Origin: a virus
IMG/VR virus record: IMGVR_UViG_3300025151_000022
Location: 24,236 to 88,235 of that record
Strand: one strand, 5' to 3'
Length of the DNA stretch: 64,000 bases
Shown: piece by piece, positions 1-64,000 of the stretch
Layout: every line of letters begins with the position of its first letter
How positions within the stretch are numbered: position 1 is the first letter of the stretch
Translations under genes and position numbers: made by a program
Notes under the pieces: generated by a model
Told to the model about the DNA's origin: nothing
The model's database searches: none
The model's input: the letters and a program-made list of their open reading frames with translations, nothing else

Positions 1-1517
1 CCAACTATTACATCGCCTGTTACATTTAAATCACCACCTACGGTGCCGACCCCAGAAATGTTTAAATTGTCGGCATTTATGCCAGAGTCATGTAAAGAAG
101 TTGTTCCAATATCAAATCCATTATTATGAATAGAACTATTACCAACTTCAATTCCTGTAGAATGAACTGTGGTTATTCCAACTTCAAGACCAGAGGTGTT
201 TACTGTTGTAGCTCCACCAACAGAGATGCTATTATTTGGTCCATCAAATATAATAGAACTAGTTCCAACTGTTAGAATACCAGTAACTCTTGCATCACCC
301 TGAACAACTAAGTCTTCTGTAAATGTTGTTGCTGCACCAATTTTTGCTGTAGTTGATGATGTAACACCAATGATTCGAACACCATCAGCAGTAGTTTCAA
401 TTTTTTTAGAATTGTCGTAATATAATTCAGATGCACCATCAATATTAAATCGCGCATAAGTTTCATTACCATTATCATTTTCAAGTTCAATGCTAGATGT
501 TCCTCTAATGAACATGCTTCCAACACCTACATCGACGATGTAAGCATTTAAACCATCATGAAATATTTCTAAATCATTTCCTCCACCAAATAATAATGAT
601 TGATTATTAGCAAACCGGGCAAATGTGTCAAACTTAACCCCACCAGTAGTAAATGTAGCACCACCAGAAACTATATTAGTTGCTTCTACTCTAGATATAG
701 TGCTAAGTCCAGTAGCACTTAGATTTGCAATATTAGTAGTACCTGTAAAAGTAGATACTCCAGATACATTTAAATTATCAAGTTCAGTATCTCCATCAAC
801 ATTAATTGCTTGAGTGAAATTAACATCATCAGTAAATGTAGAAAAACCAGATACATTTAAGGCCGATGCGAAGGTAGATACACCAGATACATTTAATTGA
901 TTAGTATCTAATGTTTCTTTTACATAAGAATATCTCCACCTCTTGGAGTCTGAACCTAGACTATATTGTCCATCATTCGTTGGAGTTAAACTGGATGCAA
1001 ATTCTCCGCCAATTACAACATCATCACTATCAGAATCTCCAAGATTAATTGTTCCTCCTCTAAAAGTTACAACTCCAACAAACTCTGAAGTTCCTGTAAC
1101 CTTTAAATCACCGCCAACATTTAAATTATTTTGGAATGTTGATACTCCAGCAACATTTACAGCAGGTAAAACACTCTCAAAAGTTAAATTTCCTGCACCA
1201 TCAGTAATTAATATTCCACCATACGAACCATCAACGCCTGGAAGCGTAAATGTTGTGATTCCTGATAATGAACCTGGTGCTTGTAGAGTTAAAAATGCAG
1301 ACCCATTATCCGAACCTTCAACCAAGTTAATTCCACTACCCGTGGTTGTGGTTTCTCTTGTCCAATATCGGTGAGAACCAAAAAATTTATTGCCGTCTGT
1401 CGTAGAGTTTAGACCGACATAAAGTTCATTAGTATCAAGGGTAAATGCTGGCTCCCCAGGTTGAAGCGCAGGTAAATTCGCATAATTACCCCTTTTAAAC
1501 CGAATAGGAACTGCCAT
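1..1517 (-). CDS. Tail fibre protein (5' part; runs off the left edge), Mtd/hyaluronidase-like N-terminal domain
   Basis: Not in the ORF track because it has no stop inside the window. ATG at 1517 reads MAVPIRFKRGNYANLPALQPGEPAFTLDTNELYVG..., then repeated (V/L)NVSGVSTF fibre motifs. Confidence 0.8.
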   Translation of the reverse strand, partial: MAVPIRFKRGNYANLPALQPGEPAFTLDTNELYVGLNSTTDGNKFFGSHRYWTRETTTTGSGINLVEGSDNGSAFLTLQAPGSLSGITTFTLPGVDGSYGGILITDGAGNLTFESVLPAVNVAGVSTFQNNLNVGGDLKVTGTSEFVGVVTFRGGTINLGDSDSDDVVIGGEFASSLTPTNDGQYSLGSDSKRWRYSYVKETLDTNQLNVSGVSTFASALNVSGFSTFTDDVNFTQAINVDGDTELDNLNVSGVSTFTGTTNIANLSATGLSTISRVEATNIVSGGATFTTGGVKFDTFARFANNQSLLFGGGNDLEIFHDGLNAYIVDVGVGSMFIRGTSSIELENDNGNETYARFNIDGASELYYDNSKKIETTADGVRIIGVTSSTTAKIGAATTFTEDLVVQGDARVTGILTVGTSSIIFDGPNNSISVGGATTVNTSGLEVGITTVHSTGIEVGNSSIHNNGFDIGTTSLHDSGINADNLNISGVGTVGGDLNVTGDVIV

Positions 1518-1550
1518 CTCTTACGCTGTAGAAAACTTTACCTCAAAGTG

Positions 1551-1769
1551 CTAAAAAGTGCCACCATCAATAGTTTTATTGGTGAAATTATTTAGGTCTA
1601 CATTATTAATCACAAATTCAGCAAATGTATTAGATATTGGAACAAATGCTAAAAATTCGTCTGGATCCTTGATGTCAAATTTATCATCAGTTGAATTATA
1701 TTGTAATGTTGATCTGTTTTCAGTTGGAGTGAATTTTGTATCATTAAAGTCTTGAATACGTAATGCCAT
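1551..1769 (-). CDS. Small virion-associated protein ending IDGGTF
   Basis: 72-aa ORF; C-terminal DGGxF motif is typical of cyanomyovirus fibre-associated proteins; paralogous to the next gene; 1-nt stop/start overlap. Confidence 0.65.
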   Translation of the reverse strand: MALRIQDFNDTKFTPTENRSTLQYNSTDDKFDIKDPDEFLAFVPISNTFAEFVINNVDLNNFTNKTIDGGTF

Positions 1770-2062
1770 CAGAAAGTTCCTCCATCAATATCTGGAATAA
1801 TGCCGTCAAATGTGATTTGATTTTCCAAATTAGTTATAAATCCCGAAGGAAGACTACCATCCTCAATTGCTTTAGCAAAAAGATCATCAGCAGTATTTAA
1901 ATTAAATTTTCCTGTTGTTGAATTAAACGCAATAAATCTTCCATCTTGAACAGAATCCAAAGTTCCAAAATCAGCATCCAATGCATCACGCATTCTTGTG
2001 ACTGGAACTGGACTACTAATCTTTTTTGTTGTAGTAGATTGTTTTCTGACTACGAATGCCAT
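1769..2062 (-). CDS. Small virion-associated protein ending IDGGTF
   Basis: 97-aa ORF sharing (F/Y)NSTxxKF and IDGGTF with 1551..1769. Confidence 0.65.
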   Translation of the reverse strand: MAFVVRKQSTTTKKISSPVPVTRMRDALDADFGTLDSVQDGRFIAFNSTTGKFNLNTADDLFAKAIEDGSLPSGFITNLENQITFDGIIPDIDGGTF

Positions 2063-2066
2063 TTAA

Positions 2067-2408
2067 TTACCCCGCAGTAGTGATTCCAGGACTTACGAAT
2101 GCCATACCTTCAACAAGACGAGAAATATCTCCACTACCAGAAACTAACTTCACATCATATACATATCTTCCTGGTTCAATATTAGAAGTTTGTGAACCAG
2201 TCATTGTGATTTCAACTTCTCCAGTAGCACTAGTGATTCCTACAGTAAAAGCATGAGATGATGTTGCGCCCCCATGTTTTTTTAACTGAGAATAACCACT
2301 ATAACCAGTCAAGTCTGTCGCAGAATTATCAGTTTCTTTTGATAAAAAAGATTCTGTAAAATCTGCTCCTTGCAAAATATTGATATTAATTGAAGGACTG
2401 ACCGCCAT
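2067..2408 (-). CDS. Conserved cyanophage virion structural protein (BppU/Ig-like adaptor)
   Basis: 113 aa; NINILQGADF...DLTGYS...GRYVYDV...RLVEGMAFVSPGIT pattern; late-promoter-like ATAAATA upstream. Confidence 0.7.
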   Translation of the reverse strand: MAVSPSININILQGADFTESFLSKETDNSATDLTGYSGYSQLKKHGGATSSHAFTVGITSATGEVEITMTGSQTSNIEPGRYVYDVKLVSGSGDISRLVEGMAFVSPGITTAG

Positions 2409-2433
2409 TGTATTACTTTTTTAGTTATTTATC

Positions 2434-4296
2434 TTATACTATTGGAGTAACTTCCATTAAAACCTTTCTAGCGTTGCTGCTCAGCTGATAAGATTTGTAT
2501 ATATTGTTCAAAATCACAATTCCTTTATATGTTCCGTCAACATTTAGATTATCACCTCCAAAAAGTTCTTCTGTTGCATAATTAGAACCAGCACCCCAAC
2601 CATTAGGTTGTGATGCCGAAAAAGGAGCTCCTCCTGCGCCAGCAGCACCTTGTGTTTCAGAATTAGTGCCAATAAAAGTAAAATCATTATTAATCGCGCA
2701 TTTTTGACCAGTAAAACTATTTGTACCATCATAAACTGGTATTTGAACATTATTATGAATCGTGGCACGGTTCGCGGCGATGGCAGCCGAATCTACCCAA
2801 CTGACACCAGTGAGAATGACTGTAAATCTTCGAGGAATTGTTAATATATCGCTATCAGCAGCATTCGAATAGTAATTACTAAACGTAGAAGTGTTTTGAT
2901 ATGTAACACCATTGTATGTAAAGTCGGAATAACTACCCGATATAATACTACGCGATTCCGCGTATCCATAACTACTATGATTATATATTCCCTCTGATTT
3001 ATTATTCCATGCCATCTGAGTACCCAGTCTCACATTATCATAAGATGAATACCACGAAACACCATAATCGTCCGCTATATCACTGCTATAAACCGGACTA
3101 CCATTACTTTCTTCTCTTATCACTGGAGGAAAAGAACCAGTATTTGCATCAATTTTAAAGCGATATATCCTGCCGTCACCAGGGGAAGCATATGGAGATG
3201 CAACAAATAAATTGAAAGATGCATTCGTATCTGTCAGAGCATCATCACCTGCAGATATGCTCATGCCAAAGTGTTCCTGATCGTCTTCATCACTTTCCCT
3301 ATTAGATGATGGAAAGTGGTCATAATGAAATGATACAAACCGATTTTTAAATGTTCCACTTACATCAAATTGATAGACTCTTCCTTGTCTATACCAAGTA
3401 TTATTACCATCATCACGAGCACTCGGAGCACCAGCAAAAATTTGACCACGATGTATGCATACTGAATATCCAAAATGTGCGTTCTGTCTTTTAATATCAT
3501 AAGTGCCACCATCGAACTCTGAAGATGGGATGCTTAATCTATTTTCTCCTGTCCCATCTAAATTAAAAATAAAAACTGCTCCTTCGCGTGATCCAGTAGA
3601 TGCACTTGAATCCGAAGTGCTTTGAAATGCTGGAGCACCTACAACAATTTTACCACTTCCTATACCAACAGAATGACCAAATTGTCCTCCAATTTCATTA
3701 CTTGATGGAGTAATTATAGTTTGATTACTGCCATCTAAATCCCAAACATACACTCTACCTGCAGTGTCAGTTGGCCACGAAGCTGGATCAGTCCCACTTG
3801 AATTTTCAACTCGTTTAGTTCCTCTATCTCCAACAGCGATCTTTCCTTCTCCTACTGCAACAGAAAATCCCCAACTTGTAGATGCTACTCCAACTGGTCT
3901 AGGAATAAAAGTATATCCAGTGGAACCAAAACCAATATTGCCGTGGTCTCCAAAACCACCATGTTCTTGATAGATATCAAGATCTCCATTGTAAACACGA
4001 ACTCCTTCTGGGGAAGTAATTGCAAGTACAGTGCTACTTGGATCTGGATCTGCGACAATTGCTCTACCAAGTCCTTCAGATTCTGATACGCAAAGTGCCT
4101 TCATAACATAATCAAAGTCTTTAGTTTTTGGTAAAGGAGTTGCTGGAGGAGCAGGAGTTACTGTACCATCAGCAAATTTAAATTCAGGTCCACCACCATC
4201 AGGAAAAATCCAAACGTTGTCTGTGGATTCCCATTCAGATTCTTTTTGAAGTGAAAAAACTTCGTTTAAAGATAATACTCCTCTAAGATCTGACAT
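2434..4296 (-). CDS. Putative tail adhesin with FG-GAP-like beta-propeller repeats
   Basis: 620 aa; repeats FGxSVxI...IxVGAP...GxVYxFxLDG. Confidence 0.7.
   Translation of the reverse strand: MSDLRGVLSLNEVFSLQKESEWESTDNVWIFPDGGGPEFKFADGTVTPAPPATPLPKTKDFDYVMKALCVSESEGLGRAIVADPDPSSTVLAITSPEGVRVYNGDLDIYQEHGGFGDHGNIGFGSTGYTFIPRPVGVASTSWGFSVAVGEGKIAVGDRGTKRVENSSGTDPASWPTDTAGRVYVWDLDGSNQTIITPSSNEIGGQFGHSVGIGSGKIVVGAPAFQSTSDSSASTGSREGAVFIFNLDGTGENRLSIPSSEFDGGTYDIKRQNAHFGYSVCIHRGQIFAGAPSARDDGNNTWYRQGRVYQFDVSGTFKNRFVSFHYDHFPSSNRESDEDDQEHFGMSISAGDDALTDTNASFNLFVASPYASPGDGRIYRFKIDANTGSFPPVIREESNGSPVYSSDIADDYGVSWYSSYDNVRLGTQMAWNNKSEGIYNHSSYGYAESRSIISGSYSDFTYNGVTYQNTSTFSNYYSNAADSDILTIPRRFTVILTGVSWVDSAAIAANRATIHNNVQIPVYDGTNSFTGQKCAINNDFTFIGTNSETQGAAGAGGAPFSASQPNGWGAGSNYATEELFGGDNLNVDGTYKGIVILNNIYKSYQLSSNARKVLMEVTPIV
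4132..4233. repeat. About 100-bp direct repeat, copy 1 (shared N-terminal coding segment)
   Basis: Encodes WESTDNVWIFPDGGGPEFKFADGTVTPAPPATPL; DNA nearly identical to 5677..5778 (both contain ccatcaggaaaaatccaaacgttgtctg). Confidence 0.9.
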
Positions 4297-4326
4297 TTAT
4301 ACTGCAATAGAATAATCTTTATATAT

Positions 4327-5835
4327 TTAGAGAATAGGAGGAAATGGCATCATTTGCCAATTATCCTCAACATCATTCACTAACCTTTCTGCATATAATG
4401 CTCCATTTAGGTTTCCAGATGCGTGATTATTACCCACTAAAATATGCCTTTCTATACCATCGAATGGTGGTTGCTCATGAGCAGGATCATATTCACTCAG
4501 AGACACAGTAACAGAACTCCAATAACCGGTGCCAACAAAACTAGTTGTCTTATAGTAAATTCTATTTGTTCCCGGAGCCATAACCATGTTTAGTGAGCTG
4601 ATACTGGATCCACCATTCGATAGTCGGGCTCGGTATGTTCCAATATTGCTGCGATGACCAAACATATCACCTCTTTGGAAAAGATCATTATATGCCCAAT
4701 CCTTATAAGTTCCAGCCATTATGTATTCTCCTGCTGAAGTAGAACCCGGAATACTTGAATGATAAATTACTCCACTTTTATCTTTAGATCCAGTACCAAA
4801 AGAACTAGTTTGTTCATCACACTCACTAGATCCGCAAACAAATTTTCCATTTTTTGCAGCAACATGATAACCCATACGATCATAAGAAGTGACTCCATCA
4901 CCATAATTGTCAGATGCATCATCAGGATCTTCAGCAAAATGCCAAGTTTCGCCAGTACCATCGAGTTTATATGTAAATACTTCTCCATGATAATATCGTA
5001 TAAAATCTTGTGAACCTCCTGGAGCTCCGACTACAATACGACCATTACTTATAGCTACACTATATCCAAAGAGTATATCATATGCATTGTAATTTTCAGT
5101 ACCAGCTCTAGTGAGAGCATTTGCAGAAGGTTGTATTTTAAATTCACCAGTGCCATCTAAATTATAAACATACACTGCTCCAGCATTGGTGTCATTTCTA
5201 GAACCATATACTTTAGTTTCATTTGGGTTGCCAATTGCAACCTTACCATCTCCACAGGCACATATTTTTCCGAAATCATCGGCAATTCCTCCAGTTCCTG
5301 TACCTGCTTTGTCTATGTTTACATACCCAGTTCCATCATAATTCCATAAATGAGCTCCAGTAGTACTACTAACGCAAATCTTTTCATTGGTGGTGTCAAC
5401 TGTTAAATAATCGCCCCAGGCATCATCAGTTTCTGCATTAGCATAACTTATTTTTCTTAAAGCACCTGGGGGATAATCATCAGGATTTGTTGAAATAGTA
5501 ACTTCTTCATTAGAAGAATCCCAAACAAATATACTTTGTTTTCTATATATTAAAATACTATTAGTATTACTCTTAGCAGCTAAAAAAACAAGATCATCAG
5601 TCGCATATATTCCTCTCACTCTAGGGAAGGAAGCGACAATATCAAAATTTATACCTATTTTTGCGAGAGTCATACCTAAGGGAGTGGCAGGTGGCGCAGG
5701 AGTTACTGTACCATCAATAAATTTAAATTCGGGTCCACCGCCATCAGGAAAAATCCAAACGTTGTCTGCAGATTCCCAGGTATTTTCGACAGCTTTTTCA
5801 TTTGCTTCAGTTAAAGTAAATACTCCTGCTGACAT
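4327..5835 (-). CDS. Putative tail adhesin with FG-GAP-like beta-propeller repeats (paralog of 2434..4296)
   Basis: 502 aa; FGYSVAISNGRIVVGAPG and GAVYVYNLDGTGE repeats; near-identical N-terminal segment. Confidence 0.7.
   Translation of the reverse strand: MSAGVFTLTEANEKAVENTWESADNVWIFPDGGGPEFKFIDGTVTPAPPATPLGMTLAKIGINFDIVASFPRVRGIYATDDLVFLAAKSNTNSILIYRKQSIFVWDSSNEEVTISTNPDDYPPGALRKISYANAETDDAWGDYLTVDTTNEKICVSSTTGAHLWNYDGTGYVNIDKAGTGTGGIADDFGKICACGDGKVAIGNPNETKVYGSRNDTNAGAVYVYNLDGTGEFKIQPSANALTRAGTENYNAYDILFGYSVAISNGRIVVGAPGGSQDFIRYYHGEVFTYKLDGTGETWHFAEDPDDASDNYGDGVTSYDRMGYHVAAKNGKFVCGSSECDEQTSSFGTGSKDKSGVIYHSSIPGSTSAGEYIMAGTYKDWAYNDLFQRGDMFGHRSNIGTYRARLSNGGSSISSLNMVMAPGTNRIYYKTTSFVGTGYWSSVTVSLSEYDPAHEQPPFDGIERHILVGNNHASGNLNGALYAERLVNDVEDNWQMMPFPPIL
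5677..5778. repeat. About 100-bp direct repeat, copy 2
   Basis: Encodes WESADNVWIFPDGGGPEFKFIDGTVTPAPPATPL. Confidence 0.9.
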
Positions 5836-5860
5836 TTTACCACTTTTCTAGTTATTTATC

Positions 5861-6535
5861 TTAGTTTTCAACCTTGATATTATATTTTTTTGAAAGTTTT
5901 TCATTTTGTTTTTCTAAAGAAGCAAAACCTTGAACTGTCAACCATGTTACGATAGAATATCTAGTTCCTTTGGTCACTGGTTCAACTCCATGCAAAAAAT
6001 AATGGTTAGAGGGGAAACAAACCAACATACCTTTCTCTGGTCTAATTCTAATTCCACACTCAGGAAAAATTAAATCACCACCTTCAAAATCTTTTCCACC
6101 ATCATTTAAAAAAAATATCATAGATAAATCTCTATCGACACTTTTTTTGAAAATTGGACCATCAGGAGAATTCCATAAAGCTTCTCCATCAACGTGAGGT
6201 CGGTAGTGTCCACCAGGTTTATATATTAATAATTGGGGTAATTCTCCATCAAGTACATTTATACCATAAAATTGATTAACAATATTTTTTACACTATGAA
6301 AAAGTAATTCTTTTAAACCCGAATAAATGGGTTCTATAGGAACAGTTTGTGTATTTCTGATATTTTTATCCGTTCTCCATTTTGGTTCTTTACTAGATTT
6401 ATTAGTTTTTTCGGGGTCAAAGATAGATAAATCTGAAATTTCTGAAGAATTTTCAATATGAGAAACTATTTCTTTTATTCCTCGTTCAGAAATAACATTT
6501 CTTTCTATTAAAATATTTGAAAGTAGTTTGTTCAT
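5861..6535 (-). CDS. 2OG-Fe(II) oxygenase, prolyl-4-hydroxylase-like
   Basis: YKPGGHYRPHVD (HxD), LSMIFFLND, FEGGDLIF, HGVEPVTKGTRYSIVTW (distal His, 2OG-binding Arg). Confidence 0.85.
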   Translation of the reverse strand: MNKLLSNILIERNVISERGIKEIVSHIENSSEISDLSIFDPEKTNKSSKEPKWRTDKNIRNTQTVPIEPIYSGLKELLFHSVKNIVNQFYGINVLDGELPQLLIYKPGGHYRPHVDGEALWNSPDGPIFKKSVDRDLSMIFFLNDGGKDFEGGDLIFPECGIRIRPEKGMLVCFPSNHYFLHGVEPVTKGTRYSIVTWLTVQGFASLEKQNEKLSKKYNIKVEN

Positions 6536-6984
6536 TGCATACGAAATATGGTAAATGTTACAGACAAATCATTACCAAAAGAATGCCAAAGATTTGAACG
6601 AAATAAGACTAATTTATTATACTTTGATTGTATATTTGCATATTGATTCCATAAATTAATTTCATTTGATACATTATATTGCTCATGTATGGATTCATTT
6701 GGACAATATTCAAGTCCAGTTTCTTTATGCGAAAAAAACTTTAATACTAGTTTCTTTGCATTAAGTGATAGTGGATCATCTAAGAAGTGAACTCCAGTCC
6801 ATCTACTATTATTGTCTGATATAACTCCTCTAGAAACTTCTTTGTCAGTCGAAAAAGATTTAATTTCTACTTTTTCATTTAAAATCTGAGAAATTCTTTT
6901 TGGAACTTCATCAAATACTTGTTTGAATGAAATTTTTTCAACACCATCAATAAAATTGTCTACTATAATAATATTCCGATCCAT
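6532..6984 (-). CDS. Degenerate DUF6445-like (2OG-oxygenase fold) protein
   Basis: Paralog of 9487..10110 (IIIVDNF...KYNKLVLFRSNLWHS) but has ISD in place of HVD. Confidence 0.6.
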   Translation of the reverse strand: MDRNIIIVDNFIDGVEKISFKQVFDEVPKRISQILNEKVEIKSFSTDKEVSRGVISDNNSRWTGVHFLDDPLSLNAKKLVLKFFSHKETGLEYCPNESIHEQYNVSNEINLWNQYANIQSKYNKLVLFRSNLWHSFGNDLSVTFTIFRMQ

Positions 6985-6989
6985 TAAAT

Positions 6990-8834
6990 TTAATCTTCAT
7001 AATATCTTTGGGAAGTATTTGTTCTACTATTAAAATATCCTCCAACCTCATTATCATCACCTTTTAATTTAAGTTGATTTTTTTCTTCAAATGCTTTGAG
7101 AGCACCTGTTCCAAGATCAACACCTGTAAGTTTTTCGTATCCGCGCATCACTTTAGTTTCTAAATCTTTAATGAATTCATCTCTTCCTTCTTGAGAAAGA
7201 AGTTTATCAATAGACAAGTAACCTTCTTTCAGATTATTTCTTTCGTCAATAAGTGATGGTGCAGAAGCACGTCTCATTGCCTGTAAATTTCCACCAGAAA
7301 TACCAGTTCTACTGGACATTAAATCATCAAGTGCTTGTTCTGCAAGACGAGTATCCCAATATTCCTCATTTTCTTCTAAGAATTGTTCTCTTGTTGGAGG
7401 AGTGCCTCCATTTCTTTCTACCAGTTTGTCGAGAATTTTATCAAATAATTCTAATTGATGTAAACGATCTCTAATCTCATTCTCTGAAGTTTTTAAATAA
7501 TGCATTAGTTGAAGTTCTTCCAAATCATACCAATGGGGAACTTTATACTTATCAGAAGATTTTTGATCACCTTCATCTCCATCTGCAGAATAGAGAAGAG
7601 GTTTAGATTTATCATGATGATCTTTCCACTTAAATTCAAAATTACGAACTGTTCTTTTCATATCAATTAATTTATGCATATATCCTTCCGCCATAATTCG
7701 ACGTTCTTTCAAGATATGCTCAAAAGTAACTGAAATATTGTGAGTATTTAAAGTAATAAATTTTTCAATCTGGAAGTTAGTTCTCCCCTGCGCCATTTCT
7801 TTATCACTTTCTTCCCACTTTAATACATTTGCAGATGCTTGACGAAGATAATCATCATTTTCAACAGCTTCTCTTGCACTAAGAGGTCTGTAACTTAAAG
7901 AACTTTCTTCATTCATCATGGTATTTTCGGTAAATTTTGAAATTAATAAATTCCACTGATTAGCAATGGTTTTCCAATCATATTTTTCAGAAACATAATC
8001 AGAAATAGTTTTTGAGACTTTTTGATAAAACGATTTATCTCTATCAAAATAATCTAATAAGGAACAACAAGTCTCGGTGAATTTATTTATAAAGTTTTCT
8101 GAAACCTTGTAACCCGTATTGGTAGATTCTCCATCAATTGGAACAACAACTGAATTTTGTTTTCCAGCAACTTCATTTAGTGCTCCGATATCAGTGATGA
8201 TTGGAAATGCTCCACATTTCATTGCTTCTATCATAGAAACGCAAAAAGTTTCTTCCCATATACAAGGATGTACAAAAAAAGCAGATTCTTGATAGTGTTC
8301 GATAAGTTTTTCCCTATCAACTGCAGAAGAATACTCTACATTTGGTAATCTTTTTAGATAATTATATACTTCTTGATATGTATCTTCCATATCATCTCCA
8401 TACAATGACATAGAAGAAAATATTTTAAATTTTACATCGGGATGTTTTTCCAATACTCGTGGAATAATTTTAGACAAAACTTCTAGTCCTTTATATGGAA
8501 TAGAAGTGAAAATCATAGTCTTACTTTTTCTTTGAGAATACTTAAACATATCCGCAACTCCATTTGGAATTACAGTAATTTTTTCTTCAGGAACATTGTG
8601 ATATTTAATAAACATATCTTTATTCCATTGAGATGGGGATACGATATGATTTACAATATTATGATCAAAATTTAAAAATATTCTCTGATCATATGCATGG
8701 TGTGCCCATAAAATCTTAATAGGATGATTTGACTCTAAAATGTACGAAGGTAAATGTGATACAAACACATTTTTGGGAAATTTATAATGTTCTTGAAGAT
8801 AATAGTAAGAAGTTTCAGTTGCTCCAGATTTCAT
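6990..8834 (-). CDS. GT-B (GT4-like) glycosyltransferase fused to a C-terminal helical/coiled-coil domain
   Basis: VIPNGV, YKGLEVL and ETFCVSMIEAMKCG (E-x7-E) in the first ~300 aa; charged helical second half. Confidence 0.85.
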   Translation of the reverse strand: MKSGATETSYYYLQEHYKFPKNVFVSHLPSYILESNHPIKILWAHHAYDQRIFLNFDHNIVNHIVSPSQWNKDMFIKYHNVPEEKITVIPNGVADMFKYSQRKSKTMIFTSIPYKGLEVLSKIIPRVLEKHPDVKFKIFSSMSLYGDDMEDTYQEVYNYLKRLPNVEYSSAVDREKLIEHYQESAFFVHPCIWEETFCVSMIEAMKCGAFPIITDIGALNEVAGKQNSVVVPIDGESTNTGYKVSENFINKFTETCCSLLDYFDRDKSFYQKVSKTISDYVSEKYDWKTIANQWNLLISKFTENTMMNEESSLSYRPLSAREAVENDDYLRQASANVLKWEESDKEMAQGRTNFQIEKFITLNTHNISVTFEHILKERRIMAEGYMHKLIDMKRTVRNFEFKWKDHHDKSKPLLYSADGDEGDQKSSDKYKVPHWYDLEELQLMHYLKTSENEIRDRLHQLELFDKILDKLVERNGGTPPTREQFLEENEEYWDTRLAEQALDDLMSSRTGISGGNLQAMRRASAPSLIDERNNLKEGYLSIDKLLSQEGRDEFIKDLETKVMRGYEKLTGVDLGTGALKAFEEKNQLKLKGDDNEVGGYFNSRTNTSQRYYED

Positions 8835-9490
8835 TGTTCTTCTCCATAAATGTGATATCCAGTATGATTTAATTTTATTGAGACATCAAGCCATATATCA
8901 TAACCAACTTGATTTGCTCTATGAAAAAATGATTTATCTTCCGATAAAAATGTATTACCTCTCTTATATTCCGAAAAATAGTGATATGAGTTTTTTATTT
9001 CATTTGGACTATGTGGGTATTCAGTATGATAATCTGTTGGAATATATTTTAAACCTGGATATTTCATTGCAATATCGACAAAAACTTTACGATGAATTAA
9101 TGCAAACCCCAAACCATTTCCATAAATCTTAACTAAATCACCTCTTCTTTCTTCTGGTTCATATGGATTAAAGCAATATTTTGTTGGCAAAGTTTTCATT
9201 GGATATGCCCCAGTAACAATTGGAAGTTTATATGAAATTAATTTCATAACATCTTCTTTTTGAAACCCAATATCACTATCTAAGAAAAACAAATACTCAT
9301 GATCAGTATTATTCAAGAAAAAATTAACTATTCTTGATCTTCCCTGAGAAATTAAAGAAGAATTTGATAGACTCAAAATTGAATGAGGAATATCATTTCT
9401 TACAAATTCTTTACCAAGATTGAACAATCCAATAGTAGTTTGTTCAGATACATTTCCGCCCCCGCATGGGAGTCCTATCATTATACTCAT
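8831..9490 (-). CDS. GT-A-fold glycosyltransferase-like protein
   Basis: SLISQGRSRIV, YLFFLDSDIGF (DxD), GLGFALIHRKVF, LSEDKSFF, HTG. Confidence 0.8.
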   Translation of the reverse strand: MSIMIGLPCGGGNVSEQTTIGLFNLGKEFVRNDIPHSILSLSNSSLISQGRSRIVNFFLNNTDHEYLFFLDSDIGFQKEDVMKLISYKLPIVTGAYPMKTLPTKYCFNPYEPEERRGDLVKIYGNGLGFALIHRKVFVDIAMKYPGLKYIPTDYHTEYPHSPNEIKNSYHYFSEYKRGNTFLSEDKSFFHRANQVGYDIWLDVSIKLNHTGYHIYGEEQ

Positions 9491-10110
9491 TTATCAAAGA
9501 AATTAATTGGATTAAAAAAGAATAGCTGAACTAAACGACCATCAGAAATATCTTTACCAAAATTATAGTTGTGAGAATGCCAGAGATTTGAACGAAATAT
9601 AACCATTCTATTATACTTCATTGGACATAAAAAGTATCTACTCCATAACTTTCTATCAAGACCATCACCATAGACAACTTTTTCCCAATGAGAATTCTTA
9701 GAAGTATATCCATACATTCTAGCTTTTTCATCACTATCAAGTAACTGATCTTGACCAGAAGAATTATGAATCCAAAAAGATGTTCCTCCTTCATCAATGC
9801 ATTGTTCTGGAGTATTTAAATAACAAACTGCCCCAAATTGCCATATAGGATCTACATGAATATCTTGTTTAAACTTATCTTTCTCTAAAGATAAACGAAA
9901 ATAACCATTCTGATCCGCTGGAATAAGTTTTCTACCAAGAATTTCTTCAAATTTATTGTGTATTTCTTTTGTATAGAAATTTGTCTTTGAATTTTTTCCT
10001 GGATATGTATGATTACCTGTAGGGGTTGGATATTGAGAATTTATAGCAGCATCTCGTACTTTTTTTGGATCATCGTAAAAATTATCAATGACTATTATAC
10101 TTCTCTTCAT
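9487..10110 (-). CDS. DUF6445-like 2OG-Fe(II) oxygenase
   Basis: IIVIDNFYDDP, IHVD (HxD), AVCYL, GGTSFW, YNRMVIFRSNLWHS, RLVQLFFF. Confidence 0.75.
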   Translation of the reverse strand: MKRSIIVIDNFYDDPKKVRDAAINSQYPTPTGNHTYPGKNSKTNFYTKEIHNKFEEILGRKLIPADQNGYFRLSLEKDKFKQDIHVDPIWQFGAVCYLNTPEQCIDEGGTSFWIHNSSGQDQLLDSDEKARMYGYTSKNSHWEKVVYGDGLDRKLWSRYFLCPMKYNRMVIFRSNLWHSHNYNFGKDISDGRLVQLFFFNPINFFDK

Positions 10111-10134
10111 AATAATTATGACAAAAAATATTTT

Positions 10135-12789
10135 TTAGACTATAGATCTGCTGTGATACTTAGCGGTCCTTTGTTCTGGTCCTCCCATTCCATTATTTTC
10201 ATTACAAGCTCCATAAACTGCACCACCATAAGTTTGACCCGGACCTCTATCATCTGGTGATGATGAGATATGGTAGATAGTTCCAGTTGTAGTGCCTTGT
10301 TGATACATGTTGCCGTCGTCTTTAAGAATATGGAAAGTATATCCAGTATACCAACTATACGTCCTGTATCCATCATTGTAAAGTCCACTAGAGTTAGTAA
10401 GATTAGCGTAAGCACTGTCCAATGTATCAGTTGAGAACTGTATTCTTCCAATATTACTAACACCATCATGAGCATAAAGCATACCATAAACACCATCAGA
10501 AGTTCTAGTATAACCACCAGAAAAAGAAGCACCTACATTAGGTAAGGCAGAAAAACTTTCTGTTGAGAATGTAAATTTTTGGAAACCACTTGCACCTCTA
10601 ATAAAATAAAGATAATCCATAGTTCCAATAGTATGTCCTGCAAAACTCGAATATCCACTTCCTAGTGTAGTATATGCATGAGTTGGAGTATTGGTTGGAA
10701 TAGTAGAATATGTCTCTGTTGAATATGTAATTTTTTCACAGTCTGTATTGTTTGGATAGTCTCCTTGAATATAAAAGTTTGCATTTGGTGCATTTTCTGT
10801 TCCATTAACGAATCCCCCTAAGACATATCCAGTACTTGTATCTCCACCGTATTGTGATAGACCTTTTTCCCTCGGAAGACTTGAAGATGGAAGGTATGTA
10901 ATTGTGTCTTGAATATAACTTATCTTATGTGTATCGCTTCTCAGTATTCTTCCACTTCTCGCACCAGGATAATCACCAGTATTAACTGGATAGATGTTAT
11001 CGTTCTGTCCACCAACATATTCATCTCCGCCCGATACATATCCCGCTGATCTATTAGATAAAGCTGCTGATGCATAAACTGGCAAAGTTACTGCTGCCTT
11101 TCCTTCTGGGGGATCCGACTTCCATCTATACCATCCATTAGTGCCTGCAGTTCCCGAAGTTAAATTGCCAGTTTTCATCCAACTAGCACCTAACGAAACT
11201 GAAACATTACTGTATCGTGGATTTAATAGCGAAGTGTCAAAATTATTATATGGAGCTGGATTTGTTGCGTTATTAATAAATGTACTTATTTTATAAAGGG
11301 TCATTCCACTTCCTAAAATGTATCCATATGTTGGCCCTCCACTATACAGAAAATCTGGGTCTTCTTCGAGTGTTTCTGTTGGAGGTGTTCCTGGTTGCCC
11401 ATAATAATTTGTCGCAGGACCACGATCAAAAGGTATTTGATAACCACCTTGATATGGTTTTCCTTGTCCAGTTGCCGAAGCAAACGTATTTGTACGTAAA
11501 CCAGTACTAGTTAAAGTACTTACAGTTCCAGTGGAAATATTAAATTTATCTGCAAATCTATCGGATGTACCTGGAGTAGCACTCATTGCATACACAGATG
11601 TCCCAGAACTTGCTGATCTTACATCAAAACCACTTTTATCATCAGCAAAAGTACTACGATTTGCACCAGAAACTACATTCATAGTTTCTGTAGAAAATGA
11701 TATTTTATCAATTTCACTTGAAGCGTTTCTAGTAGAAGAATATTTAAAATCACTACTATCTCTTCCCATAGTGTATGCTTCTGTACTGTTTCCATCCGCA
11801 CCATTAGAAAATGAGGCACTTCTAAATGGACTATTATTTGCTGCATGGGAGACTAGATTTATACTTGGAACTCTAGAACTAGTTTCAGTACTATACGTTA
11901 GTCTGAACATAGCAGAACTGTAATGGTAATGCCATGGACCATGACCAGAATAACTCCGCCATTGACCATAAGTTGGTAAATTTGATTCATCAACATTCTT
12001 ACCAGCAGCTTCTCCACCACCAACATATCCTCTATCTAGGTTTCCAAAACTTAAAAAATACGCTCCCTTATAAGATTCTCCTGTGCTATATCCAGGCAAC
12101 ACTGATTTTGCATCATTAGTATAGTTGATTTTATAATATTGAGAACTTGCATAACCACGTTGATTGGGATATGTGTAGTAATAATTTCTGAACCAAGACT
12201 CCGTTATATAATCATATTTCTTGCCACCTATTATATAACCAGCCTCATTATTACCAATTGTTGATGCTGCATATCTACCTGTACCAAGAGTATTTTCTAG
12301 ACCTTTAGATTTATCAACAAACCCAGCACCAGGGGAAGGATCATAATCTACATAATCTAATGTTACTGATGGAAGAGATGATTGACTATCATTAGAAAAA
12401 GATATTTTCCTTACTACCGCACCATTACCACCTGGCCAATTATCAGCACCGACAGACGTAGGCATAAAATATTCTGTACCACCACAATGATATGCATCTC
12501 TACTGTTTGCTAAAATCCACCTATTTTCGGCATCACTGTCTAATGAAGGCAAAGGTGAAGCAGTTTCAGTGTCAAAGGAAAGTTTGTCAAGATGTGTTTG
12601 TGCTGAAAAAATTCTATCTGAACTTGGAATTGCATAAGAACTACTTGCATCGACAGTAGCACTACGAAATCCATATGCACTTCTGTTTACAGGATTGCCT
12701 TGGTAGTGCCAAACATCAGAATAATCGACCCATTCATCCTTTATCTTTTTTGTTCTTACTCTGGATAATGTGAATATACCCCTTGCCAT
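10135..12789 (-). CDS. Putative tail adhesin with Kelch-like beta-propeller repeats (probably two propellers)
   Basis: 884 aa; about 10 repeats of (K/R)(I/L)(S/T)(F/Y)S(T/N)(E/D)T with GYxxGG motifs, split by a Pro-rich linker GQPGTPPTET. Confidence 0.65.
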   Translation of the reverse strand: MARGIFTLSRVRTKKIKDEWVDYSDVWHYQGNPVNRSAYGFRSATVDASSSYAIPSSDRIFSAQTHLDKLSFDTETASPLPSLDSDAENRWILANSRDAYHCGGTEYFMPTSVGADNWPGGNGAVVRKISFSNDSQSSLPSVTLDYVDYDPSPGAGFVDKSKGLENTLGTGRYAASTIGNNEAGYIIGGKKYDYITESWFRNYYYTYPNQRGYASSQYYKINYTNDAKSVLPGYSTGESYKGAYFLSFGNLDRGYVGGGEAAGKNVDESNLPTYGQWRSYSGHGPWHYHYSSAMFRLTYSTETSSRVPSINLVSHAANNSPFRSASFSNGADGNSTEAYTMGRDSSDFKYSSTRNASSEIDKISFSTETMNVVSGANRSTFADDKSGFDVRSASSGTSVYAMSATPGTSDRFADKFNISTGTVSTLTSTGLRTNTFASATGQGKPYQGGYQIPFDRGPATNYYGQPGTPPTETLEEDPDFLYSGGPTYGYILGSGMTLYKISTFINNATNPAPYNNFDTSLLNPRYSNVSVSLGASWMKTGNLTSGTAGTNGWYRWKSDPPEGKAAVTLPVYASAALSNRSAGYVSGGDEYVGGQNDNIYPVNTGDYPGARSGRILRSDTHKISYIQDTITYLPSSSLPREKGLSQYGGDTSTGYVLGGFVNGTENAPNANFYIQGDYPNNTDCEKITYSTETYSTIPTNTPTHAYTTLGSGYSSFAGHTIGTMDYLYFIRGASGFQKFTFSTESFSALPNVGASFSGGYTRTSDGVYGMLYAHDGVSNIGRIQFSTDTLDSAYANLTNSSGLYNDGYRTYSWYTGYTFHILKDDGNMYQQGTTTGTIYHISSSPDDRGPGQTYGGAVYGACNENNGMGGPEQRTAKYHSRSIV

Positions 12790-12792
12790 GTT

Positions 12793-14367
12793 TTACTCCG
12801 ATGCTAGGATGCCAGAAACTTGAAGATGTATTGATTGTCCTGTAGAGTTTCCTATACCCAATCTCATATTTTCTTCTAATCTCTTTGGTTGTTCAAGAAG
12901 TTCTACTACAGCATATTTTGGAATAATTAAATTTTTAACAATATATATTGGTTTTTCATCTTCTGCTTGGGCAGCAACATAAATGAATCCACGCATATCA
13001 GCTGGGTGATTTGTACACTCATATCTGTATGTTCCTGGAGTTATACTAGTTGTATCCCAAGTTACTGTCGTTGTTCCTGCTCCAGTAACTCCTGTCGTAA
13101 ATCCTGCACCACCGAATGCATCAACAATCGTAAATGGATGACTAGAATGAGTTTCATCCATGTTGAATTTAAGAATATCACCTTGATTTACATTAAAAGA
13201 AGTGTCAGTATTATCAGTTAGTGTGCCATTTCGATCACTTCCTGTAAAATAGTAATCTAAACTTGTAGTAGAAGCTGCAATACTTACTATATTGAACGTT
13301 TGCTGAGGTGACTGTGTATATACCGAGATCAAATGTGGTCCAGTATTAGTTTTATTACATGCACGAATCGACTGTAATACAGTTGGGTTACTTTCTGAGG
13401 TATAAACAGTTTTTGTTTGATTTGAAGTTGCTAAAACACCATCTCCAAGTCCAAATCCAAAATAATTAGTATCATTTTTTTCTTCAATCGTCATATGAAC
13501 GTCAACGGACGTACTGACACCAGACCTATTATAGTCGGTTGATCTCATCACAAGTCTATCTGATGGACCTAGTACAATTGGTTGGGGTAAAACTTCTATA
13601 GCACCACCCGATGAAATTGGTACGTTATATGCAAAATAACTTCTTTCTACACTTGTAGGGTATGATGTATAATCAGCACCATTACTGAGAGTATTACTAC
13701 GGTCGTAATCTATTGCACCAATAATATTTACTTCTGTAGTTCCAGCAGCAACATTACTTGCCATTAGGGAACGTATGATATATCTACTCCCAGTTGGAGC
13801 AGCAGGAGCTACGAAAAGAGTAGCACCAATTCCAGTAAGTACTTCTCTAACACTACTAGAAATACCAGAATTAAAATCTCCTCCTCCAGCACCAGCACCA
13901 CCGACAGTTACTTCTACTGTATCATTTACGATTGCAAAAGTATTACCAGCTCCAAGAAAATTAAATTGAGTGACACCAGTACCAATTAATACTCCACCAG
14001 ATTGAATACCAACGCCAGTTCCTCTAATGCCAATATTTACAGTGCTTCCATCAACTGAAAATGTATTTCCTGCCCCAACAAAGTTTAATTGAGTTATACC
14101 AGCACCAATAGTTGTTCCTTCTGACTGAACACCAACTGCTGTTATGAAGGTAGTTGTCAATCCAGTGAGAGAAGAACCGTCACCAATAAATGATTGAGCA
14201 GTTACAACACCCGATACACTTGCATTACCACTGAAATTTGCATCGGCACCAGAGACTTCTCCACTGCCGCCATCTATTCCTCCCGTTGCAGTTACAATAC
14301 CAGCAAATTGGGCACCGCTTAAAATGTTTGTACTAATTAATTGGGCCTTTGTTTGTTGCTCCGACAT
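12793..14367 (-). CDS. Tail fibre protein with an inserted cupredoxin-like domain
   Basis: 524 aa; GIVTAT/GDGSSLTGL and TQLNFVGAG fibre motifs; HSSHPF...GTYRYECTNHPADMRG. Confidence 0.7.
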   Translation of the reverse strand: MSEQQTKAQLISTNILSGAQFAGIVTATGGIDGGSGEVSGADANFSGNASVSGVVTAQSFIGDGSSLTGLTTTFITAVGVQSEGTTIGAGITQLNFVGAGNTFSVDGSTVNIGIRGTGVGIQSGGVLIGTGVTQFNFLGAGNTFAIVNDTVEVTVGGAGAGGGDFNSGISSSVREVLTGIGATLFVAPAAPTGSRYIIRSLMASNVAAGTTEVNIIGAIDYDRSNTLSNGADYTSYPTSVERSYFAYNVPISSGGAIEVLPQPIVLGPSDRLVMRSTDYNRSGVSTSVDVHMTIEEKNDTNYFGFGLGDGVLATSNQTKTVYTSESNPTVLQSIRACNKTNTGPHLISVYTQSPQQTFNIVSIAASTTSLDYYFTGSDRNGTLTDNTDTSFNVNQGDILKFNMDETHSSHPFTIVDAFGGAGFTTGVTGAGTTTVTWDTTSITPGTYRYECTNHPADMRGFIYVAAQAEDEKPIYIVKNLIIPKYAVVELLEQPKRLEENMRLGIGNSTGQSIHLQVSGILASE

Positions 14368-14391
14368 TATATTTCAATGGATCTTTTTATA

Positions 14392-14399
14392 TATTTATA
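14392..14399 (-). promoter_or_regulatory. T4-type late promoter TATAAATA
   Basis: Exact TATAAATA on the minus strand about 25 nt upstream of the 14367 start. Confidence 0.7.
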
Positions 14400-14400
14400 A

Positions 14401-15138
14401 CTATGAAATATACTCAGAAATTTTATACCTTGTTCTTAGAGTAAAATATTTATTGGGAGTGGAATAGGATCCTGAAACTTCAGTAAATACGAAAATCCCA
14501 AAAATAGATCCGTCACTATCAGTACTTGGACCCGTACCCGTACTTGGTGTTCCATTACCACCTAAATTCCACATACCATTGGTGGACGTAGAAGATGTAT
14601 TTAATACTTGATATTGAGAATTGTGGTCTGACTTCGAAGTTTGTCCGTAACCACTTCTTTCAAAATTAGAATCGGTAGTTGTAATTTCAGCCATAACAGT
14701 TCCAGTGTTAGGATTTTCTATATCTATGTCGTCTATTGCAAAATCACCAGCATAACTTGTTCCAGAAAGATAATAAATATAAAGTACTCCATCAGTTGGC
14801 AATTCAACTAAAATTTCTCCCCATGAAGCTGAACTAGAAGACTGTTGCTGTCCACTGAAGGAGGAAATAGGATTTCCCCCATCTTTACTAAATTCTAGAT
14901 CTTCAGGAGAAGTAGAGAAATCTGGAGCATATCCTAGTGAAAAAGTCCCTATATTGTAACCATATGCATGATAAGGAATTCTTAGTTGATACGCTGCAGC
15001 ACCCGAACTAGCCCTTGGGGGTGATGCTAAACCAGTTCTTCTTGTTGAACGAAAATATTCAGCACGACCTCGGTTAAGTCCTCTTTCAGTAGCCTTTCTT
15101 TTCTGACCTGTTCCCGTCCTAAAACTTTTTACGCCCAT
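14401..15138 (-). CDS. Virion protein with a MAM-like domain (permuted) and basic N-terminus
   Basis: YHAYGYNIG, GDFAIDDIDI and GTPSTGTGPSTD...FVFTEVS are MAM hallmark motifs. Confidence 0.6.
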   Translation of the reverse strand: MGVKSFRTGTGQKRKATERGLNRGRAEYFRSTRRTGLASPPRASSGAAAYQLRIPYHAYGYNIGTFSLGYAPDFSTSPEDLEFSKDGGNPISSFSGQQQSSSSASWGEILVELPTDGVLYIYYLSGTSYAGDFAIDDIDIENPNTGTVMAEITTTDSNFERSGYGQTSKSDHNSQYQVLNTSSTSTNGMWNLGGNGTPSTGTGPSTDSDGSIFGIFVFTEVSGSYSTPNKYFTLRTRYKISEYIS

Positions 15139-15140
15139 GT

Positions 15141-15536
15141 TTAGATGTCTGTATCACCAAGAAGTTGGAAATTAACCACAGTTCCAATTCCAGATCCTCC
15201 GTTAGTTGAAGGTGAAATTTCTACAACTATTTGATCACTACCTGTCATAGTAATTGGATAGTTTGTTTCATAGAAAAATGTTTCACTATCAGCGAGATCA
15301 ACTCTTGCCATTCTATAAGAAGTATTTGCATGAGAAAGAACATTCTCACCGGTTGGATAAAAATAAAGAGAAGTAACAATAGAACCAATTCCTACGTTAT
15401 GCATTACAATTCCTTTGATATAACTCGTACTCGTTACACCAAGAGGAGTTACTGATTGACCTACAGTAAAAATACCAACAGTAGTGACTCCTGCCACCGA
15501 GATTACATCAGTTAATTTTGTCTTTTGAAGAGCCAT
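15141..15536 (-). CDS. Small virion structural protein (fibre-associated beta-sandwich)
   Basis: 131 aa; SYIKGIVMHN...YPITMTGSDQIVV resembles the domain repeated in 12793..14367 (YIIRSLMASN...QPIVLGPSDRLVM). Confidence 0.6.
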   Translation of the reverse strand: MALQKTKLTDVISVAGVTTVGIFTVGQSVTPLGVTSTSYIKGIVMHNVGIGSIVTSLYFYPTGENVLSHANTSYRMARVDLADSETFFYETNYPITMTGSDQIVVEISPSTNGGSGIGTVVNFQLLGDTDI

Positions 15537-15564
15537 CTTATTTTCTAAGTTTTTCTATTATTTA

Positions 15565-16251
15565 TTAAAGAAACAGTGATGCGGTAACATCATTAGCTTC
15601 ACCGACTTGGTTATTGGTAATATCAATAGTAGTATCACCGAGAGCGTTTGATCTAATTGCAAACGTTTGCCCTACACCAATAAAATTTATTTGAGTTGCA
15701 ATACCAACAAAACTACCTGCAGATGAAATTCCAACAGCAGCATTAAACTGAGAACTAACCCCCGTTAATCTATTTCCAAGTCCAGAAAAAGTAACTGCAG
15801 AAACGGTTCCAAGACCACTCCAAGAAGGTCCCCCAGTACTTATTTTTGATGGTGTGACAGCGCCATCAAGAACTGTATCAGTTCTATTTGGAGATGTCCC
15901 CTGTAAACTTAATCCATGAAAAGTAAGACCACTTGCTGGAGGGATATAAAAAGTGACTTCTGCTGGATGTGTATCACTGGTTGTGTATGCTGAATATGGT
16001 TCTTGAGTAATACCACCAACATTTAATAGATACTTCTCTGCTTGTCCAGGAAGTCCAGGAGATCCATTTATATTGATGGGGAAAGTAGTTCTATTTCCAT
16101 CAAATAGATGAGCGATAGTATCAATTTTTTTAATATCTCGTGAAGAACCTTCATAAAAACTTCTCCACTTGGTTCCATCCCAACGGTAAAAGAATTCACC
16201 AGTGAAAAATACTGTTCCTATTCCTGGATTATCTGGAAAATTGAGTCCCAT
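15565..16251 (-). CDS. Tail fibre-associated structural protein
   Basis: 228 aa; LNFPxxP...YRWDGTKW, FDGxRTTF, VGGITQEP and ATQINFIG cyanophage fibre motifs. Confidence 0.7.
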   Translation of the reverse strand: MGLNFPDNPGIGTVFFTGEFFYRWDGTKWRSFYEGSSRDIKKIDTIAHLFDGNRTTFPININGSPGLPGQAEKYLLNVGGITQEPYSAYTTSDTHPAEVTFYIPPASGLTFHGLSLQGTSPNRTDTVLDGAVTPSKISTGGPSWSGLGTVSAVTFSGLGNRLTGVSSQFNAAVGISSAGSFVGIATQINFIGVGQTFAIRSNALGDTTIDITNNQVGEANDVTASLFL

Positions 16252-16269
16252 TATTTCAATACTTTTTTG

Positions 16270-16277
16270 TATTTATA
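16270..16277 (-). promoter_or_regulatory. T4-type late promoter TATAAATA
   Basis: Exact TATAAATA about 19 nt upstream of the 16251 start. Confidence 0.7.
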
Positions 16278-16292
16278 TGGTTTTTACTATTA

Positions 16293-18437
16293 TTAATCGT
16301 AGATTCGTTTTTTACCACCATCAAGAACCATACCAGAGAACTGGACATTCCAAGGTTGTCCAGTATTAGTATCCCAAATTACAAGACGATAATATTCAGT
16401 ACCGTAATACCATGTTGGTTCACTACCATCAACCTTTGGTTTAATTCTGCATGTTCCGACTCCACCTGATATAACTATTTCTCCATCCAAGTTGTTGAAA
16501 TAGAAAGATTGTCCAGGTGCGGGTCCAGGATCTGGTTGATCCCAGTCACCATCAAAAGAGTTTCCATAACTACTACCTTCTTCACTTCTGTTTCTAATTT
16601 GGAAGTAAACAACAGTTCCATCCTGAACTGGTGCGTTAAAGTCGAAATCATATGTAGTTCCTTCATATACAGCAAATCCTGGCGCATTTATCCAGGAAAA
16701 TACTGGTTCAGAAATACCTACAGTTGAACCAGTAGCGACTAGATTAGTTCTTGCGGAATCGGTATATACTTTAATAAAATAATCTTCCCATTCATTATTA
16801 TTATTATCTGGTGCAATAGAAACGTTGACAGTTGCTGTACCTGGAATTCCTAAAATAGAAGTGTCAGCAACAGATACAATAGAAGAACCAGTTGTTGAGG
16901 AAAAGTCTGCAGATGTTGCCCCAGTGTTAGAGTTAACTTCCCAATACAAAGTAGTTCCGGCAAACACATCTGTAGTATTGATAGTTGAAATAGCTACTAC
17001 ATTTTCTGGTGTTGAGAATGGTGATATTATACTATAAGTTGGATCTTGAGAAATGTCAGTGATAGTTACAGATGCAGAATTTGCAACATTATATTGTTCA
17101 CCCAATGAAGAATCTGTATAAAGTGACATATAAAATGTCTCGGAACCTTCAGTAGTTTGATCGTCTATCGCTCGAATAGTAACAGTACCAGTATTATTGT
17201 TAATTGTTACTGATCCATTCATTGCATCAAAGTCTGCAGTTTGACTAGGCATTATAATTTTCCAATATAAAACAGTTCCATCGAATATATCGGTTGTAGT
17301 AACTCCAAAACTAAAATGGGATCCCTCATTAATTGAAGATGGTACATTAGTCCATGTATATGTTGGATCTTCGGATGTATCATTAATTGTAGTTGGGACG
17401 AGTTGAGTGCCCAAAACATATGAAGTTGCTGCCGCACCAGTTCTAGCTACAAGACTAAATGTTTCACTTCCTTCTGTAAGTTGATCTAGAGTTGGTGTTA
17501 ATGTAACTACGTTTGTTCCAGAAGCATCAATTGTAAATGAACCTGACATAGATGTATCAAAATCTGCAGCAGTTGAAACTCCAGATACGGCATAATATAC
17601 AGTATATCCAATTGGAGCACCAGTTGTGGTAAATGTGAAATCTATATTACTTCCTTCATCTACAGATGGGGCACTTGGTAAGATGTCAACTTCTGGATAA
17701 TCTGTTGTATCATTAATTTGAATACTTTCCGAAGTTGTATATATTCCTCCAGTGTATCCCCCAGCTCTGATATTAATTACAAATAATTCTGTGCCTTCTG
17801 TGATATAATCAGGCTCTATATTAATAGTTGTTGTTGATGACGCAACACCTCCCCCACTTGCTCCATCAAGAGAAACTATTCCATATGACACTGTTACAAA
17901 ATCATCATCATCAAGATTAGCACCAAGAGCACCACTGCCATCAAATGTATAATATACTATACCAGGTACTGGTTTGTTAGTAGTGACATCAAATGTAAAA
18001 GAACTTCCCTCATCTACCGATGTAGAAGAAGGCGTGACAGTGTAAACTGGATCTTGAGATGAATCGGATATTACAACAGTTCGTTGAGCTACAATTTGAC
18101 CAGTAATACTTCCCCTGCGAAGAGAAATTGTAACGGTTTCAAATCCTTCAGTAAAATAATCTTCTGTAGTTGTAAATGAAAAAGATCCTGAATCGTTATT
18201 AATAGTAAAATTACCAAATGTGGAGTTTTCGACGAAATCAAATTGAGTTACATTTACCCCAGTCAATGTGTAATATAATACAGTTCCATCTAAAATGTTA
18301 GTAGTCGTAATATCAAAAGTTACTGTTTGATCTGTTGTTTCATCTAGAGAAGTTCTAGATGCAGTCATGTCAAAAGTAGGACTTGGTGGTGTTCTACCAG
18401 CAGCGTTTCCAGAAGTAGCAGATGCGATAATAGGCAT
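16293..18437 (-). CDS. Virion protein with about 6 tandem Calx-beta/Ig-like repeats
   Basis: 714 aa; ~110-aa repeats S(V/I)(D/N)EG...GTVLY(Y/W)...D(F)...TEGxETF...I(N/S)D(T/S). Confidence 0.75.
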   Translation of the reverse strand: MPIIASATSGNAAGRTPPSPTFDMTASRTSLDETTDQTVTFDITTTNILDGTVLYYTLTGVNVTQFDFVENSTFGNFTINNDSGSFSFTTTEDYFTEGFETVTISLRRGSITGQIVAQRTVVISDSSQDPVYTVTPSSTSVDEGSSFTFDVTTNKPVPGIVYYTFDGSGALGANLDDDDFVTVSYGIVSLDGASGGGVASSTTTINIEPDYITEGTELFVINIRAGGYTGGIYTTSESIQINDTTDYPEVDILPSAPSVDEGSNIDFTFTTTGAPIGYTVYYAVSGVSTAADFDTSMSGSFTIDASGTNVVTLTPTLDQLTEGSETFSLVARTGAAATSYVLGTQLVPTTINDTSEDPTYTWTNVPSSINEGSHFSFGVTTTDIFDGTVLYWKIIMPSQTADFDAMNGSVTINNNTGTVTIRAIDDQTTEGSETFYMSLYTDSSLGEQYNVANSASVTITDISQDPTYSIISPFSTPENVVAISTINTTDVFAGTTLYWEVNSNTGATSADFSSTTGSSIVSVADTSILGIPGTATVNVSIAPDNNNNEWEDYFIKVYTDSARTNLVATGSTVGISEPVFSWINAPGFAVYEGTTYDFDFNAPVQDGTVVYFQIRNRSEEGSSYGNSFDGDWDQPDPGPAPGQSFYFNNLDGEIVISGGVGTCRIKPKVDGSEPTWYYGTEYYRLVIWDTNTGQPWNVQFSGMVLDGGKKRIYD

Positions 18438-20173
18438 TAGTCAAAAATAGTTAGTTGTCCGAGTACTTTCCATGCATTATTTACTCTAAGCATTGTAAAT
18501 GTTACAGTATCTATATTAAGTGTACTTGGTGTTGGTTGAACTCCACCTTGCCACTTAATCACTTGAGCAACACCATCTATTTTAAATCCACTAGGAACAT
18601 ATCCATTTACTCCTTGATCTAAAATCAAAGTCATTGCTATTGCTCTGTTATTAACAGTTGGTACATTAGTAGCATTAACAGTAAAATTGCCTGCGATTGA
18701 AGTGTGATACCATAATGCACTGGTTTCTAAATCATGTTCAACATCACCACCTCCACCAGCACCGGTTAAGTTTCCAACAACTTCAGTGACCTCATTAATA
18801 TTGAGAAATCCATTAACAGTAACAATGGATGCAGATAGGTTTGCTATTGTAGATATGCCATTTGCATTGAAATTGGCAACAGTAGTAGTTCCAGAAATAT
18901 TAACATTATCTAATTCGGATTGACCATATAATGTATTTCCAGAATCAGAAGATATAAATCTTGCATTACTATTGTTATAAATTTCAATACCGCCATCATG
19001 TGTTATAGAAAGTATATTTTCTGATGTCTGTATTCTTAAATCATTTAATCTTGGATTATCAATGATACTCCTTGTTCCATCGTGATATATTTGTAAATCA
19101 GTATTATCACCCAAAAGAATTTTCCCATTATCAGAGAATGTAGCTGTAATAAAACCTACTGTATCTGAAAATGTAGAAACTCCACTTACTTCTAAACCAC
19201 CGTTTAAAGATGCTGTAGCACCTACAGTAAAACTACCACTAGCAGAAAAATTACCCGTCGTAGCAGGTCCAGTAACAGTTAAACTATCCGCATTGATATG
19301 GATAAGATCAATTTCACCAACGTTAAATGGTGCCGCATCAATCCAGAATTGAGCAGTGCCTACTCCAGCAATTGCCTCATCGTAATAGACATAAGTTCTT
19401 CCATCAACAACATTATACCAAAGGTCTCCCCCATCTGGATCTGATGGTGCCTCAGTTCCAATACCAACAGTTGATTCTCCAGCACCTTCAAAATATACGG
19501 TTCCAATTCCAGAATCATAATATACAGTTGCAACACCAACTCCTCTGAAATCAAATAAAGTAACAGCAGCACCAACTAATGTACCAGGAACAGTAATATC
19601 ATGAGGACCAGTTTGAATTCCAATACCATTTAGTTCGGTTACACCTTGAATACCAGCGTATCTACCACCACTAACGTAAATACTTTTTCCACTAAAGTTT
19701 GCTCCATGGGGAAGATTATCTCCCATAAAGTGCAAGACACCTGCTTGATAATCAAAAAACCATTCGTCATTATTTTCAGAACCAGCAGCAAATAATTGAG
19801 TTCCACTTGATGCAGCATTAGCAGCATCTCCAGAAGTATGGAGATATATTTTTACTGCATATGTTGCACCAAATTCTGGTGGAATCCAATCACTATGTCC
19901 AGTTGTCCAAGTTCTATTTAATGTTGCAGTACCATCCGCAGTAGTTTCTACTGGATTTGTTGTTGGGTAAACTGTTACAAGATTTGTACTGCTTGCTGGT
20001 AATGTAGTAGGTACTTCGTCTGATTGTGCCCAGACATTACCACCTCTCATAAGTATGGGACTAGAAATAGACTCATTATTCGCGTGCTTATTAGCACTTA
20101 CATCAGTCTTTGCTTTGCCATAACCAAGTTTTTTCCAAAGATAATCAACTTTTTGGGAATCTGAAATTGCCAT
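18437..20173 (-). CDS. Tail fibre / virion structural protein
   Basis: 578 aa; MAISDSQKVDYLWKKLGYG N-terminus, GDLWY, DLQIYHDG and VSGVSTF motifs; C-terminal KWQGGxxP domain. Confidence 0.75.
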   Translation of the reverse strand: MAISDSQKVDYLWKKLGYGKAKTDVSANKHANNESISSPILMRGGNVWAQSDEVPTTLPASSTNLVTVYPTTNPVETTADGTATLNRTWTTGHSDWIPPEFGATYAVKIYLHTSGDAANAASSGTQLFAAGSENNDEWFFDYQAGVLHFMGDNLPHGANFSGKSIYVSGGRYAGIQGVTELNGIGIQTGPHDITVPGTLVGAAVTLFDFRGVGVATVYYDSGIGTVYFEGAGESTVGIGTEAPSDPDGGDLWYNVVDGRTYVYYDEAIAGVGTAQFWIDAAPFNVGEIDLIHINADSLTVTGPATTGNFSASGSFTVGATASLNGGLEVSGVSTFSDTVGFITATFSDNGKILLGDNTDLQIYHDGTRSIIDNPRLNDLRIQTSENILSITHDGGIEIYNNSNARFISSDSGNTLYGQSELDNVNISGTTTVANFNANGISTIANLSASIVTVNGFLNINEVTEVVGNLTGAGGGGDVEHDLETSALWYHTSIAGNFTVNATNVPTVNNRAIAMTLILDQGVNGYVPSGFKIDGVAQVIKWQGGVQPTPSTLNIDTVTFTMLRVNNAWKVLGQLTIFD

Positions 20174-20189
20174 TTTTTTAAATAATCTC

Positions 20190-23100
20190 CTAACTTATGC
20201 TGAGGCTTGATACGGTTTGACCTGTGTTTAGGGCAATTCTAACTAAAACAACATTACCAGTAGCATTACTCATGTTTTCACTTCCCAAAGTCAATGTGAA
20301 TGCATCATTTATTGCTGATCCTGTTGTAACTCTGTCACCAGAAGTAAAGGCACAACCATCACTTCCATTACCACCAGCACCAGATCCTGGAACGCCAGAA
20401 CCAGCATATGTGACACTGGCATTTAGCCATCCATTTAAACCACTAGTACTATCTATTTGAGTTCCTGGTGCAGCAATCCAAAGACCATGAATACCAGTAG
20501 AACTATTAATATTTACAGTAAAGTTTGCAACTAATTGTCTTCTAAATGCAAAAGTAAAATATTGAGTTCCTGTATCAAGAGTTCTATCTGGTCCTACTGG
20601 TAAATATCCATCAGAATAATCAGTAACATCATACTTCAGGACGCCAAATCTGACGGTCGCTTCTTTAGTTCCTGATACTCCAGGATCAGAAGACTCAGTG
20701 TATGGATTATTAGTATAGAAATTAGTGGATCCATTAAATGATGGATTATCTGTAGTTGCTGCGTTAAAATCAAAAATTCTAACACCATCATCATCAAAAA
20801 CTGATCCTAGCGCATCAGCGACAGGAACTGCAATTTCACTAATTCCACTCTGTGATGCAGTATGAACATTAATTTTAGTAGGAAGATCACTTGTATATGA
20901 ACCAAATCCATTATTATTTTGTGCGCGAATCTTTAATTTATTGACGCACCTAACGTTAGATGTGGTAATATCAACAGGTAAAATGCCAACATTATATTCA
21001 CCAATTGTTCCAACTCCTGCATTTGGTATTCCTCCTGTCAACATTGGAGAAATAAGATTATTGACCTGGGTATAAGAGAAATCACTATTCTGAATAGAAC
21101 TTCCAGTTGTTCCTTCTAAATTAGTAGAGTCGTCAATTTCAATAATATTTGTGACATTTGCATAAGTGTTTCCTGTTAAATTATCTACTGCCAATCCACT
21201 AACTCTAATTTGAGGTGAATTGCTATTATAATATGGAATTCCTGAAATAAATCTTTTTGTTCCTCCACTCAATTCAGTAACTTGTGCTGATGTAATATTA
21301 ACGTTAGGAGTTGCTGTTAGATAGTCGCGCATAAACTCGGCAACATTTGTATTACCACTTTCAGTATGAGTTAGTTGCATACCATTCATACCAAATGGTA
21401 AAGATGAACTAGTAATACCTGCTTTAAATCCTCTAGCAAATCCAGGATAATAAATGCTGTCTGCAAGTGTAAGATCATCACCATCAGCATCTAAAAGTTG
21501 ATAATCTTGTTCGGAGAAAATTATCAAGTCCAGGTAAGTTCCAGATTGATCACCAGTGGTGAGAGTTCTTCCACCACGACCTACTCCATTCACTAATGCC
21601 TGTAAAAATCCACTGTCAGCATTATATGCAAAAGATTGAAGAGGTCCAGCAGTTGCGACTCCAGTTACTCTATTTACAAGATCTCCTGCAGTTAAACTCG
21701 TTCCACCTGGAATATTATCGGCAAATCCAACAGCAAGTCTTGCAGATACTCCAACACTTGCTGGTGGTGGTAAAGTTTTGGTACTTAAATTATTTGGTAA
21801 AGTTGGAGTATCTTCATATACTTTGATTTGTTTTGTACCACTTAGAGGAAGAATTGCTGGATCAGCAGTCGTATGTGTTGCAAGAGTTAAAGTGATTGTA
21901 TCCAATCCAGTGCTCTTTGTACCTTCAACCCACTGATGCCCAAGTCTAGGAGCACTTTCACTGGCTCCGCCACCAACAGTATTACTATTAACAAGAGAAA
22001 TAGCAGATTCATCTCCCCAATTTATGGAATATGTAGGACTTACTCCATTTGATGTTCTTGTAGTATTATTATCTAAGTACAGGTATTCTCCTTCAAGAAC
22101 ATATAGATCGTTTCCTGTAAGTGCAGTTCCTCCAGTGGTTGTTCTGTAAAGTTCAAATGTGACATCAGGATCTGGAGTGTATACAGTAATATAATTGCTT
22201 CTAGTCTGAGTTTGACTACTTCCTGCTCCAGCACCACTACTATCTTTTGCAGTTACTGCAACACTGAAAACTCCTCCAAGAGGATTAGTATAGGTATGAG
22301 ATTTATTAGCAGTAGATTGATTGTAGTCAATATTTCCATCTCCCCAATCATAATCATAGAAGTCAGCATTGCCAGTATGAGTTACTGTTGCAGTAACTGT
22401 AAGTGGAGAACCTCCAGCGAGTGTATTTGCCGAAAAATCAACTTCTGTGACTGTAGTATTCTTAATTATATTAAGTGCCAATTCATTAAGATCATCAATA
22501 CTATCAATTAATTTAGTATTAGATGTAAATGTATTGAGTGCGCCAGGTGTTACTAAATTGCCATCCGTATTTCCAGTGCCAAGTGTTAGATTGCCACCAC
22601 TTCCGGAGTAACTAGTCGCAGAAACAACCCCTACAAAATTTTTCTCAGTAGATGAAATTGTTCCAGATAGTACACCTTTATTATAAAGGTATAAAATATC
22701 TTCATCTGCACTCGCTGTACTTTCTGCAATGATGAATGTATCAGAATCAACGTCTCTTAATCCAGCAAGACTATTCCAAACATTACCCCCACCATATCCT
22801 TCAAATGTGTTGAGAGTATTATTATATCTTATTTGACCTATTTCTGCAGGAGAAGGTCTTTCGGTTGTTGCACCAACTGGAAGTCTAAGAGTTGCAGCAC
22901 TATCAATAACAACTGAAGACTTGAAAGTAGCTAGTTGTTCAACTGTTAATGAATTATCAATACTGGTTTTTCCGCCAATTATAACAGTATCTCCACCTCC
23001 AACAATATTTGCTTCATTGGAATAAACATTAAATACTGTTCCAGATGATCCAACAATAAACTGATCTGTGATAGTAGCTGTATTTGACGCTACTTTTCCT

Positions 23101-23228
23101 TTAACGTCAAGAGTTGCGTTTGGTGTTGTAGACCCAACGCCAACTCTGTTTGTGATAGAATCTGCCACAATGAGGTTTTCATTAACCTCAATACCATTTT
23201 TTACGACAAAATTCTTACTTACTGCCAT
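20190..23228 (-). CDS. Large virion structural/tail fibre protein with PKD-like domains
   Basis: 1012 aa; KNFVVKNGIEV, LPVGATTERP...GQIRYNxxLxxFEGY, YDWGDG and INWGDE (PKD). Confidence 0.75.
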   Translation of the reverse strand: MAVSKNFVVKNGIEVNENLIVADSITNRVGVGSTTPNATLDVKGKVASNTATITDQFIVGSSGTVFNVYSNEANIVGGGDTVIIGGKTSIDNSLTVEQLATFKSSVVIDSAATLRLPVGATTERPSPAEIGQIRYNNTLNTFEGYGGGNVWNSLAGLRDVDSDTFIIAESTASADEDILYLYNKGVLSGTISSTEKNFVGVVSATSYSGSGGNLTLGTGNTDGNLVTPGALNTFTSNTKLIDSIDDLNELALNIIKNTTVTEVDFSANTLAGGSPLTVTATVTHTGNADFYDYDWGDGNIDYNQSTANKSHTYTNPLGGVFSVAVTAKDSSGAGAGSSQTQTRSNYITVYTPDPDVTFELYRTTTGGTALTGNDLYVLEGEYLYLDNNTTRTSNGVSPTYSINWGDESAISLVNSNTVGGGASESAPRLGHQWVEGTKSTGLDTITLTLATHTTADPAILPLSGTKQIKVYEDTPTLPNNLSTKTLPPPASVGVSARLAVGFADNIPGGTSLTAGDLVNRVTGVATAGPLQSFAYNADSGFLQALVNGVGRGGRTLTTGDQSGTYLDLIIFSEQDYQLLDADGDDLTLADSIYYPGFARGFKAGITSSSLPFGMNGMQLTHTESGNTNVAEFMRDYLTATPNVNITSAQVTELSGGTKRFISGIPYYNSNSPQIRVSGLAVDNLTGNTYANVTNIIEIDDSTNLEGTTGSSIQNSDFSYTQVNNLISPMLTGGIPNAGVGTIGEYNVGILPVDITTSNVRCVNKLKIRAQNNNGFGSYTSDLPTKINVHTASQSGISEIAVPVADALGSVFDDDGVRIFDFNAATTDNPSFNGSTNFYTNNPYTESSDPGVSGTKEATVRFGVLKYDVTDYSDGYLPVGPDRTLDTGTQYFTFAFRRQLVANFTVNINSSTGIHGLWIAAPGTQIDSTSGLNGWLNASVTYAGSGVPGSGAGGNGSDGCAFTSGDRVTTGSAINDAFTLTLGSENMSNATGNVVLVRIALNTGQTVSSLSIS

Positions 23229-23260
23229 TTCGGGTTCACTCTCCCCCGCTTAGTTTTTAT

Positions 23261-23268
23261 TATTTATA
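23261..23268 (-). promoter_or_regulatory. T4-type late promoter TATAAATA
   Basis: Exact TATAAATA upstream of the 23228 start. Confidence 0.7.
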
Positions 23269-24921
23269 CTAGGTTAAAGTACTACCATAATCTTCAATTT
23301 TTATATAACCATAATCATTATTACCACCAACAGTTGAAGAAATTATAGTAATTTCTCCGTTAGAATATCCAGATCCACCTCCACCACCGGATCCATCTGA
23401 TAATGCCGCTGATCCACCTTCAACTCCAGCGCCACCACCTCCTTGATTTCCACTACCATTACCACCGTTTCTTCTAAAATTTCCTCCTGCTTTATAACCC
23501 CTATCTATCTGTGCAGTTTGTGCAATCTCAGTTCCACTAGAGTTTCTATACTTTATATTACCTAAGTTTTGACATTGAGAATATCCTTGATTCGCCCAGT
23601 AATCACCTACAGTACATGTTGAAAGTTTTCCTCCAACTATATTATTTGAATTATTGCTATACGATGTAGTGTTATTAAAGTTCACTGTTTTTGCATACGA
23701 TCCAACGTCATCTAATACACCAATATTAAATCTTACTCCTCCATTTCCACCATTTCTTCCTACACCATCTTCTCCAGCAAGATTTACTCCACCACCATCA
23801 CCACCTCTATTATTTTGTCCGCCACCGCCACCTCCGCCGCAGACTGCAACTAAGTTTGCTCTTCTATGAAAAATGGATGCTCCTCCCCCACCAACAACTC
23901 CACCAAAATCATTACTGCCGCCAACTGAATATGGAACGCCAAGTCTAATGAAGTATTCTTCATCTTGATTTAAAGTTAATCGGAAAGAAGATAATCCACC
24001 CTCACCACCACGATTTCCATTTTTAGTATCGCCCTTAGAACCACCCAAAGTAATAAGAACATCAACATCTTTCTCTGTTGGATATATTACAACAGATCTT
24101 TCGTCAGAGTCATTTGCGTCAAATTCTAAGAATCCTTGATTGACTAAATCTTTAACTCCTCCACCATTCCAAGAAGAATCTACTAGTTCATATGCAAGTA
24201 TAGACCTTGCAGAAACAACATTTAATAATATGTCATTACTTACTACTTGAGAAGGTATTGCGTTTGGATTTGATACTGTGCAATTTACAAGATAAGTTCC
24301 AATGCCAAGATTTTGCCCATCAATGTCCCCTGTCGTAACTGTATATGTTGTTGATTGATCACCACTAGCATATGCAGGTTCATTTATGATTTGCCCATCA
24401 ATTCTCCATTGATATGATAATGCACTATCATCCGTGATAGTTGCAGATACATTAAATGTTGCATTTTGGTTTTCTGCAGTAGTTACTGTAGTCGCAGCAA
24501 CAGATACTCCTATTTCGGGTGCAGTAATTACAATAGCTACATCAGAATTTTTCGGATCTACTACTGCATTTCCAGTTGTTCCATTTGCATATGCTGAAGG
24601 AATATAGTCTGCACGAAGAAAAAATTGATCTTGGGCGTTGTTGGGGTTTAGAAGATTTGTGACCGTAAGACTTGTAGTTGCTGATCCAACTACGTTATTA
24701 CTATCGATTAAAGGTCCGCTATTGTTATACCACTGATAAACAATTGATCCAGTATTTGATGATCTCTCTGTTTGCCCCTCTGGAAATATTGCAGTAGCAA
24801 ATCCAGATAGTGTTACAGAACCTCGATGGTTTGTCGTAAGTCCGACAGGATTTTCGGTGAAGACTATCGTTGGACCATTAAGATCCAACGTTGTGTTTAC
24901 TTTGGGGAATAACTCACTCAT
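23269..24921 (-). CDS. Ig-like plus glycine-rich domain protein (gp38-adhesin-like tip protein)
   Basis: 550 aa; two Ig-type YQW modules followed by many GGGGG/GGxGG runs; ATGA overlap with the upstream fibre gene. Confidence 0.65.
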   Translation of the reverse strand: MSELFPKVNTTLDLNGPTIVFTENPVGLTTNHRGSVTLSGFATAIFPEGQTERSSNTGSIVYQWYNNSGPLIDSNNVVGSATTSLTVTNLLNPNNAQDQFFLRADYIPSAYANGTTGNAVVDPKNSDVAIVITAPEIGVSVAATTVTTAENQNATFNVSATITDDSALSYQWRIDGQIINEPAYASGDQSTTYTVTTGDIDGQNLGIGTYLVNCTVSNPNAIPSQVVSNDILLNVVSARSILAYELVDSSWNGGGVKDLVNQGFLEFDANDSDERSVVIYPTEKDVDVLITLGGSKGDTKNGNRGGEGGLSSFRLTLNQDEEYFIRLGVPYSVGGSNDFGGVVGGGGASIFHRRANLVAVCGGGGGGGQNNRGGDGGGVNLAGEDGVGRNGGNGGVRFNIGVLDDVGSYAKTVNFNNTTSYSNNSNNIVGGKLSTCTVGDYWANQGYSQCQNLGNIKYRNSSGTEIAQTAQIDRGYKAGGNFRRNGGNGSGNQGGGGAGVEGGSAALSDGSGGGGGSGYSNGEITIISSTVGGNNDYGYIKIEDYGSTLT

Positions 24922-27900
24922 GAGAAGTTTTGACCTCCGATGACTCCATAGAGAACTCTTTGAGTTTCTAATGTTTGACCATTAAGAATCTTGAATGAGT
25001 AGATGTCAACGGCATTAGCAGCATTCGTTACGATTGGAACAACTCCTCCTGGCCACTTAACATCAACAACAGCACCATTACTTTGCATCTTAAATGAATC
25101 AATAGCAATATTCTTCGGAGGATTTGTATTTGTCACAACTAAAGTGAACGTACTACTACCATGCGGCGGATTTGCAACAATAAAGTCAGTAATATTTCCT
25201 GCACCACCTCCAACATAGAAAGTTTGTGCCAAACTAAGGTCGAGAGTGACTTCACCAGAAACTGAATTAACTGTTCTAGAGTCCTCGGACTGAGTTCTAA
25301 TTCTTGCATGACCAAGAATGTCAACATCTGCTCTTGGTGCCGTTGTGCCGATTCCTAGATGTCCATCCGACTTAACAACTAAAAGATCACTTCCACTACC
25401 AACTTGGAAAGATGCCAACTCTGTAGGAGTTTGAGTTCCAACAGAAATTTGTGAAGCACGAATCAATCCTGAAGTAACATTGTCAATCGTATAGGTTCCT
25501 ACAGCAGTCAATGCTCCACCAACTGCTACTGCATTAGCAGTAAGAGTATCGGTAAATTCAGATTTGCCATTTACTTGGAAGGTCTTCGTAGTTTGTCCAA
25601 CATGACCAACTTCTAAGACAAATCTTGGTGTTGTGGTACCAATTCCAACATTTTTACTTAAATCACTATTATAGAGAGCATCAGTAGCATTGTCCCATCC
25701 AGTTGCTGCAGCATTTAAATTTGTCAAATACTGACCAGAACCAACAAATTCAGATGCAGTAATTATTCCAGAAATATTAGCATTACCAATTACATTCAGA
25801 GAATAACCAGAAGCAGTAGTTCCAATTCCAACACCATCTTCATTAACAGTGAATATGTCAGAACCAACTCTTAAGAGAGAATTTAAAACACTAGTTGCTC
25901 CGATTCCCAATTTATCAAGAGTGCTAATATCAAGGTCTTTGGAAAGACTTACATTGCCAAATCTTCTCCAATCATTTGCTTGTGTGTAAATCCATCCAAC
26001 ATATCCACCCTCATCTGGATTTGCATAGTAAACAACATCACCTGGGTTTCCAGAAAGAACTGGAGTGGAAATTCCTACAGTTTGCTTTCTAGAAACCGTG
26101 GCATCACCCTGAAGGAATAATGAATTTGCTTCAATACCTTTAGGAGAGTTTGAAGTAATCTTATTATTAACAATCAGAGGACCATTAAATTCAGATGCAA
26201 CCTTGTTGTCTGCACCACCCTCAACACGAATTGATCTACTAAAAGATCCTTCAACAGGGCTAATTACATTAAGTGCAGGTACGTTTGAAATATCTTCACC
26301 AGTGATTGTTTTAATAGGAGTGTCAAAGATTTCTTCACTTCCAGTAATTGTGCTTAATTTTTTATTACCAGAGTAGGAAATACCCTTATCATTCATTCCG
26401 GTGTAGAAATTGATTCCACCTTCTCTCTTAGTTGATTGTGCTAAGAGTTCTTCATCTGCACTGATTTGTCTATCTTGCTTATCTGGTAATGCAGTTGAGT
26501 AATTACCAGGACCGAATCCAACATATTCAAAAGTATGACCAGAAGCACGAATAATCGAGTGTCTTCTAAATTCAACGGGATTTATAAAAATCTTTCTGAC
26601 AACTGAATTTGCGGCATGTGCCTTTCTTCTTGTTCCCAGAACACCACGGAAAACAGTTAAAGGATTCAATCCCGTAACAGTTGTTTTAATCCTTACAATT
26701 TCATCTTCAATCGCAAGATAATCTCCAATATTAACATCGAGTTGTGCTATTCCAGATAGAGAAATATTTTCGTCTGATGGACTTGAAATTGTTGCAGAAA
26801 GCGTAGTTGTTATACCTGCATAATTTGCAACCATTCTTCCATTGAGATTTTCATTATCAACTGTGATAATGCCATCATTGGACGAAACACCTTCTCTGTA
26901 AGCAAAGATTGTGCCAGTTGCGGATGGAGATGCAGTTCCTACACCAATTCTAACTGAGAATGAATAAGTAGGAAGTGATAAATCGTCAAGAATTTCTGTA
27001 ACAATAAAATCACCATTATATTGAGATTGATTTGCTCCAGTTAATTTAACTTTTTGGTCAACAGCAAGTCCATGTGCATTTGAAGAAGTTACAGTTGCAA
27101 TACCAGAAGTATGATCATAAGTTAAACCAGAAACTCTTATTGATTCTCCCGTTAAGTATCCATATGCCTCAGCACATGCTGTAACACCGAGACCCAAGAC
27201 AGATCTGTTTACATTATTATTAACAGATACTGCATTAAAAGTTTTATCTGATGTAACACTAGTGATTCTGTAAAGATCATTGAATTTTGAATATCCTTCA
27301 GATGAAATACCAATTACTTTAACAGTATCTCCAACATTACTGTAAACTGAATCAACACGAACTACTGCTTCAGAGAAACCTGTTGTTTGAGCAACTCCAG
27401 CAACAGTTAAAGTATTACCAACACCATATGCACTACCACCATCCATCAATTTAACAGCAGTAATTGTACCACTACCATTTACAGTAATTTTAGCAGTAGC
27501 ATGTTTACCATCACTAGCACCACCAACTAATCTTGCATTGTAAATATTTGCTGGTGCTCCAGAACCGTATCCAGAACCAGCATTAACAATACTCAAGCTA
27601 GTAGCTCTATTAAAACCATGATCTACTTGAGTGTAAATTGTATGAGCAGTTCCTGACTGAGAAGCAAGATCAGTTATACCAAAACCAATATTAACGTCAC
27701 GAACAAATTTATTTGTAGTTTCTTTGGTTACACTCTTCTTGGGATCATTTACAACAACTTCACCAATCAATCCAGAAGATGCAAAACATTTGGATTCGTC
27801 TGGATCTGCATTTGGAGTATCTCTGTCAGTTTGTGGGAAAAGATTCTTAACTGGTTGAGAGAATTTTTCTTCAGTAAATGGTGTTACGGTTGGAGAATTG

Positions 27901-30803
27901 GATGCATTAAGAACGGTCAGATAGTATACACCATCTTGCTCTCCAGCAATGTATTGCTGAGACTCACTAATTCTGTAAGTATAGAATGTATTATCAAATT
28001 TCTTTCTCTTAAAGTGAGGAAGATCTACAGTTCTTAACGTAGTATCAGTATCAAATGAACCAGGATTTGTTGCAAGACCAACAGTAAATTGCTTTGCACT
28101 ATTAATTCCTGTTACAGAATAATTTCTATTAAATCCAGAATTTCCAAGACCAGTTGGATTTAGAGTACTCTTGACATTGATAATTTCAACTTCAGAACCA
28201 ATTGAGAGTTTGTGTGGAAGTTCTGTATCAATTCTTGCTTCAAGGTTTGACCAATTAGCACCTGCAATAAACTTAAAGTTTCTTTGCTGGTTTACATTCG
28301 TAATAGATCCAGTTCCAAAGTATGTTTGAATCTCCGCATCAGTTGATCCAATTGATGTATTAGATTCTTGTAAAATAAATCCATCTGTAGGTGGTCTTGA
28401 AACATCTGCTGTTGATGGAATTACATATCTTAGTTTGTATAGAATATCTTCTGCGTTTCTATTATCAGTTTTTCTAGATATGAATGTTCTTGGGGTTGCT
28501 GATCCAAGATTTGCCACTCCAAGTCCGACTACTGTAGAATAAATCGTATTTTCAGTTGAAGCAGTTGAAACCTTTACATACCACTGATTGTTTGTAGTAT
28601 CAAACTGGATGGGGTGTCCAATATCACCGGAGTTTTTATCAGAAACTCTACTTACAACACGTAAATTACCACCCTTTTCATTAATTACGACATTATCCGC
28701 ATTAATCGCATCGTTGAACGTTTTAGCAATTTTAATATTTCTATTGGTGGTCAGTCCACTCAGAACATTAGTATCAGTAATTGCATAGTAAACAGTATTT
28801 GGACTTAATCCATCTGGAAGTTGACCATCATCACTAATAACACGAATAGATTCTCCATTTGCAAAAGTATGGGCATCTTTTAATGTAATTACATTATCAA
28901 ATCCATCTTTACTGTATCTTCCAATACTATTAATTCCAGATACATTTCTTTCAACACTAAAAGTCTTCTCAGAACTTGTCTGAGATCCAGACATTACAAC
29001 TCTTGCTTGGTATTCATCGGAACCAATGAGAAGTTTTACTTGATCATTTTCTCTAGCACCAACTCTGTATCCCTCAAGAACATTCTCTGGTGGAACGTCT
29101 TGGTTAGTTTGATCATATAAGAATAATTGTCCTGTAGAACCAACACCAACTGTCTTAGATACATCAATTGCCTCAAACTCAAGAGAACTTTCGGTCAGAG
29201 GAATTTCTTTTGGCGGAATGACGTGAGTAATATATCCGATGTCATCTTGAGAAAATGCATCTGCCTTAAATCCTTCCGCAACCAGTGCTTTAGCACCAAA
29301 GTTGGAGTTAGAGTTGGTGATAGAAATGTCACCACCAGATTCAGTTACAAAGTGCTCTGCAAATCCAATAGCGAAAACAGAAACTGCCTGAATAATTGAA
29401 TTATTTGTAACCTTAATATGGAAGTTCTTATACCTTGGTTTATATCTTGCTCTGGAATTATTACTTATTGTTTCATTACCAGCAATGGTATTGTCATCAT
29501 AATTACCTGTTGGTGGAGAATCTTGGTTAAAGACAACAAATGCCTTATCATCCTTTTGAAGACCAATACCCGTGAACTGTGCCACGACCATTGACTTGAA
29601 TCCAGTAACCTTATCTCCATCAGCAAGCATTCCGCACATACCAAAAACGGATCTCAGAGAGATGTTGAAGATATATGGTGATGCTGATGTTACTGTATCA
29701 GACTGTAATGATAAAGATGCACCAGCAGTAGCAGGAAGTGCAATTGCTGGAGGATTTTGAACTTTATATTGAATTTGAGTGGAAGATAATTTCTGATTTA
29801 CGACAAATTGACCATTATATCCACCAGCAACAACACCTTCAACTCTAAAGGGAGTATCAACATCTAAACCATTTACATCAATATTCGTAGTTACTGTAAT
29901 TGTATTGCTTGGAGTGATTCCATCACCAGACCTAATACTAGTAATACCTACAGAAAGACCTGATGATCCAACAATTCTCGTTTCATCAATTTTTGGTTGA
30001 ATGTCGAGAGTATTAGTTGGGAAGTCGGGTTCAATAGGTCTTCCAGAGGACTGACCATAAACAAGTCCGACCTTAGCATAATACATTTCGAGATCTGTTA
30101 GATCTGATTCAAAATTAAGAAACTCATCTCTGATAAAAGTACGATTTTTTCCATCTGCATATTCAAAACATGCAAGTTTATGGTGAGAGAAGTTTGGAAC
30201 TGCAGTATTAGCAGTGTAATCTCTATAAACAACTCCGTTTGGATCACCATCAAACATACTGAATTGCCAGAGATAACAAGCTCCAGTTACTCTGAACAAA
30301 CAAGATCTTTCAATAGCATCATTCTCTGGATTTGGAACATACTTAGGACGAACCTTGGTCTTACGAAGATCTAATCCAACAATTGATGTACCTCTAGGGA
30401 TGATTACACCACCATAGATACTGTTTACTTTATATAATTCATTATCTGGAGAACTCAGATCAAAATTTGATGCAAGATCATATGGAGGAAGATCATTAGT
30501 CGTGCCACCATTTCTTAACTTATATTGATTAGTTCCATCAATAATAAATCCAGGTCTATTATCAACGATATGATCACCTGGATATAGTAAAATAGTTGTA
30601 TTTCCAAATCTGTCATTATCAAGACCTCTTTGATATGAGAATCTTGCTGCTTCAATTAAAGCACGTTGGATTGTTTTAAATGGACGTGTTAAAGAATTGC
30701 CCTGATTTTCTATACTATCTGTAGCATCCAAACTATTTGGATCGACATAAAGAATAGTACCACGCGAAGACTTCAGAAAATTATCTAATCTGGAAAGACC
30801 CAT
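24918..30803 (-). CDS. Very large virion structural/tail fibre protein
   Basis: 1961 aa; MGLSRLDNFLK...RPFKTIQRALIEAARFSY N-terminus conserved in cyanomyoviruses; GxGY repeats, VGIGTT fibre motifs, C-terminal KWPGGVVP domain. Confidence 0.8.
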   Translation of the reverse strand: MGLSRLDNFLKSSRGTILYVDPNSLDATDSIENQGNSLTRPFKTIQRALIEAARFSYQRGLDNDRFGNTTILLYPGDHIVDNRPGFIIDGTNQYKLRNGGTTNDLPPYDLASNFDLSSPDNELYKVNSIYGGVIIPRGTSIVGLDLRKTKVRPKYVPNPENDAIERSCLFRVTGACYLWQFSMFDGDPNGVVYRDYTANTAVPNFSHHKLACFEYADGKNRTFIRDEFLNFESDLTDLEMYYAKVGLVYGQSSGRPIEPDFPTNTLDIQPKIDETRIVGSSGLSVGITSIRSGDGITPSNTITVTTNIDVNGLDVDTPFRVEGVVAGGYNGQFVVNQKLSSTQIQYKVQNPPAIALPATAGASLSLQSDTVTSASPYIFNISLRSVFGMCGMLADGDKVTGFKSMVVAQFTGIGLQKDDKAFVVFNQDSPPTGNYDDNTIAGNETISNNSRARYKPRYKNFHIKVTNNSIIQAVSVFAIGFAEHFVTESGGDISITNSNSNFGAKALVAEGFKADAFSQDDIGYITHVIPPKEIPLTESSLEFEAIDVSKTVGVGSTGQLFLYDQTNQDVPPENVLEGYRVGARENDQVKLLIGSDEYQARVVMSGSQTSSEKTFSVERNVSGINSIGRYSKDGFDNVITLKDAHTFANGESIRVISDDGQLPDGLSPNTVYYAITDTNVLSGLTTNRNIKIAKTFNDAINADNVVINEKGGNLRVVSRVSDKNSGDIGHPIQFDTTNNQWYVKVSTASTENTIYSTVVGLGVANLGSATPRTFISRKTDNRNAEDILYKLRYVIPSTADVSRPPTDGFILQESNTSIGSTDAEIQTYFGTGSITNVNQQRNFKFIAGANWSNLEARIDTELPHKLSIGSEVEIINVKSTLNPTGLGNSGFNRNYSVTGINSAKQFTVGLATNPGSFDTDTTLRTVDLPHFKRKKFDNTFYTYRISESQQYIAGEQDGVYYLTVLNASNSPTVTPFTEEKFSQPVKNLFPQTDRDTPNADPDESKCFASSGLIGEVVVNDPKKSVTKETTNKFVRDVNIGFGITDLASQSGTAHTIYTQVDHGFNRATSLSIVNAGSGYGSGAPANIYNARLVGGASDGKHATAKITVNGSGTITAVKLMDGGSAYGVGNTLTVAGVAQTTGFSEAVVRVDSVYSNVGDTVKVIGISSEGYSKFNDLYRITSVTSDKTFNAVSVNNNVNRSVLGLGVTACAEAYGYLTGESIRVSGLTYDHTSGIATVTSSNAHGLAVDQKVKLTGANQSQYNGDFIVTEILDDLSLPTYSFSVRIGVGTASPSATGTIFAYREGVSSNDGIITVDNENLNGRMVANYAGITTTLSATISSPSDENISLSGIAQLDVNIGDYLAIEDEIVRIKTTVTGLNPLTVFRGVLGTRRKAHAANSVVRKIFINPVEFRRHSIIRASGHTFEYVGFGPGNYSTALPDKQDRQISADEELLAQSTKREGGINFYTGMNDKGISYSGNKKLSTITGSEEIFDTPIKTITGEDISNVPALNVISPVEGSFSRSIRVEGGADNKVASEFNGPLIVNNKITSNSPKGIEANSLFLQGDATVSRKQTVGISTPVLSGNPGDVVYYANPDEGGYVGWIYTQANDWRRFGNVSLSKDLDISTLDKLGIGATSVLNSLLRVGSDIFTVNEDGVGIGTTASGYSLNVIGNANISGIITASEFVGSGQYLTNLNAAATGWDNATDALYNSDLSKNVGIGTTTPRFVLEVGHVGQTTKTFQVNGKSEFTDTLTANAVAVGGALTAVGTYTIDNVTSGLIRASQISVGTQTPTELASFQVGSGSDLLVVKSDGHLGIGTTAPRADVDILGHARIRTQSEDSRTVNSVSGEVTLDLSLAQTFYVGGGAGNITDFIVANPPHGSSTFTLVVTNTNPPKNIAIDSFKMQSNGAVVDVKWPGGVVPIVTNAANAVDIYSFKILNGQTLETQRVLYGVIGGQNFS

Positions 30804-30844
30804 CTTATTAGTGCTTATAGTTCCGTTATGGATTATTTAGTAAT

Positions 30845-30872
30845 AAAAAAGCATCCAGTTTCCTGAATGCTT
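30845..30872 (-). terminator. Rho-independent terminator
   Basis: AAGCATTCAG-GAAA-CTGGATGC-TTTTTT on the minus strand after the Mom-like gene. Confidence 0.75.
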
Positions 30873-30908
30873 ATATGCACATTAAGTACGTCTTCCTTCA
30901 CACGGAAC

Positions 30909-31523
30909 TTAAATTGTACCATATTTTTCTTCGTTCCACAAGATATTTAATGACTTATCAAATACCATCATATATCTATGTTTTCTAGTTCTATTCTTCC
31001 ATTTCCCCTCGATTCCTTTTATACTTCCTCTAGAATGTTTGGTTCCGTCACTATAATAAAAGTCTTTTTTAGGATCAGTCAAACCATAGTATTTAAAATT
31101 ACAAGCCCGATAAATTATTCCATCATGATGAGAAGAATCAGCGTAACTAAGAAGCGATCGAACATTTGCATCTTTACGTAACCTCTTTATACAACGACTG
31201 ACGAACCAAGAGGTAATATTATACTCTTCTTTTTGGAGTTCTGGATCAACACATAATCTGGATAATTCAAATAATCCATCTTGTTCGTCTCTTTCTAGTC
31301 CGAATGCTCCCTTAGCGATTTCAGGAACAGGGAGCCCAGTAAAAATACATACGGCAAGGCACCCACCAATATTAAGAGGGCAGTCCCAGTCGGTGTGTCT
31401 AAAAAGTCCATAGTTATAACCTGACTTAAAATCTTTTGATTCATCTTTCAGGTAGTGATGTTTATAGAGTAAGGGTTTACAACTATCTTTATCTACTCTA
31501 TCAATATAAAAATCTGATTTCAC
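30909..31523 (-). CDS. Mom-like (GNAT-fold) DNA modification protein
   Basis: HHYL, ELSRLCV, SWFVSRCIK, LLSYAD, HDGIIYRACNF, KHRY - motifs characteristic of the Mu Mom family. Confidence 0.65.
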   Translation of the reverse strand: MKSDFYIDRVDKDSCKPLLYKHHYLKDESKDFKSGYNYGLFRHTDWDCPLNIGGCLAVCIFTGLPVPEIAKGAFGLERDEQDGLFELSRLCVDPELQKEEYNITSWFVSRCIKRLRKDANVRSLLSYADSSHHDGIIYRACNFKYYGLTDPKKDFYYSDGTKHSRGSIKGIEGKWKNRTRKHRYMMVFDKSLNILWNEEKYGTI

Positions 31524-31717
31524 TGATCACATTCTGGAATTTTGATGTCCATATTGACATCTTTTTCATTCATTAAATATTCTACGGTGGTTGCGATATC
31601 ATTCATTGCATCTCTGATATTTTCTTGTGTTCCAGAGTGCTGATCTAAATTTTTGGGATTGGAGAGAGTCCATCTCCATTGTTTCATCGCGCTATTGTGC
31701 CAAAGATTTATAACCAT
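31520..31717 (-). CDS. Hypothetical protein (conserved cyanophage type)
   Basis: 65 aa, INLW...QWRWTL...AMNDIA; AGGAG upstream. Confidence 0.65.
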   Translation of the reverse strand: MVINLWHNSAMKQWRWTLSNPKNLDQHSGTQENIRDAMNDIATTVEYLMNEKDVNMDIKIPECDQ

Positions 31718-31733
31718 TTTTTTCTCCTTAATA

Positions 31734-31807
31734 AGCCAACTAACGGACTTGAACCGTTGACCTGAGCTTTACAAAAACCCTGCTCTATCCAGCTGAGCTA
31801 AGTTGGC
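31734..31807 (-). tRNA. trnT: tRNA-Thr(UGU)
   Basis: GCCAACT acceptor, GCTC/GAGC D arm, GGGTT-TTTGTAA-AGCTC anticodon arm, AACGG-TTCAAGT-CCGTT T arm; no encoded CCA. Confidence 0.93.
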
Positions 31808-31809
31808 GA

Positions 31810-32085
31810 TCAATCTACAGGTAGTAGTTCTGGGTTTTCTAACTCCAAATCAAACATTAATGGATGACACTCTTCTGCCATGAGATACATGGAAGAACGA
31901 TATAGTTCTTCTGGTTCCCACCTTTTCTCTTGGTCAGCAAGTGTTACTACTTCTGGATGTGACTTGGCAATCTCTGGAAGTTCATCAAATGTAAAAGGTA
32001 CATTTTGAATGAAATATAACAGTATTAATGTACTTCCTTCGTGATGATCATACCAAGCATATTTTGTGTCTATGTGGTATTTCAT
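31810..32085 (-). CDS. Hypothetical protein
   Basis: The track ORF starts inside tRNA-Leu; the likely real start is MKYHIDTKYAWY at 32085 (91 aa). Confidence 0.7.
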   Translation of the reverse strand: MKYHIDTKYAWYDHHEGSTLILLYFIQNVPFTFDELPEIAKSHPEVVTLADQEKRWEPEELYRSSMYLMAEECHPLMFDLELENPELLPVD

Positions 32086-32120
32086 GGGACTAAGTTTACC
32101 CTGAAAATATTTAGGGTAAA

Positions 32121-32205
32121 TGCGAGTGGCGAGACTTGAACTCGCACGACTGTAATAGTCAACAGATTTTAAGTCTGGTGTGTCTACCGATTCCACCACA
32201 CTCGC
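32121..32205 (-). tRNA. trnL: tRNA-Leu(UAA)
   Basis: GCGAGTG acceptor, TGGTGGAATCGGTAGACAC D region, CAGA-CTTAAAA-TCTG anticodon arm, long variable arm, GCGAG-TTCAAGT-CTCGC T arm; no CCA. Confidence 0.93.
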
Positions 32206-32217
32206 GCAAAAAGGAGA

Positions 32218-32391
32218 TTACTCTCCGATATAATTACCTAGTCTATCGTAGATAGGAGGATGAAAAGCACAGTATTCGTTAAATGTAATCTTCATTTCCT
32301 TATTAGTAAGATTAGCATTTTTTGCTGCTTTTGGCAAGTTCCATTTTGCCGCAAATAACATTTCCATGGATCGACGTGTTTCTGGTCTCAT
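32218..32391 (-). CDS. Small hypothetical protein (57 aa)
   Basis: Below the track cutoff; MRPETRRSMEMLFAAKWNLPKAAKNANLTNKEMKITFNEYC...; followed by a GGAG-AGTAAT-CTCC-TTTTT hairpin. Confidence 0.65.
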   Translation of the reverse strand: MRPETRRSMEMLFAAKWNLPKAAKNANLTNKEMKITFNEYCAFHPPIYDRLGNYIGE

Positions 32392-32501
32392 ACTCATAGC
32401 ACTTAAGAATTTCTTTGTATAGAGAAGGTTTGTGGTGAATCATTGTTGAAAACCCTACAGGTGAAAATTTTTGCCGGGATTTTTTTCGACCAAAAATGGA
32501 A

Positions 32502-32708
32502 TCAAAGGTCGATTTTGGTTAGGGGGTCAGAATACTTAAGGATATCATCACCCAAAAGATTGCGACATAACTCAAGCACTGCCATGAATTGATCCACGGT
32601 TTCGCATTCTACTACACGCTCTTCTCCCTCACTAGAATAGAGAAAGAATTTGCGGGACACGGGATCAACAACACACCTAGTTAGAAACTCGTCTTGCATA
32701 GGATTCAT
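32502..32708 (-). CDS. Hypothetical protein (conserved cyanophage type)
   Basis: 68 aa, RCVVDP...LYSSEG...C..VDQFM; directly downstream of a consensus sigma70 promoter. Confidence 0.7.
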   Translation of the reverse strand: MNPMQDEFLTRCVVDPVSRKFFLYSSEGEERVVECETVDQFMAVLELCRNLLGDDILKYSDPLTKIDL

Positions 32709-32722
32709 CTGTTTACCTGCTT

Positions 32723-32751
32723 ATTATAGGACTATCCAAATCCCTTGTCAA
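32723..32751 (-). promoter_or_regulatory. Host sigma70-type (early) promoter
   Basis: TTGACA-N17-TATAAT, perfect consensus. Confidence 0.85.
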
Positions 32752-33367
32752 GCTTAGAACCCATCTTACTGACATTGAAAGAATCTGATCCATAATGATA
32801 TGAAGAATCAAACTGAAAGACCTGAGAACTTGGCATGAAATTCATCGCTAAAGAATGCCTAGAGTATGGTGTGTTATTAAATTCACTGGCATGTCTCACA
32901 CTTGACGGAAAAATAATCATGTGTCCTTTCTTAGCGTTGATTGGAACCCCTCCATGCATCCTTAAATCTAGTTTTGTCGTAGTAAATGGAACTTCAATAC
33001 CTGTATTACCTTTTAAAAGAATAAGTGGAGAAGCGTCATGTAAATAAAAAACTGCACTCCAAAAACTATTATTATGATTGTGCTCTTCCACTCTTCTCCC
33101 TGGTTCTGTGTTAGTGAACCAACTTGTAGTCATTTCCATAGACACACAATATTTAATGTCATCTAGTACAAAATTAATAATTTTTTCAAATTTTTTTGTC
33201 AGTTGTTTATATTTTTTCAAAACTAAAAATCCATCAGAAACTCCTGGATTGTTTTTCATCCAAGGAGTTTTCTTAATAACTTCAGTAACCTCAGGCAATA
33301 ACTCAGAACAGTCAACATTCCAAACTAAGGTTGGAAATAATTTATATTCTTCTTCAATAGTTGCCAT
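32732..33367 (-). CDS. Putative 2OG-Fe(II) oxygenase (TIGR02466-like)
   Basis: LFPT, SW, EHNHNNSFWSAVFY (HxH), IIFPSSVRH, RHSLAMNF. Confidence 0.8.
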   Translation of the reverse strand: MATIEEEYKLFPTLVWNVDCSELLPEVTEVIKKTPWMKNNPGVSDGFLVLKKYKQLTKKFEKIINFVLDDIKYCVSMEMTTSWFTNTEPGRRVEEHNHNNSFWSAVFYLHDASPLILLKGNTGIEVPFTTTKLDLRMHGGVPINAKKGHMIIFPSSVRHASEFNNTPYSRHSLAMNFMPSSQVFQFDSSYHYGSDSFNVSKMGSKLDKGFG

Positions 33368-33392
33368 TTATGTACCACCTTATACTTTTACA

Positions 33393-33421
33393 AGAATAAT
33401 TGAAACCACTTCACTTGTCAA
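33393..33421 (-). promoter_or_regulatory. Host sigma70-type promoter
   Basis: TTGACA-N17-TATTCT upstream of the oxygenase. Confidence 0.65.
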
Positions 33422-34410
33422 GAGTTATAGTCTTGAATTATTTGTCGGTTTTGATTCAGACCATCGAGACCATCTTGGAAATTTGTAATTTGATTATTTC
33501 CTGCTTGTCCTTTTTTCTCAAACCATAAATTAACATTAGATCTTGATTTCAATGCTCTCATTTTATTTGTTCCATTAGTAGAATCAGTATAAAGATTATT
33601 AATTTCTGTTCTTAAACTTTCAATATCAGAAACAAGATTTGTAATTGATGTAGCAGCTCCTGAATTAACAGAACTTAAATTTGAAAAGAAATAATAGTAT
33701 CCAAGACTTGATCCTGATGTGACCAAATTAAGATAATCTGTATTTCCTGCAGCGTCTCCAAATTCATATGCTGAAACACCTATCCCAAGATTTGAACTTG
33801 TAACCTTTACATATGACTCACCTTCTTTATAAAATGCTTCTCCTACAGAAAGACTTTCTACATTTGGATAATGCCACGCCGCAATAATATCTGGATAAAT
33901 TTCTGCTCTAACGCCGACTAAACAGCAGTTGGATCCAGAGATGCATGTAGGATCTGTAGCACCAGTGGATACACAACCATCAGGATAAATGAATGTTGAA
34001 ATACCTGCCATGTAAGTAACTTTTTCGCCTGTACTATCACTTACACTACCAGTACTTGAAACTAATCTTTCATTTGCAGAAGGATAATTTACTCCAGTAT
34101 TATTAATACTCGTAAATACTGTGCTCATAATATCGACAATTTCTTGCTTTTTCCTATTCAAAATAGTGAGCTTGCCTAAAGCATGAGAATCCGTTGCCGA
34201 AAGTGCAACTCGATAATTATTAGTTTCTTCCTGATCTTCTGCCTCATAATCTGCAGATGTTTTTTGTGGGGCAGACGCATTTCCTGGAGAAATAACACCA
34301 GAACTTCCAGCGACACCTTGAAATTCATTATCATCATGTATATCTTTATATAAAGTTCTCGCTGCTCTGCCGCCTACAGTAGTTGGTTTAAATGGATTTG
34401 AAAATGTCAT
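33418..34410 (-). CDS. Putative virion structural protein
   Basis: 330 aa, coupled (ATGA) to the upstream baseplate-module gene; no clear motif. Confidence 0.55.
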   Translation of the reverse strand: MTFSNPFKPTTVGGRAARTLYKDIHDDNEFQGVAGSSGVISPGNASAPQKTSADYEAEDQEETNNYRVALSATDSHALGKLTILNRKKQEIVDIMSTVFTSINNTGVNYPSANERLVSSTGSVSDSTGEKVTYMAGISTFIYPDGCVSTGATDPTCISGSNCCLVGVRAEIYPDIIAAWHYPNVESLSVGEAFYKEGESYVKVTSSNLGIGVSAYEFGDAAGNTDYLNLVTSGSSLGYYYFFSNLSSVNSGAATSITNLVSDIESLRTEINNLYTDSTNGTNKMRALKSRSNVNLWFEKKGQAGNNQITNFQDGLDGLNQNRQIIQDYNS

Positions 34411-35144
34411 TTATTCTCATCCTCCTGAGTATTTTTATTTCCACGAGCATCGTAATCATAACCAGAGATAGAATATTGGCAATTATCACCAGGATATTCT
34501 GCTGGAGTTTGACCTTCATATTCAACAATCAATGGTTCTCCATCAGTTCTTGCTGCATGGATGACATAATAACAATCAATTTTCGTTGCATTTCCGGATT
34601 TAATAATAATTTTTTGCCCCCACTCAATTTTATCTACAATTAAATCTTGAGATGTTCCTATTTGAGTTAAAGAAACTGTGATCGTCTCAGGATCAATCAA
34701 ACCATTCCAGTATTCTGGAAGATTAATAACATTTGAATTAGTAAGTCTACCTCTATAAAATACACCTGCTTCTGGTCCTTCAAGACAAATATGGCGAAGT
34801 CTATAATTTTCTTTATTGGGATGTTTAATATCAAATCCTTTCCAAGATTGCGGATTAATCGTTCCTTGGAAAGTTCCAGTAAAATTTCCTCCTTGAAAAC
34901 GAGGTGCTTGAATTAAAGTTGCAGAACGAATATTACCTTGTGCAATAATTCCTTCATCAGCTTGAATATTACCAATTCTCATGTTGTAATGTAACCAAGG
35001 TTGACATGCATCTTTTGGGTAATCATCATCCTCTGTGATTCCTTTTACAGGATAATCATATCTGGTAGACAATCTACCAAATGTTGATTGATCTCCGCAG
35101 TGAGAGGTATTTGAATTTTTTGGAATAAATTTTCCTGCTGTCAT
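34407..35144 (-). CDS. Baseplate/tail-associated protein with FDIxHP...LRHxCxEGP domain
   Basis: 245 aa; C-terminal domain paralogous to 35146..35931 (LPEYW..L(I/V)DP.TITV.LT...YPGDN.QYSISGY). Confidence 0.65.
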   Translation of the reverse strand: MTAGKFIPKNSNTSHCGDQSTFGRLSTRYDYPVKGITEDDDYPKDACQPWLHYNMRIGNIQADEGIIAQGNIRSATLIQAPRFQGGNFTGTFQGTINPQSWKGFDIKHPNKENYRLRHICLEGPEAGVFYRGRLTNSNVINLPEYWNGLIDPETITVSLTQIGTSQDLIVDKIEWGQKIIIKSGNATKIDCYYVIHAARTDGEPLIVEYEGQTPAEYPGDNCQYSISGYDYDARGNKNTQEDENK

Positions 35145-35145
35145 T

Positions 35146-35931
35146 TTACTTTACGTCGTAGTGGTAACCTGAAATAGAATACTGATTATTATCACCAGGA
35201 TAATCTCCAGGACTTCTACCTTCATATTCTGGAATGAGTCTTTCTCCATCTGCTCTAGTTCCAAATACATGGAAATAGCAATTAATGGGCATTCCACCAT
35301 GAGATTGTAAATGTATTTTATTATCCACAATCCTTTTCACAATTACATTTTGATGGGCTCCGATTGGAGTTAGATTGACTGTAATTGTTGATGGATCAAC
35401 TAATTTTTTCCAATATTCTGGAAGTAATATTTCAGTTTTATTTAACACCTTCCCTCTATAATAAACGTCATTACTTGGTCCTTCTGGGCAAGTATGTCGA
35501 AGTCTATATCCTTCTTTTGTTGGATGAGGAATATCAAAATTCTTTTTAGCAGAAAGAATATGTCCACCGCATCGAGACATAACTTCTCCCTGAGCAATAA
35601 CATTCCCACCACAACCTATGTTCTGTGCAGCATCTAGAGGTCCTAAGAATCCGGCAGCACCTGAAACGGCAAGAGAGTAAGGATTATTCACTCCACTGCA
35701 TAGTCCACCAGGGATCAAGGGAGGTTTTACATCAGGATCTGCATTAGATAATGGACCAATATTTACAGTTGCATATGCAGTTGGAAATTCCGTTGGAGCA
35801 CCAAAAACAACAGGACCTTCAGCAAAAGCAGATCCATTGATCTTCCTATCACCCTCCCCTATAGCAGGAACAATACCAGTTCCTACTTTTAGTTGTCCTC
35901 CTACATTTGCATCGTCTAAATTAAAAGACAT
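35146..35931 (-). CDS. Baseplate/tail-associated protein with FDIxHP...LRHxCxEGP domain
   Basis: 261 aa; paralog of 34407..35144. Confidence 0.65.
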   Translation of the reverse strand: MSFNLDDANVGGQLKVGTGIVPAIGEGDRKINGSAFAEGPVVFGAPTEFPTAYATVNIGPLSNADPDVKPPLIPGGLCSGVNNPYSLAVSGAAGFLGPLDAAQNIGCGGNVIAQGEVMSRCGGHILSAKKNFDIPHPTKEGYRLRHTCPEGPSNDVYYRGKVLNKTEILLPEYWKKLVDPSTITVNLTPIGAHQNVIVKRIVDNKIHLQSHGGMPINCYFHVFGTRADGERLIPEYEGRSPGDYPGDNNQYSISGYHYDVK

Positions 35932-35941
35932 TTGTTACTCC

Positions 35942-36589
35942 TTATACTTTGACACATTCTTGTTGGAATTTTTTTCCTCCAACTTTTGAATCTTTTTTAC
36001 CGCAGGCATCACTAATTCCACGAATCATAGATCCATAAATTTTTAATACACTATTAGCACAAATTTCACATGTTCCTGGAGATGCAATTTTAATAAAACT
36101 TTTAGCATTAATCAGAACTTTTTTAGCATCTAAGTAAAAATTTTCTGTTGCCGTCATTTTTATATTGCCTTGACTTCCATCAGAACCTCTAGCAACGAAC
36201 TCAATATCGTCCGCTTCCATTCTAATTTTGCCATTAGTCGCTACAATAACGATATTACCATTCTTTGCATTTAATATCAAGCTGTCTTGACTTTGCTCAT
36301 TAGCACTTCCACACTCTACTTGAAAATTTCCAGGAGCAATAGATGATGTCCATCCTTTTCTTTGTCCATCTTCATCCAGACAAATAGAATGTTCTCCATC
36401 AAATCCTTGTAAGAGAACAGATGATGTTACATCACCTTCTTTATGAATATGACCAAAAGAAATAGATCCATGATTATTTCCATATCTTACAGCATCATAA
36501 TTTGTCTTTGCCGTATCTGTTGGATTTTTTGATGGATTAGCTCTAGGTATTCTGTCAAGCGACTTCGAACTATTTGCAGAGATTGGCAT
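35942..36589 (-). CDS. Putative baseplate spike (gp5 C-terminal beta-helix-like) protein
   Basis: 215 aa; short beta-strand repeats (LNAKNGNIVIVATNGKIRMEADDIEF) downstream of gp5. Confidence 0.5.
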   Translation of the reverse strand: MPISANSSKSLDRIPRANPSKNPTDTAKTNYDAVRYGNNHGSISFGHIHKEGDVTSSVLLQGFDGEHSICLDEDGQRKGWTSSIAPGNFQVECGSANEQSQDSLILNAKNGNIVIVATNGKIRMEADDIEFVARGSDGSQGNIKMTATENFYLDAKKVLINAKSFIKIASPGTCEICANSVLKIYGSMIRGISDACGKKDSKVGGKKFQQECVKV

Positions 36590-36626
36590 CTAGTTATATT
36601 ATTTGTGTAGTAACTATTTAACGACT

Positions 36627-39600
36627 TTATGTAAGATTCTCTGGAGTACCTGGAATATTGAGGCGAGGATCGTTGCTTTGAATGTTCGTACCCTGCCTCT
36701 GAATTGCTGATGGTTTCGTAGTAACAACTCCATCGATGCTTTCTTGTAAAGTGTCATAGACCTGAACAAGATCTCCTGGAGTTTCATAATAACCAGCATA
36801 ACGTATTCCATCTTTGTAAAATACTGCGCCATAGTATGGTCTTCCCTCAACATAACCAGTCTGCTCAAGACCAACCAAATCAGTGACCTGAATCAACTTC
36901 TCTGGTTCAGCAATTGGATCGCGAATGACTTCGAATTGTGGTCTGAATCTAGCATTTACTCCTGTATCAGAAACCATTGTAATTTCTGGATATTGTGTAA
37001 ATCCAAATCCACCATCCAAAACTTTTACTTTTCTTATTTTACCGAAGGGGTCACACTCATAATCAAGAATAGCACCATTACTAGGAGTAATTTGAAGTTG
37101 ATCTACACCACAATTATAGTTGATTCCTGGATTTTCAACTTCAATGCTTCTTAATTTTAATGCAACTGGATAACCTTCTCCTGGCGGCGCAACATATCCA
37201 TTTCCTGGATCATCAACATCCACTCTACAGACAATACCTTGTCCCCTAACTTCTTTTGGACATGGTGGTGGTATAAGTATTGCAGAAATACCCATTGGAT
37301 TTAACTTCCATGATTGAGTGCCATCAGAAACTTTGACATCTGTTGTAATCTTACATGCTACATTCGTAGGATTTGTTGCAAAAGGTCCCCGCTGTTCACC
37401 CTGATTAAACAGTTCAATTTCAACTGTTTTCTTTCCAATATTTGAAGTGAACTCTCTAGTAACAATACCTTCAAATGTTTTTGCCACTGCAACTTCTATA
37501 CCATCAACAAAAACTTTCGCTACATCATCACCTTCCACTTGAATTTGATATTTACCTAGAGTAGGAAAGTCAACATTAGTCCACTTCATACGCCAAGTTT
37601 TTCCTTGGAAATTTGCCAAGTAATCTTCATCATTTTTATATGCTGGAGTAATAAAAGGTCCCAATCTACCTTTCAGATAAGTTGATAATCTTGGACCGCT
37701 ATAAGTAACTCCATTCCTGGTAGCACCACCAGCAGTTCCTCCTTTTAATTTTGTATCTCCATCAACTATAAATTTACAAGTTGCTTTATTTGCTCCTTGT
37801 TTGAAATCAAAAAATCTTCCCTTGCTTGCTGCACAAGTTAAATCTGACCAATCATTATCTCCTGCCTCTTCTGTTTGAAGAACTCCTCCGCGAGTTCTCA
37901 ATCTAACTCCTGACTTACTCTCTGGACTAAAGACTTCGACCGTATATACTCTTCCAGCTTCAACTTCCTTTGTAACACTAGACCTTATCTGAGATCCTCC
38001 ATATGATTTACCAACGTCCAATCCAATATCAGGTATTCTAATTCTATTAGAATACTTTGCGGAACTATTAATATTGAAATTAACATTGGTTCTGCTAATT
38101 GAAGTTTTAGCTGCTGTTGCCCATTTTGCTGTATCAAAAACAACTCCTCTAACAGTTTTTGTTATCTCCTGAGAATAGTTTTCAAGTTGAACTTCAATAG
38201 TATGCCTTCCTTCAGAAAGGAATATTTTTTTGGTATTAGGATTTTCAGTTTTAAATCCCTGTAATGATTTTCCTCCAAATTTTGCTCCAGAGAAATACCC
38301 ACCTATTAATTGTTCTTTTCCGTCTATAAGTATTCTTCCAGCATTATCAACCGTTCCTTGAAGCCCATAGAAACCTTCATATGGGATTTCAATATCCCAT
38401 CTATTACTATAAACAACCCCACCATTATCTGTTCCTTTTGTTGCAAGAGGAGGAACAGGAGAAATAGCATATCTATCTTGAAACTTACCCCACCTACCAA
38501 GAGTATCTACAACTGGCCACCATCTTGATGATGCTCCAGGAAATCTAGTTGTCCAAATTGGATTATTTGGACATCTTCCTTCCTGTTGAGGAATGGGTTC
38601 TTGAGGAATTGGTGGAAGGGGTGCATCAATCGTGAGAGCAACTCCCATCGGATTTACCGTCCAAGACTTAGGAGAAACTACTACTGTGTCTACATTCTCA
38701 GTAGAGATATTGATTGCAACGCCCATAGGGTTTCCATCAGATAATCCTTTACCTGGTTTTTGTTGTAATTCAACTCTAATTCTATAACTACCTTTTTTAA
38801 AGTATCTCGTATAAGAACTTTTACCAGTGCTTTTTCCTGGACCACTAAATCCTATCTTTGTAATTATTGTTTCATCTCCACCCCTAGTAACACTTCTCAA
38901 TCCATTTCCAATTTCTTTTCTTCCTCCTCCAGATCTATTTCCAATAAAAATTTTCGCATTATCATCAGCCATTACTTCAATAATATAGTTTCCATCAATC
39001 GGGAAATCAACTTTTTCCCATCTAATCAGATGAGTGCCAGCAAAAGAATCTGATGTTTTGTTTGGGTAGTTAGTTTTTTGTGCTCTACTAGTTGGAACTC
39101 TTACTGCTTTAGTGCTCAAAATTTCTAGTAGACCATTTTGATCAAATCCATTGTTAATATCATCATCAAATCCAATACTCCTAGAATCAATACTTTTGAA
39201 TCCGCTAGTTGGACTTCCACCAATAACTTTTATATCATAAGTTTTACCTGCAGTAAAAACACCACTACCATAAATGGTTTCTCTTTTTTTACCACTCAAA
39301 TAAGTGCCTCTACCAGCTTGTCGAGTTTTAATATCTCTTTTAAGTGTTACTTGATCAGTATCTGTATCGATAATAACTTCTTTTGCAAATACTCCTGAAG
39401 TTCTAAGGTTGTCATTAACTTTTAATTTAAAATTAACTTTGACTTGTCCAGTACCTGTAACCTTTAATTTTAAATTTCTTCCATCACTTACAAGTTTTAC
39501 TTGGGGTTTTTCTAATCTTGTATTAGAAGCAGGAACGTCTTGTATTACTTCTTTTCCTGGATCAAAAGGAAGAACACCAAATCGATTCAAGAAGTCAGAC

Positions 39601-40817
39601 CCTCTTCTTGAACCTGGATTCATTTTCCAGAGTCTTCTATCCGCCTTATCAATAGAATCTAAGGTATTAAAGATATTTTGAGAACCATCTGTTCCTTTTA
39701 CTGTTTCTTTAATAGGAACATTAAGTAAATCTAATCTGATTTTATGAACACCAGATTTCATAAATTTTTTAAATTTGGATCCATTTCCCTTGAATCCACC
39801 AAGGTCCATTACCTTACTATTATCAAGATATAGTTGACCTTTGTTGTCACAAGCACCTCTGAATACATACTCTCCATCAAATGGAAAATTTTCTTCCCAC
39901 TCAAAAGTGTAAGGAATTCCTGCAAAATCACTACCTGCCCTATTTGTTGGTGGTACTGGAGAAATGCTATACCTATTCATAAAGTCACTCCAAGCAGGAT
40001 GCTTGGAGTTATATCTTACTCTATTTTTAGAGGTTGGAGAAGTGACATTTAATGGGACTTCTTTTCTAGTATTCCACCAAGGTTTTGTGATTTGTGATAA
40101 AAATCTTTGGTACTTATCAATTTCTCTTCGAAAAGGATTTTTATCTGTATTGGCATATATTCTAGGATTCCAATCGCCAAGAACTTTTCCTTCGGGTGTA
40201 AATCTCTGACCAAATCCCACTTCATCTTCATCTGGACAAAAATATTCTTCAAAATCTTTTTCTGTAGAAAAGTATTGAGTTACGGACTCTACTTCACAAA
40301 GAATAGCACGAGTTACTGCTCCACTTCCAATATCAAGATCATCATCTACCTTAACATATGGAGCATACTTATATCCAAATCCACCAGACTCTAAATCAAT
40401 TGCCAGTAAAGATCCATCTGAACCAATTACGGGGTTTCCTTTTGCACCAATACCACCACCGCCAAAAAAGTGTACTCTGGTTTTATAATCATCAAAACCA
40501 CCAGAACCACTAATTCCAGATAATCTATCAATCTCATTTAATCCAATAACGGGATTACAATTTCCATTATTAGCAGTCTTCTTAGGTTCAATATCTTCAA
40601 TAGTTAAAGCATTAACATCATTAATGTTTAAATATCTTACTCCGTCTCTGTTGTTGAGAATAAAAGTTGTTCCTGGATTTTTCTTTGCATAACAATTTGC
40701 ATCAGGAACAGATACATTCTGAATAAATCCTCTATCCGTAGAAATATATCCTACACGGATATTATCCTTGGAAGTTTCTTGAAATAAATTAAAATTAATT
40801 TCTCCTGGAGTCGCCAT
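36627..40817 (-). CDS. Large virion protein with about 4 PA14-like domains
   Basis: 1396 aa; repeats W...FP.DG.Y......D(D/N)...(L/I).(L/I)D(G/N)...G.H.I.(L/V).L.N. Confidence 0.7.
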   Translation of the reverse strand: MATPGEINFNLFQETSKDNIRVGYISTDRGFIQNVSVPDANCYAKKNPGTTFILNNRDGVRYLNINDVNALTIEDIEPKKTANNGNCNPVIGLNEIDRLSGISGSGGFDDYKTRVHFFGGGGIGAKGNPVIGSDGSLLAIDLESGGFGYKYAPYVKVDDDLDIGSGAVTRAILCEVESVTQYFSTEKDFEEYFCPDEDEVGFGQRFTPEGKVLGDWNPRIYANTDKNPFRREIDKYQRFLSQITKPWWNTRKEVPLNVTSPTSKNRVRYNSKHPAWSDFMNRYSISPVPPTNRAGSDFAGIPYTFEWEENFPFDGEYVFRGACDNKGQLYLDNSKVMDLGGFKGNGSKFKKFMKSGVHKIRLDLLNVPIKETVKGTDGSQNIFNTLDSIDKADRRLWKMNPGSRRGSDFLNRFGVLPFDPGKEVIQDVPASNTRLEKPQVKLVSDGRNLKLKVTGTGQVKVNFKLKVNDNLRTSGVFAKEVIIDTDTDQVTLKRDIKTRQAGRGTYLSGKKRETIYGSGVFTAGKTYDIKVIGGSPTSGFKSIDSRSIGFDDDINNGFDQNGLLEILSTKAVRVPTSRAQKTNYPNKTSDSFAGTHLIRWEKVDFPIDGNYIIEVMADDNAKIFIGNRSGGGRKEIGNGLRSVTRGGDETIITKIGFSGPGKSTGKSSYTRYFKKGSYRIRVELQQKPGKGLSDGNPMGVAINISTENVDTVVVSPKSWTVNPMGVALTIDAPLPPIPQEPIPQQEGRCPNNPIWTTRFPGASSRWWPVVDTLGRWGKFQDRYAISPVPPLATKGTDNGGVVYSNRWDIEIPYEGFYGLQGTVDNAGRILIDGKEQLIGGYFSGAKFGGKSLQGFKTENPNTKKIFLSEGRHTIEVQLENYSQEITKTVRGVVFDTAKWATAAKTSISRTNVNFNINSSAKYSNRIRIPDIGLDVGKSYGGSQIRSSVTKEVEAGRVYTVEVFSPESKSGVRLRTRGGVLQTEEAGDNDWSDLTCAASKGRFFDFKQGANKATCKFIVDGDTKLKGGTAGGATRNGVTYSGPRLSTYLKGRLGPFITPAYKNDEDYLANFQGKTWRMKWTNVDFPTLGKYQIQVEGDDVAKVFVDGIEVAVAKTFEGIVTREFTSNIGKKTVEIELFNQGEQRGPFATNPTNVACKITTDVKVSDGTQSWKLNPMGISAILIPPPCPKEVRGQGIVCRVDVDDPGNGYVAPPGEGYPVALKLRSIEVENPGINYNCGVDQLQITPSNGAILDYECDPFGKIRKVKVLDGGFGFTQYPEITMVSDTGVNARFRPQFEVIRDPIAEPEKLIQVTDLVGLEQTGYVEGRPYYGAVFYKDGIRYAGYYETPGDLVQVYDTLQESIDGVVTTKPSAIQRQGTNIQSNDPRLNIPGTPENLT

Positions 40818-40853
40818 TTATGCTTTTACTACCCAGCTTCATGGAGATATTTA

Positions 40854-42611
40854 TCACGAATACACAACATCAGATTGTTCTTTAGTTGGTTCAACAAATG
40901 GTACACCAGGTTTAGCAGATATGTTTGTAGGTAAGACAGCAGAATCCGCAATGGATTTAATATTTGGTTTTTGTGGTTCTTTTTGACCTAGACTTCCTGC
41001 AGCGAATTGATAGAAATCAGAAACTGCTTCTTCTGGTTTCAATTCAAAACCAAATAAATTTATAACAAGATTTGTAAAATTAAGTGCAGAAGAAATATTA
41101 CCACTAATGGAACTCAATTGATTCGAAACATCATCAAGACTTCCTCCTACACCTGCAATTTGTTGCTCAATGTCAGTCAAAAATCCACTTACATTTTCAA
41201 AAATTGTTTGATTATAATCATTTATTTGTGTTCTATTTGCAGACATTACTTGACCAGCAATATCTTCTGCATAGCAAGCTGGTATTTTTGGTTTTTTCCT
41301 ATTAGAAAAAGATCCATCAGTATTATCTCTTGCAGCAGATTCTAATTGATCGAGATTGAATGTGTTACTTAATACACCCTCAATAAGATCACAAAGACCA
41401 CTTGTCATTTTTCCATATAAAGACATAAACAATTCAGTAAGAATCTCTTTCACATCAGCAAACATATACCTGAAACTTGACGGCATAGCAGAAACTGCTT
41501 TTGATAATGCCTCATTTAATACTTTCAAAACGTATTCCATAAGTCTATCAAATAAAGGTTTCATATATTTTGCAATTTGACATGCAATATTATGCATCAA
41601 CCTTTTAATATCACCTATCTTACTAGAGGCTGCATCAACATAACTGGACAAAGAACTTAGATACTTATCTAATTTTTGAGTAAAATTATCAATCTCAGTT
41701 TGCATTCCTTTCATGGATGATTCTAGGAAAGCATCTGGATCGGGTTTCAATAAAACAATTTTTTCTTTATATTTTTCAGATCTGTTTATATCAGCTACTG
41801 AAAGTTCATGTACAGCATCAACATTTTCCTTTGTAACTCCAGGTTGTGTTGGTGATGAAGAACTATTTGCTTGTTGGCATCTATTTTTTATACCTTCGGC
41901 AACTCTTCTCTGAACCAGTTCATCTCTTTCAGCACCAGATAATCCTCTTTCTTCCGCTTCTACTCTAGCACTTTGAGCATCTCCAAATTGCTGTGAAGTG
42001 AGAGGAAGATCAGACCTCAACCCAAAAGCGTTTACCTGTACCCCAGAAGGAACTGTAGCGCATTCTTTTGCTTGCTCTGGAGTCTTTGGTTTTGTCGTTA
42101 TGAGACCCTCATCAGGGACTCTTTCCTTTGCAGATCCTGTTTTTGGAGAAGTTCCAGACGCATAACCACTTGTCGCTAAAGATCCTGGTTGCGTATTACT
42201 AACTCTGTTGTCACCAATTTTAGTTGCAAGTGGAGTTTGTGCATTATTTCCAAGCACACCCATAATAACAGGGACTTGCTGGTCTTGTCCATCTAGAAAA
42301 AAACCAAATACCATCATTCCTTGACGAAGGTTTGATGTCTGTCCAGAATTTGTTTGCCCGCCTCCCGCAGTGATGGGATACATTACATTTGCCCACGGAA
42401 GTTGATCCGATGGGATTTCATTTTCACCTTGATCATGGAGTCCCATGATTCTTACTTTATATCTTCTACCCCATCCAGGAATACTGTTTGGATCTTCATG
42501 CTTACCTGAAAGCATGTTGTCTCTCCAGGTAGAGTCGTCAGCAATCTGACCAATCCACCATAAAAAACTACCTCCTAAAAATCCAGGATTAAATAAAGAT
42601 CCTCCTTCCAT
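40854..42611 (-). CDS. gp5: Baseplate hub subunit gp5 (N-terminal OB fold; no lysozyme domain seen)
   Basis: WWIGQI...RYKVRIMGLH...LPWA...VFGFFLDG..QQVPVIMG. Confidence 0.8.
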   Translation of the reverse strand: MEGGSLFNPGFLGGSFLWWIGQIADDSTWRDNMLSGKHEDPNSIPGWGRRYKVRIMGLHDQGENEIPSDQLPWANVMYPITAGGGQTNSGQTSNLRQGMMVFGFFLDGQDQQVPVIMGVLGNNAQTPLATKIGDNRVSNTQPGSLATSGYASGTSPKTGSAKERVPDEGLITTKPKTPEQAKECATVPSGVQVNAFGLRSDLPLTSQQFGDAQSARVEAEERGLSGAERDELVQRRVAEGIKNRCQQANSSSSPTQPGVTKENVDAVHELSVADINRSEKYKEKIVLLKPDPDAFLESSMKGMQTEIDNFTQKLDKYLSSLSSYVDAASSKIGDIKRLMHNIACQIAKYMKPLFDRLMEYVLKVLNEALSKAVSAMPSSFRYMFADVKEILTELFMSLYGKMTSGLCDLIEGVLSNTFNLDQLESAARDNTDGSFSNRKKPKIPACYAEDIAGQVMSANRTQINDYNQTIFENVSGFLTDIEQQIAGVGGSLDDVSNQLSSISGNISSALNFTNLVINLFGFELKPEEAVSDFYQFAAGSLGQKEPQKPNIKSIADSAVLPTNISAKPGVPFVEPTKEQSDVVYS

Positions 42612-42617
42612 TAATTA

Positions 42618-42836
42618 TTAATCCTCGTAGATTCTACACTCGTCAGCTTCTGGATTCTCATCGCAGTACATTTCGAATGCTGTTGGATCATGATCATCAT
42701 CGGGATGATTCGCTTGATACAACTCAAGATGATCTAGTTCGTCTGCTACATGACGACGCATTTGTGGAGACAGAGTTCCGTTCTCCAGCATATCTTTATC
42801 GTCATTGATGTGTTGTTGAATGCTTCGATCAGTCAT
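42618..42836 (-). CDS. cp12: CP12 Calvin-cycle inhibitor (phage type)
   Basis: C-terminal FEMYCDENPEADECRIYED CP12 signature. Confidence 0.92.
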   Translation of the reverse strand: MTDRSIQQHINDDKDMLENGTLSPQMRRHVADELDHLELYQANHPDDDHDPTAFEMYCDENPEADECRIYED

Positions 42837-44176
42837 AGTTTTCTGTTGTTAGATGTATGGTTTCCGATTCTACCAAAAGAATCTCGCATTAGGTTTAACT
42901 TAGTATAAGTTTCCTTTGGGGTAATATAGTGACATAAATCTATTATAATATATAGACCCCCAGTTTCCTTACTAACCTCATCAGATCCCTCAACATCAAG
43001 TTCTGGTACATCCAGAAATACTGCATCTCCTGCATGTAGAGAAAAATCTCCAGGAAGAGTTACAGTTGCTTGGGATGAGAAGAACTGATTATATCTCATA
43101 TTTGCCTGATTTACAATATCCCTGTATTCAAAGTTTTCTTCTCGTGACTTTTGTATTTGCTGTTGCGTATTCCCAGAAGGAAGAGTACCTTTGTCTAAAA
43201 CAAAATATGAAGTTCTGGAAAACTCTTTATTATTTCCATCTCTAGTAAACTCCTGATTCAATTTAGGTAAAGACCTCCCAGCAAGAGTAAGAGACTGTTC
43301 TTTTTCTATAAAGTTTGGTGTCAAAACTTCATAGTGTAAAGTGAAAGGATCAAACAGAATAGTTCTTGTAGAATATGATCCCATCTTCAATTTTTCCTGA
43401 ACGTTAATTTTATTATCATGACTATATTCAAGTGCTTTTATATCATATCCTGCAGGTAAATCTTTAGTTTGATTAAAAATGATTGACTTCTTTTTTTCTT
43501 GACCAAGTAACCCATCAATTGATTTAAACTTGAATCCCTCTGCAGTTTCAAATAAAAAGTAACCAGCACTATCGCCCTTTGTTTGATTCTCGGATGATAT
43601 ACCTTTTTTAGACAACCAGTTAATTAGATAAAAGGGTTTCTTATTATCCCCCACAAAATTAAAATTATTAGATGTTTCTTCAATGTCTACATTTTTTTGA
43701 GTTCCAAGGTAGTTATTATCTGTCAATAATTTTCTAACAGAGTTAGAAAGTTTGCCATCGAATCTCTCAAAAACTCTTACCTTATCATTCAAAATAAATT
43801 CTTTAGACGTTAGATCTAATCTCACCATCGACTTTCTCGTGTCTTCAGAAAGAGGAGTGACTTTATTTACATAGAGTGGGTTATTTTTCTTATCAGAAAA
43901 CTCTATTATATTATCATTATTATCTTTAAACTTAAGAGAAACTTTTTCTGTTCCTACAATTGGTAAACCTTCCAATACAGTTTTATTATTGACCGAATTT
44001 CCAGTATCTGCATAAGTAACAACTGCACTTACATTATCATGCAACACACTTTCATAATAAGAAAGGTTTACAATACCTGTTAGGAGATTTGCATCTAATG
44101 TACCTTCATTAGATGTAATTGCAATGTTCTCGATAGAAGCAGGTGTTGTTTGTCTTGATACAATACTTTCTGACAT
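42833..44176 (-). CDS. Putative baseplate hub/tail protein (gp27-like)
   Basis: 447 aa; YYESV, GYFLFETAEGFKFKSID, PGDFSLHAGD, GGLYII..LCH, TKLNLMRDS; adjacent to gp5. Confidence 0.6.
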   Translation of the reverse strand: MSESIVSRQTTPASIENIAITSNEGTLDANLLTGIVNLSYYESVLHDNVSAVVTYADTGNSVNNKTVLEGLPIVGTEKVSLKFKDNNDNIIEFSDKKNNPLYVNKVTPLSEDTRKSMVRLDLTSKEFILNDKVRVFERFDGKLSNSVRKLLTDNNYLGTQKNVDIEETSNNFNFVGDNKKPFYLINWLSKKGISSENQTKGDSAGYFLFETAEGFKFKSIDGLLGQEKKKSIIFNQTKDLPAGYDIKALEYSHDNKINVQEKLKMGSYSTRTILFDPFTLHYEVLTPNFIEKEQSLTLAGRSLPKLNQEFTRDGNNKEFSRTSYFVLDKGTLPSGNTQQQIQKSREENFEYRDIVNQANMRYNQFFSSQATVTLPGDFSLHAGDAVFLDVPELDVEGSDEVSKETGGLYIIIDLCHYITPKETYTKLNLMRDSFGRIGNHTSNNRKL

Positions 44177-44199
44177 TGATTTATACCTCTTAATTATAT

Positions 44200-45939
44200 T
44201 TAACCTTGAGAAGCGAGGAACTCAAAAGGATCCTCAGATCTGGATGCACTAAAATTAAGATACATGGAAGATTTTTCACTGTATGGAGTTTGTTTTACCA
44301 CTTCTTTTATTTTTTCTACAATAACAACCTGTGAGGATAATGCCTCATATGGAGCATAATCTCGTATCGCCTGCATGACGCCATCATATCCCTCTGCTTG
44401 GTTGATTGCAAGTAACATGTCTCTAGCAGGTCCTTGACTGTCAGCATCAATAACAATTTCTTTTCCTTCTTCACCAAGCATAGCAAGGTGAGGATATCCT
44501 AGGGTTTCGCCACCTTTTGCATATGCCACATGAACATGGTCTCCATGACCAGCAGGATCAGTTCCACCATGAATAAGTTCTACTGGAGAAACTCCCTTCA
44601 TTTTATTGAAGTCTTCAATTACTTTCAAGATAGGACCTTGTTCATATGTCCAAGCACCAATATCAAGTGCTCTACCTTTATAGTGCCAAGAATTTGCAGA
44701 GTGTTTCCCTCTTACTCCACCAAAATCAGGATGTTCTGTAATTGCTTGATAGTCTTTTGGGGTCGAAAGTTTTGATTGTATATATTTTCCTGCTTCACCT
44801 GCAAGATTTGTTGCTGATCCAGATGGAATTCCAATATTAGTTCCTGCGCGAGTATAATCTTCAGGTTCCTCATCAAGATCCTCTACAGGTTTTTTCTTGT
44901 CAAAGAATGTATCATATAACCATTTACCTGCAATATCACCAGCAAGACCACCCAACGCACCACCAACAAAATTTCCTGCAACAGGAATAATAGATCCAGC
45001 AGTAGCACCGAGAGCACCAAAAATTGTAGCACCAATCGCTGCGAATGCTGCTCTTCCTACTGGTTCTTTAAATACAAAGTAATTCAGTGCAAAATCAATT
45101 AATCCACCAAGGATTGGTATTCTCCTAACAAAGGGACTAACAAATCTTTTTGCTAATGTTCTTGCTGCCAGTGATTGTGCTGCTTGTCTACCAAATCTTC
45201 TTGTTGCTGCTCTCTGACCATATCGTCGAGCATATCTTTGGGCAACGCTTCTTGATACACTTCTACCAGTTCGACCTCTTGATAATCCATCAATTCCAGT
45301 TCTAGGTCTTGGGTCACGCATTGCTGCCGAGGTGGCACCTATCAAAACAATTGCATTCAAAAGTTTAAATAAATTATCTCCAAGAGTATCAAAATTTTTT
45401 ACGGCATCGTCTCCAAACTTATCACCAATAAAATTTCTTGTGCCATCAATGGCATTCTGTCCCCACAATAAAAACGTACCTAAAGCATCTATAATTCCAA
45501 TAACAAAATCTGTTATAAAGTTAAAAGTATTTTCAATTATTGGTAAAAATCTTTCAATAATAGGAGCATATTCTATTAGTCTAGTCAGAATAAATCCCAT
45601 TAAAATATTTCCAAAAAAATCTTTGATTCTGTCAAAAAATTTTACTTTAGGAATTTTTAATTTAGTATCCTTAGATTTCTTTTCTTCAGAAGTTTCTAAA
45701 GTTTTCTCCGCATTCTGACGTTTTTCTTTTTCATCTTGTCTCTTTTTACTATCTATTTCTTTCTTTTCAGATGCAAGAGTACCTTTTAATATCTTATCAA
45801 TCTCTATAACTTTTTCTTTTATAACAAATGTTTTTTTATTGGTTACTGAAGATCCAACAGATCTAACCGCAGTCGGTTTTGAAATTGATAGAGAACTAAT
45901 TTTTGCTTGAGGTAAAAACTTTTGAGTACTAAGTGCCAT
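44200..45939 (-). CDS. Tape-measure-like tail protein with an M15-like Zn peptidase domain
   Basis: 579 aa; coiled coil, Gly/Ala hydrophobic stretch, then SWHYKGRALDI (H-x6-D) and HGDHVHV (HxH). Confidence 0.6.
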   Translation of the reverse strand: MALSTQKFLPQAKISSLSISKPTAVRSVGSSVTNKKTFVIKEKVIEIDKILKGTLASEKKEIDSKKRQDEKEKRQNAEKTLETSEEKKSKDTKLKIPKVKFFDRIKDFFGNILMGFILTRLIEYAPIIERFLPIIENTFNFITDFVIGIIDALGTFLLWGQNAIDGTRNFIGDKFGDDAVKNFDTLGDNLFKLLNAIVLIGATSAAMRDPRPRTGIDGLSRGRTGRSVSRSVAQRYARRYGQRAATRRFGRQAAQSLAARTLAKRFVSPFVRRIPILGGLIDFALNYFVFKEPVGRAAFAAIGATIFGALGATAGSIIPVAGNFVGGALGGLAGDIAGKWLYDTFFDKKKPVEDLDEEPEDYTRAGTNIGIPSGSATNLAGEAGKYIQSKLSTPKDYQAITEHPDFGGVRGKHSANSWHYKGRALDIGAWTYEQGPILKVIEDFNKMKGVSPVELIHGGTDPAGHGDHVHVAYAKGGETLGYPHLAMLGEEGKEIVIDADSQGPARDMLLAINQAEGYDGVMQAIRDYAPYEALSSQVVIVEKIKEVVKQTPYSEKSSMYLNFSASRSEDPFEFLASQG

Positions 45940-45949
45940 TTTTTAATCC

Positions 45950-48073
45950 TCAAATAGATACACCTAAAATCTTTGCTTTAGAAAGCGAAGGAGGTGGAAT
46001 TGGAATAGGTGGTATGTAATTAGAATTTGGTCCTAATGGCGAATCGCCAGAAGATGATTCTGATTGACTTACTGTAGAAACTACAGAACCAGATCTCACA
46101 GGCGGAGGTGCTGGTATATTTAATTTTGGTGCGGTATTACCAATTCTTCCAGACGCAATTCCTCTATTCGTTCCAGATACAGATTCAAATGCGCCACTAA
46201 TTCCTTTAACTTTAGACCAATCTGTTTTTTTAGTATTACCCGCTGAAGCACTACTTGCTGAGGCACCAGAAGAACTAGTTCCCGCTAATGTTATACCTGA
46301 TCCACCTGGACCAATGAACTTCTTATAGTAAGAAGGTGGTGGTGAAGGAGGAGGATCATCCTTTCCAACCTGTTCTTTATAGTGATAAAAATTACCTCTA
46401 TTTGAAAATTTAATATCACCCTGACCCATATTTGCATACTGACTAGTACCTTTAAAATCTGTTCTTCCTTGAAGTTTATTCAATGCACCTGCAATTTTTA
46501 TTTGACCCTCTTCAGAAGCTAGTTTTTCAGCCAAAGCGGGATCATCATATGCCTTACCAGTAAATACTGCTTCAAATTGTCCCGCTTGAGATCCAACTGC
46601 TTTAATAGTATTTGGCCATGAAGGATCGGCAACTCTATTCAAAATAGCTGCTGCAACTCCATATTCATCATCTGTTCCTCTTTGCGCTTCAGCACTTACA
46701 ATAAAAGCAAGATCTCTATAATCTTGAGCGGTTAAACCCCTAAGACCATTTCCCTCTGAACTTTTTGCCTTATTACCAGTTCCTGCCAATCCTAAGAAAT
46801 CCCACCATTCTCTATTATCATTTTGTCTTCTACTTTCCATAGCAGCTTGCTGTTGTCTAGACATTTCATCTATAGAACCACCACCTGCCGCATAGGTAGT
46901 GCCTCCCATCTTTTTCGGTTTATTTGTACCACCAGCAGATGCATTAATTCCTTCCATAAAATCGAGTCCATAAGCTTCAACAGCTCCACGACTCATAATA
47001 AATTCTCCAGGAGTAAGCATTGCAGGAATAACATCAGTGCCTTGTGCTTCTCCACCTCCACTAAAACCTAACATATCTGCACTAATTGGAGCGCCAGTCA
47101 TTCCTCCAAATTCTCTTGTCTCGTCCATTTGAGATTTTTCTGGATCCTCAGGATCCTTTATCACTGCAGTTCCCGATTGATTTTGCATCACAGCAGCAAC
47201 ACCAAGAGCACCTACACCAAGTGCAGCAGCTGCTAATGGATGTGCCGCAACTAACCTAGTAAACGCCACTGCTAATTTTGGAATAAATCTCAAAGTCATT
47301 CCGACTATTCTGGCGACAAACCTACCAAAACTATTTCCAAATAATAGATACGTTCCCAAAAGTGCTGGCCAAGTCTTCTCTAAAAATGTTCCTATTGCAC
47401 TAAGTTTTTGTTTATTGCCCTCATCGCTAAACCAATCAACTATTTTTGTTAAAATATTTCCAATTAAAATCTGTGATACAAAATTAAATAGTCTATCAAA
47501 TATACTTTTCACTGGTTCCAATACTTTTTTAGTAGATTCAGTGAATTTTTTGAATGTATTATTTTCTAATCTTTTTTCTTTTGCCGATCTACCTTTTCTT
47601 TCTGATCGTTTTCTTTCTTCATCTGCTGCCTTTTTCTTTAAAGATTCTTCTTTCCGTAAAGTTTCAATAATTGAATCAATACCTTTAAGAATGTCATCTA
47701 TATTTTCTGCAGATTCTTCTTCTTTATTGAAAAAAGCACTTGTTTGTATTTGAGAACTTTTAGATACTACAAGTGCTCCACCTCTGTTAAGAGATTTTGT
47801 TGAGTTTACTTTACTAACATCAACTTGTTTTTTCCTATCTACAAGTCTATTAACAAATGTCTCAAAATCTATTTTACTTTTTCTATATGCCTTTACGCCT
47901 TCTTTTCTTTCTTGTGGTGATAAATTGCTCCCTTCAATTCTACCCTCTGATAATAGTTCTTGATAATATTTGTCATACTTATCCTCACCAAAAAACTTTT
48001 TGGCTGCAATTATCTGTCCGCCCTTGGGTTCACCTTCTTCCCTTATCGATTTAAGAAGTTCATCTAGATCCAT
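45950..48073 (-). CDS. Tape-measure-like tail protein with a SleB/Hydrolase_2 cell-wall hydrolase domain
   Basis: 707 aa; TDVIPAMLTPGEFIM, then LAFIVSAEA...VAAAILNRV...WPNTI..V..Q.GQFE. Confidence 0.65.
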   Translation of the reverse strand: MDLDELLKSIREEGEPKGGQIIAAKKFFGEDKYDKYYQELLSEGRIEGSNLSPQERKEGVKAYRKSKIDFETFVNRLVDRKKQVDVSKVNSTKSLNRGGALVVSKSSQIQTSAFFNKEEESAENIDDILKGIDSIIETLRKEESLKKKAADEERKRSERKGRSAKEKRLENNTFKKFTESTKKVLEPVKSIFDRLFNFVSQILIGNILTKIVDWFSDEGNKQKLSAIGTFLEKTWPALLGTYLLFGNSFGRFVARIVGMTLRFIPKLAVAFTRLVAAHPLAAAALGVGALGVAAVMQNQSGTAVIKDPEDPEKSQMDETREFGGMTGAPISADMLGFSGGGEAQGTDVIPAMLTPGEFIMSRGAVEAYGLDFMEGINASAGGTNKPKKMGGTTYAAGGGSIDEMSRQQQAAMESRRQNDNREWWDFLGLAGTGNKAKSSEGNGLRGLTAQDYRDLAFIVSAEAQRGTDDEYGVAAAILNRVADPSWPNTIKAVGSQAGQFEAVFTGKAYDDPALAEKLASEEGQIKIAGALNKLQGRTDFKGTSQYANMGQGDIKFSNRGNFYHYKEQVGKDDPPPSPPPSYYKKFIGPGGSGITLAGTSSSGASASSASAGNTKKTDWSKVKGISGAFESVSGTNRGIASGRIGNTAPKLNIPAPPPVRSGSVVSTVSQSESSSGDSPLGPNSNYIPPIPIPPPSLSKAKILGVSI

Positions 48074-48233
48074 TAGATGCCTGCTGCTTTAACTTTTCCT
48101 CTTCAAGATGTTGCTCTAGCAACGCTACATAAATGTCTCTTTCCCACGGAATTAGATTTTCAATCTCCGTTAATGAGTATTTATGGTACTGCATTAAGGC
48201 AAAATTTAATTTATAGTAACCCTCTAAACTCAT
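48060..48233 (-). CDS. gp51: Baseplate hub assembly catalyst (cyanophage gp51-like), possibly made as a frameshift extension of gp26
   Basis: Not in the track (57 aa): MSLEGYYKLNFALMQYHKYSLTEIENLIPWERDIYVALLEQHLEEE... Confidence 0.8.
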   Translation of the reverse strand: MSLEGYYKLNFALMQYHKYSLTEIENLIPWERDIYVALLEQHLEEEKLKQQASNGSR

Positions 48234-48244
48234 ATGAACGAGGG

Positions 48245-48964
48245 CTACGCGAAAAAACTTGCTAATCCCTCAAGAACAACTTCACTCTCAACTTTTGTTT
48301 CTGGATTTTTAACTTTAATAGTATGAGAAAGTTTTGGCATAGTTTCAAAGAACTTTTCAATTTCTTTGAACTGAGAAGAATTCATTGACTCCAAAAATTC
48401 TGTTATTTCTTTCTTAGTGCAATCTGCAGTAGACCAAGCTTCCTCTTCAGTATAAATTGTACCGATACAAGATGCGATCAATTCAAATGATTGATCCATT
48501 GCATTCTTACTGTCAAAATCAAAATTATTTTTAATAAATTGTTCTAATGATGGATATTTCATTTCCATCATGATTGAATCATCTAATTTAATTTTATTTG
48601 TGTGATTCTTTTCTTTACTTACTTTAATATCATCAAGATTAATTTTTACAGATACTTCAGTCTTCTCATCATCAGGACAAATGATATTAATATCAATTTC
48701 TTCTCCAACTGATTTGCCACGAATATTCAAGAAAAGATATTCAATATCAAATGTTGGAAGATCTTCTACTTTAATTCCCCTAGTTAAAATACAATTCTTG
48801 ATTACAGACTTAATTGCAGTAGTAATTTGTTTTGTATCTTCACTTTCTAGTGCAATGACAAGGAGTTTTTCTTCTTTTACAAGAAAAGGTCTATATTGAA
48901 TCGTTTTTCCTGTCGAAGGCAATTCAAGTTCATACTTTGGTGTGGCAATCTTTGGTAAAGGCAT
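48245..48964 (-). CDS. gp26: Baseplate hub subunit gp26
   Basis: MPLPKIATPKYELELPSTGKTIQYRPFLVKEEKLL...FDIEYLFLNIRGKSVGE. Confidence 0.88.
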   Translation of the reverse strand: MPLPKIATPKYELELPSTGKTIQYRPFLVKEEKLLVIALESEDTKQITTAIKSVIKNCILTRGIKVEDLPTFDIEYLFLNIRGKSVGEEIDINIICPDDEKTEVSVKINLDDIKVSKEKNHTNKIKLDDSIMMEMKYPSLEQFIKNNFDFDSKNAMDQSFELIASCIGTIYTEEEAWSTADCTKKEITEFLESMNSSQFKEIEKFFETMPKLSHTIKVKNPETKVESEVVLEGLASFFA

Positions 48965-48993
48965 AATGTCCTATAGAGTTTCAGTAAGTGTAT

Positions 48994-49905
48994 TTATTGT
49001 ATTTCTTTAAAGTTTAAAGTGAGACCAGGCATAGCAACTCCTTTATATCCTCCACTAGTTCCTGCTCTATAACCTCCCTTTTGGGCAAGACTCTGTAAGC
49101 GATTCCTTCTTGCTCCAGTATTATAATATCTATCAACATCTGCAAGAATATCTCTCTGTGCTTCAGTTCCTACATTTCCAATCATGCCACGATTTGTCAA
49201 TGCCCATATATCAATATCTTCTCTTCTATTAGATACTGTCGGTGGAACTGGAACTCCTGGAGCAGGAATTGCTGCAGGTTCTACTTGTGGTTTTTCATAA
49301 ACTGATTTATCGGTGACGTATCTAACGTAACTAAATCCAACCGTGCATTTTAAAAGATTAGATCCATCATATGAAACTGGCATAGAATTAATACTAAATG
49401 GATATGCCTTGATAAATTTATAGGTCAAAAAATTAGTTTCATAATCACGTTCAAATTTTGTAATTTCTAATCCATCAGTACAATATCCTTTCTGACCTCC
49501 TGGATATTTTACTCTATAAAAATAATTTCTAGAAGCAGAATCAGTTTGACTAGATTTTTCTAGATCATCTTCATCAACAATACCCTTTATCCAAGTTTCA
49601 AAAAATCTGATTGGCCAATAATTATCAGCATCAACCATAAAAGTCAAATCAATTCTATCATCAAACTGTCTTCTATATGCATGTCGTTCAGTGACACCAT
49701 GGTGATCATTATTAATTTCAAACGTTGCTAATCTAGATCCTGGTAATGATGCATCAGAACACTGCAAATGCAATCTCTCTTGAGTATAACTATCCATAGA
49801 TCCAGATAGAAACTCAGGTACACCAATACTCACTTCAAAGTGAGACGTTAAAGCAGGTCGTAATAGATTTGATTTTATATCAGAAACTGACTTTGGGGTA
49901 GGCAT
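48994..49905 (-). CDS. Tail-tube-like baseplate protein (gp54/gp19 fold)
   Basis: 303 aa; L.C..ASLPG, IDLTFMVD, FFETW, YKFIKAYP.SI.S..VSY, LLKCTV.FSY. Confidence 0.65.
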   Translation of the reverse strand: MPTPKSVSDIKSNLLRPALTSHFEVSIGVPEFLSGSMDSYTQERLHLQCSDASLPGSRLATFEINNDHHGVTERHAYRRQFDDRIDLTFMVDADNYWPIRFFETWIKGIVDEDDLEKSSQTDSASRNYFYRVKYPGGQKGYCTDGLEITKFERDYETNFLTYKFIKAYPFSINSMPVSYDGSNLLKCTVGFSYVRYVTDKSVYEKPQVEPAAIPAPGVPVPPTVSNRREDIDIWALTNRGMIGNVGTEAQRDILADVDRYYNTGARRNRLQSLAQKGGYRAGTSGGYKGVAMPGLTLNFKEIQ

Positions 49906-49906
49906 C

Positions 49907-49914
49907 TATAAATA
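49907..49914 (+). promoter_or_regulatory. T4-type late promoter TATAAATA
   Basis: Exact TATAAATA on the plus strand about 24 nt before the gp4 start. Confidence 0.7.
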
Positions 49915-49937
49915 GTTTTTAACCTTATATATTATGT

Positions 49938-50381
49938 ATGGCAGAAAGCAATAAGAGTAAGTATTATCCATCATATCCCAACAAATATAAAGGAGATTCA
50001 TCAAATATTATTTGTAGAAGCACATGGGAAAGAAAATTTTGTAGATGGTGTGACTTGAATGAAAGTATTTTAGAGTGGGGAAGTGAAGAATTCTATATTC
50101 CGTATATCTCTCCACTTGATAATAGAGTCCACAGATATTTTCCAGACTTTATTATTAAGGTGAAAGAAAGCACAGGACAAATCAAAACTTATGTGATTGA
50201 AGTCAAACCCAAAAAACAAACTAGACCACCAAAAACACCAAAGAGAAAAACAAAATCATATCTTTATGAGTGTAAAACATATGCTGTCAATCAAGCCAAA
50301 TGGAAAGCAGCAGTTGAATTTTGTGAAGATCGAAGAATTAAATTTAAAATCATCACAGAAGACGAACTAGGAATCAAATGA
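49938..50381 (+). CDS. gp4: Head completion protein gp4 (TnsA-like nuclease fold)
   Basis: P.KYKGD..NIICRSTWERKFC.WCD...WGSEE..IPY.SP.D...HRYFPDF...IEVKP...VNQAKW.AA. Confidence 0.9.
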   Translation: MAESNKSKYYPSYPNKYKGDSSNIICRSTWERKFCRWCDLNESILEWGSEEFYIPYISPLDNRVHRYFPDFIIKVKESTGQIKTYVIEVKPKKQTRPPKTPKRKTKSYLYECKTYAVNQAKWKAAVEFCEDRRIKFKIITEDELGIK

Positions 50382-50728
50382 ACCGTATCGAATCCATAAG
50401 ACAAGACCTTCAATCTGAGAAGAATCTTGATGATAGAATGGAGTTGATTATGTATGCTCTAAATGATACTGTGACACCCATACCTGATGAAGGAAATATC
50501 TGCACCTTCAAATATTATGCAAAGACCCCAAATCTTACCTATGATCAACACCCACTTGTTGCTGTAACCGATTTATTTTCTTGGGGATTTCGCGGTCTCA
50601 ATTTTCATCTTAGAAAATATAGACAATATACTTGGGAAGAATTAGGAACACAAGTTTATATTGTAAATAGAACTGAACTTGATGACTTACTGTCATTGGA
50701 TTATGAAAAGATAGTCCTAAATAAATAA
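50378..50728 (+). CDS. gp2-like DNA end protector-related protein
   Basis: F.Y.AKTP...YDQHPLV......WGFRGLNFH; follows gp4. Confidence 0.6.
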   Translation: MNRIESIRQDLQSEKNLDDRMELIMYALNDTVTPIPDEGNICTFKYYAKTPNLTYDQHPLVAVTDLFSWGFRGLNFHLRKYRQYTWEELGTQVYIVNRTELDDLLSLDYEKIVLNK

Positions 50729-50742
50729 AAACCCCCCATCTG

Positions 50743-52095
50743 ATGGCAGATAATATTAAAGCATCTTCAAGATCTGTGGCTGGAATCCCTAGTCGTTTAG
50801 AAGTAAACACTGATACTGGCGCAGCTTTCTTGTATGGAGAGGAAGGTATATTTGGAAGGACTGTCATTGCTCAAGCAAGTACAATCGGCAATAATTGGAC
50901 TATAGAGGATGCATTTGTAAGGAAGTATAATAATAAAAACGGTACTAGACTATCGAAAGACCAAGTACAAAAGATTTTTGTACAAGAACACACATCAATT
51001 TTAAATAATGATAGAGCTAATATTATCAATACACACTCCGCTGTCAACACTAGAACTTATCTTGCAACAACAGGAAAACTACCAGGGGTCATTGATCCTA
51101 AAACAGGGTTAAAACAAGGGGAAAAGAACAAAACTGAAGCAGAACTAGATCCAAATGCAAATAATTCTAATAATGGAAATGGTGAATCCTCTTCATCAAC
51201 TGCAGCGGGAGAAATAAATCAAGAAAGTACTGAAGGATCGAATCGATCTATTCCTGGACAAACTGCACCATTAAGATATCCAATTGATATTGCACAAACA
51301 ACTCAAGATGTAATTAAATTTGACATGCTTGAGTTTTCACCAAAACCCCTTACTCAATCTGGTGCTTTTGGGACAGGAAAAAGAAGTAATGCTTCCACAA
51401 GAACATTAGGGTCAACAATATTATCAATTCCAGGTGGCATAAAAGACAGCAATTCTACTGGTTGGGGTGATGGATCAATGAATGCGCTTGAAGCAGCACT
51501 GGCAGGAATTGCACTAGGTGGTATACAAGAAGGTGGAGAAGGACTTACAAATTCTATTTCCCAGACCATAGGAAATGTTATTGGTGGAAGTAATGAGGTT
51601 AAGGACGCAATAGCAGCATCTTTTGCAGGTAGTGCTGCAGGTATTGGACAGCAACTCTTAACAAGAACAACGGGTGCTATTTTAAATCCAAACATGGAGT
51701 TATTATTCAAAAATCCAACTCTAAGACCATTTGATTTCTCATTCTTACTTGCTCCAAGAGATCCAGATGAAGCAAGAGAAGTCATCAATATTATTAGATT
51801 TTTCAAACAGGGGATGGCACCAATTAGAACTAAAGCAAATTTATTCTTAAAATCTCCTAATACATTCAAAGTTACATACTTACATAGAGGAGAAAGTGGA
51901 AAAGAGCATTTTGGATTAAATAAATTTAAAGAGTGTGCTTTATTGGGTTTAAATATTGACTACACACCAAATACAAATTATGCGACTTTTACTGATGGAT
52001 CCATGGTGGCATATAGAATGACCATGAGATTTCAAGAACTTGAGCCTGTATTTAATGATGATTATCAAAATGAACAGAATTCAATAGGTTTCTAA
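50743..52095 (+). CDS. gp48: Baseplate tail tube cap gp48
   Basis: LRYP, ILNPNMELLFKNPTLRPFDFSF.LAPR...EA.....IIRFFK, CAL....IDYTP, FQELEP. Confidence 0.85.
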   Translation: MADNIKASSRSVAGIPSRLEVNTDTGAAFLYGEEGIFGRTVIAQASTIGNNWTIEDAFVRKYNNKNGTRLSKDQVQKIFVQEHTSILNNDRANIINTHSAVNTRTYLATTGKLPGVIDPKTGLKQGEKNKTEAELDPNANNSNNGNGESSSSTAAGEINQESTEGSNRSIPGQTAPLRYPIDIAQTTQDVIKFDMLEFSPKPLTQSGAFGTGKRSNASTRTLGSTILSIPGGIKDSNSTGWGDGSMNALEAALAGIALGGIQEGGEGLTNSISQTIGNVIGGSNEVKDAIAASFAGSAAGIGQQLLTRTTGAILNPNMELLFKNPTLRPFDFSFLLAPRDPDEAREVINIIRFFKQGMAPIRTKANLFLKSPNTFKVTYLHRGESGKEHFGLNKFKECALLGLNIDYTPNTNYATFTDGSMVAYRMTMRFQELEPVFNDDYQNEQNSIGF

Positions 52096-52096
52096 A

Positions 52097-52762
52097 ATGT
52101 CAAACTATTTCAGTCAACTTCCAGATTTTGAATATGTTAGTAGATTACCTGACTCTAAAATTTCCGATTTCATCAAAGTAAAAAACTTATTCAAAAGAGG
52201 TTTCTTGAGAGAAGACATCTTTCAAAACCTTGCATTTTTTACGAAGTATAAAATTAAAAATAATGATAGACCAGATAATGTTGCCTTTGATTTTTATGGA
52301 GATTCCAATTTAGATTGGTTAGTTTTAGTCTGTAATAATATTGTTAATATTCAAACAGAATGGCCAATGCAACAAAATGACCTTGACAAATACTTACTAA
52401 ACAAATATGGAAACTATGATACTGTTTATAGTGGAATACATCATTATGAAACAACCGAAGTCAGAGATAATCAAAATACTATAGTTTTACCAGCAGGATT
52501 GCAAGTAGATTCTGACTATCAAATTACTTTCTATGATTACGATTTACAGACTCAAGTCACAAAAACTCCAGTGAAAAGCGTTACGAACTATGAGTATGAA
52601 ACTTTAATTGAAGATGATAAAAGAAATATATTTTTACTAAAACCAGATTATATTAATGTTGTTAAAGATGACATGGAAGAAATTATGACATACAGAAAAG
52701 GTTCCACCCAATATATGAGCGGAACCATGAAGAGAGCAGATAATATTAGATTATATCAATAG
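52097..52762 (+). CDS. gp53: Baseplate wedge subunit gp53
   Basis: YF..LPDFEY, RPDNVA..FYGD..LDWLVL..NNI.N...EWP, IHHYET. Confidence 0.88.
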   Translation: MSNYFSQLPDFEYVSRLPDSKISDFIKVKNLFKRGFLREDIFQNLAFFTKYKIKNNDRPDNVAFDFYGDSNLDWLVLVCNNIVNIQTEWPMQQNDLDKYLLNKYGNYDTVYSGIHHYETTEVRDNQNTIVLPAGLQVDSDYQITFYDYDLQTQVTKTPVKSVTNYEYETLIEDDKRNIFLLKPDYINVVKDDMEEIMTYRKGSTQYMSGTMKRADNIRLYQ

Positions 52763-53689
52763 TCAACTTTCAGCAAGTTTCTGGAAGTAAGACAGAGCAT
52801 CATCCTCATCTGAGTCAGAGGAATTGGTAGGAGTGATGTCAGGTGCGTTGAAATCTGCTGCAGGTGCTTTGCTGGACTCAAAGTTAGGAGTGAAAGATCC
52901 ACGACCTTCGCTCTCATCTTCCAGTTCTTCATCAAAACGTGCAGGAGCAGACTTCTTACCAAGAACCATCTTCAGACGTGCTTCAAGTTGTTCGTAGGTT
53001 TTGAACTGATCTGCAGCAGTCAGAGCAGCAAGAGAGTACTGCTTTTTCCACAATGCTTCCAGTGCATCATCATCGTCCAGAAGAGGACCAGGACGATCAA
53101 ACTCAGAAGAATCATAGTTCCAATAACCAGCAACTTTCTTCAATTTCAGTTTGAAGTTTGCACCTTGCCAGAAGTCAAAGGGATTGATAGGAGTCTCATC
53201 CTCAAACTCTGGTTGCATTGCTTCCATGATCTTGTCAAAGATCTTCTTACCGAACTTATAAAGGAAGACTTTACCTTCGTTCTGTGGGTTTGCTTTGTCC
53301 TGCACAACATAGATGTTGGCATAGTAGGACAGTTTACGCTTTTGCTTACGAACAGTGTCCTTGTCAGAATCAAGACCACTATTCCACAGTTCACGATTGT
53401 ATTCGCCCAGAGGATCTTTCTGACCAATCGTAGTCAGAGAGTTCTCGATGTACCAACCACCAGGACCTTGGAAGGCATGGGAGTACATCTTTGCCCAGGG
53501 GAGTTCTTCTCCTTCAGGGGCGGGCAGGAAACGGATGACAGCATAACCATTGCCAGTCTTGTCCATTTCAGGTTTCCAGAGACGGTCATCTCCACCGCCA
53601 CCAGTATTGTTCATCTTCTCAACTTCCTTCACCAGTTTAGAGGTGAGAGAACCAAGAGAAGACTGCTTCTTAAGATTTGCAAAAGACAT
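52763..53689 (-). CDS. gp32: Single-stranded DNA-binding protein gp32
   Basis: DDRLWKP..DK.GNGYAVIRFLP, WYIENSLTT, FGKKIFDKI, NYD.SEF, acidic tail ending SYFQKLAES. Confidence 0.95.
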   Translation of the reverse strand: MSFANLKKQSSLGSLTSKLVKEVEKMNNTGGGGDDRLWKPEMDKTGNGYAVIRFLPAPEGEELPWAKMYSHAFQGPGGWYIENSLTTIGQKDPLGEYNRELWNSGLDSDKDTVRKQKRKLSYYANIYVVQDKANPQNEGKVFLYKFGKKIFDKIMEAMQPEFEDETPINPFDFWQGANFKLKLKKVAGYWNYDSSEFDRPGPLLDDDDALEALWKKQYSLAALTAADQFKTYEQLEARLKMVLGKKSAPARFDEELEDESEGRGSFTPNFESSKAPAADFNAPDITPTNSSDSDEDDALSYFQKLAES

Positions 53690-53736
53690 TCGGATTACCT
53701 CGGATTTGTACGTATTTGGCTTGTGTGTACTTCGTT

Positions 53737-53765
53737 ATTCTACAGGTCGGAACCTGTTCTGTCAA
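53737..53765 (-). promoter_or_regulatory. Host sigma70-type promoter for gp32
   Basis: TTGACA-N17-TAGAAT; the spacer contains the inverted repeat CAGGT-TCCG-ACCTG. Confidence 0.7.
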
Positions 53766-54084
53766 TCTGTTCACGCATTTTCTCAAGCATCTTAGTCATG
53801 TTCTCAAAGAGAATATTCATATCAACATCTTGGGAAAGACCCATTGCAATAGCAGATTCTATAATCTGTTCTTTCATTTTAGTTGCTTCAGGATCGTCAG
53901 AAAGGCTTAGTCTGGTATAAAGAATTTTTTGTTTTTCAAGCAACCTTCCTAACATACTCACATGAAATAATTTTTCTTCTTTATCCATGTAACCAAATTT
54001 GAAAACATTTTTATAAATGTCTTCTTGTAACTCACTAATTTCTGCCATTTCGGCACGAACTACATCTGAATCGAAGAAACTCAT
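53740..54084 (-). CDS. DUF1825-like conserved cyanophage/cyanobacterial protein
   Basis: MSFFDSDVVR.E...LLEKQKILYTRLSLSDDPEA..MK. Confidence 0.75.
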   Translation of the reverse strand: MSFFDSDVVRAEMAEISELQEDIYKNVFKFGYMDKEEKLFHVSMLGRLLEKQKILYTRLSLSDDPEATKMKEQIIESAIAMGLSQDVDMNILFENMTKMLEKMREQIDRTGSDL

Positions 54085-54677
54085 TTCTCTAAAACAACCA
54101 TCTTTAGAACTTTTTTGTAACGAAATACATCGATATTTAGGAAAGGAGAATACTTTTTAATTCTCATACTTACGGTTTCCCACACAGGATCAGATAATTT
54201 CTTGTCCCAATCTTTTCTAAACCCAAGTATCCTATCAAGAATTACTAGAGTTTCGATTGAAATCTCATCTCTAAGATATGATTTTAGAATATCTGGATGA
54301 CGAGAACCATCCAGTGAAAACATGGCATCAAAATTATTATCAGAGAAAACTTTTTCAGTTTCTTCTTTAAACAGATATGTGAGTGACTGAGTTCTTTTCT
54401 TCCAAGAAGTGTACCTATCTTCACCTTCTCTTATCATTTCTCCTATCCAAAGTTTACTTGGATCCGTACAGGTGATGAAGTTAGACACAAAGAACTCGAT
54501 TACTTCTTTGTCGTCTTTGTTTCGTGCAAGTTTTTCAAACCAAAATCTATCCTTTCTTTTGTAGAAAGACTGCACAGTAGCACGACTTTTACCACAATAC
54601 TTGTGATAGTCATACTTCTCTTTCGTGAAGTGATTCTTCAAAGAAAGATATTGTTTATAAGCATCAAAAGGCATCAT
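54081..54677 (-). CDS. gp59: Helicase loader gp59
   Basis: YLSLKNHFT...YDYHKY.GK.RA....F.KRKDRFWFEKL; lies between gp33 and gp32. Confidence 0.88.
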   Translation of the reverse strand: MMPFDAYKQYLSLKNHFTKEKYDYHKYCGKSRATVQSFYKRKDRFWFEKLARNKDDKEVIEFFVSNFITCTDPSKLWIGEMIREGEDRYTSWKKRTQSLTYLFKEETEKVFSDNNFDAMFSLDGSRHPDILKSYLRDEISIETLVILDRILGFRKDWDKKLSDPVWETVSMRIKKYSPFLNIDVFRYKKVLKMVVLEK

Positions 54678-54680
54678 TCC

Positions 54681-54938
54681 TCAAAGGGGTAGTTTCGCTC
54701 TGGAGCTCCTCTTTAAAAAGTTAAGTTCCATCGCTTCATACTTTAGTTTTTCTTTCAAGGGTTTAGAAATCAGTTTGGGAACTGATTCTAAATCAACACT
54801 ATTCTTTTCACAAAAGTGAATAATAGCATCGATATAATTCATGTCAATATTATCTTTTACAAGATTTTCAATTTCTTGAGCGAACTTGGAGGGACAGAAA
54901 AACTTTTTTTCTAATTCTTTTTCTAGTTCATTCTCCAT
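54681..54938 (-). CDS. gp33: Late transcription coactivator gp33
   Basis: F..EIE.LV......YIDAI..FCE.N..D.ESV.KLISKPLKEKLK.EA..LNFL; likely start MENELEK at 54938. Confidence 0.88.
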   Translation of the reverse strand: MENELEKELEKKFFCPSKFAQEIENLVKDNIDMNYIDAIIHFCEKNSVDLESVPKLISKPLKEKLKYEAMELNFLKRSSRAKLPL

Positions 54939-55611
54939 TCTCTGACCTAGTATTGTGATGTACAAATTCTTTAATATACCGAACTAACAATTTAATATAG
55001 TCCCCTTTATTCCTTTTGTCAAATACCTCGACTTCACCTCCAGGAGTAACCATGAGGGTGATAAGTTTTTTAACGGGAATACCTGTTAGTTCATAATAAG
55101 CAGCTGCATAGAATGTTTCTTGGACGAAATAATTCTCCAACCACTTTTCAGGTTTTATCTTTTCAGATGTTTTAAAATCGATGACTGCTAGTTCTCCTTC
55201 GTACTCTGCTATGCAGTCAACTCTTCCTGCTAAACCAAGATACTCCGAATACAGAGTTCTTTCAATAGCATGAATATTATTTATCTTATCAAGATAAGGT
55301 TTGGCATGATGAAACATAAACTGAGTTAAGGGACGATAATCATCCCAATTCAGATCTTTATTCTCAAGATATGCTTGTGCTGCTTCATGGAAATCTGTTC
55401 CACGAGCAGTTGCTTTCTTAGTAATCCGATTTGCTTCTTCAATGCCAACACGCTCTCGCCACTTGACAAAAATCTGTCGGTTATAAAAAGAAGTTACGGA
55501 CGTAATAGAAGGCACCCAATCTCCATTAGGAACGTTATAGAGACGGATGCCATTTGTTTCTTTCTTTTCTAATTCAATGTCACCGAGATAATTATGATGA
55601 ATAAATGTCAT
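54928..55611 (-). CDS. PD-(D/E)XK exonuclease (Cas4/RecB-like)
   Basis: PSITSV, RGTDFH, E..LYS..LGLAGRVDCIAEY.GELAVIDFKTS, YFVQ...YA. Confidence 0.85.
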   Translation of the reverse strand: MTFIHHNYLGDIELEKKETNGIRLYNVPNGDWVPSITSVTSFYNRQIFVKWRERVGIEEANRITKKATARGTDFHEAAQAYLENKDLNWDDYRPLTQFMFHHAKPYLDKINNIHAIERTLYSEYLGLAGRVDCIAEYEGELAVIDFKTSEKIKPEKWLENYFVQETFYAAAYYELTGIPVKKLITLMVTPGGEVEVFDKRNKGDYIKLLVRYIKEFVHHNTRSENGE

Positions 55612-55617
55612 GTGAGT

Positions 55618-56373
55618 TTAAAGATTCAAATCAGTTTTAGCAATTAGATACTCTTTACAGAGACCAGAACGTACAATATCTTCGACGCCAAATTCGACCA
55701 TATCTACAGATGGCATCATACGAAGGATTCTCATAAAGTCAATAATACCATTCTTCTCATTTGTTTTCACTAAATCAGATTGAGTGGCATCTCCGCAGAA
55801 CATGATCTTAGAATTTTCACCAATACGAGTGATAATTGAATCAAGTTCATGGAAATTCAAATTCTGGAATTCATCTACAATGATGATTGCATTATCTAAA
55901 GTAGTACCACGAATGAATGATGTAGACCAGAAACTGATGGTTCCCTGATTCTTGAGGTTGCCATACAACATTTCAAAGTCAGACTCCGTAGGCATCTCAA
56001 ACATATATTTTACCATATTCTTGTATGGAATTTGGTAGAGAGATGACTTATCTTCGTGATCTCCAGGGAGAAATCCAATCTCTCTAGTTGCTACGAGCGA
56101 TCTAACAATATAGATTTTCTCATAAGGAGTGTTTACATTAAGAACATCTCTGAGAGCATTGTACAAAGTAATAAATGTTTTACCTGTACCTGCTGCACCA
56201 TAGGCAACAAGATTTTGATCATTCTTGTAGCATCTAAACAGTTCTTGCTGATTTTCGGTAAGAGGTTCAACCCTCTTCATTAGATCAGAATTGATTGGTT
56301 TTTTTCTTTTCATTTGCTTGTTAGACATTCCGAATGGAACTGCTGGAGATTGAGACTTTCTTTTTGCTGGCAT
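55618..56373 (-). CDS. phoH: PhoH family ATPase
   Basis: GAAGTGKT (Walker A), REIGFLPG, SFIRGTTL, IIVDEFQN, GDATQSDL, DIVRSG. Confidence 0.95.
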   Translation of the reverse strand: MPAKRKSQSPAVPFGMSNKQMKRKKPINSDLMKRVEPLTENQQELFRCYKNDQNLVAYGAAGTGKTFITLYNALRDVLNVNTPYEKIYIVRSLVATREIGFLPGDHEDKSSLYQIPYKNMVKYMFEMPTESDFEMLYGNLKNQGTISFWSTSFIRGTTLDNAIIIVDEFQNLNFHELDSIITRIGENSKIMFCGDATQSDLVKTNEKNGIIDFMRILRMMPSVDMVEFGVEDIVRSGLCKEYLIAKTDLNL

Positions 56374-56385
56374 AGGTTATGGAGT

Positions 56386-56634
56386 TCAGACGGGTTTGAC
56401 TTTTGATCCAGGGGCTTTGGATGCTTTACGAAGAACATCATTCCACCCTGGATGGGACTTCTTTAGTTTGTCATAGACTTCACCAATCTCACCACAAGCA
56501 GGTGCGGTAGATGGATCAGACCAGTCTCGGTCCCAGTCAGGATTGTCAATTTTCCATTGATCCCATTCATGAACGCTGAGTTTTACCTCTTTTTGTTCAC
56601 CAGTGTTTTTATTAATAACAGGATAAGTAGCCAT
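56386..56634 (-). CDS. Conserved cyanophage hypothetical protein
   Basis: MATYPVIN..TGEQKEV..S...W..W...NPDW...PGWNDVL. Confidence 0.75.
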   Translation of the reverse strand: MATYPVINKNTGEQKEVKLSVHEWDQWKIDNPDWDRDWSDPSTAPACGEIGEVYDKLKKSHPGWNDVLRKASKAPGSKVKPV

Positions 56635-56660
56635 AAATTATATCAAGTTGAAATTATTTA

Positions 56661-57311
56661 TTAAGACCATTCCATTGCTTCAGCAACAGCAGGGAATTGT
56701 TCGATGAAGATTTTCTTTGCACCCAAAGCAATGTCCATGTGTTCCTTCTGTGTACCATTTGCAGAACGCAAATCGATATAATGGATCCATGATCTTACAG
56801 AACCGGTCATGTAGATTCTTGTGGGACAAGCGAGGGGAAGCACAAAACGCGAACACTCCTTTGCGATTCCATAATCAAGCATTGATTGATACAACACCAT
56901 TGCCTCATCAAAGTGGCGACGAATCTTGATTTCAAACTCCTGTTTCACAAATGGATCAATGTCATCGATAGAGTTCTGACGATTCTTTGTGTCTTGACGC
57001 CGAAGGTCAAACATAGGAATCGTCTCTGCCAACATAGAACTATCAGCATAACGTTGTGAAAATTCTTGATATGTGAACGAACGGTGCCGGAGCACTTGAG
57101 CTGCGATGCCTCTAGTGGTGTTGATCTCCAGAGTCATGTATGCCTGCTCAAAGATACTCCAGTGCTGGTGCTTCACACAATACTTAAGAAGACCAGAGAA
57201 CTTTTCGTTCTCCTGGTTATTTGGATTTGACACACGGGCACAATAAGCCATGTGCTTTTCTGCATCAGGTGTAACACTGATAAGTTTAATCGGGGTATCC
57301 GTCATCGTCAT
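56661..57311 (-). CDS. thyX: Flavin-dependent thymidylate synthase
   Basis: ARVSNP, H.HWSIFE, QVLRHRSFTYQEFSQRY (ThyX motif), RSWIHY..LR....TQKEH. Confidence 0.95.
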   Translation of the reverse strand: MTMTDTPIKLISVTPDAEKHMAYCARVSNPNNQENEKFSGLLKYCVKHQHWSIFEQAYMTLEINTTRGIAAQVLRHRSFTYQEFSQRYADSSMLAETIPMFDLRRQDTKNRQNSIDDIDPFVKQEFEIKIRRHFDEAMVLYQSMLDYGIAKECSRFVLPLACPTRIYMTGSVRSWIHYIDLRSANGTQKEHMDIALGAKKIFIEQFPAVAEAMEWS

Positions 57312-57459
57312 AAAATACTTCGTCGTAGTCTGAAATGTGAGGTGCTATCTCTTCGTAGTTTGGTTTATAAGCATCGATGTCAGAGTAAACCTCGGATTCT
57401 AATGCTTCAACGAGCAACTTAAGATTTCTCACTATCAATTTAAGTTTTTCTCTTTCCAT
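57286..57459 (-). CDS. Small acidic hypothetical protein (57 aa)
   Basis: Below the track cutoff; MEREKLKLIVRNLKLLVEALESEVYSD...DYDEVFYDDDGYPD; downstream of a sigma70 promoter. Confidence 0.7.
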   Translation of the reverse strand: MEREKLKLIVRNLKLLVEALESEVYSDIDAYKPNYEEIAPHISDYDEVFYDDDGYPD

Positions 57460-57482
57460 AAAGATAGTAGAGTCTCCATATA

Positions 57483-57511
57483 ATTATAGACAAAAAAAGA
57501 GGACTCGTCAA
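57483..57511 (-). promoter_or_regulatory. Host sigma70-type promoter overlapping a terminator
   Basis: TTGACG-N17-TATAAT; the -35 box sits in the terminator loop. Confidence 0.7.
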
Positions 57512-57522
57512 GAGTCCTCTTT
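57492..57522 (-). terminator. Rho-independent terminator closing the riboswitch/YRG-peptide unit
   Basis: AAAGAGGACTC-TTGAC-GAGTCCTC-TTTTTTT. Confidence 0.85.
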
Positions 57523-57672
57523 GATCTTCCAGATTTTATCACTTCGTGATTTTAAATCTATCCATTTGGCATAATGTACACCACGATAAGTTAAAAATCC
57601 GAAGACTTTATCTGGATCGTGTTTCGATGGATCGTAGTCTGGAAGGTCATATTCAAATCTGACCTTCAGCAT
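57508..57672 (-). CDS. YRG-motif (DUF4278-like) small protein, 54 aa
   Basis: Not in the track; GAGGAG SD; MLKVRFEYDLPDYDPSKHDPDKVFGFLTYRGVHYAKW... Confidence 0.7.
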   Translation of the reverse strand: MLKVRFEYDLPDYDPSKHDPDKVFGFLTYRGVHYAKWIDLKSRSDKIWKIKEDS

Positions 57673-57681
57673 TTTTTCTCC

Positions 57682-57780
57682 TCAACTTATTTTTTTGAGA
57701 AGTAATAATTCACCGTACAATAAAAAAATAAATGCTGCACTAAAAAGGGAACCTAATCCCGCTACTTGAAGTGCTTGCAT
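57682..57780 (-). CDS. Small hydrophobic (single-TM) peptide, 32 aa
   Basis: MQALQVAGLGSLFSAAFIFLLYGELLLLKKIS; GAGGA SD; this is the 3' part of track ORF 57682..57924. Confidence 0.55.
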   Translation of the reverse strand: MQALQVAGLGSLFSAAFIFLLYGELLLLKKIS

Positions 57781-57787
57781 AATATCC

Positions 57788-57955
57788 TCACTTAGCGTAA
57801 GGTGTACCACGATAGCAGAAAACACCGTGGGTGTCTTTTGCTTCGAAGCAACGAGTATCATACTCAACACCACGATATGAGGTGTGCATGATTTGTGCGT
57901 CGTGAAGGGCAGATGCTTTTTCAATCTGCTTCTTGATGAGAGTTAAGGTGTTCAT
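57788..57955 (-). CDS. DUF4278-like small protein with two YRG motifs, 55 aa
   Basis: Not in the track; AGGAG SD; MNTLTLIKKQIEKASALHDAQIMHTSYRGVEYDTRCFEAKDTHGVFCYRGTPYAK. Confidence 0.8.
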   Translation of the reverse strand: MNTLTLIKKQIEKASALHDAQIMHTSYRGVEYDTRCFEAKDTHGVFCYRGTPYAK

Positions 57956-58012
57956 TTGTTTTCTCCTGAAGTGGGTGATTAACCTTCTCTGCTTTCGCAG
58001 GATCCGTTTCCC

Positions 58013-58191
58013 CGTTCCTTCAGTCGTTTGCGTCCCAGTAACACTCAGGCACAGAGTCCTTTACTGTCTCAACAAGTTCTAGCACCACTGCTGGTGGTAG
58101 ATCTTTGTGCTTGGCAATCCGAAGCATTAAAGCATCGGCTTCTTGACAATTGAGTGCTGTGTAGAGTAATAGCTCAACCATGGGATGAACG
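58013..58191 (-). ncRNA. Glutamine-riboswitch-like aptamer 2 (glnA/Downstream-peptide class) with an ORF in the P2 loop
   Basis: CGTTC-ATCCCA...TGGGAC-GCAAA-CGACTGAAG-GAACG; P1 CGUUC/GAACG, P2 UCCCA/UGGGA; upstream of a YRG-peptide gene. Confidence 0.7.
58020..58181 (-). CDS. Small two-Cys protein encoded inside aptamer 2 (53 aa)
   Basis: Not in the track; MVELLLYTALNCQEADALMLRIAKHKDLPPAVVLELVETVKDSVPECYWDAND; the last codons overlap the aptamer 3' strand. Confidence 0.65.
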   Translation of the reverse strand: MVELLLYTALNCQEADALMLRIAKHKDLPPAVVLELVETVKDSVPECYWDAND

Positions 58192-58194
58192 CTC

Positions 58195-58425
58195 CGTTCC
58201 GCGACTTACTTGCGTCCTTAGGTAAATGTACTGTTGCATTGACCTTCAACTTTTGATCTGAAATAACCTATGAGATTGTACTTCGATCGTTGATCGATGT
58301 CGTCCCTCATTTGAGTTTCAACTCTAAGTTGTAAGAACCTTTCACAAGACATATGCCACCCATAGGGTGACGGATCGTGATGGGCTAAGGTGAAAGCCAA
58401 CAGTAAAGAAACCATTGGATGAACG
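58195..58425 (-). ncRNA. Glutamine-riboswitch-like aptamer 1 with an ORF in the P2 loop
   Basis: CGTTC-ATCC...GGAC-GCAAGTAAGTCGCG-GAACG; begins about 7 nt after the -10 box. Confidence 0.65.
58218..58415 (-). CDS. Small two-Cys protein encoded inside aptamer 1 (65 aa)
   Basis: Track ORF; ATG directly follows CGTTCATCCA and TAA directly precedes GGACGCA; hydrophobic N-terminus. Confidence 0.7.
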   Translation of the reverse strand: MVSLLLAFTLAHHDPSPYGWHMSCERFLQLRVETQMRDDIDQRSKYNLIGYFRSKVEGQCNSTFT

Positions 58426-58432
58426 TAGGTCT

Positions 58433-58461
58433 AGTATAGACCTTATGTTCTATATAGTCAA
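58433..58461 (-). promoter_or_regulatory. Host sigma70-type promoter of the riboswitch unit
   Basis: TTGACT-N17-TATACT. Confidence 0.75.
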
Positions 58462-58468
58462 GTTTATA

Positions 58469-58484
58469 TGTATCTCTTGATACA
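58469..58484. promoter_or_regulatory. Putative NtcA binding site
   Basis: TGTATC-TCTT-GATACA fits TGTA-N8-TACA with 6-bp perfect arms, 7 nt upstream of the -35 box. Confidence 0.65.
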
Positions 58485-58487
58485 ACT

Positions 58488-58727
58488 TTACAAGAACATT
58501 CCCTTATCACTCATGTACTTTAGAGTTTCTTTCAGTGTACCACGATGATCTAAACCAATGGCAACTTGAGGATACTCCGCCTCACTACCAAATTCATCAC
58601 GGAACTGCTTATCACTGAAGTCAACACCAAGCAAAAACTGCCTTACATCTTGACCACATGCTTCAAGTACCATCTTTGCTCTTTCGGATTCTTGACTTCC
58701 GTTACTATAAACTAGTGCTTGAATCAT
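58488..58727 (-). CDS. Glutaredoxin-like protein lacking CxxC
   Basis: YSNGSQESERAK..L...F...FG....YPQV.I...H.G; Grx-fold pattern without active-site Cys. Confidence 0.6.
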   Translation of the reverse strand: MIQALVYSNGSQESERAKMVLEACGQDVRQFLLGVDFSDKQFRDEFGSEAEYPQVAIGLDHRGTLKETLKYMSDKGMFL

Positions 58728-58879
58728 TTGTTCGTGTGGTTATACTCGATTACAATTTTTTTGTGATATGTAGTACGGTCAGAGCACTCAAAGTAGTGCG
58801 CTTTGCCTTCCAAAAGTTCTTCAATTTTTTCTACCAAATTCTTAGCTATGTTCTCTTTGGTTACGTTGTTGCCAGTCAT
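58724..58879 (-). CDS. Small hypothetical protein (51 aa)
   Basis: Likely start MTGNNV at 58879 (AGGAGG upstream); ends KKIVIEY. Confidence 0.55.
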   Translation of the reverse strand: MTGNNVTKENIAKNLVEKIEELLEGKAHYFECSDRTTYHKKIVIEYNHTNK

Positions 58880-58982
58880 CAATTTCCTCCTGAGTAGGCA
58901 CTTTAATTCTGAACTCAAGTCCGTGTTCTTCAAACTCCTTATTCATTTTTTCATACGTTTCTGGAGTAATTTTTTCAGTCAC
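58842..58982 (-). CDS. Small hypothetical protein, paralog of 63460..63654
   Basis: GTG start with GGAGG SD; KITPETYEKMNKEFEE.G..FRI.VPTQEEID. Confidence 0.6.
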   Translation of the reverse strand: MTEKITPETYEKMNKEFEEHGLEFRIKVPTQEEIDDWQQRNQREHS

Positions 58983-59286
58983 GTTGCCTCCAATCATCAG
59001 GTTTATCGCGTTGGAACCAGTCAACTATTTCATCAGCACCATCGAACCCCGTTCTATGATTAGATGGGTCGGGGTCGCCTAATCCCATCTTATTCATAAA
59101 ATCATCAATACTGCCCTCCTCAATCCCATTGGACTGACGACGTGCTTTGTTCAACCAATCCCTAGCAGTAGTATGAGCTTTGGCAAGTTTCTCTGCCCAG
59201 ATCATATCCTCTAGTTTTACTTCTTCGTTATTAGCAATCTTTTTACAGATGAATTCTAGTCGTAGCCTGTATTGAGTTGAAAGCAT
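58975..59286 (-). CDS. Conserved cyanophage hypothetical protein
   Basis: MLSTQYRLRLEFICKKI...MIWAEKLAKA...LGDPDPSNH...DDWRQRD. Confidence 0.75.
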   Translation of the reverse strand: MLSTQYRLRLEFICKKIANNEEVKLEDMIWAEKLAKAHTTARDWLNKARRQSNGIEEGSIDDFMNKMGLGDPDPSNHRTGFDGADEIVDWFQRDKPDDWRQRD

Positions 59287-59289
59287 ACG

Positions 59290-59481
59290 TTAGTCCCGCA
59301 GTTTTAGTTCTAAATCTTCGAGTTTATGATACTCTGCATGTGCCCGTTCTTGACGAGTACATACAATATCTAATATGTCATTCATGATTACATCGTTCTC
59401 AACATAATCATCTAGATATTTGTCAATGGCTTCTTTAAGGTATCTATACCTATGCCATTCGGGCGAATAAGGTTTGTACAT
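59290..59481 (-). CDS. Hypothetical protein
   Basis: MYKPYSPEWHRYRYLKEAIDKY...; downstream of a sigma70 promoter. Confidence 0.7.
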   Translation of the reverse strand: MYKPYSPEWHRYRYLKEAIDKYLDDYVENDVIMNDILDIVCTRQERAHAEYHKLEDLELKLRD

Positions 59482-59502
59482 AATCAAATAGTATATGATC
59501 GA

Positions 59503-59531
59503 ATCATAGTTCTATTTACCTCAATTGTCAA
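59503..59531 (-). promoter_or_regulatory. Host sigma70-type promoter
   Basis: TTGACA-N17-TATGAT. Confidence 0.7.
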
Positions 59532-59800
59532 CTCAATGGTCTACCATGTTTATCAACCAGTCCAAGTTTTTTAATCTGAGAGAGATTAGATTTCTCACTC
59601 TTCTTAATTTTTTTGTACTGTTTAATCAGTTTATCAACCTCTTTTTTAGAGATATTGACTTTAAGTTCGTCCTCATTAGAAACAAATCCAACGCCACTTT
59701 TCTTTGTTTCTTCTTGATCATCAACATAATCATTGATGACCTCTTGAATTTCATCTCGAATCAAAGAATTTATTTGATCCCTCAATACATCATCATTCAT
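59528..59800 (-). CDS. Hypothetical protein
   Basis: 90-aa ORF in a tightly coupled gene run. Confidence 0.65.
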   Translation of the reverse strand: MNDDVLRDQINSLIRDEIQEVINDYVDDQEETKKSGVGFVSNEDELKVNISKKEVDKLIKQYKKIKKSEKSNLSQIKKLGLVDKHGRPLS

Positions 59801-60132
59801 TTTCTTTTTTTACTTTCAGATGATTTGTATCCCCACAGCTTGGGTTTTACAGTTCCATATCCAAATTCGATTTTTTGAACTGCACCTGGTCCATATTTGT
59901 CATAGTACATGTCAAACAAATCTACAGACTTACTGCACCTTGTTAGATCGACACATTCTTTTCCATCACGAATATACCAAATAAGTTTTGCATCAGTGGG
60001 ATATGATTTATCATTTGCTGCTTCTAAAGACGTATTCTCCAGAAGAATTTGACAACCATAAGAAGAAGGGTCATTTGGATTTACTGATTTACTACCCATT
60101 TCTTCTTCCTTAGTTTCTACGGTTACTGTCAT
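59797..60132 (-). CDS. Hypothetical protein
   Basis: Likely start MTVTVET (ATGA overlap); FDMYYDKYG...GYGTV.PKLWG. Confidence 0.65.
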   Translation of the reverse strand: MTVTVETKEEEMGSKSVNPNDPSSYGCQILLENTSLEAANDKSYPTDAKLIWYIRDGKECVDLTRCSKSVDLFDMYYDKYGPGAVQKIEFGYGTVKPKLWGYKSSESKKRK

Positions 60133-60719
60133 GAACGACCACCCCAAGTAATATCAGTATATGCTTCAGCAACAATCTCTTGAGTTAGTTTATATTTAGA
60201 TGAAAGTGCTTTATCCTTTACAAGGATTACTACTTCTGCTTCTTTTGGGTGAAGTCCACGAAGCATATTAATAAACATCATCTCCCTACGAGTAGTACTC
60301 AAAGTATCATTACCACCTTTCACAAAGTGATAGAGATTTTGATACTCTCTGCGGAGAGATGTTTTATTTCTCCCATCAAGATCTTGTGCGGTGGCAGATA
60401 ATCCACCTCTTGCTTCACTTGCAATATTTTCAGACAAAGATCCCTCATAAACACTTTGCTCATTTGGATCTCCATAAGGAACTTCTCCTTCAGGAAGCAT
60501 AGAAATTACAGTTTCATCAAAATTCCAAATAAAAATAGACTTCAATGAATCATGCTCATATTTCTTAAGCACTTCAATTTTTTTCGCTTTAGATCTTTGC
60601 TTCGATGCAAGTTCTAGAACTTCAAACACAAAAGGATTGGGAGGAAGATCAGGAATCTTCGTTGTAGTTTTTGTAGACGATCTAGGTTTAGTCGTCGTCT
60701 TCTTCTTCGTAGTCGTCAT
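60129..60719 (-). CDS. Conserved T4-like hypothetical protein
   Basis: LPPNPFVFEVL...WNFD..V.S.LPEGEVPY...RRE.MFI.ML.GLHP.EA. Confidence 0.75.
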   Translation of the reverse strand: MTTTKKKTTTKPRSSTKTTTKIPDLPPNPFVFEVLELASKQRSKAKKIEVLKKYEHDSLKSIFIWNFDETVISMLPEGEVPYGDPNEQSVYEGSLSENIASEARGGLSATAQDLDGRNKTSLRREYQNLYHFVKGGNDTLSTTRREMMFINMLRGLHPKEAEVVILVKDKALSSKYKLTQEIVAEAYTDITWGGRS

Positions 60720-60909
60720 AACTGTTTTCAAATCGTACTGCTAAAATTTCATCTGGGAGAATATTTCCATTCTCATCAAACATTTCTGGATGAGTATAGA
60801 CTGGTTGAGTTTGGAATTGATGTTCCTTTGCCAACCATCCTACCACACCTCCAACAAAAAACATCATAATGGAAATTAATGTTCCTATCGTTAATGTTAC
60901 TGCCAACAT
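60688..60909 (-). CDS. Small membrane protein
   Basis: N-terminal TM helix; HPEMFDENGN..PDEILAVRFE. Confidence 0.7.
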   Translation of the reverse strand: MLAVTLTIGTLISIMMFFVGGVVGWLAKEHQFQTQPVYTHPEMFDENGNILPDEILAVRFENSYDDYEEEDDD

Positions 60910-60929
60910 CTTCTCCTGCCTCCAGAGAA

Positions 60930-61157
60930 TTACTTTTTTCTGATGTCCAGATAAAAGTTCAGATGTAATACAATTTCTCTGCGGAAGAGAGAAACCATCT
61001 TACCAAACTTTACCTGAAAAGTTTTTGGTGATTCTGGAATCTTCCTCCTATTACGTAGTAATAATTCAACCCCACGATTTATGTGGGTTTCGTGATTATT
61101 TAGTTTGTTTCTTTCGCCTTCCTGGTCTTTTTTCATTACTATACCTCTCTGCATCAT
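60930..61157 (-). CDS. Hypothetical protein (start uncertain)
   Basis: INRGVELLLRNRR...FGKMVSLFRREI; the 5' part overlaps the upstream gene. Confidence 0.5.
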   Translation of the reverse strand: MMQRGIVMKKDQEGERNKLNNHETHINRGVELLLRNRRKIPESPKTFQVKFGKMVSLFRREIVLHLNFYLDIRKK

Positions 61158-61455
61158 CTATAAAACTTTCCAAGTAATTTCTAATTTTTCTTGCTTGAGG
61201 TTTAGGAATATGTCCATAACCTTCTCGCAATTGTTTGTGTTCATTATCAGTACCACCCTTCAAATATTCATCAAGATCTAAAATAAGATTACTGATTTCA
61301 TTTGTAGTAGCACTCAAAATGAATTTGTCTATTTCGTGTTTTTTTACCTTACTGTCTTTGAGATAGTTATAGAATTTTAAATTCATTTGTCCCTCAAAGG
61401 CATTATCAATGGCATGTTCAATAAGATCATAGATGTCGATGAGGTTTTGTTCCAT
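61096..61455 (-). CDS. Conserved cyanophage hypothetical protein
   Basis: AID.AF......FY.YLK...Y.KGG.D..HKQLREGYGHIPKPQARKI. Confidence 0.75.
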   Translation of the reverse strand: MEQNLIDIYDLIEHAIDNAFEGQMNLKFYNYLKDSKVKKHEIDKFILSATTNEISNLILDLDEYLKGGTDNEHKQLREGYGHIPKPQARKIRNYLESFIDDAERYSNEKRPGRRKKQTK

Positions 61456-61691
61456 TAGACCAGTTTTTGTTCCCTTAGATACTTGACAGTTTCAGTGCAT
61501 CCACCGATTAGTTCGTCATCTTTGACAACTCTAGGAAAGGTAGTTCCTTCGCCAAATTGTTCATAAAATTCTTGACGACTGAAATCCCTGTTAAGTTTAT
61601 ATATGACATACTGAATTTCTGCCAACTGTAAAACTTGCTCCACTTTAGTGCAAAAGGGGCATCCATCTCTACTGTAAACTTTGAATGTCAT
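61455..61691 (-). CDS. nrdC: Glutaredoxin
   Basis: YSRDGCPFC, TFPRV, IGGC.ET. Confidence 0.9.
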   Translation of the reverse strand: MTFKVYSRDGCPFCTKVEQVLQLAEIQYVIYKLNRDFSRQEFYEQFGEGTTFPRVVKDDELIGGCTETVKYLREQKLV

Positions 61692-62350
61692 CAGATTTTA
61701 CCAAGATTCTCATTGGCGATTCTAGCATCATTCTCAAAAATTTCAAGACCTTTATCAGTCAGAATATGATCATACATTTGATCAAATACTTTTGGTGGCA
61801 TGGTGCAAATCTCAGCGCCGTTATACCAAGAACGAATTGCACGTTGGACACTACGAATAGATGCCGATAGAACTTGAGTAGGCATACGATGAACGCGATA
61901 GAGTTCGGAGATAGATCGTACAACCTCCAGACCTGCCACTGACTGGTCGTCCAAGCGTCCTACAAAAGGCGAGACATAAGTTGCACCAGCCTTAGCAGCA
62001 AGGACTGCCTGAGCGGCACAGAAGATCAATGTGACATTAGTACGGACCTTCTCTTTAGAGAGTTCCTTACAGACCAATAGACCATCACGGGTCATAGGAA
62101 GTTTGATGGTGCTTACACTACCAAACTTATCGACCAGTCGGATTGCTTCATCCAACATATTTTGAGCATCACCCATGACTTCCATGCTGATGTCTTGCAC
62201 ACCAATATCTTTGATTTCTTGGTACACCTCTTCAGGATCTCGACCTGATTTCATAATCAATGATGGATTAGTTGTGACACCATCAACTAGTCCAGTCTCA
62301 AAATAATTGCGAATAATTTCGGTGTCTGCTGTGTCTAGGAAAATTTTCAT
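61691..62350 (-). CDS. talC: Transaldolase (TalC/MipB family)
   Basis: MKIFLDTAD, DGVTTNPSLI, NVTLIF, AAKAGATYVSPFVGRLDD, H.LTDKGL. Confidence 0.95.
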   Translation of the reverse strand: MKIFLDTADTEIIRNYFETGLVDGVTTNPSLIMKSGRDPEEVYQEIKDIGVQDISMEVMGDAQNMLDEAIRLVDKFGSVSTIKLPMTRDGLLVCKELSKEKVRTNVTLIFCAAQAVLAAKAGATYVSPFVGRLDDQSVAGLEVVRSISELYRVHRMPTQVLSASIRSVQRAIRSWYNGAEICTMPPKVFDQMYDHILTDKGLEIFENDARIANENLGKI

Positions 62351-62351
62351 T

Positions 62352-62376
62352 AAAAAAGAGGGTTGTTACACCCTCT
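62352..62376 (-). terminator. Rho-independent terminator
   Basis: AGAGGGT-GTAACA-ACCCTCT-TTTTT. Confidence 0.7.
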
Positions 62377-62402
62377 AATTATAACTGAAATATAGTTACA
62401 AA

Positions 62403-62600
62403 TCAACCAACGGGATGATCTCTTAAAACCTCCCGACAAATCTTTTTACATGTTGCTTGATCATCATCACATTCAATCAAACAATCATAATAATCGTTGA
62501 TGACATCTGATTCCTCCATTGATCGATCCAGTGTTTTATTTAAACGGCGGAAAGCATCTTTCCAACCAGCAAGTTGATTATGCGAAAGTAAATTATGCAT
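62403..62600 (-). CDS. Small protein with a twin CX3C motif
   Basis: GGAGGA SD before MHNLLSHNQLAGW; DYYDCLIECDDDQATCKKICRE. Confidence 0.7.
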   Translation of the reverse strand: MHNLLSHNQLAGWKDAFRRLNKTLDRSMEESDVINDYYDCLIECDDDQATCKKICREVLRDHPVG

Positions 62601-62761
62601 AATGTCCTCCACTTGTTTTAAATCATACCAAAAACTTAAAGAGTTTCACTTCATAAGTTTTTTCCTAATTCTTTTGTATATAGGAAAAATGTGTTCATTT
62701 ACACATAAATTATATAACTTTTGTTGATTTTTTACAAAAATATAGAAAGAGGAAATATTTC

Positions 62762-63463
62762 TTAAGATTTTAATTTATCCAAAATCTCTTGATACGCTTG
62801 AATTATATTACCCTCACCTTTCCTGAAGAGATCCTTATCCATGCTTTTATTATCTTCACTTCTCAATCTACATCCATCTGGACTGATTTCATCAGCAACT
62901 ACAATTTTACCTTCAGCAGTTGAACCAAACTCAATCTTGAAGTCAATCAAAGTAATTCCAATTCTCCGAAACATATCAGAAACAATCGCATTTACTTCTC
63001 TGGCATACTGTTTGTATTGATAAAGTTGTCTATATCCCATAACATGCAATCTATCCTCTGTAAGAAGAGGATCGTTTTTACTATCATCCTTTAGATAAAA
63101 TTCAATCAAAGGAGGATTAAACACTGTGTCTTTTGGAATGGTTGTTTGTCTAACAATAGAACCATCAGCAATATTTCTAATTACAACTTCAATAGGAATA
63201 ATCTCTACCTTCTTACATCTCATAAGAGATGGACCAGCATACTGAATGAAGTGAGTATCGATTCCTGCTTTCTCCAATTCTTTGAAAATAATACAAGAGA
63301 TCTCATTATTAATCTTACCCTTACCTTCTGGATAATCTTCTTTCTCACCATTACCAGCAGTTACTTTATCGTGGTAATGAATGAGTACTTGATCCTCCTC
63401 TATGGCTTGAATAACACTCTTTACTTTTCCTCTTACGAGTACTTTATTTGCATCTAAATTCAT
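62762..63463 (-). CDS. purC: SAICAR synthetase
   Basis: GKVKSV, D.VTAGNG, IPIEVVIRNIA.GS, IDFKIEFG, ADEISPD.CRL, DKD.FR. Confidence 0.93.
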   Translation of the reverse strand: MNLDANKVLVRGKVKSVIQAIEEDQVLIHYHDKVTAGNGEKEDYPEGKGKINNEISCIIFKELEKAGIDTHFIQYAGPSLMRCKKVEIIPIEVVIRNIADGSIVRQTTIPKDTVFNPPLIEFYLKDDSKNDPLLTEDRLHVMGYRQLYQYKQYAREVNAIVSDMFRRIGITLIDFKIEFGSTAEGKIVVADEISPDGCRLRSEDNKSMDKDLFRKGEGNIIQAYQEILDKLKS

Positions 63464-63654
63464 TTCTTTCCATGTGGCCAAGGGTCAGTACCATCCGTAA
63501 TCATCGGCGGTTGTGGTTTAAATTCTGTTGGGAGTTGTATGCCAATAGCATTATCAATTTCTTCCTGAGTAGGAACAATAATTCTAAAAGCAGTTCCTTC
63601 TCTCTCAAACTCCTCATTCATTTTTATATAAGTTTCGGGAGTAATTTTTGGCAT
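63460..63654 (-). CDS. Small hypothetical protein, paralog of 58842..58982
   Basis: MPKITPETYIKMNEEFEREG..FRI.VPTQEEID. Confidence 0.65.
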   Translation of the reverse strand: MPKITPETYIKMNEEFEREGTAFRIIVPTQEEIDNAIGIQLPTEFKPQPPMITDGTDPWPHGKK

Positions 63655-63678
63655 AAAAAAAGAGGTCCGAAGACCTCT
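63655..63678 (-). terminator. Rho-independent terminator after psbD
   Basis: AGAGGTC-TTCG-GACCTCT-TTTTTT. Confidence 0.85.
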
Positions 63679-63684
63679 AATATA

Positions 63685-64000
63685 TCACAGAGCATTGCCT
63701 CTTGGCAACACCTCTTCAGGGAATACAAATGATTCGTGTGGTTGATCTACTGGTGCCATCCATGCACGAAGTCCTTCATTCAATAGAATGTTTTTCGTGT
63801 AGAAGGTTTCAAACTCTGGATCTTCTGCTGCTCTGAGTTCTTGGGAAACGAAGTCATAAGCACGAAGATTGAGAGCAAGACCAATAATACCGATGGAACT
63901 AGTCCAAAGACCCATAACAGGAACAAACAGCATAAAGAAATGCAACCACCTCTTATTGCTAAACGCAATACCGAAGATCTGAGACCAGAAACGGTTTGCA
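63685..64000 (-). CDS. psbD: Photosystem II D2 protein (3' end; runs off the right edge)
   Basis: [28 protein letters not shown]...[31 protein letters not shown]...[10 protein letters not shown]. Confidence 0.97.

Follow-up and report, generated by a model that had tools for sequence, protein, structure and literature searches.

Our analysis concerns a leader on the minus strand of a 64,000-nucleotide stretch of marine cyanophage DNA (IMG/VR record IMGVR_UViG_3300025151_000022, positions 24,236 to 88,235), here called the window, in which two small genes lie among four conserved strands upstream of a gene for a YRG peptide. Motif positions were read from the window sequence on the minus strand, and a script check showed that all proposed helices consist of canonical pairs. 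From upstream to downstream the features are:

58470..58483, minus strand: box GTA-N8-TAC (GTATCAAGAGATAC), upstream of the promoter, read from the sequence
58433..58461, minus strand: sigma-70-type promoter-like site TTGACT-17-TATACT (10/12 matches)
58421..58425, minus strand: strand a, the outer P1 5' strand CGUUC, then a conserved A at 58420 (sequence and helix check)
58417..58419, minus strand: P2 5' strand UCC, pairing with GGA at 58217-58215
58412-58410 and 58223-58221, minus strand: P2 extension GGU/ACC, beyond the internal loop where the start and stop codons lie
58218..58415, minus strand: ORF1, 65 aa, two-cysteine helical-hairpin protein (phrog_6471), in the P2 loop
58207..58217, minus strand: P2 3' strand GGA, then the junction CGCAAGUA with the AGUA loop-E strand (58210-58207)
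58202..58206, minus strand: P3 5' strand AGUCG, pairing with CGACU at 58026-58022
58187..58199, minus strand: inner hairpin of strand b (GAACG), loop GAG (58194-58192) and strand c (CGUUC)
58181..58185, minus strand: 5' strand UCCCA of the inner P2-like arm, pairing with UGGGA at 58037-58033
58020..58181, minus strand: ORF2, 53 aa, two-cysteine helical-hairpin protein (phrog_504), in the inner P2-like arm
58013..58032, minus strand: CGCAAA junction, P3 3' strand CGACU (58026-58022), loop-E strand GAAG (58021-58018) and strand d, GAACG (58017-58013, the outer P1 3' strand)
57963..57971, minus strand: expression platform CUUCAG (57971-57966), overlapping the Shine-Dalgarno (SD) sequence AGGAG (57967-57963), from covariation
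57788..57955, minus strand: downstream gene for a 55-aa YRG peptide (DUF4278-like; phrog_545, E 2e-32)

The aptamer spans about 413 nt here. An initial annotation had divided it into two units, and all the motifs it described lie on the minus strand where it placed them. Unit 1 opens with CGTTC (58425-58421), A, TCC, A and ATG (58415-58413) and ends with TAA-GGA-CGCAAGTAAGTCGCG-GAACG (58220-58195); the extended UCC/GGA and GGU/ACC pairing that it proposed around an AAU/UAA internal loop is present. Unit 2 opens with CGTTC-A-TCCC-ATG (58191-58179), the last A of UCCCA doubling as the A of the ORF2 AUG, and the final codons of ORF2 (TGG GAC GCA AAC GAC TGA) run through GGGACGCAAACGACTGAAGGAACG, whose last base is 58013. 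The codons GAC GCA AAC GAC UGA are at the same time aptamer core bases, bearing out the dual coding that the annotation had read in the ORF2 tail. A DUF4278/YRG gene follows the aptamer, as it had also noted; besides the match to phrog_545, the peptide matches Pfam DUF4278 at 23.5 bits (E 7.3e-5), slightly below the cut-off of 25.3. The CUUCAG that overlaps the Shine-Dalgarno sequence of this gene can pair with the aptamer strand CUGAAG (58023-58018), and the two covary: an A in the aptamer is matched by U in 45/45 loci, a G by C in 40 loci and by U in 22, and A.C never occurs (Fisher p = 1.3e-13, uncorrected for relatedness). Pairing of the form CU[R]AAG / YUU[Y]AG-GAG, with covariation, is found in 107/111 SD-bearing loci. 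The predicted (unmapped) transcription start lies 1-2 nt before the first aptamer strand, a promoter layout shared by S-SM2, S-CAM1 and many viral contigs. Contigs from RNA libraries (4 runs, 4 studies) cover the conserved blocks, including those of short-arm alleles; they carry neither strand nor end information and so give no evidence of expression.

These flanking strands recur in 415 phage records and in the 148 distinct loci that we parsed, and the arrangement goes far beyond chance. As judged by sequence comparison across ~148 distinct cyanomyovirus loci, the strands form one complete, nested aptamer of the glutamine-I type whose P2 loop contains ORF1; ORF2 belongs to the P2-like arm of another core, which is permuted and lies inside P3. 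Strand a is CGTTC in all loci where it was located, strand d is GAACG in 121/121 loci where it was found and is followed by G in 119/120, and the loop of the inner hairpin begins with G in 147/147. Apparent variants of the first strand proved to be parsing errors, and apparent 'single-unit' loci proved to be CAACG/CGUUG variants missed by the search pattern. In cellular genomes the 3' strand pattern of unit 2 was found only 5 times, with no sign of the nested form in hosts.

Genes within the aptamer arms

ORF1 and ORF2 are real genes, encoding conserved and related small two-cysteine helical-hairpin proteins. Their coding status follows from an excess of third-position changes (differences by codon position of 9311/7198/14854 for ORF1 and 36122/17783/48043 for ORF2), from conserved cysteines (two, 36 apart, in 30/31 ORF1 homologues) and from membership of PHROG families (ORF1, phrog_6471, E 6.5e-30; ORF2, phrog_504, E 3.9e-25). 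AlphaFold2 models have a mean pLDDT of 74.7 for ORF1, with helices at 24-36 and 42-54, and of 77.4 for ORF2. The PHROG families are of unknown function and 108/108 homologues are unnamed or hypothetical; Pfam returned nothing meaningful for the embedded proteins, and a Foldseek search of PDB with ORF1 gave no match at E <= 0.001. The ORFs diverge to ~65-70% identity, and the strands that enclose them are nearly invariant.

Most of the parsed loci hold at least one embedded gene. Scored as first arm/inner arm, the 148 loci comprise 67 short/gene, 28 gene/gene, 10 short/short and 1 gene/short, with 42 incompletely sampled, and 110 of the 121 inner arms scored are gene-bearing. Where natural alleles lack the genes, these strands enclose short hairpins, 12-47 nt in size, which agrees with the original proposal that protein-coding genes sit in hairpins that are otherwise short (the P2 loop is 198 nt here and ~4 nt in the Rfam consensus), and across loci the embedded ORFs vary and are in some cases absent. 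In Sf-CH5 an annotated homing endonuclease gene lies in the inner hairpin loop.

Since all four combinations of presence and absence occur, the loops are dispensable, and ORF1 is patchy, with 8/18 ORF1-bearing loci having as their nearest downstream-region neighbor a locus that lacks it. Together with the third loop, which accommodates the endonuclease gene of Sf-CH5, these observations fit a reading in which the nested riboswitch controls the YRG gene only, while the small genes lodge in tolerant loops and are translated regardless of glutamine, the sensor working on ribosome-free copies only. This is the alternative that we take most seriously, although we consider it unlikely. Flush packing in compact phage genomes could by itself put codons against stems; the gene boundaries, however, are fixed to the helices. 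The ATG of ORF2 lies 4 nt after CGUUCA in 103/110 loci and that of ORF1 likewise in 24/31, both start codons being partly inside the P2 helices; the ORF1 stop falls within the P2 3' strand in 28/31 loci and the ORF2 stop in the switching (loop-E/anti-SD) strand in 107/110. The GGAG that lies 10 nt before the ORF2 AUG is made of the last G of strand b and the inner hairpin loop, and the loop sequence GAG.. that provides it is seen only where the gene is present (103/110 ORF2-bearing loci versus 0/10 short-arm loci). Furthermore, P1, P2, P3 and the anti-SD helix have to open when ribosomes occupy these sites; some coupling is therefore physically unavoidable, an argument that bears on coupling and not on a regulatory role. 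Third positions in the last six codons of ORF2 are invariant in 61 distinct sequences, as against 0.21-0.66 in codons 2-12.

The two arms pair across the embedded genes, as the initial annotation had held for P2. Beside the junction the P2 of the window has only 3 bp. Position 3 of P2 in gene-bearing loops is always paired (32/32), as C-G in 20 loci and as U-A in 12; for positions 1-4 of the inner arm, gene-bearing loci show pairing in 84/84, 84/84, 84/84 and 83/84 cases, position 4 appearing as C-G, U-A, U-G or A-U. Even the stop codon of ORF1 (TAG, TAA or TGA) covaries with the 5' strand, in the forms TCCTATG/CATAGGA, TCTTATG/CATAAGA and TCTCATG/CATGAGA. In shuffle tests, which like the Fisher test above ignore relatedness among loci, the two arms gave 106/135 paired cells against 91.1 +/- 3.6 and 208/275 against 182 +/- 4.2, and 0/5000 shuffles reached either value; in the ten natural short/short alleles 99.6% of positions are paired and 6 pairs changed on both sides (0/500 shuffles).

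Nested pairing of the conserved strands

The initial annotation interpreted the region as tandem glutamine aptamers. Its recognition of glutamine-riboswitch strands stands, while its division into two self-contained aptamers is not supported: the covariation of strands b and c, a split loop E and the sub-threshold scores of the single units speak against it. Strands b and c read GAACG/CGTTC in 139 and CAACG/CGTTG in 8 of 147 loci, with no mixed combination (141, 7 and 0 of 148 loci in a recount), and the outer strands are still CGUUC/GAACG in the 8 variant loci. In 8/8 of these the two P1 helices of a tandem arrangement, a.b and c.d, each acquire one mismatch (C.C and G.G), whereas the inner hairpin, b.c, is fully paired; the 7-8 loci with this change may share one ancestor. 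That outer P1 joins the first CGUUC (58425-58421) to the last GAACG (58017-58013) we infer because a.b and c.d are excluded, and from the Rfam alignment and the folding energies.

The loop-E strands tell the same way, in that AGUA (58210-58207) and GAAG (58021-58018; AAAG in ~40% of loci) flank AGUCG/CGACU only in the nested reading. An AGUA/GAA pair had been assigned to each unit, and this assignment fails: AGUA is present only in unit 1 and a separate GAA(G) only in unit 2, and tandem pairing leaves the complementary 5-mers AGUCG and CGACU without a role. Being almost invariant across loci, outer P1 (strands a and d) and P3 offer no double compensatory change. P1 lacks internal covariation because it never varies; the only P3 variants seen are GGUCG, CGGCU and CGAUU, with pairing kept via G.U, and no double compensatory change in P3 was found in the compared loci. 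The covariation looked for in P1 and P2 is present in P2, and in b and c, and absent from the invariant outer P1.

Single-sequence folding served for relative energies only. Constrained minimum energies of the window RNA are -115.3 kcal/mol for the nested and -112.8 kcal/mol for the tandem fold, with -116.6 kcal/mol when unconstrained; the tandem fold is 2.5 kcal/mol worse than the nested one, and its bare helices 7 kcal/mol worse. In nearest-neighbor folding the aptamer is not the minimum-energy structure in a short allele (L015, z -1.28) or in the window leader (z -1.99), and the inner hairpin appears in the centroid fold of the latter.

The window gives no match to the Rfam glutamine families at the gathering threshold or at E up to 10; a 53-position model cannot bridge loops of 198 and ~170 nt. 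A genome search with RF01739 found nothing, and RF01704 produced only an unrelated 11-bit partial match inside another ORF (window 59041-59065); the permissive Rfam matches in the window, to freshwater-2, DUF3800-IX and others (E 4.5-8.2), arose by chance or stem from the Shine-Dalgarno sequence only. The family assignment rests on identical strands in the natural gene-free alleles of other phages, where GGA and the CGCAAGUA junction align to the Rfam Glutamine consensus GaCGGAAGUA. RF01739, with a gathering score of 35 bits, aligns 5 of 7 gene-poor loci across both units as one (43.6, 43.6, 42.9, 40.3 and 38.4 bits), the remaining two reaching 30.9 (L040) and 30.1 bits (L023). Single units reach just 26-31 bits on the Rfam glutamine models, and scores with RF01704, whose cut-off is 33 bits, are mostly 25.9-29.8 bits, with one of 34.0 (L033). 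The nested RNA has the CGUUC/GAACG closing helix P1 of glutamine-I, a P2 directly after CGUUCA with its closing U-A pair made to the A of ACG, and loop-E strands flanking P3 at a three-way junction, in what appears from sequence to be the leader of a DUF4278 gene with ribosome-binding-site pairing. The pseudoknot of RF01704 does not fit, as a.b has a C.C mismatch in 8/8 CAACG/CGUUG loci, and the two units are not each self-closed with all core elements of their own.

We therefore regard two independent tandem glutamine aptamers, each with a gene in its P2 loop and exerting pseudo-cooperative control, as highly improbable. All four strands are compatible with tandem pairing in 139/147 loci, which permit the nested pairing equally, so that the two could interconvert. 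With the Rfam glutamine models, unit 1 of S-SM2 alone gives full-length matches of 28.5 and 29.8 bits, both sub-threshold, and unit 2 alone scores 30.9 bits (L040) and 30.1 bits (L023), also below threshold; the nested alignment nevertheless scores 8-15 bits higher despite an insert of 38-48 nt. A review (PMC9481103) counts 157 doublets and 4 triplets among tandem glutamine riboswitches. Scarcely credible is a third view, that gene insertion destroyed the riboswitch and the flanks were kept as recombination or homing sites or as translation signals: the missing Rfam match in the window, its 3-bp P2 at the junction and the homing endonuclease gene that occupies the region in some phages would suit it, but the core strands are equally invariant in gene-bearing and gene-free loci, synonymous positions in the ORF2 tail are frozen, P2 covaries across the genes, the platform covaries with an aptamer strand, and gene-bearing forms are the majority (110/121 scorable inner arms).

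A model for sensing and translation on one RNA

Taken as a whole, the best explanation is one glutamine-I-type aptamer with an elaborated third arm, a platform switch, and embedded real genes in competition with the sensor, to which we assign a probability of about 0.7. The early-type promoter (58461-58433) would produce an mRNA whose first ~415 nt fold as a single glnA-RNA aptamer. Its outer core would consist of P1 (58425-58421/58017-58013), P2 (UCC/GGA) around ORF1, loop E (AGUA/GAAG) and P3 (AGUCG/CGACU), and inside P3 would lie a circularly permuted second core made of the GAACG-GAG-CGUUC hairpin, an A, the UCCCA/UGGGA arm around ORF2, and ACGCAAA. We propose that CUGAAG acts as the switch, paired inside the folded sensor or else with CUUCAG over the Shine-Dalgarno sequence of the YRG gene. 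If it works as cyanobacterial glutamine riboswitches do, glutamine would bind and stabilize the sensor, thereby freeing the Shine-Dalgarno sequence and turning the DUF4278/YRG gene on. Competition between translation and ligand-dependent folding would follow from this geometry: a ribosome on ORF1 or ORF2 and the folded sensor would be mutually exclusive, the glutamine-stabilized fold should reduce initiation at both ORFs, and a ribosome terminating at the ORF2 stop should open the anti-SD helix and thus couple translation of ORF2 and the YRG gene. A more elaborate version, which we offer tentatively and hold to be doubtful, is a reciprocal, ribosome-resettable switch with two glutamine sites, in which the outer and inner cores would both bind ligand and be coupled via the shared P3. 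The ligand-bound fold would hide the start codons of ORF1 and ORF2 and at the same time lay open the Shine-Dalgarno sequence of the IF17-like gene. High glutamine would then turn the two-cysteine proteins off and the YRG peptide on, each ribosome finishing ORF2 would unfold the sensor and briefly open the downstream gene, and the peripheral loops would serve as insertion sites for paralogous small genes and the homing endonuclease.

The usual view of riboswitch aptamers is of compact, non-coding modules of ~50-200 nt, and the models used to find them assume short loops. Here a known ligand class takes a form of ~413 nt, with helices around conserved genes, bases shared between core and codons, and two interlocked cores; the layout is common yet invisible to Rfam scans. 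The conserved catalytic core of group I introns tolerates endonuclease ORFs in peripheral helices, and translation into the core can disturb its folding. The phage RNA resembles these introns in placing whole genes, including the endonuclease of Sf-CH5, in the peripheral loops of a conserved RNA core, but it is a riboswitch rather than a ribozyme, and its usual residents are two-cysteine proteins.

The closest relative is glutamine-I (glnA RNA, RF01739), whose example in the Synechocystis gifB/IF17 leader (PMC6212724) shares the three-way junction, the CGUUC/GAACG P1, P2 after CGUUCA, the ACG-AAGUA and GAAG loop-E strands flanking P3, a DUF4278 gene next in line and a 3' strand with an alternative ribosome-binding-site pairing. 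The same paper places glutamine riboswitches upstream of DUF4278 genes and treats them as ON switches thought to melt an inhibitory ribosome-binding-site duplex. In contrast to the ~60 nt of that class, the phage aptamer occupies ~413 nt, carries a 65-codon gene in its P2 loop and, in place of a P3 loop, a permuted core whose hairpin contains a 53-codon gene, has a core made partly of codons and a stop codon, and is missed by standard covariance scans. Glutamine-II (Downstream-peptide motif, RF01704) shares the ligand-site strands, a G after GAACG as for a long-range C:G pair, DUF4278 peptides and the association with marine picocyanobacteria, and RF01704 matches reach 29.8 bits and 34.0 bits (L033). 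Its glutamine site is formed from the CGUUC/GAACG helix, in which the flipped pair C5:G36 is among two pairs without high conservation (PMC6698751). Glutamine-II, however, folds as an H-type pseudoknot: its 5' CGUUC is paired with GAACG in a downstream hairpin loop, and it is this pairing, a.b, that is broken here in the CAACG/CGUUG variants.

Tandem glutamine riboswitches, in the accessible text of PMC9481103, similarly have two CGUUCA...ACGCA...GGAACG core sets in one leader, and a count by sequence would probably list the phage RNAs as doublets. They differ in that covariation here supports pairing of the first strand with the last and of the middle strands with each other, P3 being shared and a single loop E split between the units; that text has no mention of nested pairing or of genes inside aptamers. 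Some glutamine riboswitches catalogued as tandem may be interlocked. An ORF inside a ligand-sensing leader, whose translation decides the structure, is also seen in mgtL of the Mg2+-sensing Salmonella mgtA leader (PMC6460261); mgtL is a short regulatory peptide ORF, whereas the phage leader carries genes of 53-66 codons, under selection at the protein level, in the loops of aptamer helices. No published description of a gene-in-aptamer arrangement was found in the literature searched.

The locus may offer a natural test system for translation against ligand sensing on one RNA, and for whether a single switch can drive internal and downstream genes in opposite directions. It would also tie an early operon, with a GTA-N8-TAC box that we take to be of the NtcA type, to host nitrogen status via 2-oxoglutarate and glutamine signals. 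In 77/123 loci such a box falls no more than 75 nt upstream of strand a, where ~0.04 would be expected per locus, and it is mostly centered 46-54 nt upstream of that strand.

Leader and operon on the minus strand

The motif layout given in the initial annotation, which read it as two tandem glutamine aptamers each holding an ORF in its P2 loop, matches the letters of the minus strand exactly, and a peptide gene of the YRG/DUF4278 type that it names for this riboswitch class lies downstream, with a sub-cut-off DUF4278 score and a phrog_545 match. The features are listed below; a to d denote the four P1-type 5-mers in 5' to 3' order (CGUUC, GAACG, CGUUC, GAACG), and units 1 and 2, or first and second (inner) arms, are the halves with ORF1 and ORF2.

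Features of the leader and operon
58470-58483, minus: perfect GTA-N8-TAC box, which we take to be of NtcA type, directly upstream of the -35 hexamer
58461-58433, minus: promoter-like site TTGACT-17-TATACT (promoter prediction)
58425-58421, minus: strand a, CGTTC, then A, TCC, A, ATG (read from sequence)
58415..58218, minus: ORF1, 65 aa (ORF call)
End of unit 1, minus: TAA-GGA-CGCAAGTAAGTCGCG-GAACG, then linker GAG (read from sequence)
Start of unit 2, minus: CGTTC-A-TCCC-ATG, opening ORF2 (read from sequence)
58181..58020, minus: ORF2, 53 aa (ORF call)
57971-57966, minus: CUUCAG, anti-Shine-Dalgarno partner; Shine-Dalgarno AGGAG at 57967-57963
57955..57788, minus: YRG/DUF4278-like peptide, 55 aa (Pfam 23.5 bits, E 7.3e-5, just below cut-off; phrog_545)
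57780..57682, minus: 32-aa hydrophobic ORF, next in the operon
57672..57508, minus: second YRG-like ORF, 54 aa, phrog_6192
57522-57496, minus: strong terminator-like hairpin closing the operon, overlapping a promoter-like site (57511-57483)

The final ORF2 codons, TGG GAC GCA AAC GAC TGA, traverse GGGACGCAAACGACTGAAGGAACG, with its 3' end at 58013 on the minus strand. Judged from the promoter-like site, the RNA would start 1-2 bases 5' of the first CGUUC. GTA-N8-TAC recurs at comparable distance in 77/123 related loci and suggests nitrogen-status control of transcription in addition to the riboswitch. Beyond the first YRG gene the operon continues through 57496-57780 (minus). The leader's minimum-energy fold joins the 5'-terminal GUUCAU (58420-58425) to AUGAAC (57950-57955), which opens the YRG gene (both minus); ATGAAC opens many related YRG genes, though not every one, and this modeled pairing could be chance or an additional OFF-state pairing.

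Nested topology of the aptamer

The region is common to 415 cyanomyovirus records. At least 240 viral-contig loci were gathered by the two conserved 3' strands, and 148 distinct loci (the viral-contig loci listed, four phage records and the window) were compared. A tandem model pairs a with b and c with d; a nested model pairs a with d and b with c, and the sequence permits both in most loci. We conclude that the leader forms a single three-way junction of the glutamine-I type, with P3 opening into a second, circularly permuted core, composed of hairpin b.c, A, a P2-like arm and ACGCAAA. This reading follows from both-unit Rfam alignments, split loop-E strands, complementary 5-mers AGUCG (58206-02) and CGACU (58026-22), a b/c double change and fold energies.

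Neither the Rfam Glutamine nor the Glutamine-II model matched in the window at gathering or permissive thresholds, or across the whole viral record, a negative of no weight here, since loops of ~200 nt are too long for a 53-position model to span. At 59041-59065 (minus), within a 103-aa ORF, the 3' portion of the Glutamine-II model has an 11-bit partial match (E 0.18), probably by chance. The first unit of phage S-SM2, a compact hairpin form with flanking strands identical to the window's, scores 29.8 bits (E 1.6e-5) against the full Glutamine-II model and 28.5 bits (E 3.5e-4) against Glutamine. Among seven gene-poor loci scanned with Rfam, solely alignments joining both units as one aptamer exceeded the 35-bit gathering score; five reached 43.6, 43.6, 42.9, 40.3 and 38.4 bits with the Glutamine model. 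Unit 1 contributes CGUUCA, P2 and ACGCAAGUA to this alignment and unit 2 GAAGGAACG, with the P3 stem formed by AGU...ACU. The glutamine-type strands recognized in the initial annotation are both present but divided, with AGUA in unit 1, which lacks a separate GAA(G), and GAAG in unit 2, which lacks AGUA.

Strand b is CAACG and strand c CGUUG in 8/147 loci (7/148 in a recount with other de-duplication), with a and d remaining CGUUC and GAACG and no single changes. With this double change b.c still pairs throughout, and the tandem helices acquire a C.C and a G.G mismatch; on these mismatches and the lack of any single-unit alignment above 35 bits, we reject two self-contained tandem aptamers each closing its own P1. 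The eight loci may be descendants of a single event. The flipped pair is equivalent to C5:G36 of the glutamine-II structure, one of two helix pairs without high conservation according to that report (PMC6698751). Constrained folds of the window RNA gave -115.3 kcal/mol for the nested and -112.8 kcal/mol for the tandem pairing (-116.6 kcal/mol unconstrained), and the b.c hairpin is present in the centroid structure of the leader. In ten natural short/short alleles, in which both arms are hairpins without a gene, the nested structure is 99.6% paired, six pairs are altered on both sides, and the covariation score is reached by 0/500 shuffles.

Glutamine-I is the nearest family, and the sequence and pairing features tested are all present in the phage RNA; its Rfam score is reached by gene-free alleles only. 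The leader differs from the glutamine-II pseudoknot as well as from a tandem pair. In locus L143, ~20-70 nt past the last GGAACG, ACUGAAGGAAAC is followed by a hairpin and a further CGTTCATCCCATC; either a third unit or a rearrangement of the platform is possible.

Group I introns, with ORFs in their loops, are a partial precedent for genes within a structured RNA. Short regulatory ORFs in sensing leaders, such as mgtL, are another (PMC6460261). In one review the glutamine riboswitches classed as tandem number 157 doublets and 4 triplets, and its available text mentions neither nesting nor internal genes (PMC9481103). In keeping with the initial annotation, searches of openly accessible papers on tandem glutamine riboswitches, ORFs within aptamer loops, cyanophage Syn9 early genes and cyanophage glutamine riboswitches (including PMC12379486, PMC9004378 and PMC9964418) turned up neither a gene inside such an aptamer nor the nested topology.

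Two genes enclosed by aptamer helices

Across the 148 loci, spacing of the 5' and 3' strands falls into two size classes in each arm (first arm, 12-47 nt or ~200 nt; second arm, 12-27 nt or 140-192 nt), and the loop ORFs are variably present, in all four combinations.

Arm contents (first arm / second arm) among the 148 loci
short / gene: 67
gene / gene (the window's layout): 28
short / short: 10
gene / short: 1
arms incompletely sampled: 42

ORF1 and ORF2 are genes, as the initial annotation held. They belong to phrog_6471 and phrog_504, and differences at codon positions 1/2/3 are most frequent at the third (9311/7198/14854 for ORF1; 36122/17783/48043 for ORF2). A hydrophobic N-terminus followed by exactly two cysteines, spaced 34-40 residues, is common to all 31 first-arm and 110 second-arm ORFs parsed. 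Profile comparison of the two families brings their cysteines into register (hhalign probability 65.6%, E 5.8e-5), and they are therefore probably distant paralogues. AlphaFold2 predicts a helical hairpin for each (mean pLDDT 74.7 and 77.4). Each has 54 homologues in a large protein collection, all unnamed or hypothetical, and neither Pfam (both ORFs) nor structural comparison (ORF1) gave a match informative of function.

The main rival to the mechanism proposed below holds that the loops tolerate both genes as passengers. Patchy occurrence of the genes favors tolerance, as does phage Sf-CH5 (L251), in which an annotated 573-nt homing-endonuclease gene occupies the inner hairpin loop (567-1169) between GGAACG-GAG and CGTTCA, so that all three peripheral loops there contain genes. 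Such a gene or its remnants lies in the same loop in L076, L114, L180, L197 and L230; the insertion has a partial CGTT repeat at its left edge. Against mere tolerance, gene boundaries are fixed relative to the helices. The ATG stands 4 nt past CGUUCA in 24/31 first-arm and 103/110 second-arm genes, and the ORF1 stop codon ends 1-2 nt 5' of the A in ACG in 28/31 loci. ORF1 extends to a UAA within AAGUAAGU in 2/31, and a first-arm subfamily ending in GRK-stop (L021, L077, L083, L092) reads GGA CGC AAG UAA across the aptamer junction and loop-E strand; core bases are therefore dual-coded in both arms. ORF2 stops at UGA or UAA within CGACU[G/A]AAGG in 107/110 loci. That its tail codons double as the aptamer 3' strand, as first proposed, agrees with invariant third positions in the last six codons of 61 distinct sequences (the parsing pattern forced two of the six); codons 2-12 have 21-66% non-majority third-position bases. 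Integration is also favored by a GGAG built into the inner hairpin loop, where GAG(C) yields this motif 10 nt 5' of the ORF2 AUG in 103/110 gene-bearing versus 0/10 short-arm loci (Fisher p = 1.7e-10). This loop begins with G in 147/147 loci.

Pairing continues across the genes. In gene-bearing first arms, P2 position 3 is paired in 32/32 loci, as C-G in 20 and as U-A in 12. First-arm ends occur as TCCTATG/CATAGGA, TCTTATG/CATAAGA and TCTCATG/CATGAGA; thus the ORF1 stop codon (TAG, TAA or TGA) covaries with the P2 5' strand, and the final sense codon is base-paired to the start codon. At positions 3-7, 106/135 cells are paired in the first arm (91.1 +/- 3.6 when shuffled) and 208/275 in the second (182 +/- 4.2), values reached by 0/5000 shuffles in either arm (kinship ignored). 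Outer P1 and P3 hardly vary, which limits the case for the nested topology: neither helix itself shows a double compensatory change, and the P3 variants GGUCG, CGGCU and CGAUU retain pairing only via G.U.

Anti-Shine-Dalgarno pairing and proposed mechanism

The aptamer segment CU[R]AAG (58023-58018) has its complement in YUU[Y]AG, a stretch overlapping the YRG Shine-Dalgarno. An A at R faces U in 45/45 loci, a G at R faces C in 40 loci and U in 22, and A.C is absent (Fisher p = 1.3e-13, kinship ignored). R is also the middle base of the ORF2 stop codon. Four loci in this survey lack the complementary stretch and nine a recognizable Shine-Dalgarno. The pairing agrees with the model for cyanobacterial glutamine riboswitches, described in PMC6212724 as ON switches ahead of DUF4278 genes in which glutamine is proposed to disrupt a duplex that inhibits the ribosome binding site.

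We propose that glutamine would stabilize outer P1 and loop E, thereby freeing the YRG Shine-Dalgarno. Ribosomes could initiate on either ORF only with the P1 and P2 5' strands single-stranded, and a terminating ribosome would cover the 3' strands; with these footprints, a folded sensor and translation of the embedded genes would be mutually exclusive. The glutamine-bound fold would then damp translation of both ORFs, and a ribosome completing ORF2 would open the anti-Shine-Dalgarno helix.

The spacer between aptamer and anti-Shine-Dalgarno partner (57976-58012, minus) contains an additional GNRA hairpin, CUGC-GAAA-GCAG, then a second GAAGG. The hairpin occurs in a subset of phages only, and its stem covaries (CAGC/GCUG, CAUC/GAUG, CACCC/GGGU).

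Follow-up and report, generated by a model that had tools for sequence, protein, structure and literature searches.

The DNA analysed (hereafter the window) comprises 64,000 nt of the virus record IMGVR_UViG_3300025151_000022 (record positions 24,236-88,235), and the element described here is located on its minus strand. The small genes ORF1 and ORF2 lie within the element, a sigma-70-like promoter precedes it, and ORF3, ORF4 and a terminator-like hairpin follow. We consider it probable, as part of one joint judgement on the whole nested-core reading given below, that the source phage is a marine cyanophage and that the minus-strand RNA of ca. 58425-57955 represents the leader and the first part of a small cyanomyophage operon. 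The features, in 5' to 3' order of the minus strand, are as follows:

58433..58461 (-), sigma-70-like promoter TTGACT-17 nt-TATACT; 10 of 12 consensus matches
58421..58425 (-), CGUUC#1, 5' strand of outer P1, pairing with GAACG#2 (58013-58017); sequence, RF01739 alignment of compact homologues in this way, long-range covariation
58417..58419 (-), UCC, 5' strand of P2a (outer core), pairing with GGA 58215-58217; homologue comparison
58218..58415 (-), ORF1, 65 aa, phrog_6471, within the P2a loop; ORF list and PHROG family match
58207..58217 (-), GGA (3' strand of P2a) and outer junction ACGCAAGUA; sequence, aligned to the RF01739 consensus GaCGGAAGUA in compact homologues
58202..58206 (-), AGUCG, 5' strand of the shared P3, non-coding; pairing and covariation in homologues
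58187..58199 (-), inner P1 hairpin GAACG#1-GAG-CGUUC#2; sequence, loop of 3-4 nt, long-range quartets
58181..58185 (-), UCCCA, 5' strand of P2b (inner core), pairing with UGGGA 58033-58037; 96.7% paired, both sides changed in 3 of 5 pairs
58020..58181 (-), ORF2, 53 aa, phrog_504, within the P2b loop; ORF list and PHROG family match
58027..58037 (-), UGGGA (3' strand of P2b) and inner junction ACGCAAA, lacking the loop-E half; sequence and covariation
58022..58026 (-), CGACU, 3' strand of the shared P3, inside ORF2; pairing and covariation in homologues
58012..58021 (-), GAAG (3' half of loop E), GAACG#2 (3' strand of outer P1, 58013-58017) and G58012; sequence, RF01739 alignment, covariation
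57963..58023 (-), predicted expression platform; minimum-energy fold and pairing in homologues
57788..57955 (-), ORF3, 55 aa, YRG..Y motifs, full-length member of phrog_545; PHROG match
57508-57672 (-), ORF4, 54 aa, phrog_6192, contains YRGVHY; ORF list and PHROG match
57496-57522 (-), terminator-like hairpin; sequence

A TTGAC...TAnnnT box was found at the same distance in 83 of 140 homologous loci, and transcription from the promoter of the window would begin at CGUUC#1 or immediately ahead of it; the AUG of ORF1, which has no Shine-Dalgarno sequence, is about 10 nt from this predicted 5' end. ORF4 and the terminator-like hairpin (57496..57672) probably mark the end of the unit. Parts of the stretch were covered by marine metatranscriptome contigs from four runs of three studies, which are silent on transcript ends, strand and level and may stem from DNA carry-over; relatives with a UUCG loop in place of ORF2 (joint 58036 to 58182) were present among these contigs.

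Comparison of homologous sequences indicates that ORF1 and ORF2 are real, paralogous microprotein genes (hhalign 95.5%, E 1.4e-8), each standing in place of a terminal loop, ORF1 in P2a and ORF2 in P2b. Codon-position differences were 0.247/0.179/0.456 in ORF1 and 0.463/0.24/0.584 in ORF2, with the pattern third > first > second in both; of 52 P2a inserts of ORF size, 44 had an intact ORF1, and the frame and stop position of ORF2 were the same in 125 of 130 loci (UGA 92, UAA 33). The coding and structural signals overlap: the start codon of ORF2 begins with A58181 of P2b, GGAG at 58192-58195 in the inner hairpin, 10 nt before this AUG, may serve as its Shine-Dalgarno sequence, and the W-D-A-N-D-stop end of ORF2 coincides with the inner junction, the 3' strand of P3 and the first loop-E bases. 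Both products are two-cysteine microproteins, and a search of the ESM Atlas with ORF1 and ORF2 matched only unnamed viral clusters. The presence of several unrelated gene families in the P2b loop was considered and dropped, as single-linkage blastp placed all 125 proteins in one cluster.

ORF3 is most likely DUF4278-like (IF17-like) and the gene under control; its residues 23-54 matched DUF4278 (PF14105) with 23.5 bits and E 7.3e-5, the Pfam cut-off being 25.3 bits. As described for picocyanobacteria, DUF4278 genes are the class found under glutamine riboswitches, with the switch being ON (PMC6212724, PMC6698751).

A long-range helix and two probably nested cores

On the minus strand, AGUCG (58206..58202) has the context GGACGCAAGUA-AGUCG-CGGAACG-GAG-CGUUCAUCCCAUG, and CGACU (58026..58022) the context UGGGACGCAAA-CGACU-GAAGGAACGGGG. 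The sequence-only reading had noticed that the two are complementary and that neither unit has a P3 of its own; the complementarity is exact, and no local P3 hairpin was found in either unit. By itself, a complementary 5-mer within ~180 nt of one sequence is no more than chance (CGACU was counted 47 times on both strands of the 64-kb window, 42.7 being expected), and the pairing is shown by the homologues. The main comparison set consisted of 143 distinct homologous cyanophage sequences, part of them gathered by patterns selecting variants of the AGUCG strand, while no search pattern included the CGACU strand. All five P3 positions were paired in 142 of the 143, with 12 different strand combinations and 31 sequences changed on both sides, in support of the earlier proposal that two glutamine-type cores share this helix.

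Covariation of AGUCG and CGACU across homologues had been set as a check beforehand, and was found: in an alignment of 126 sequences, each with an ORF-sized insert between the strands and all carrying ORF2, P3 was 99.4% paired and three of its five pairs change on both sides. The covariation score was 0.116 versus 0.052 in shuffled alignments (0 of 500 shuffles as high, these controls being inflated by kinship among the sequences), and slid partners gave at most 0.052. The entire structure was 91.1% paired in this alignment, versus 27-46% with partners slid. Several changes in CGACU are synonymous in ORF2 (GAC to GAU, AAC to AAU), and the non-coding AGUCG strand has changed along with them. 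P3 is not a hairpin: 175 nt separate its strands, with the inner core and ORF2 in between.

We consider it probable, under the same joint judgement, that these elements form two glutamine-riboswitch cores, one nested in the other around the shared P3, with each sensor hairpin closing round a small gene. The outer core would be a type-1 (glnA-like) three-way junction built of P1, P2a, the junction ACGCAAGUA, a predicted loop E (AGUA/GAA) and P3, whereas the inner core, located at the other end of this P3 helix, would be a circular permutation of this junction without loop E, running from the P1 hairpin GAACG#1-GAG-CGUUC#2 through P2b to the junction ACGCAAA. That the outer core would also enclose ORF1 goes beyond the earlier proposal. 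The P1 strands, two CGUUC (58425-21, 58191-87) and two GAACG (58199-95, 58017-13), are nearly invariant in homologues. P2a has in the window only three pairs adjoining the junction, followed by three mismatches and GGU:ACC, and in homologues five to eight pairs with covariation (UCUUAUG/CAUAAGA, UCUCAC/GUGAGA); 5.67 of 7 positions were paired versus 5.28 in shuffles (0 of 1000 as high, with the same inflation by kinship). Compared with the glutamine-I consensus junction ACGGAAGUA, ACGCAAGUA and GAAG of the outer core are placed right for loop E as judged from the letters, AGUA 58207-58210 being the 5' half of the motif; AAA stands instead of GAA in 33 of the 125 loci sharing the ORF2 frame. 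The inner core has CG opposite ACGCAAA, hence no loop E.

Both junctions read ACGCA, and a G follows each GAACG (58194, 58012), so that each core would have one long-range C:G pair, C58212:G58012 in the outer and C58030:G58194 in the inner one. Such a pair between J23 and the base after P1 is reported for the glutamine-I family in accounts of it (PMC7657543, PMC6698751). The suggestion that GCA and the following G form a compensated long-range pair agrees with covariation in the homologues, and the described glutamine-II structure has the same pair, C19:G41 (PMC6698751).

These pairs also distinguish between the two topologies offered earlier, namely swapped P1 strands (an outer CGUUC/GAACG helix with an inner hairpin) and a side-by-side 'kissing' pair. 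Written in the order J23 of unit A, base after GAACG#1, J23 of unit B, base after GAACG#2, the long-range quartets in the 143 sequences were CGCG in 134, GGCC in 6, CCGG in 1 and CGAG in 2, the inner long-range pair being A.G in the last. For GGCC and CCGG to be complementary, unit A has to pair with the base that follows GAACG#2, and unit B with the one that follows GAACG#1; hence in seven distinct sequences from two lineages, all of them compact forms, the long-range pair is complementary only under nesting, the CGCG quartet of the window itself being uninformative. Of 162 loci, 133 have a linker of 3 nt between the units and 27 one of 4 nt (3-4 nt in 160/162); this linker is the loop of the inner hairpin. 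Sequence comparison therefore supports nesting, with an outer helix CGUUC 58425-58421 : GAACG 58017-58013 and an inner hairpin GAACG-GAG-CGUUC 58199-58187; the swapped-P1 version fits the long-range covariation and the fixed linker, and the kissing version is disfavoured by the seven sequences and the linker.

Standard RNA scans miss this layout with its ORFs. No glutamine-family match was obtained with Rfam in the window at the gathering cut-offs (RF01739 35 bits; RF01704 33 bits), in the whole 88-kb record at E<=1 or in four named phage loci (Syn9, Syn19, S-CAM1, Sf-CH1b), and neither RF01739 nor RF01704 matched 57600-58700 at E<=10. RF01739 scored 38.4-43.6 bits, above its cut-off, on the compact homologues L014, L019, L060 and L035, reading each as a single aptamer whose P3 carries an insert of 38-48 nt; the lack of a match in the window is probably due to the ORF size of its inserts. 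With RF01704 the compact homologues gave 18.8-32.7 bits, apart from L035 (34.0 bits, unit B with 3' flank). A covariance model of our own, built from 14 compact nested tandems, cannot bridge ORF-sized loops and so gave no score for the whole element, matching only the window centre (58123-58230, 25.4 bits). Membership of the family rests therefore on the element-by-element comparison above.

Similar loci were present in 416 phage records. In cellular genomes, scanning with a loose pattern gave chance matches: among the matches listed, 3 of 120 had a nearby CGUUCA and none was real. A tighter pattern gave 63 matches, of which 8 passed the filter and 6 were apparently real; all six are followed by an ORF2-type gene and lie on contigs (1.6-194 kb) whose titles refer to assorted MAGs or isolates, and we take them to be phage DNA. 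Since the matches are attributed to phage DNA or chance, these scans say little on host chromosomes.

A predicted switch and competing explanations

The 3' strand of the shared helix can double as an anti-Shine-Dalgarno element, which the sequence-only reading had not proposed. CUGAAG (58018-58023) is complementary to CUUCAG (57966-57971), a stretch that shares bases with the ORF3 Shine-Dalgarno sequence AGGAG (57963-57967), and the sequence between the two contains a GAAA-capped hairpin CUGC/GCAG (57989-58000). When 480 nt were folded by minimum energy alone, this anti-Shine-Dalgarno hairpin was returned and not the aptamer helices; the nested fold, when enforced, is 7.9 kcal/mol less stable. 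All six positions were paired in 108 of 127 homologues, and the varying base of the UGA/UAA stop covaries with its partner in CUUCAG (G:C 58, A:U 37, G:U 26, G:A 6, A:C 0). As the 3' half of P3 can pair with the ribosome-binding site of ORF3, the folding model suggests a glutamine ON switch.

In the mechanism we propose, CUGAAG, the 3' strand of P3 and loop E, would pair with CUUCAG without glutamine and partly mask the ribosome-binding site of ORF3. Glutamine, which we infer to be bound by the cores, would stabilise both of them, mutually dependent through P3, and core folding would take the masking strand away and turn ORF3 (DUF4278/IF17-like) on. The same folding would bury the start codons of ORF1 and ORF2 and the GGAG ahead of ORF2, and ribosomes moving along ORF2 would have to open both P2b and P3; one RNA molecule could therefore not act as a sensor and have its embedded genes translated at the same time. 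The direction of the switch and cooperativity are likewise deductions from the fold. More speculative, and in our opinion doubtful when taken together, are the propositions that the two coupled sites bind cooperatively, that the switch is reciprocal (at low glutamine ORF1 and ORF2 are read and keep the sensor unfolded, at high glutamine they are silenced and ORF3 is on) and that many published tandems are nested too.

Several other explanations were weighed. In a side-by-side tandem, CGUUC#1 would pair with GAACG#1 and CGUUC#2 with GAACG#2, each P1 reaching across its own ORF, and AGUCG:CGACU would be a pseudoknot-like bridge between otherwise independent aptamers. Base pairing alone permits this, the P1 strands being identical in sequence, the CGCG quartet of the window fits both models, and glutamine doublets are treated in reviews as independent and pseudo-cooperative (PMC9481103). 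We nevertheless judge it quite improbable: the GGCC (6) and CCGG (1) quartets would leave G.G or C.C mismatches in both units, loop E would join strands leading to different P1 helices, unlike the type-1 fold as solved (PMC6698751), and besides the fixed 3-4 nt linker the enforced side-by-side fold, in which P3 is impossible, is 2 kcal/mol worse than the enforced nested fold. That small difference, together with the exact duplication of the P1 strands and an inner hairpin that could form once transcribed, would also suit a dynamic exchange between both pairings, e.g. during transcription or ribosome passage, as the regulatory step. No covariation requiring the side-by-side form was found, and adopting it would deprive the seven sequences of both long-range pairs, which makes such an exchange very improbable.

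It is also conceivable, if unlikely, that the halves no longer assemble in the ORF-containing form, and that the element is a non-sensing relic kept for start signals, stop codons and the W-D-A-N-D tail, or that unit B alone acts with the downstream helix as a glutamine-II-like pseudoknot. The lack of an Rfam match in the window, P2 helices of 3-5 pairs that must close loops of 160-200 nt, unit B of L035 with its 3' flank exceeding the RF01704 cut-off (34.0 vs 33 bits) and junctions with the C:G pair in the style described for type 2 (PMC6698751) would agree with this. Against it, P3 and P2b covary in the 126 sequences, all with ORF2, the non-coding AGUCG follows synonymous changes in CGACU, and the intergenic GGAACG-GAG-CGUUC is nearly invariant across phages about 70% identical. 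Nested double glutamine cores enclosing two genes, with the ORF3 switch as a deduced part, thus remain in our view the probable and best overall explanation.

If true, a nested pair sharing a helix would be a new RNA means of coupling two ligand sites, and natural compact relatives of ~85 nt make cooperativity directly testable. Genes in both sensor hairpins would, if true, represent an unusual competition between translation and metabolite sensing on one molecule. The circuit would place a host-like nitrogen-status response (glutamine sensor and IF17-like peptides) under phage control. It should be added that riboswitch surveys list almost no phage examples (two cyanophage genomes, PMC5473149), because the family model is blind to the ORF-containing form despite its wide occurrence in phage records.

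Relation to known riboswitches and other RNAs

Glutamine-I (glnA RNA motif, RF01739), exemplified in the literature by the Synechocystis gifB/IF17 leader (PMC6212724), shares with the window P1 CGUUC/GAACG, P2 right after CGUUCA, the junction ACGxAAGUA, the letters of a predicted loop E (AGUA/GAA), P3 as a helix, covariation of a long-range Watson-Crick pair beside P1 and a downstream gene probably of the IF17/DUF4278 type, and compact phage homologues exceed its cut-off. In the window, however, P3 is a helix of ~180-nt range with a second, circularly permuted core instead of a hairpin, both P2 loops hold protein genes rather than a few bases, the long-range pair is C:G versus the consensus G:C, and RF01739 is blind to it.

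Glutamine-II (Downstream-peptide motif, RF01704), tied to DUF4278 microproteins of marine picocyanobacteria and described as an ON switch (PMC6212724), resembles the window, according to its reported structure (PMC6698751), in the CGUUC/GAACG ligand-site helix, the ACGC junction with a C:G long-range pair and, for the inner core, the lack of loop E. It differs in that the window lacks an H-type pseudoknot whose short P2 loop contains GAACG and has no RF01704 match. The helix flanking GAACG#2 in the window (CUGAAG:CUUCAG) uses bases of loop E and P3, and should therefore compete with the type-1-like fold.

Group I introns carry protein genes within peripheral loops, so a folded RNA tolerates a whole ORF in a helix loop. 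Theirs are mobile endonuclease genes in a ribozyme, whereas here conserved microprotein paralogues lie in a ligand sensor, with start and stop codons within the sensor helices.

Glutamine riboswitches and their frequent pairing are already known. Tandems were published by Weinberg 2010 (PMC2864571), whose seed alignment, as available, includes single units without a P3 hairpin, and by Sherlock 2022 (PMC9481103), with 157 doublets and 4 triplets. Like the present element, they have two glutamine cores adjoining in one leader; the available text describes them as side-by-side, independent neighbours, pseudo-cooperative and with several expression platforms, and mentions no genes inside the aptamer. 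A literature search for a nested or shared-helix glutamine riboswitch returned no relevant paper, and earlier tandem accounts may hold more architectural detail; in the available text of the 2022 review (PMC9481103) the words 'nested' and 'interlock' are absent, and the accessible part of PMC7657543 uses 'nested' with the glutamine riboswitch only in a general sense. The tandem glycine riboswitch, as listed in Table 1 of PMC9481103, likewise couples two similar aptamers physically with one platform and serves as the model for a cooperative or sharpened response; its aptamers lie side by side with tertiary contacts, whereas here a Watson-Crick helix would be shared and the cores nested.

Layout of the element and its relatives

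Two aptamer units, A and B, lie in this order on the minus strand. Each has a CGUUC and a GAACG strand of the stem P1 (numbered #1 and #2 as they succeed each other), and the loops of the outer and inner core stems, P2a and P2b, hold ORF1 and ORF2, respectively.

Elements of the sensor in the window, as read from the sequence
58425-58421, minus: CGUUC#1, then A, UCC, A, followed by AUG and ORF1 (58415-58218)
58217-58207, minus: GGA-CGCAAGUA, after ORF1
58206-58202, minus: AGUCG, then C, G-GAACG (GAACG#1, 58199-58195) and GAG
58191-58187, minus: CGUUC#2, then A and UCCCA, with ORF2 AUG from 58181 (ORF2, 58181-58020)
58037-58027, minus: UGGGA-CGCAAA
58026-58022, minus: CGACU, then GAAG, GAACG#2 (58017-58013) and GGGG

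The sequence-only reading proposed that AGUCG and CGACU form one helix shared by both units; on re-reading the minus strand, its coordinates and letters for both were exact. Such a 5-mer complement at this distance has no significance alone, since the window has 47 copies of CGACU versus 42.7 expected.

A similar stretch was found in 416 phage records, all of Synechococcus/Prochlorococcus cyanophages; its Syn9 counterpart is gp196-gp197-gp198, between nrdB and talC. The window is part of a viral contig of 88,235 nt. Homologues were collected from viral contigs by pattern scans with the unit-A junction and GGAACG fixed, the position of AGUCG free and unit B left out of the pattern. Together with four named phage loci (Syn9, Syn19, S-CAM1 and Sf-CH1b) and the window this gave 242 sequences; the second unit was parsed in 162, and the remaining 80 were discarded as chance matches or as loci truncated at contig ends. 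The final set comprised 143 distinct sequences, which are related to each other and which three of the scans enriched for AGUCG variants. Many relatives carry a short hairpin in place of ORF1 or ORF2: among 147 distinct full regions, 90 had a compact and 52 an ORF-sized P2a, 17 had a compact and 130 an ORF-sized P2b, and in 49, the window's form included, both were ORF-sized.

Neither the window nor any of the four named phage loci matched an Rfam glutamine-riboswitch family, permissive thresholds included. Four fully compact relatives scored 38.4-43.6 bits with the glutamine-I model RF01739 (cut-off 35), being aligned with CGUUC#1...GAACG#2 as P1, AGU...ACU as P3 and an insert of 38-48 nt; this alignment alone does not decide the topology, since covariance models cannot draw pseudoknots.

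Elsewhere, the window contains two tRNA genes (31734-31807 and 32121-32205, minus; 59.5 and 59.0 bits) and a 216-aa ORF (56661-57311, minus), which we take, from its RHR..S motif alone, to resemble flavin-dependent thymidylate synthase (ThyX).

Shared helix and topology

Twelve strand combinations occurred at the AGUCG/CGACU positions.

Strand combinations of the shared helix P3 (5' strand/3' strand) and numbers of distinct sequences
AGUCG/CGACU: 105
AAUCG/CGAUU: 11
GAUCG/CGAUU: 7
AGUCA/UGACU: 5
GGUCG/CGACU: 3
AUUCG/CGAAU: 3
AGACU/AGUCU: 3
AGUCG/CGGCU: 2
AGUCU/AGACU: 1
AAUCU/AGAUU: 1
AGUCG/CGAUU: 1
AGUCG/CGACC: 1 (sole combination with a mismatch)

In an alignment of 126 distinct sequences, all with an ORF-sized insert, P3 was 99.4% paired, with both-side changes at three of five pairs (22, 3 and 7 cells). 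The whole tested structure was 91.1% paired versus 27-46% with slid partners, and its covariation score was 0.116 versus 0.052 shuffled (0 of 500 shuffles as high). Several CGACU changes are synonymous in ORF2 (GAC to GAU, AAC to AAU) and matched in the non-coding AGUCG, which points to selection acting on the RNA. The paired changes across the 143 sequences support the proposed shared helix; the long-range pairs described next favour its nested form.

In the nested arrangement CGUUC#1:GAACG#2 is the outer P1 and GAACG#1:CGUUC#2 an inner hairpin; in the side-by-side one each unit closes its own P1. The P1 strands, identical in sequence, cannot decide between them, and the test used was the long-range pair adjoining P1. 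This pair is C19:G41 in the glutamine-II riboswitch (PMC6698751, as excerpted) and G...C in the glutamine-I consensus (Rfam RF01739 model), where it covaries (excerpt of PMC7657543). The quartet of J23 of unit A, the base after GAACG#1, J23 of unit B and the base after GAACG#2 read CGCG in 134 of the 143 sequences, GGCC in 6, CCGG in 1 and CGAG in 2. Watson-Crick pairing of GGCC and CCGG requires the base after GAACG#2 to be the partner of unit A and the one after GAACG#1 that of unit B, as in the nested arrangement. The GGCC group came from a scan in which the G of unit A alone was fixed; double units were present in 11 of its 40 loci, with GGCC in 11 of 11. The GAACG-to-CGUUC linker (3 nt in 133 and 4 nt in 27 of 162 loci) is as expected of a hairpin loop and agrees with nesting, as does the known three-way-junction strand connectivity, which nesting preserves at both P3 ends. 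The inner junction lacks loop E and is circularly permuted, having ACGCAAA and CG where the outer one has ACGGAAGUA and GAAG. The sequences that tell the two arrangements apart are compact forms, and by homology to them we infer that the window's own element is nested.

Marine RNA-library contigs (runs X2, X3 and X5) join window position 58036 to 58182 with only CGAA or CGAG between; they are relatives in which a P2b with UUCG-type tetraloop replaces ORF2, and gene-bearing and gene-less forms coexist in the sea. Two loci (L082:205-481 and L124:14-331) carry an insertion of ~60-100 nt between GAACG#1 and CGUUC#2, within the inner P1 loop, a third site where the sensor tolerates extra sequence. 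Six records of cellular-genome collections (L370, L385, L398, L409, L411 and L421), titled as Synechococcus MAG, Verrucomicrobiales MAG, uncultured bacterium, Nonlabens isolate and Euryarchaeota MAG, have the nested sensor followed by an ORF2-type gene; they probably represent cyanophage DNA that ended up in cellular genomes through binning or co-assembly.

Enclosed genes and proposed switch

P2b (UCCCA:UGGGA in the window) was 96.7% paired, and three of its positions changed on both sides; P2a is weak in the window (three pairs, an internal loop, then GGU:ACC) and has 5-8 pairs in relatives. Of seven positions, 5.67 versus 5.28 and 5.585 versus 5.294 were paired in the P2 stems versus shuffled partners (0 of 1000 shuffles as high). 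In the minimum-energy fold the ORF1 ends pair mutually within 58215-58419 (minus; ACUGUUGG with CAACAGU, GGU with ACC), lengthening P2a into a long irregular stem.

ORF2 starts inside the 5' strand of P2b; in 125 of 130 loci the final base of P3 and the first two of loop E together make its stop codon (UGA 92, UAA 33). An intact ORF1 was present in 44 of 52 loci. Differences among homologues match a coding pattern of third > first > second codon position, with 0.584, 0.463 and 0.240 in ORF2 and 0.456, 0.247 and 0.179 in ORF1. ORF1 (phrog_6471) and ORF2 (phrog_504) belong to families of unknown function, and 125 of 125 ORF2-slot proteins formed one cluster. The two families are related (hhalign 95.5%, E 1.4e-8, 47 columns, both cysteines aligned), so that the sensor-with-gene unit looks duplicated.

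Predicted expression signals
58461-58433, minus: sigma-70-like promoter TTGACT-17-TATACT (sequence match)
58023-58018, minus: CUGAAG, comprising the final two bases of P3, the loop-E GAA and a G
57522-57496, minus: terminator-like hairpin

From the predicted promoter, RNA would start at CGUUC#1. An NtcA-like GTA-N8-TAC box (58470-58483, minus) lies upstream of the -35 hexamer, and begins 58 nt before CGUUC#1; 70 of 131 homologous loci have such a box no more than 90 nt upstream, with -58/-59 and -53/-54 as the commonest positions. The centre of the window's box, at about -51 from the predicted start, departs from the classical NtcA-box position of -41.5. The terminator-like hairpin is overlapped by a strong promoter-like site (TTGACG-17-TATAAT, 57511-57483, minus; 11/12 matches), and ORF4 (57508-57672, minus; phrog_6192) has a second YRG-type motif.

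CUGAAG is complementary to CUUCAG (57971-57966, minus), which overlaps AGGAG of the downstream ORF3 (57788-57955). Their helix lies within the unconstrained minimum-energy fold (-134.3 kcal/mol); folding is less favourable by 7.9 kcal/mol when the nested sensor is enforced and by 9.9 when the side-by-side one is. Six of six positions pair in 108 of 127 homologues, and the stop-codon base covaries with its CUUCAG partner (G:C 58, A:U 37, G:U 26, G:A 6, A:C 0). ORF3 is DUF4278-like (E 7.3e-5, just under the Pfam cut-off), and in marine picocyanobacteria genes of this class are controlled by glutamine riboswitches that act as ON switches (PMC6212724, in part). Based on the conserved masking helix at the ORF3 ribosome-binding site and this likeness, we propose that ORF3 is under a glutamine ON switch, whereby folding of the sensor would take the masking strand CUGAAG away. 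Folding would also sequester the GGAG ahead of ORF2 and the start codons of both ORF1 and ORF2, and ribosomes on ORF2 would have to open P2b and P3. Between the sensor and the ribosome-binding site of ORF3 is a GAAA-capped hairpin (CUGC/GCAG; 57989-58000, minus), the stem of which remains paired as CUCC/GGAG in Syn19 and CAGC/GCUG in Syn9.

Comparison with known glutamine riboswitches

Tandem glutamine riboswitches are already known, and the seed alignment holds P3-less single units (excerpt of PMC2864571). A set of 157 doublets and 4 triplets was classed as pseudo-cooperative in PMC9481103, the accessible text of which lacks the words 'nested' and 'interlock', and a survey, as excerpted, counted no more than two glutamine aptamers among cyanophage genomes (PMC5473149). 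Our search found no relevant literature on a nested, permuted, interlocked or helix-sharing glutamine riboswitch; some primary papers lay outside it, and an earlier description is possible. By score the compact relatives belong to RF01739, whereas the form seen in the window is missed by the model and differs from it in P3, P2 and topology. In its mode of action, the element would work like a glutamine riboswitch, and we regard it as a putative one.
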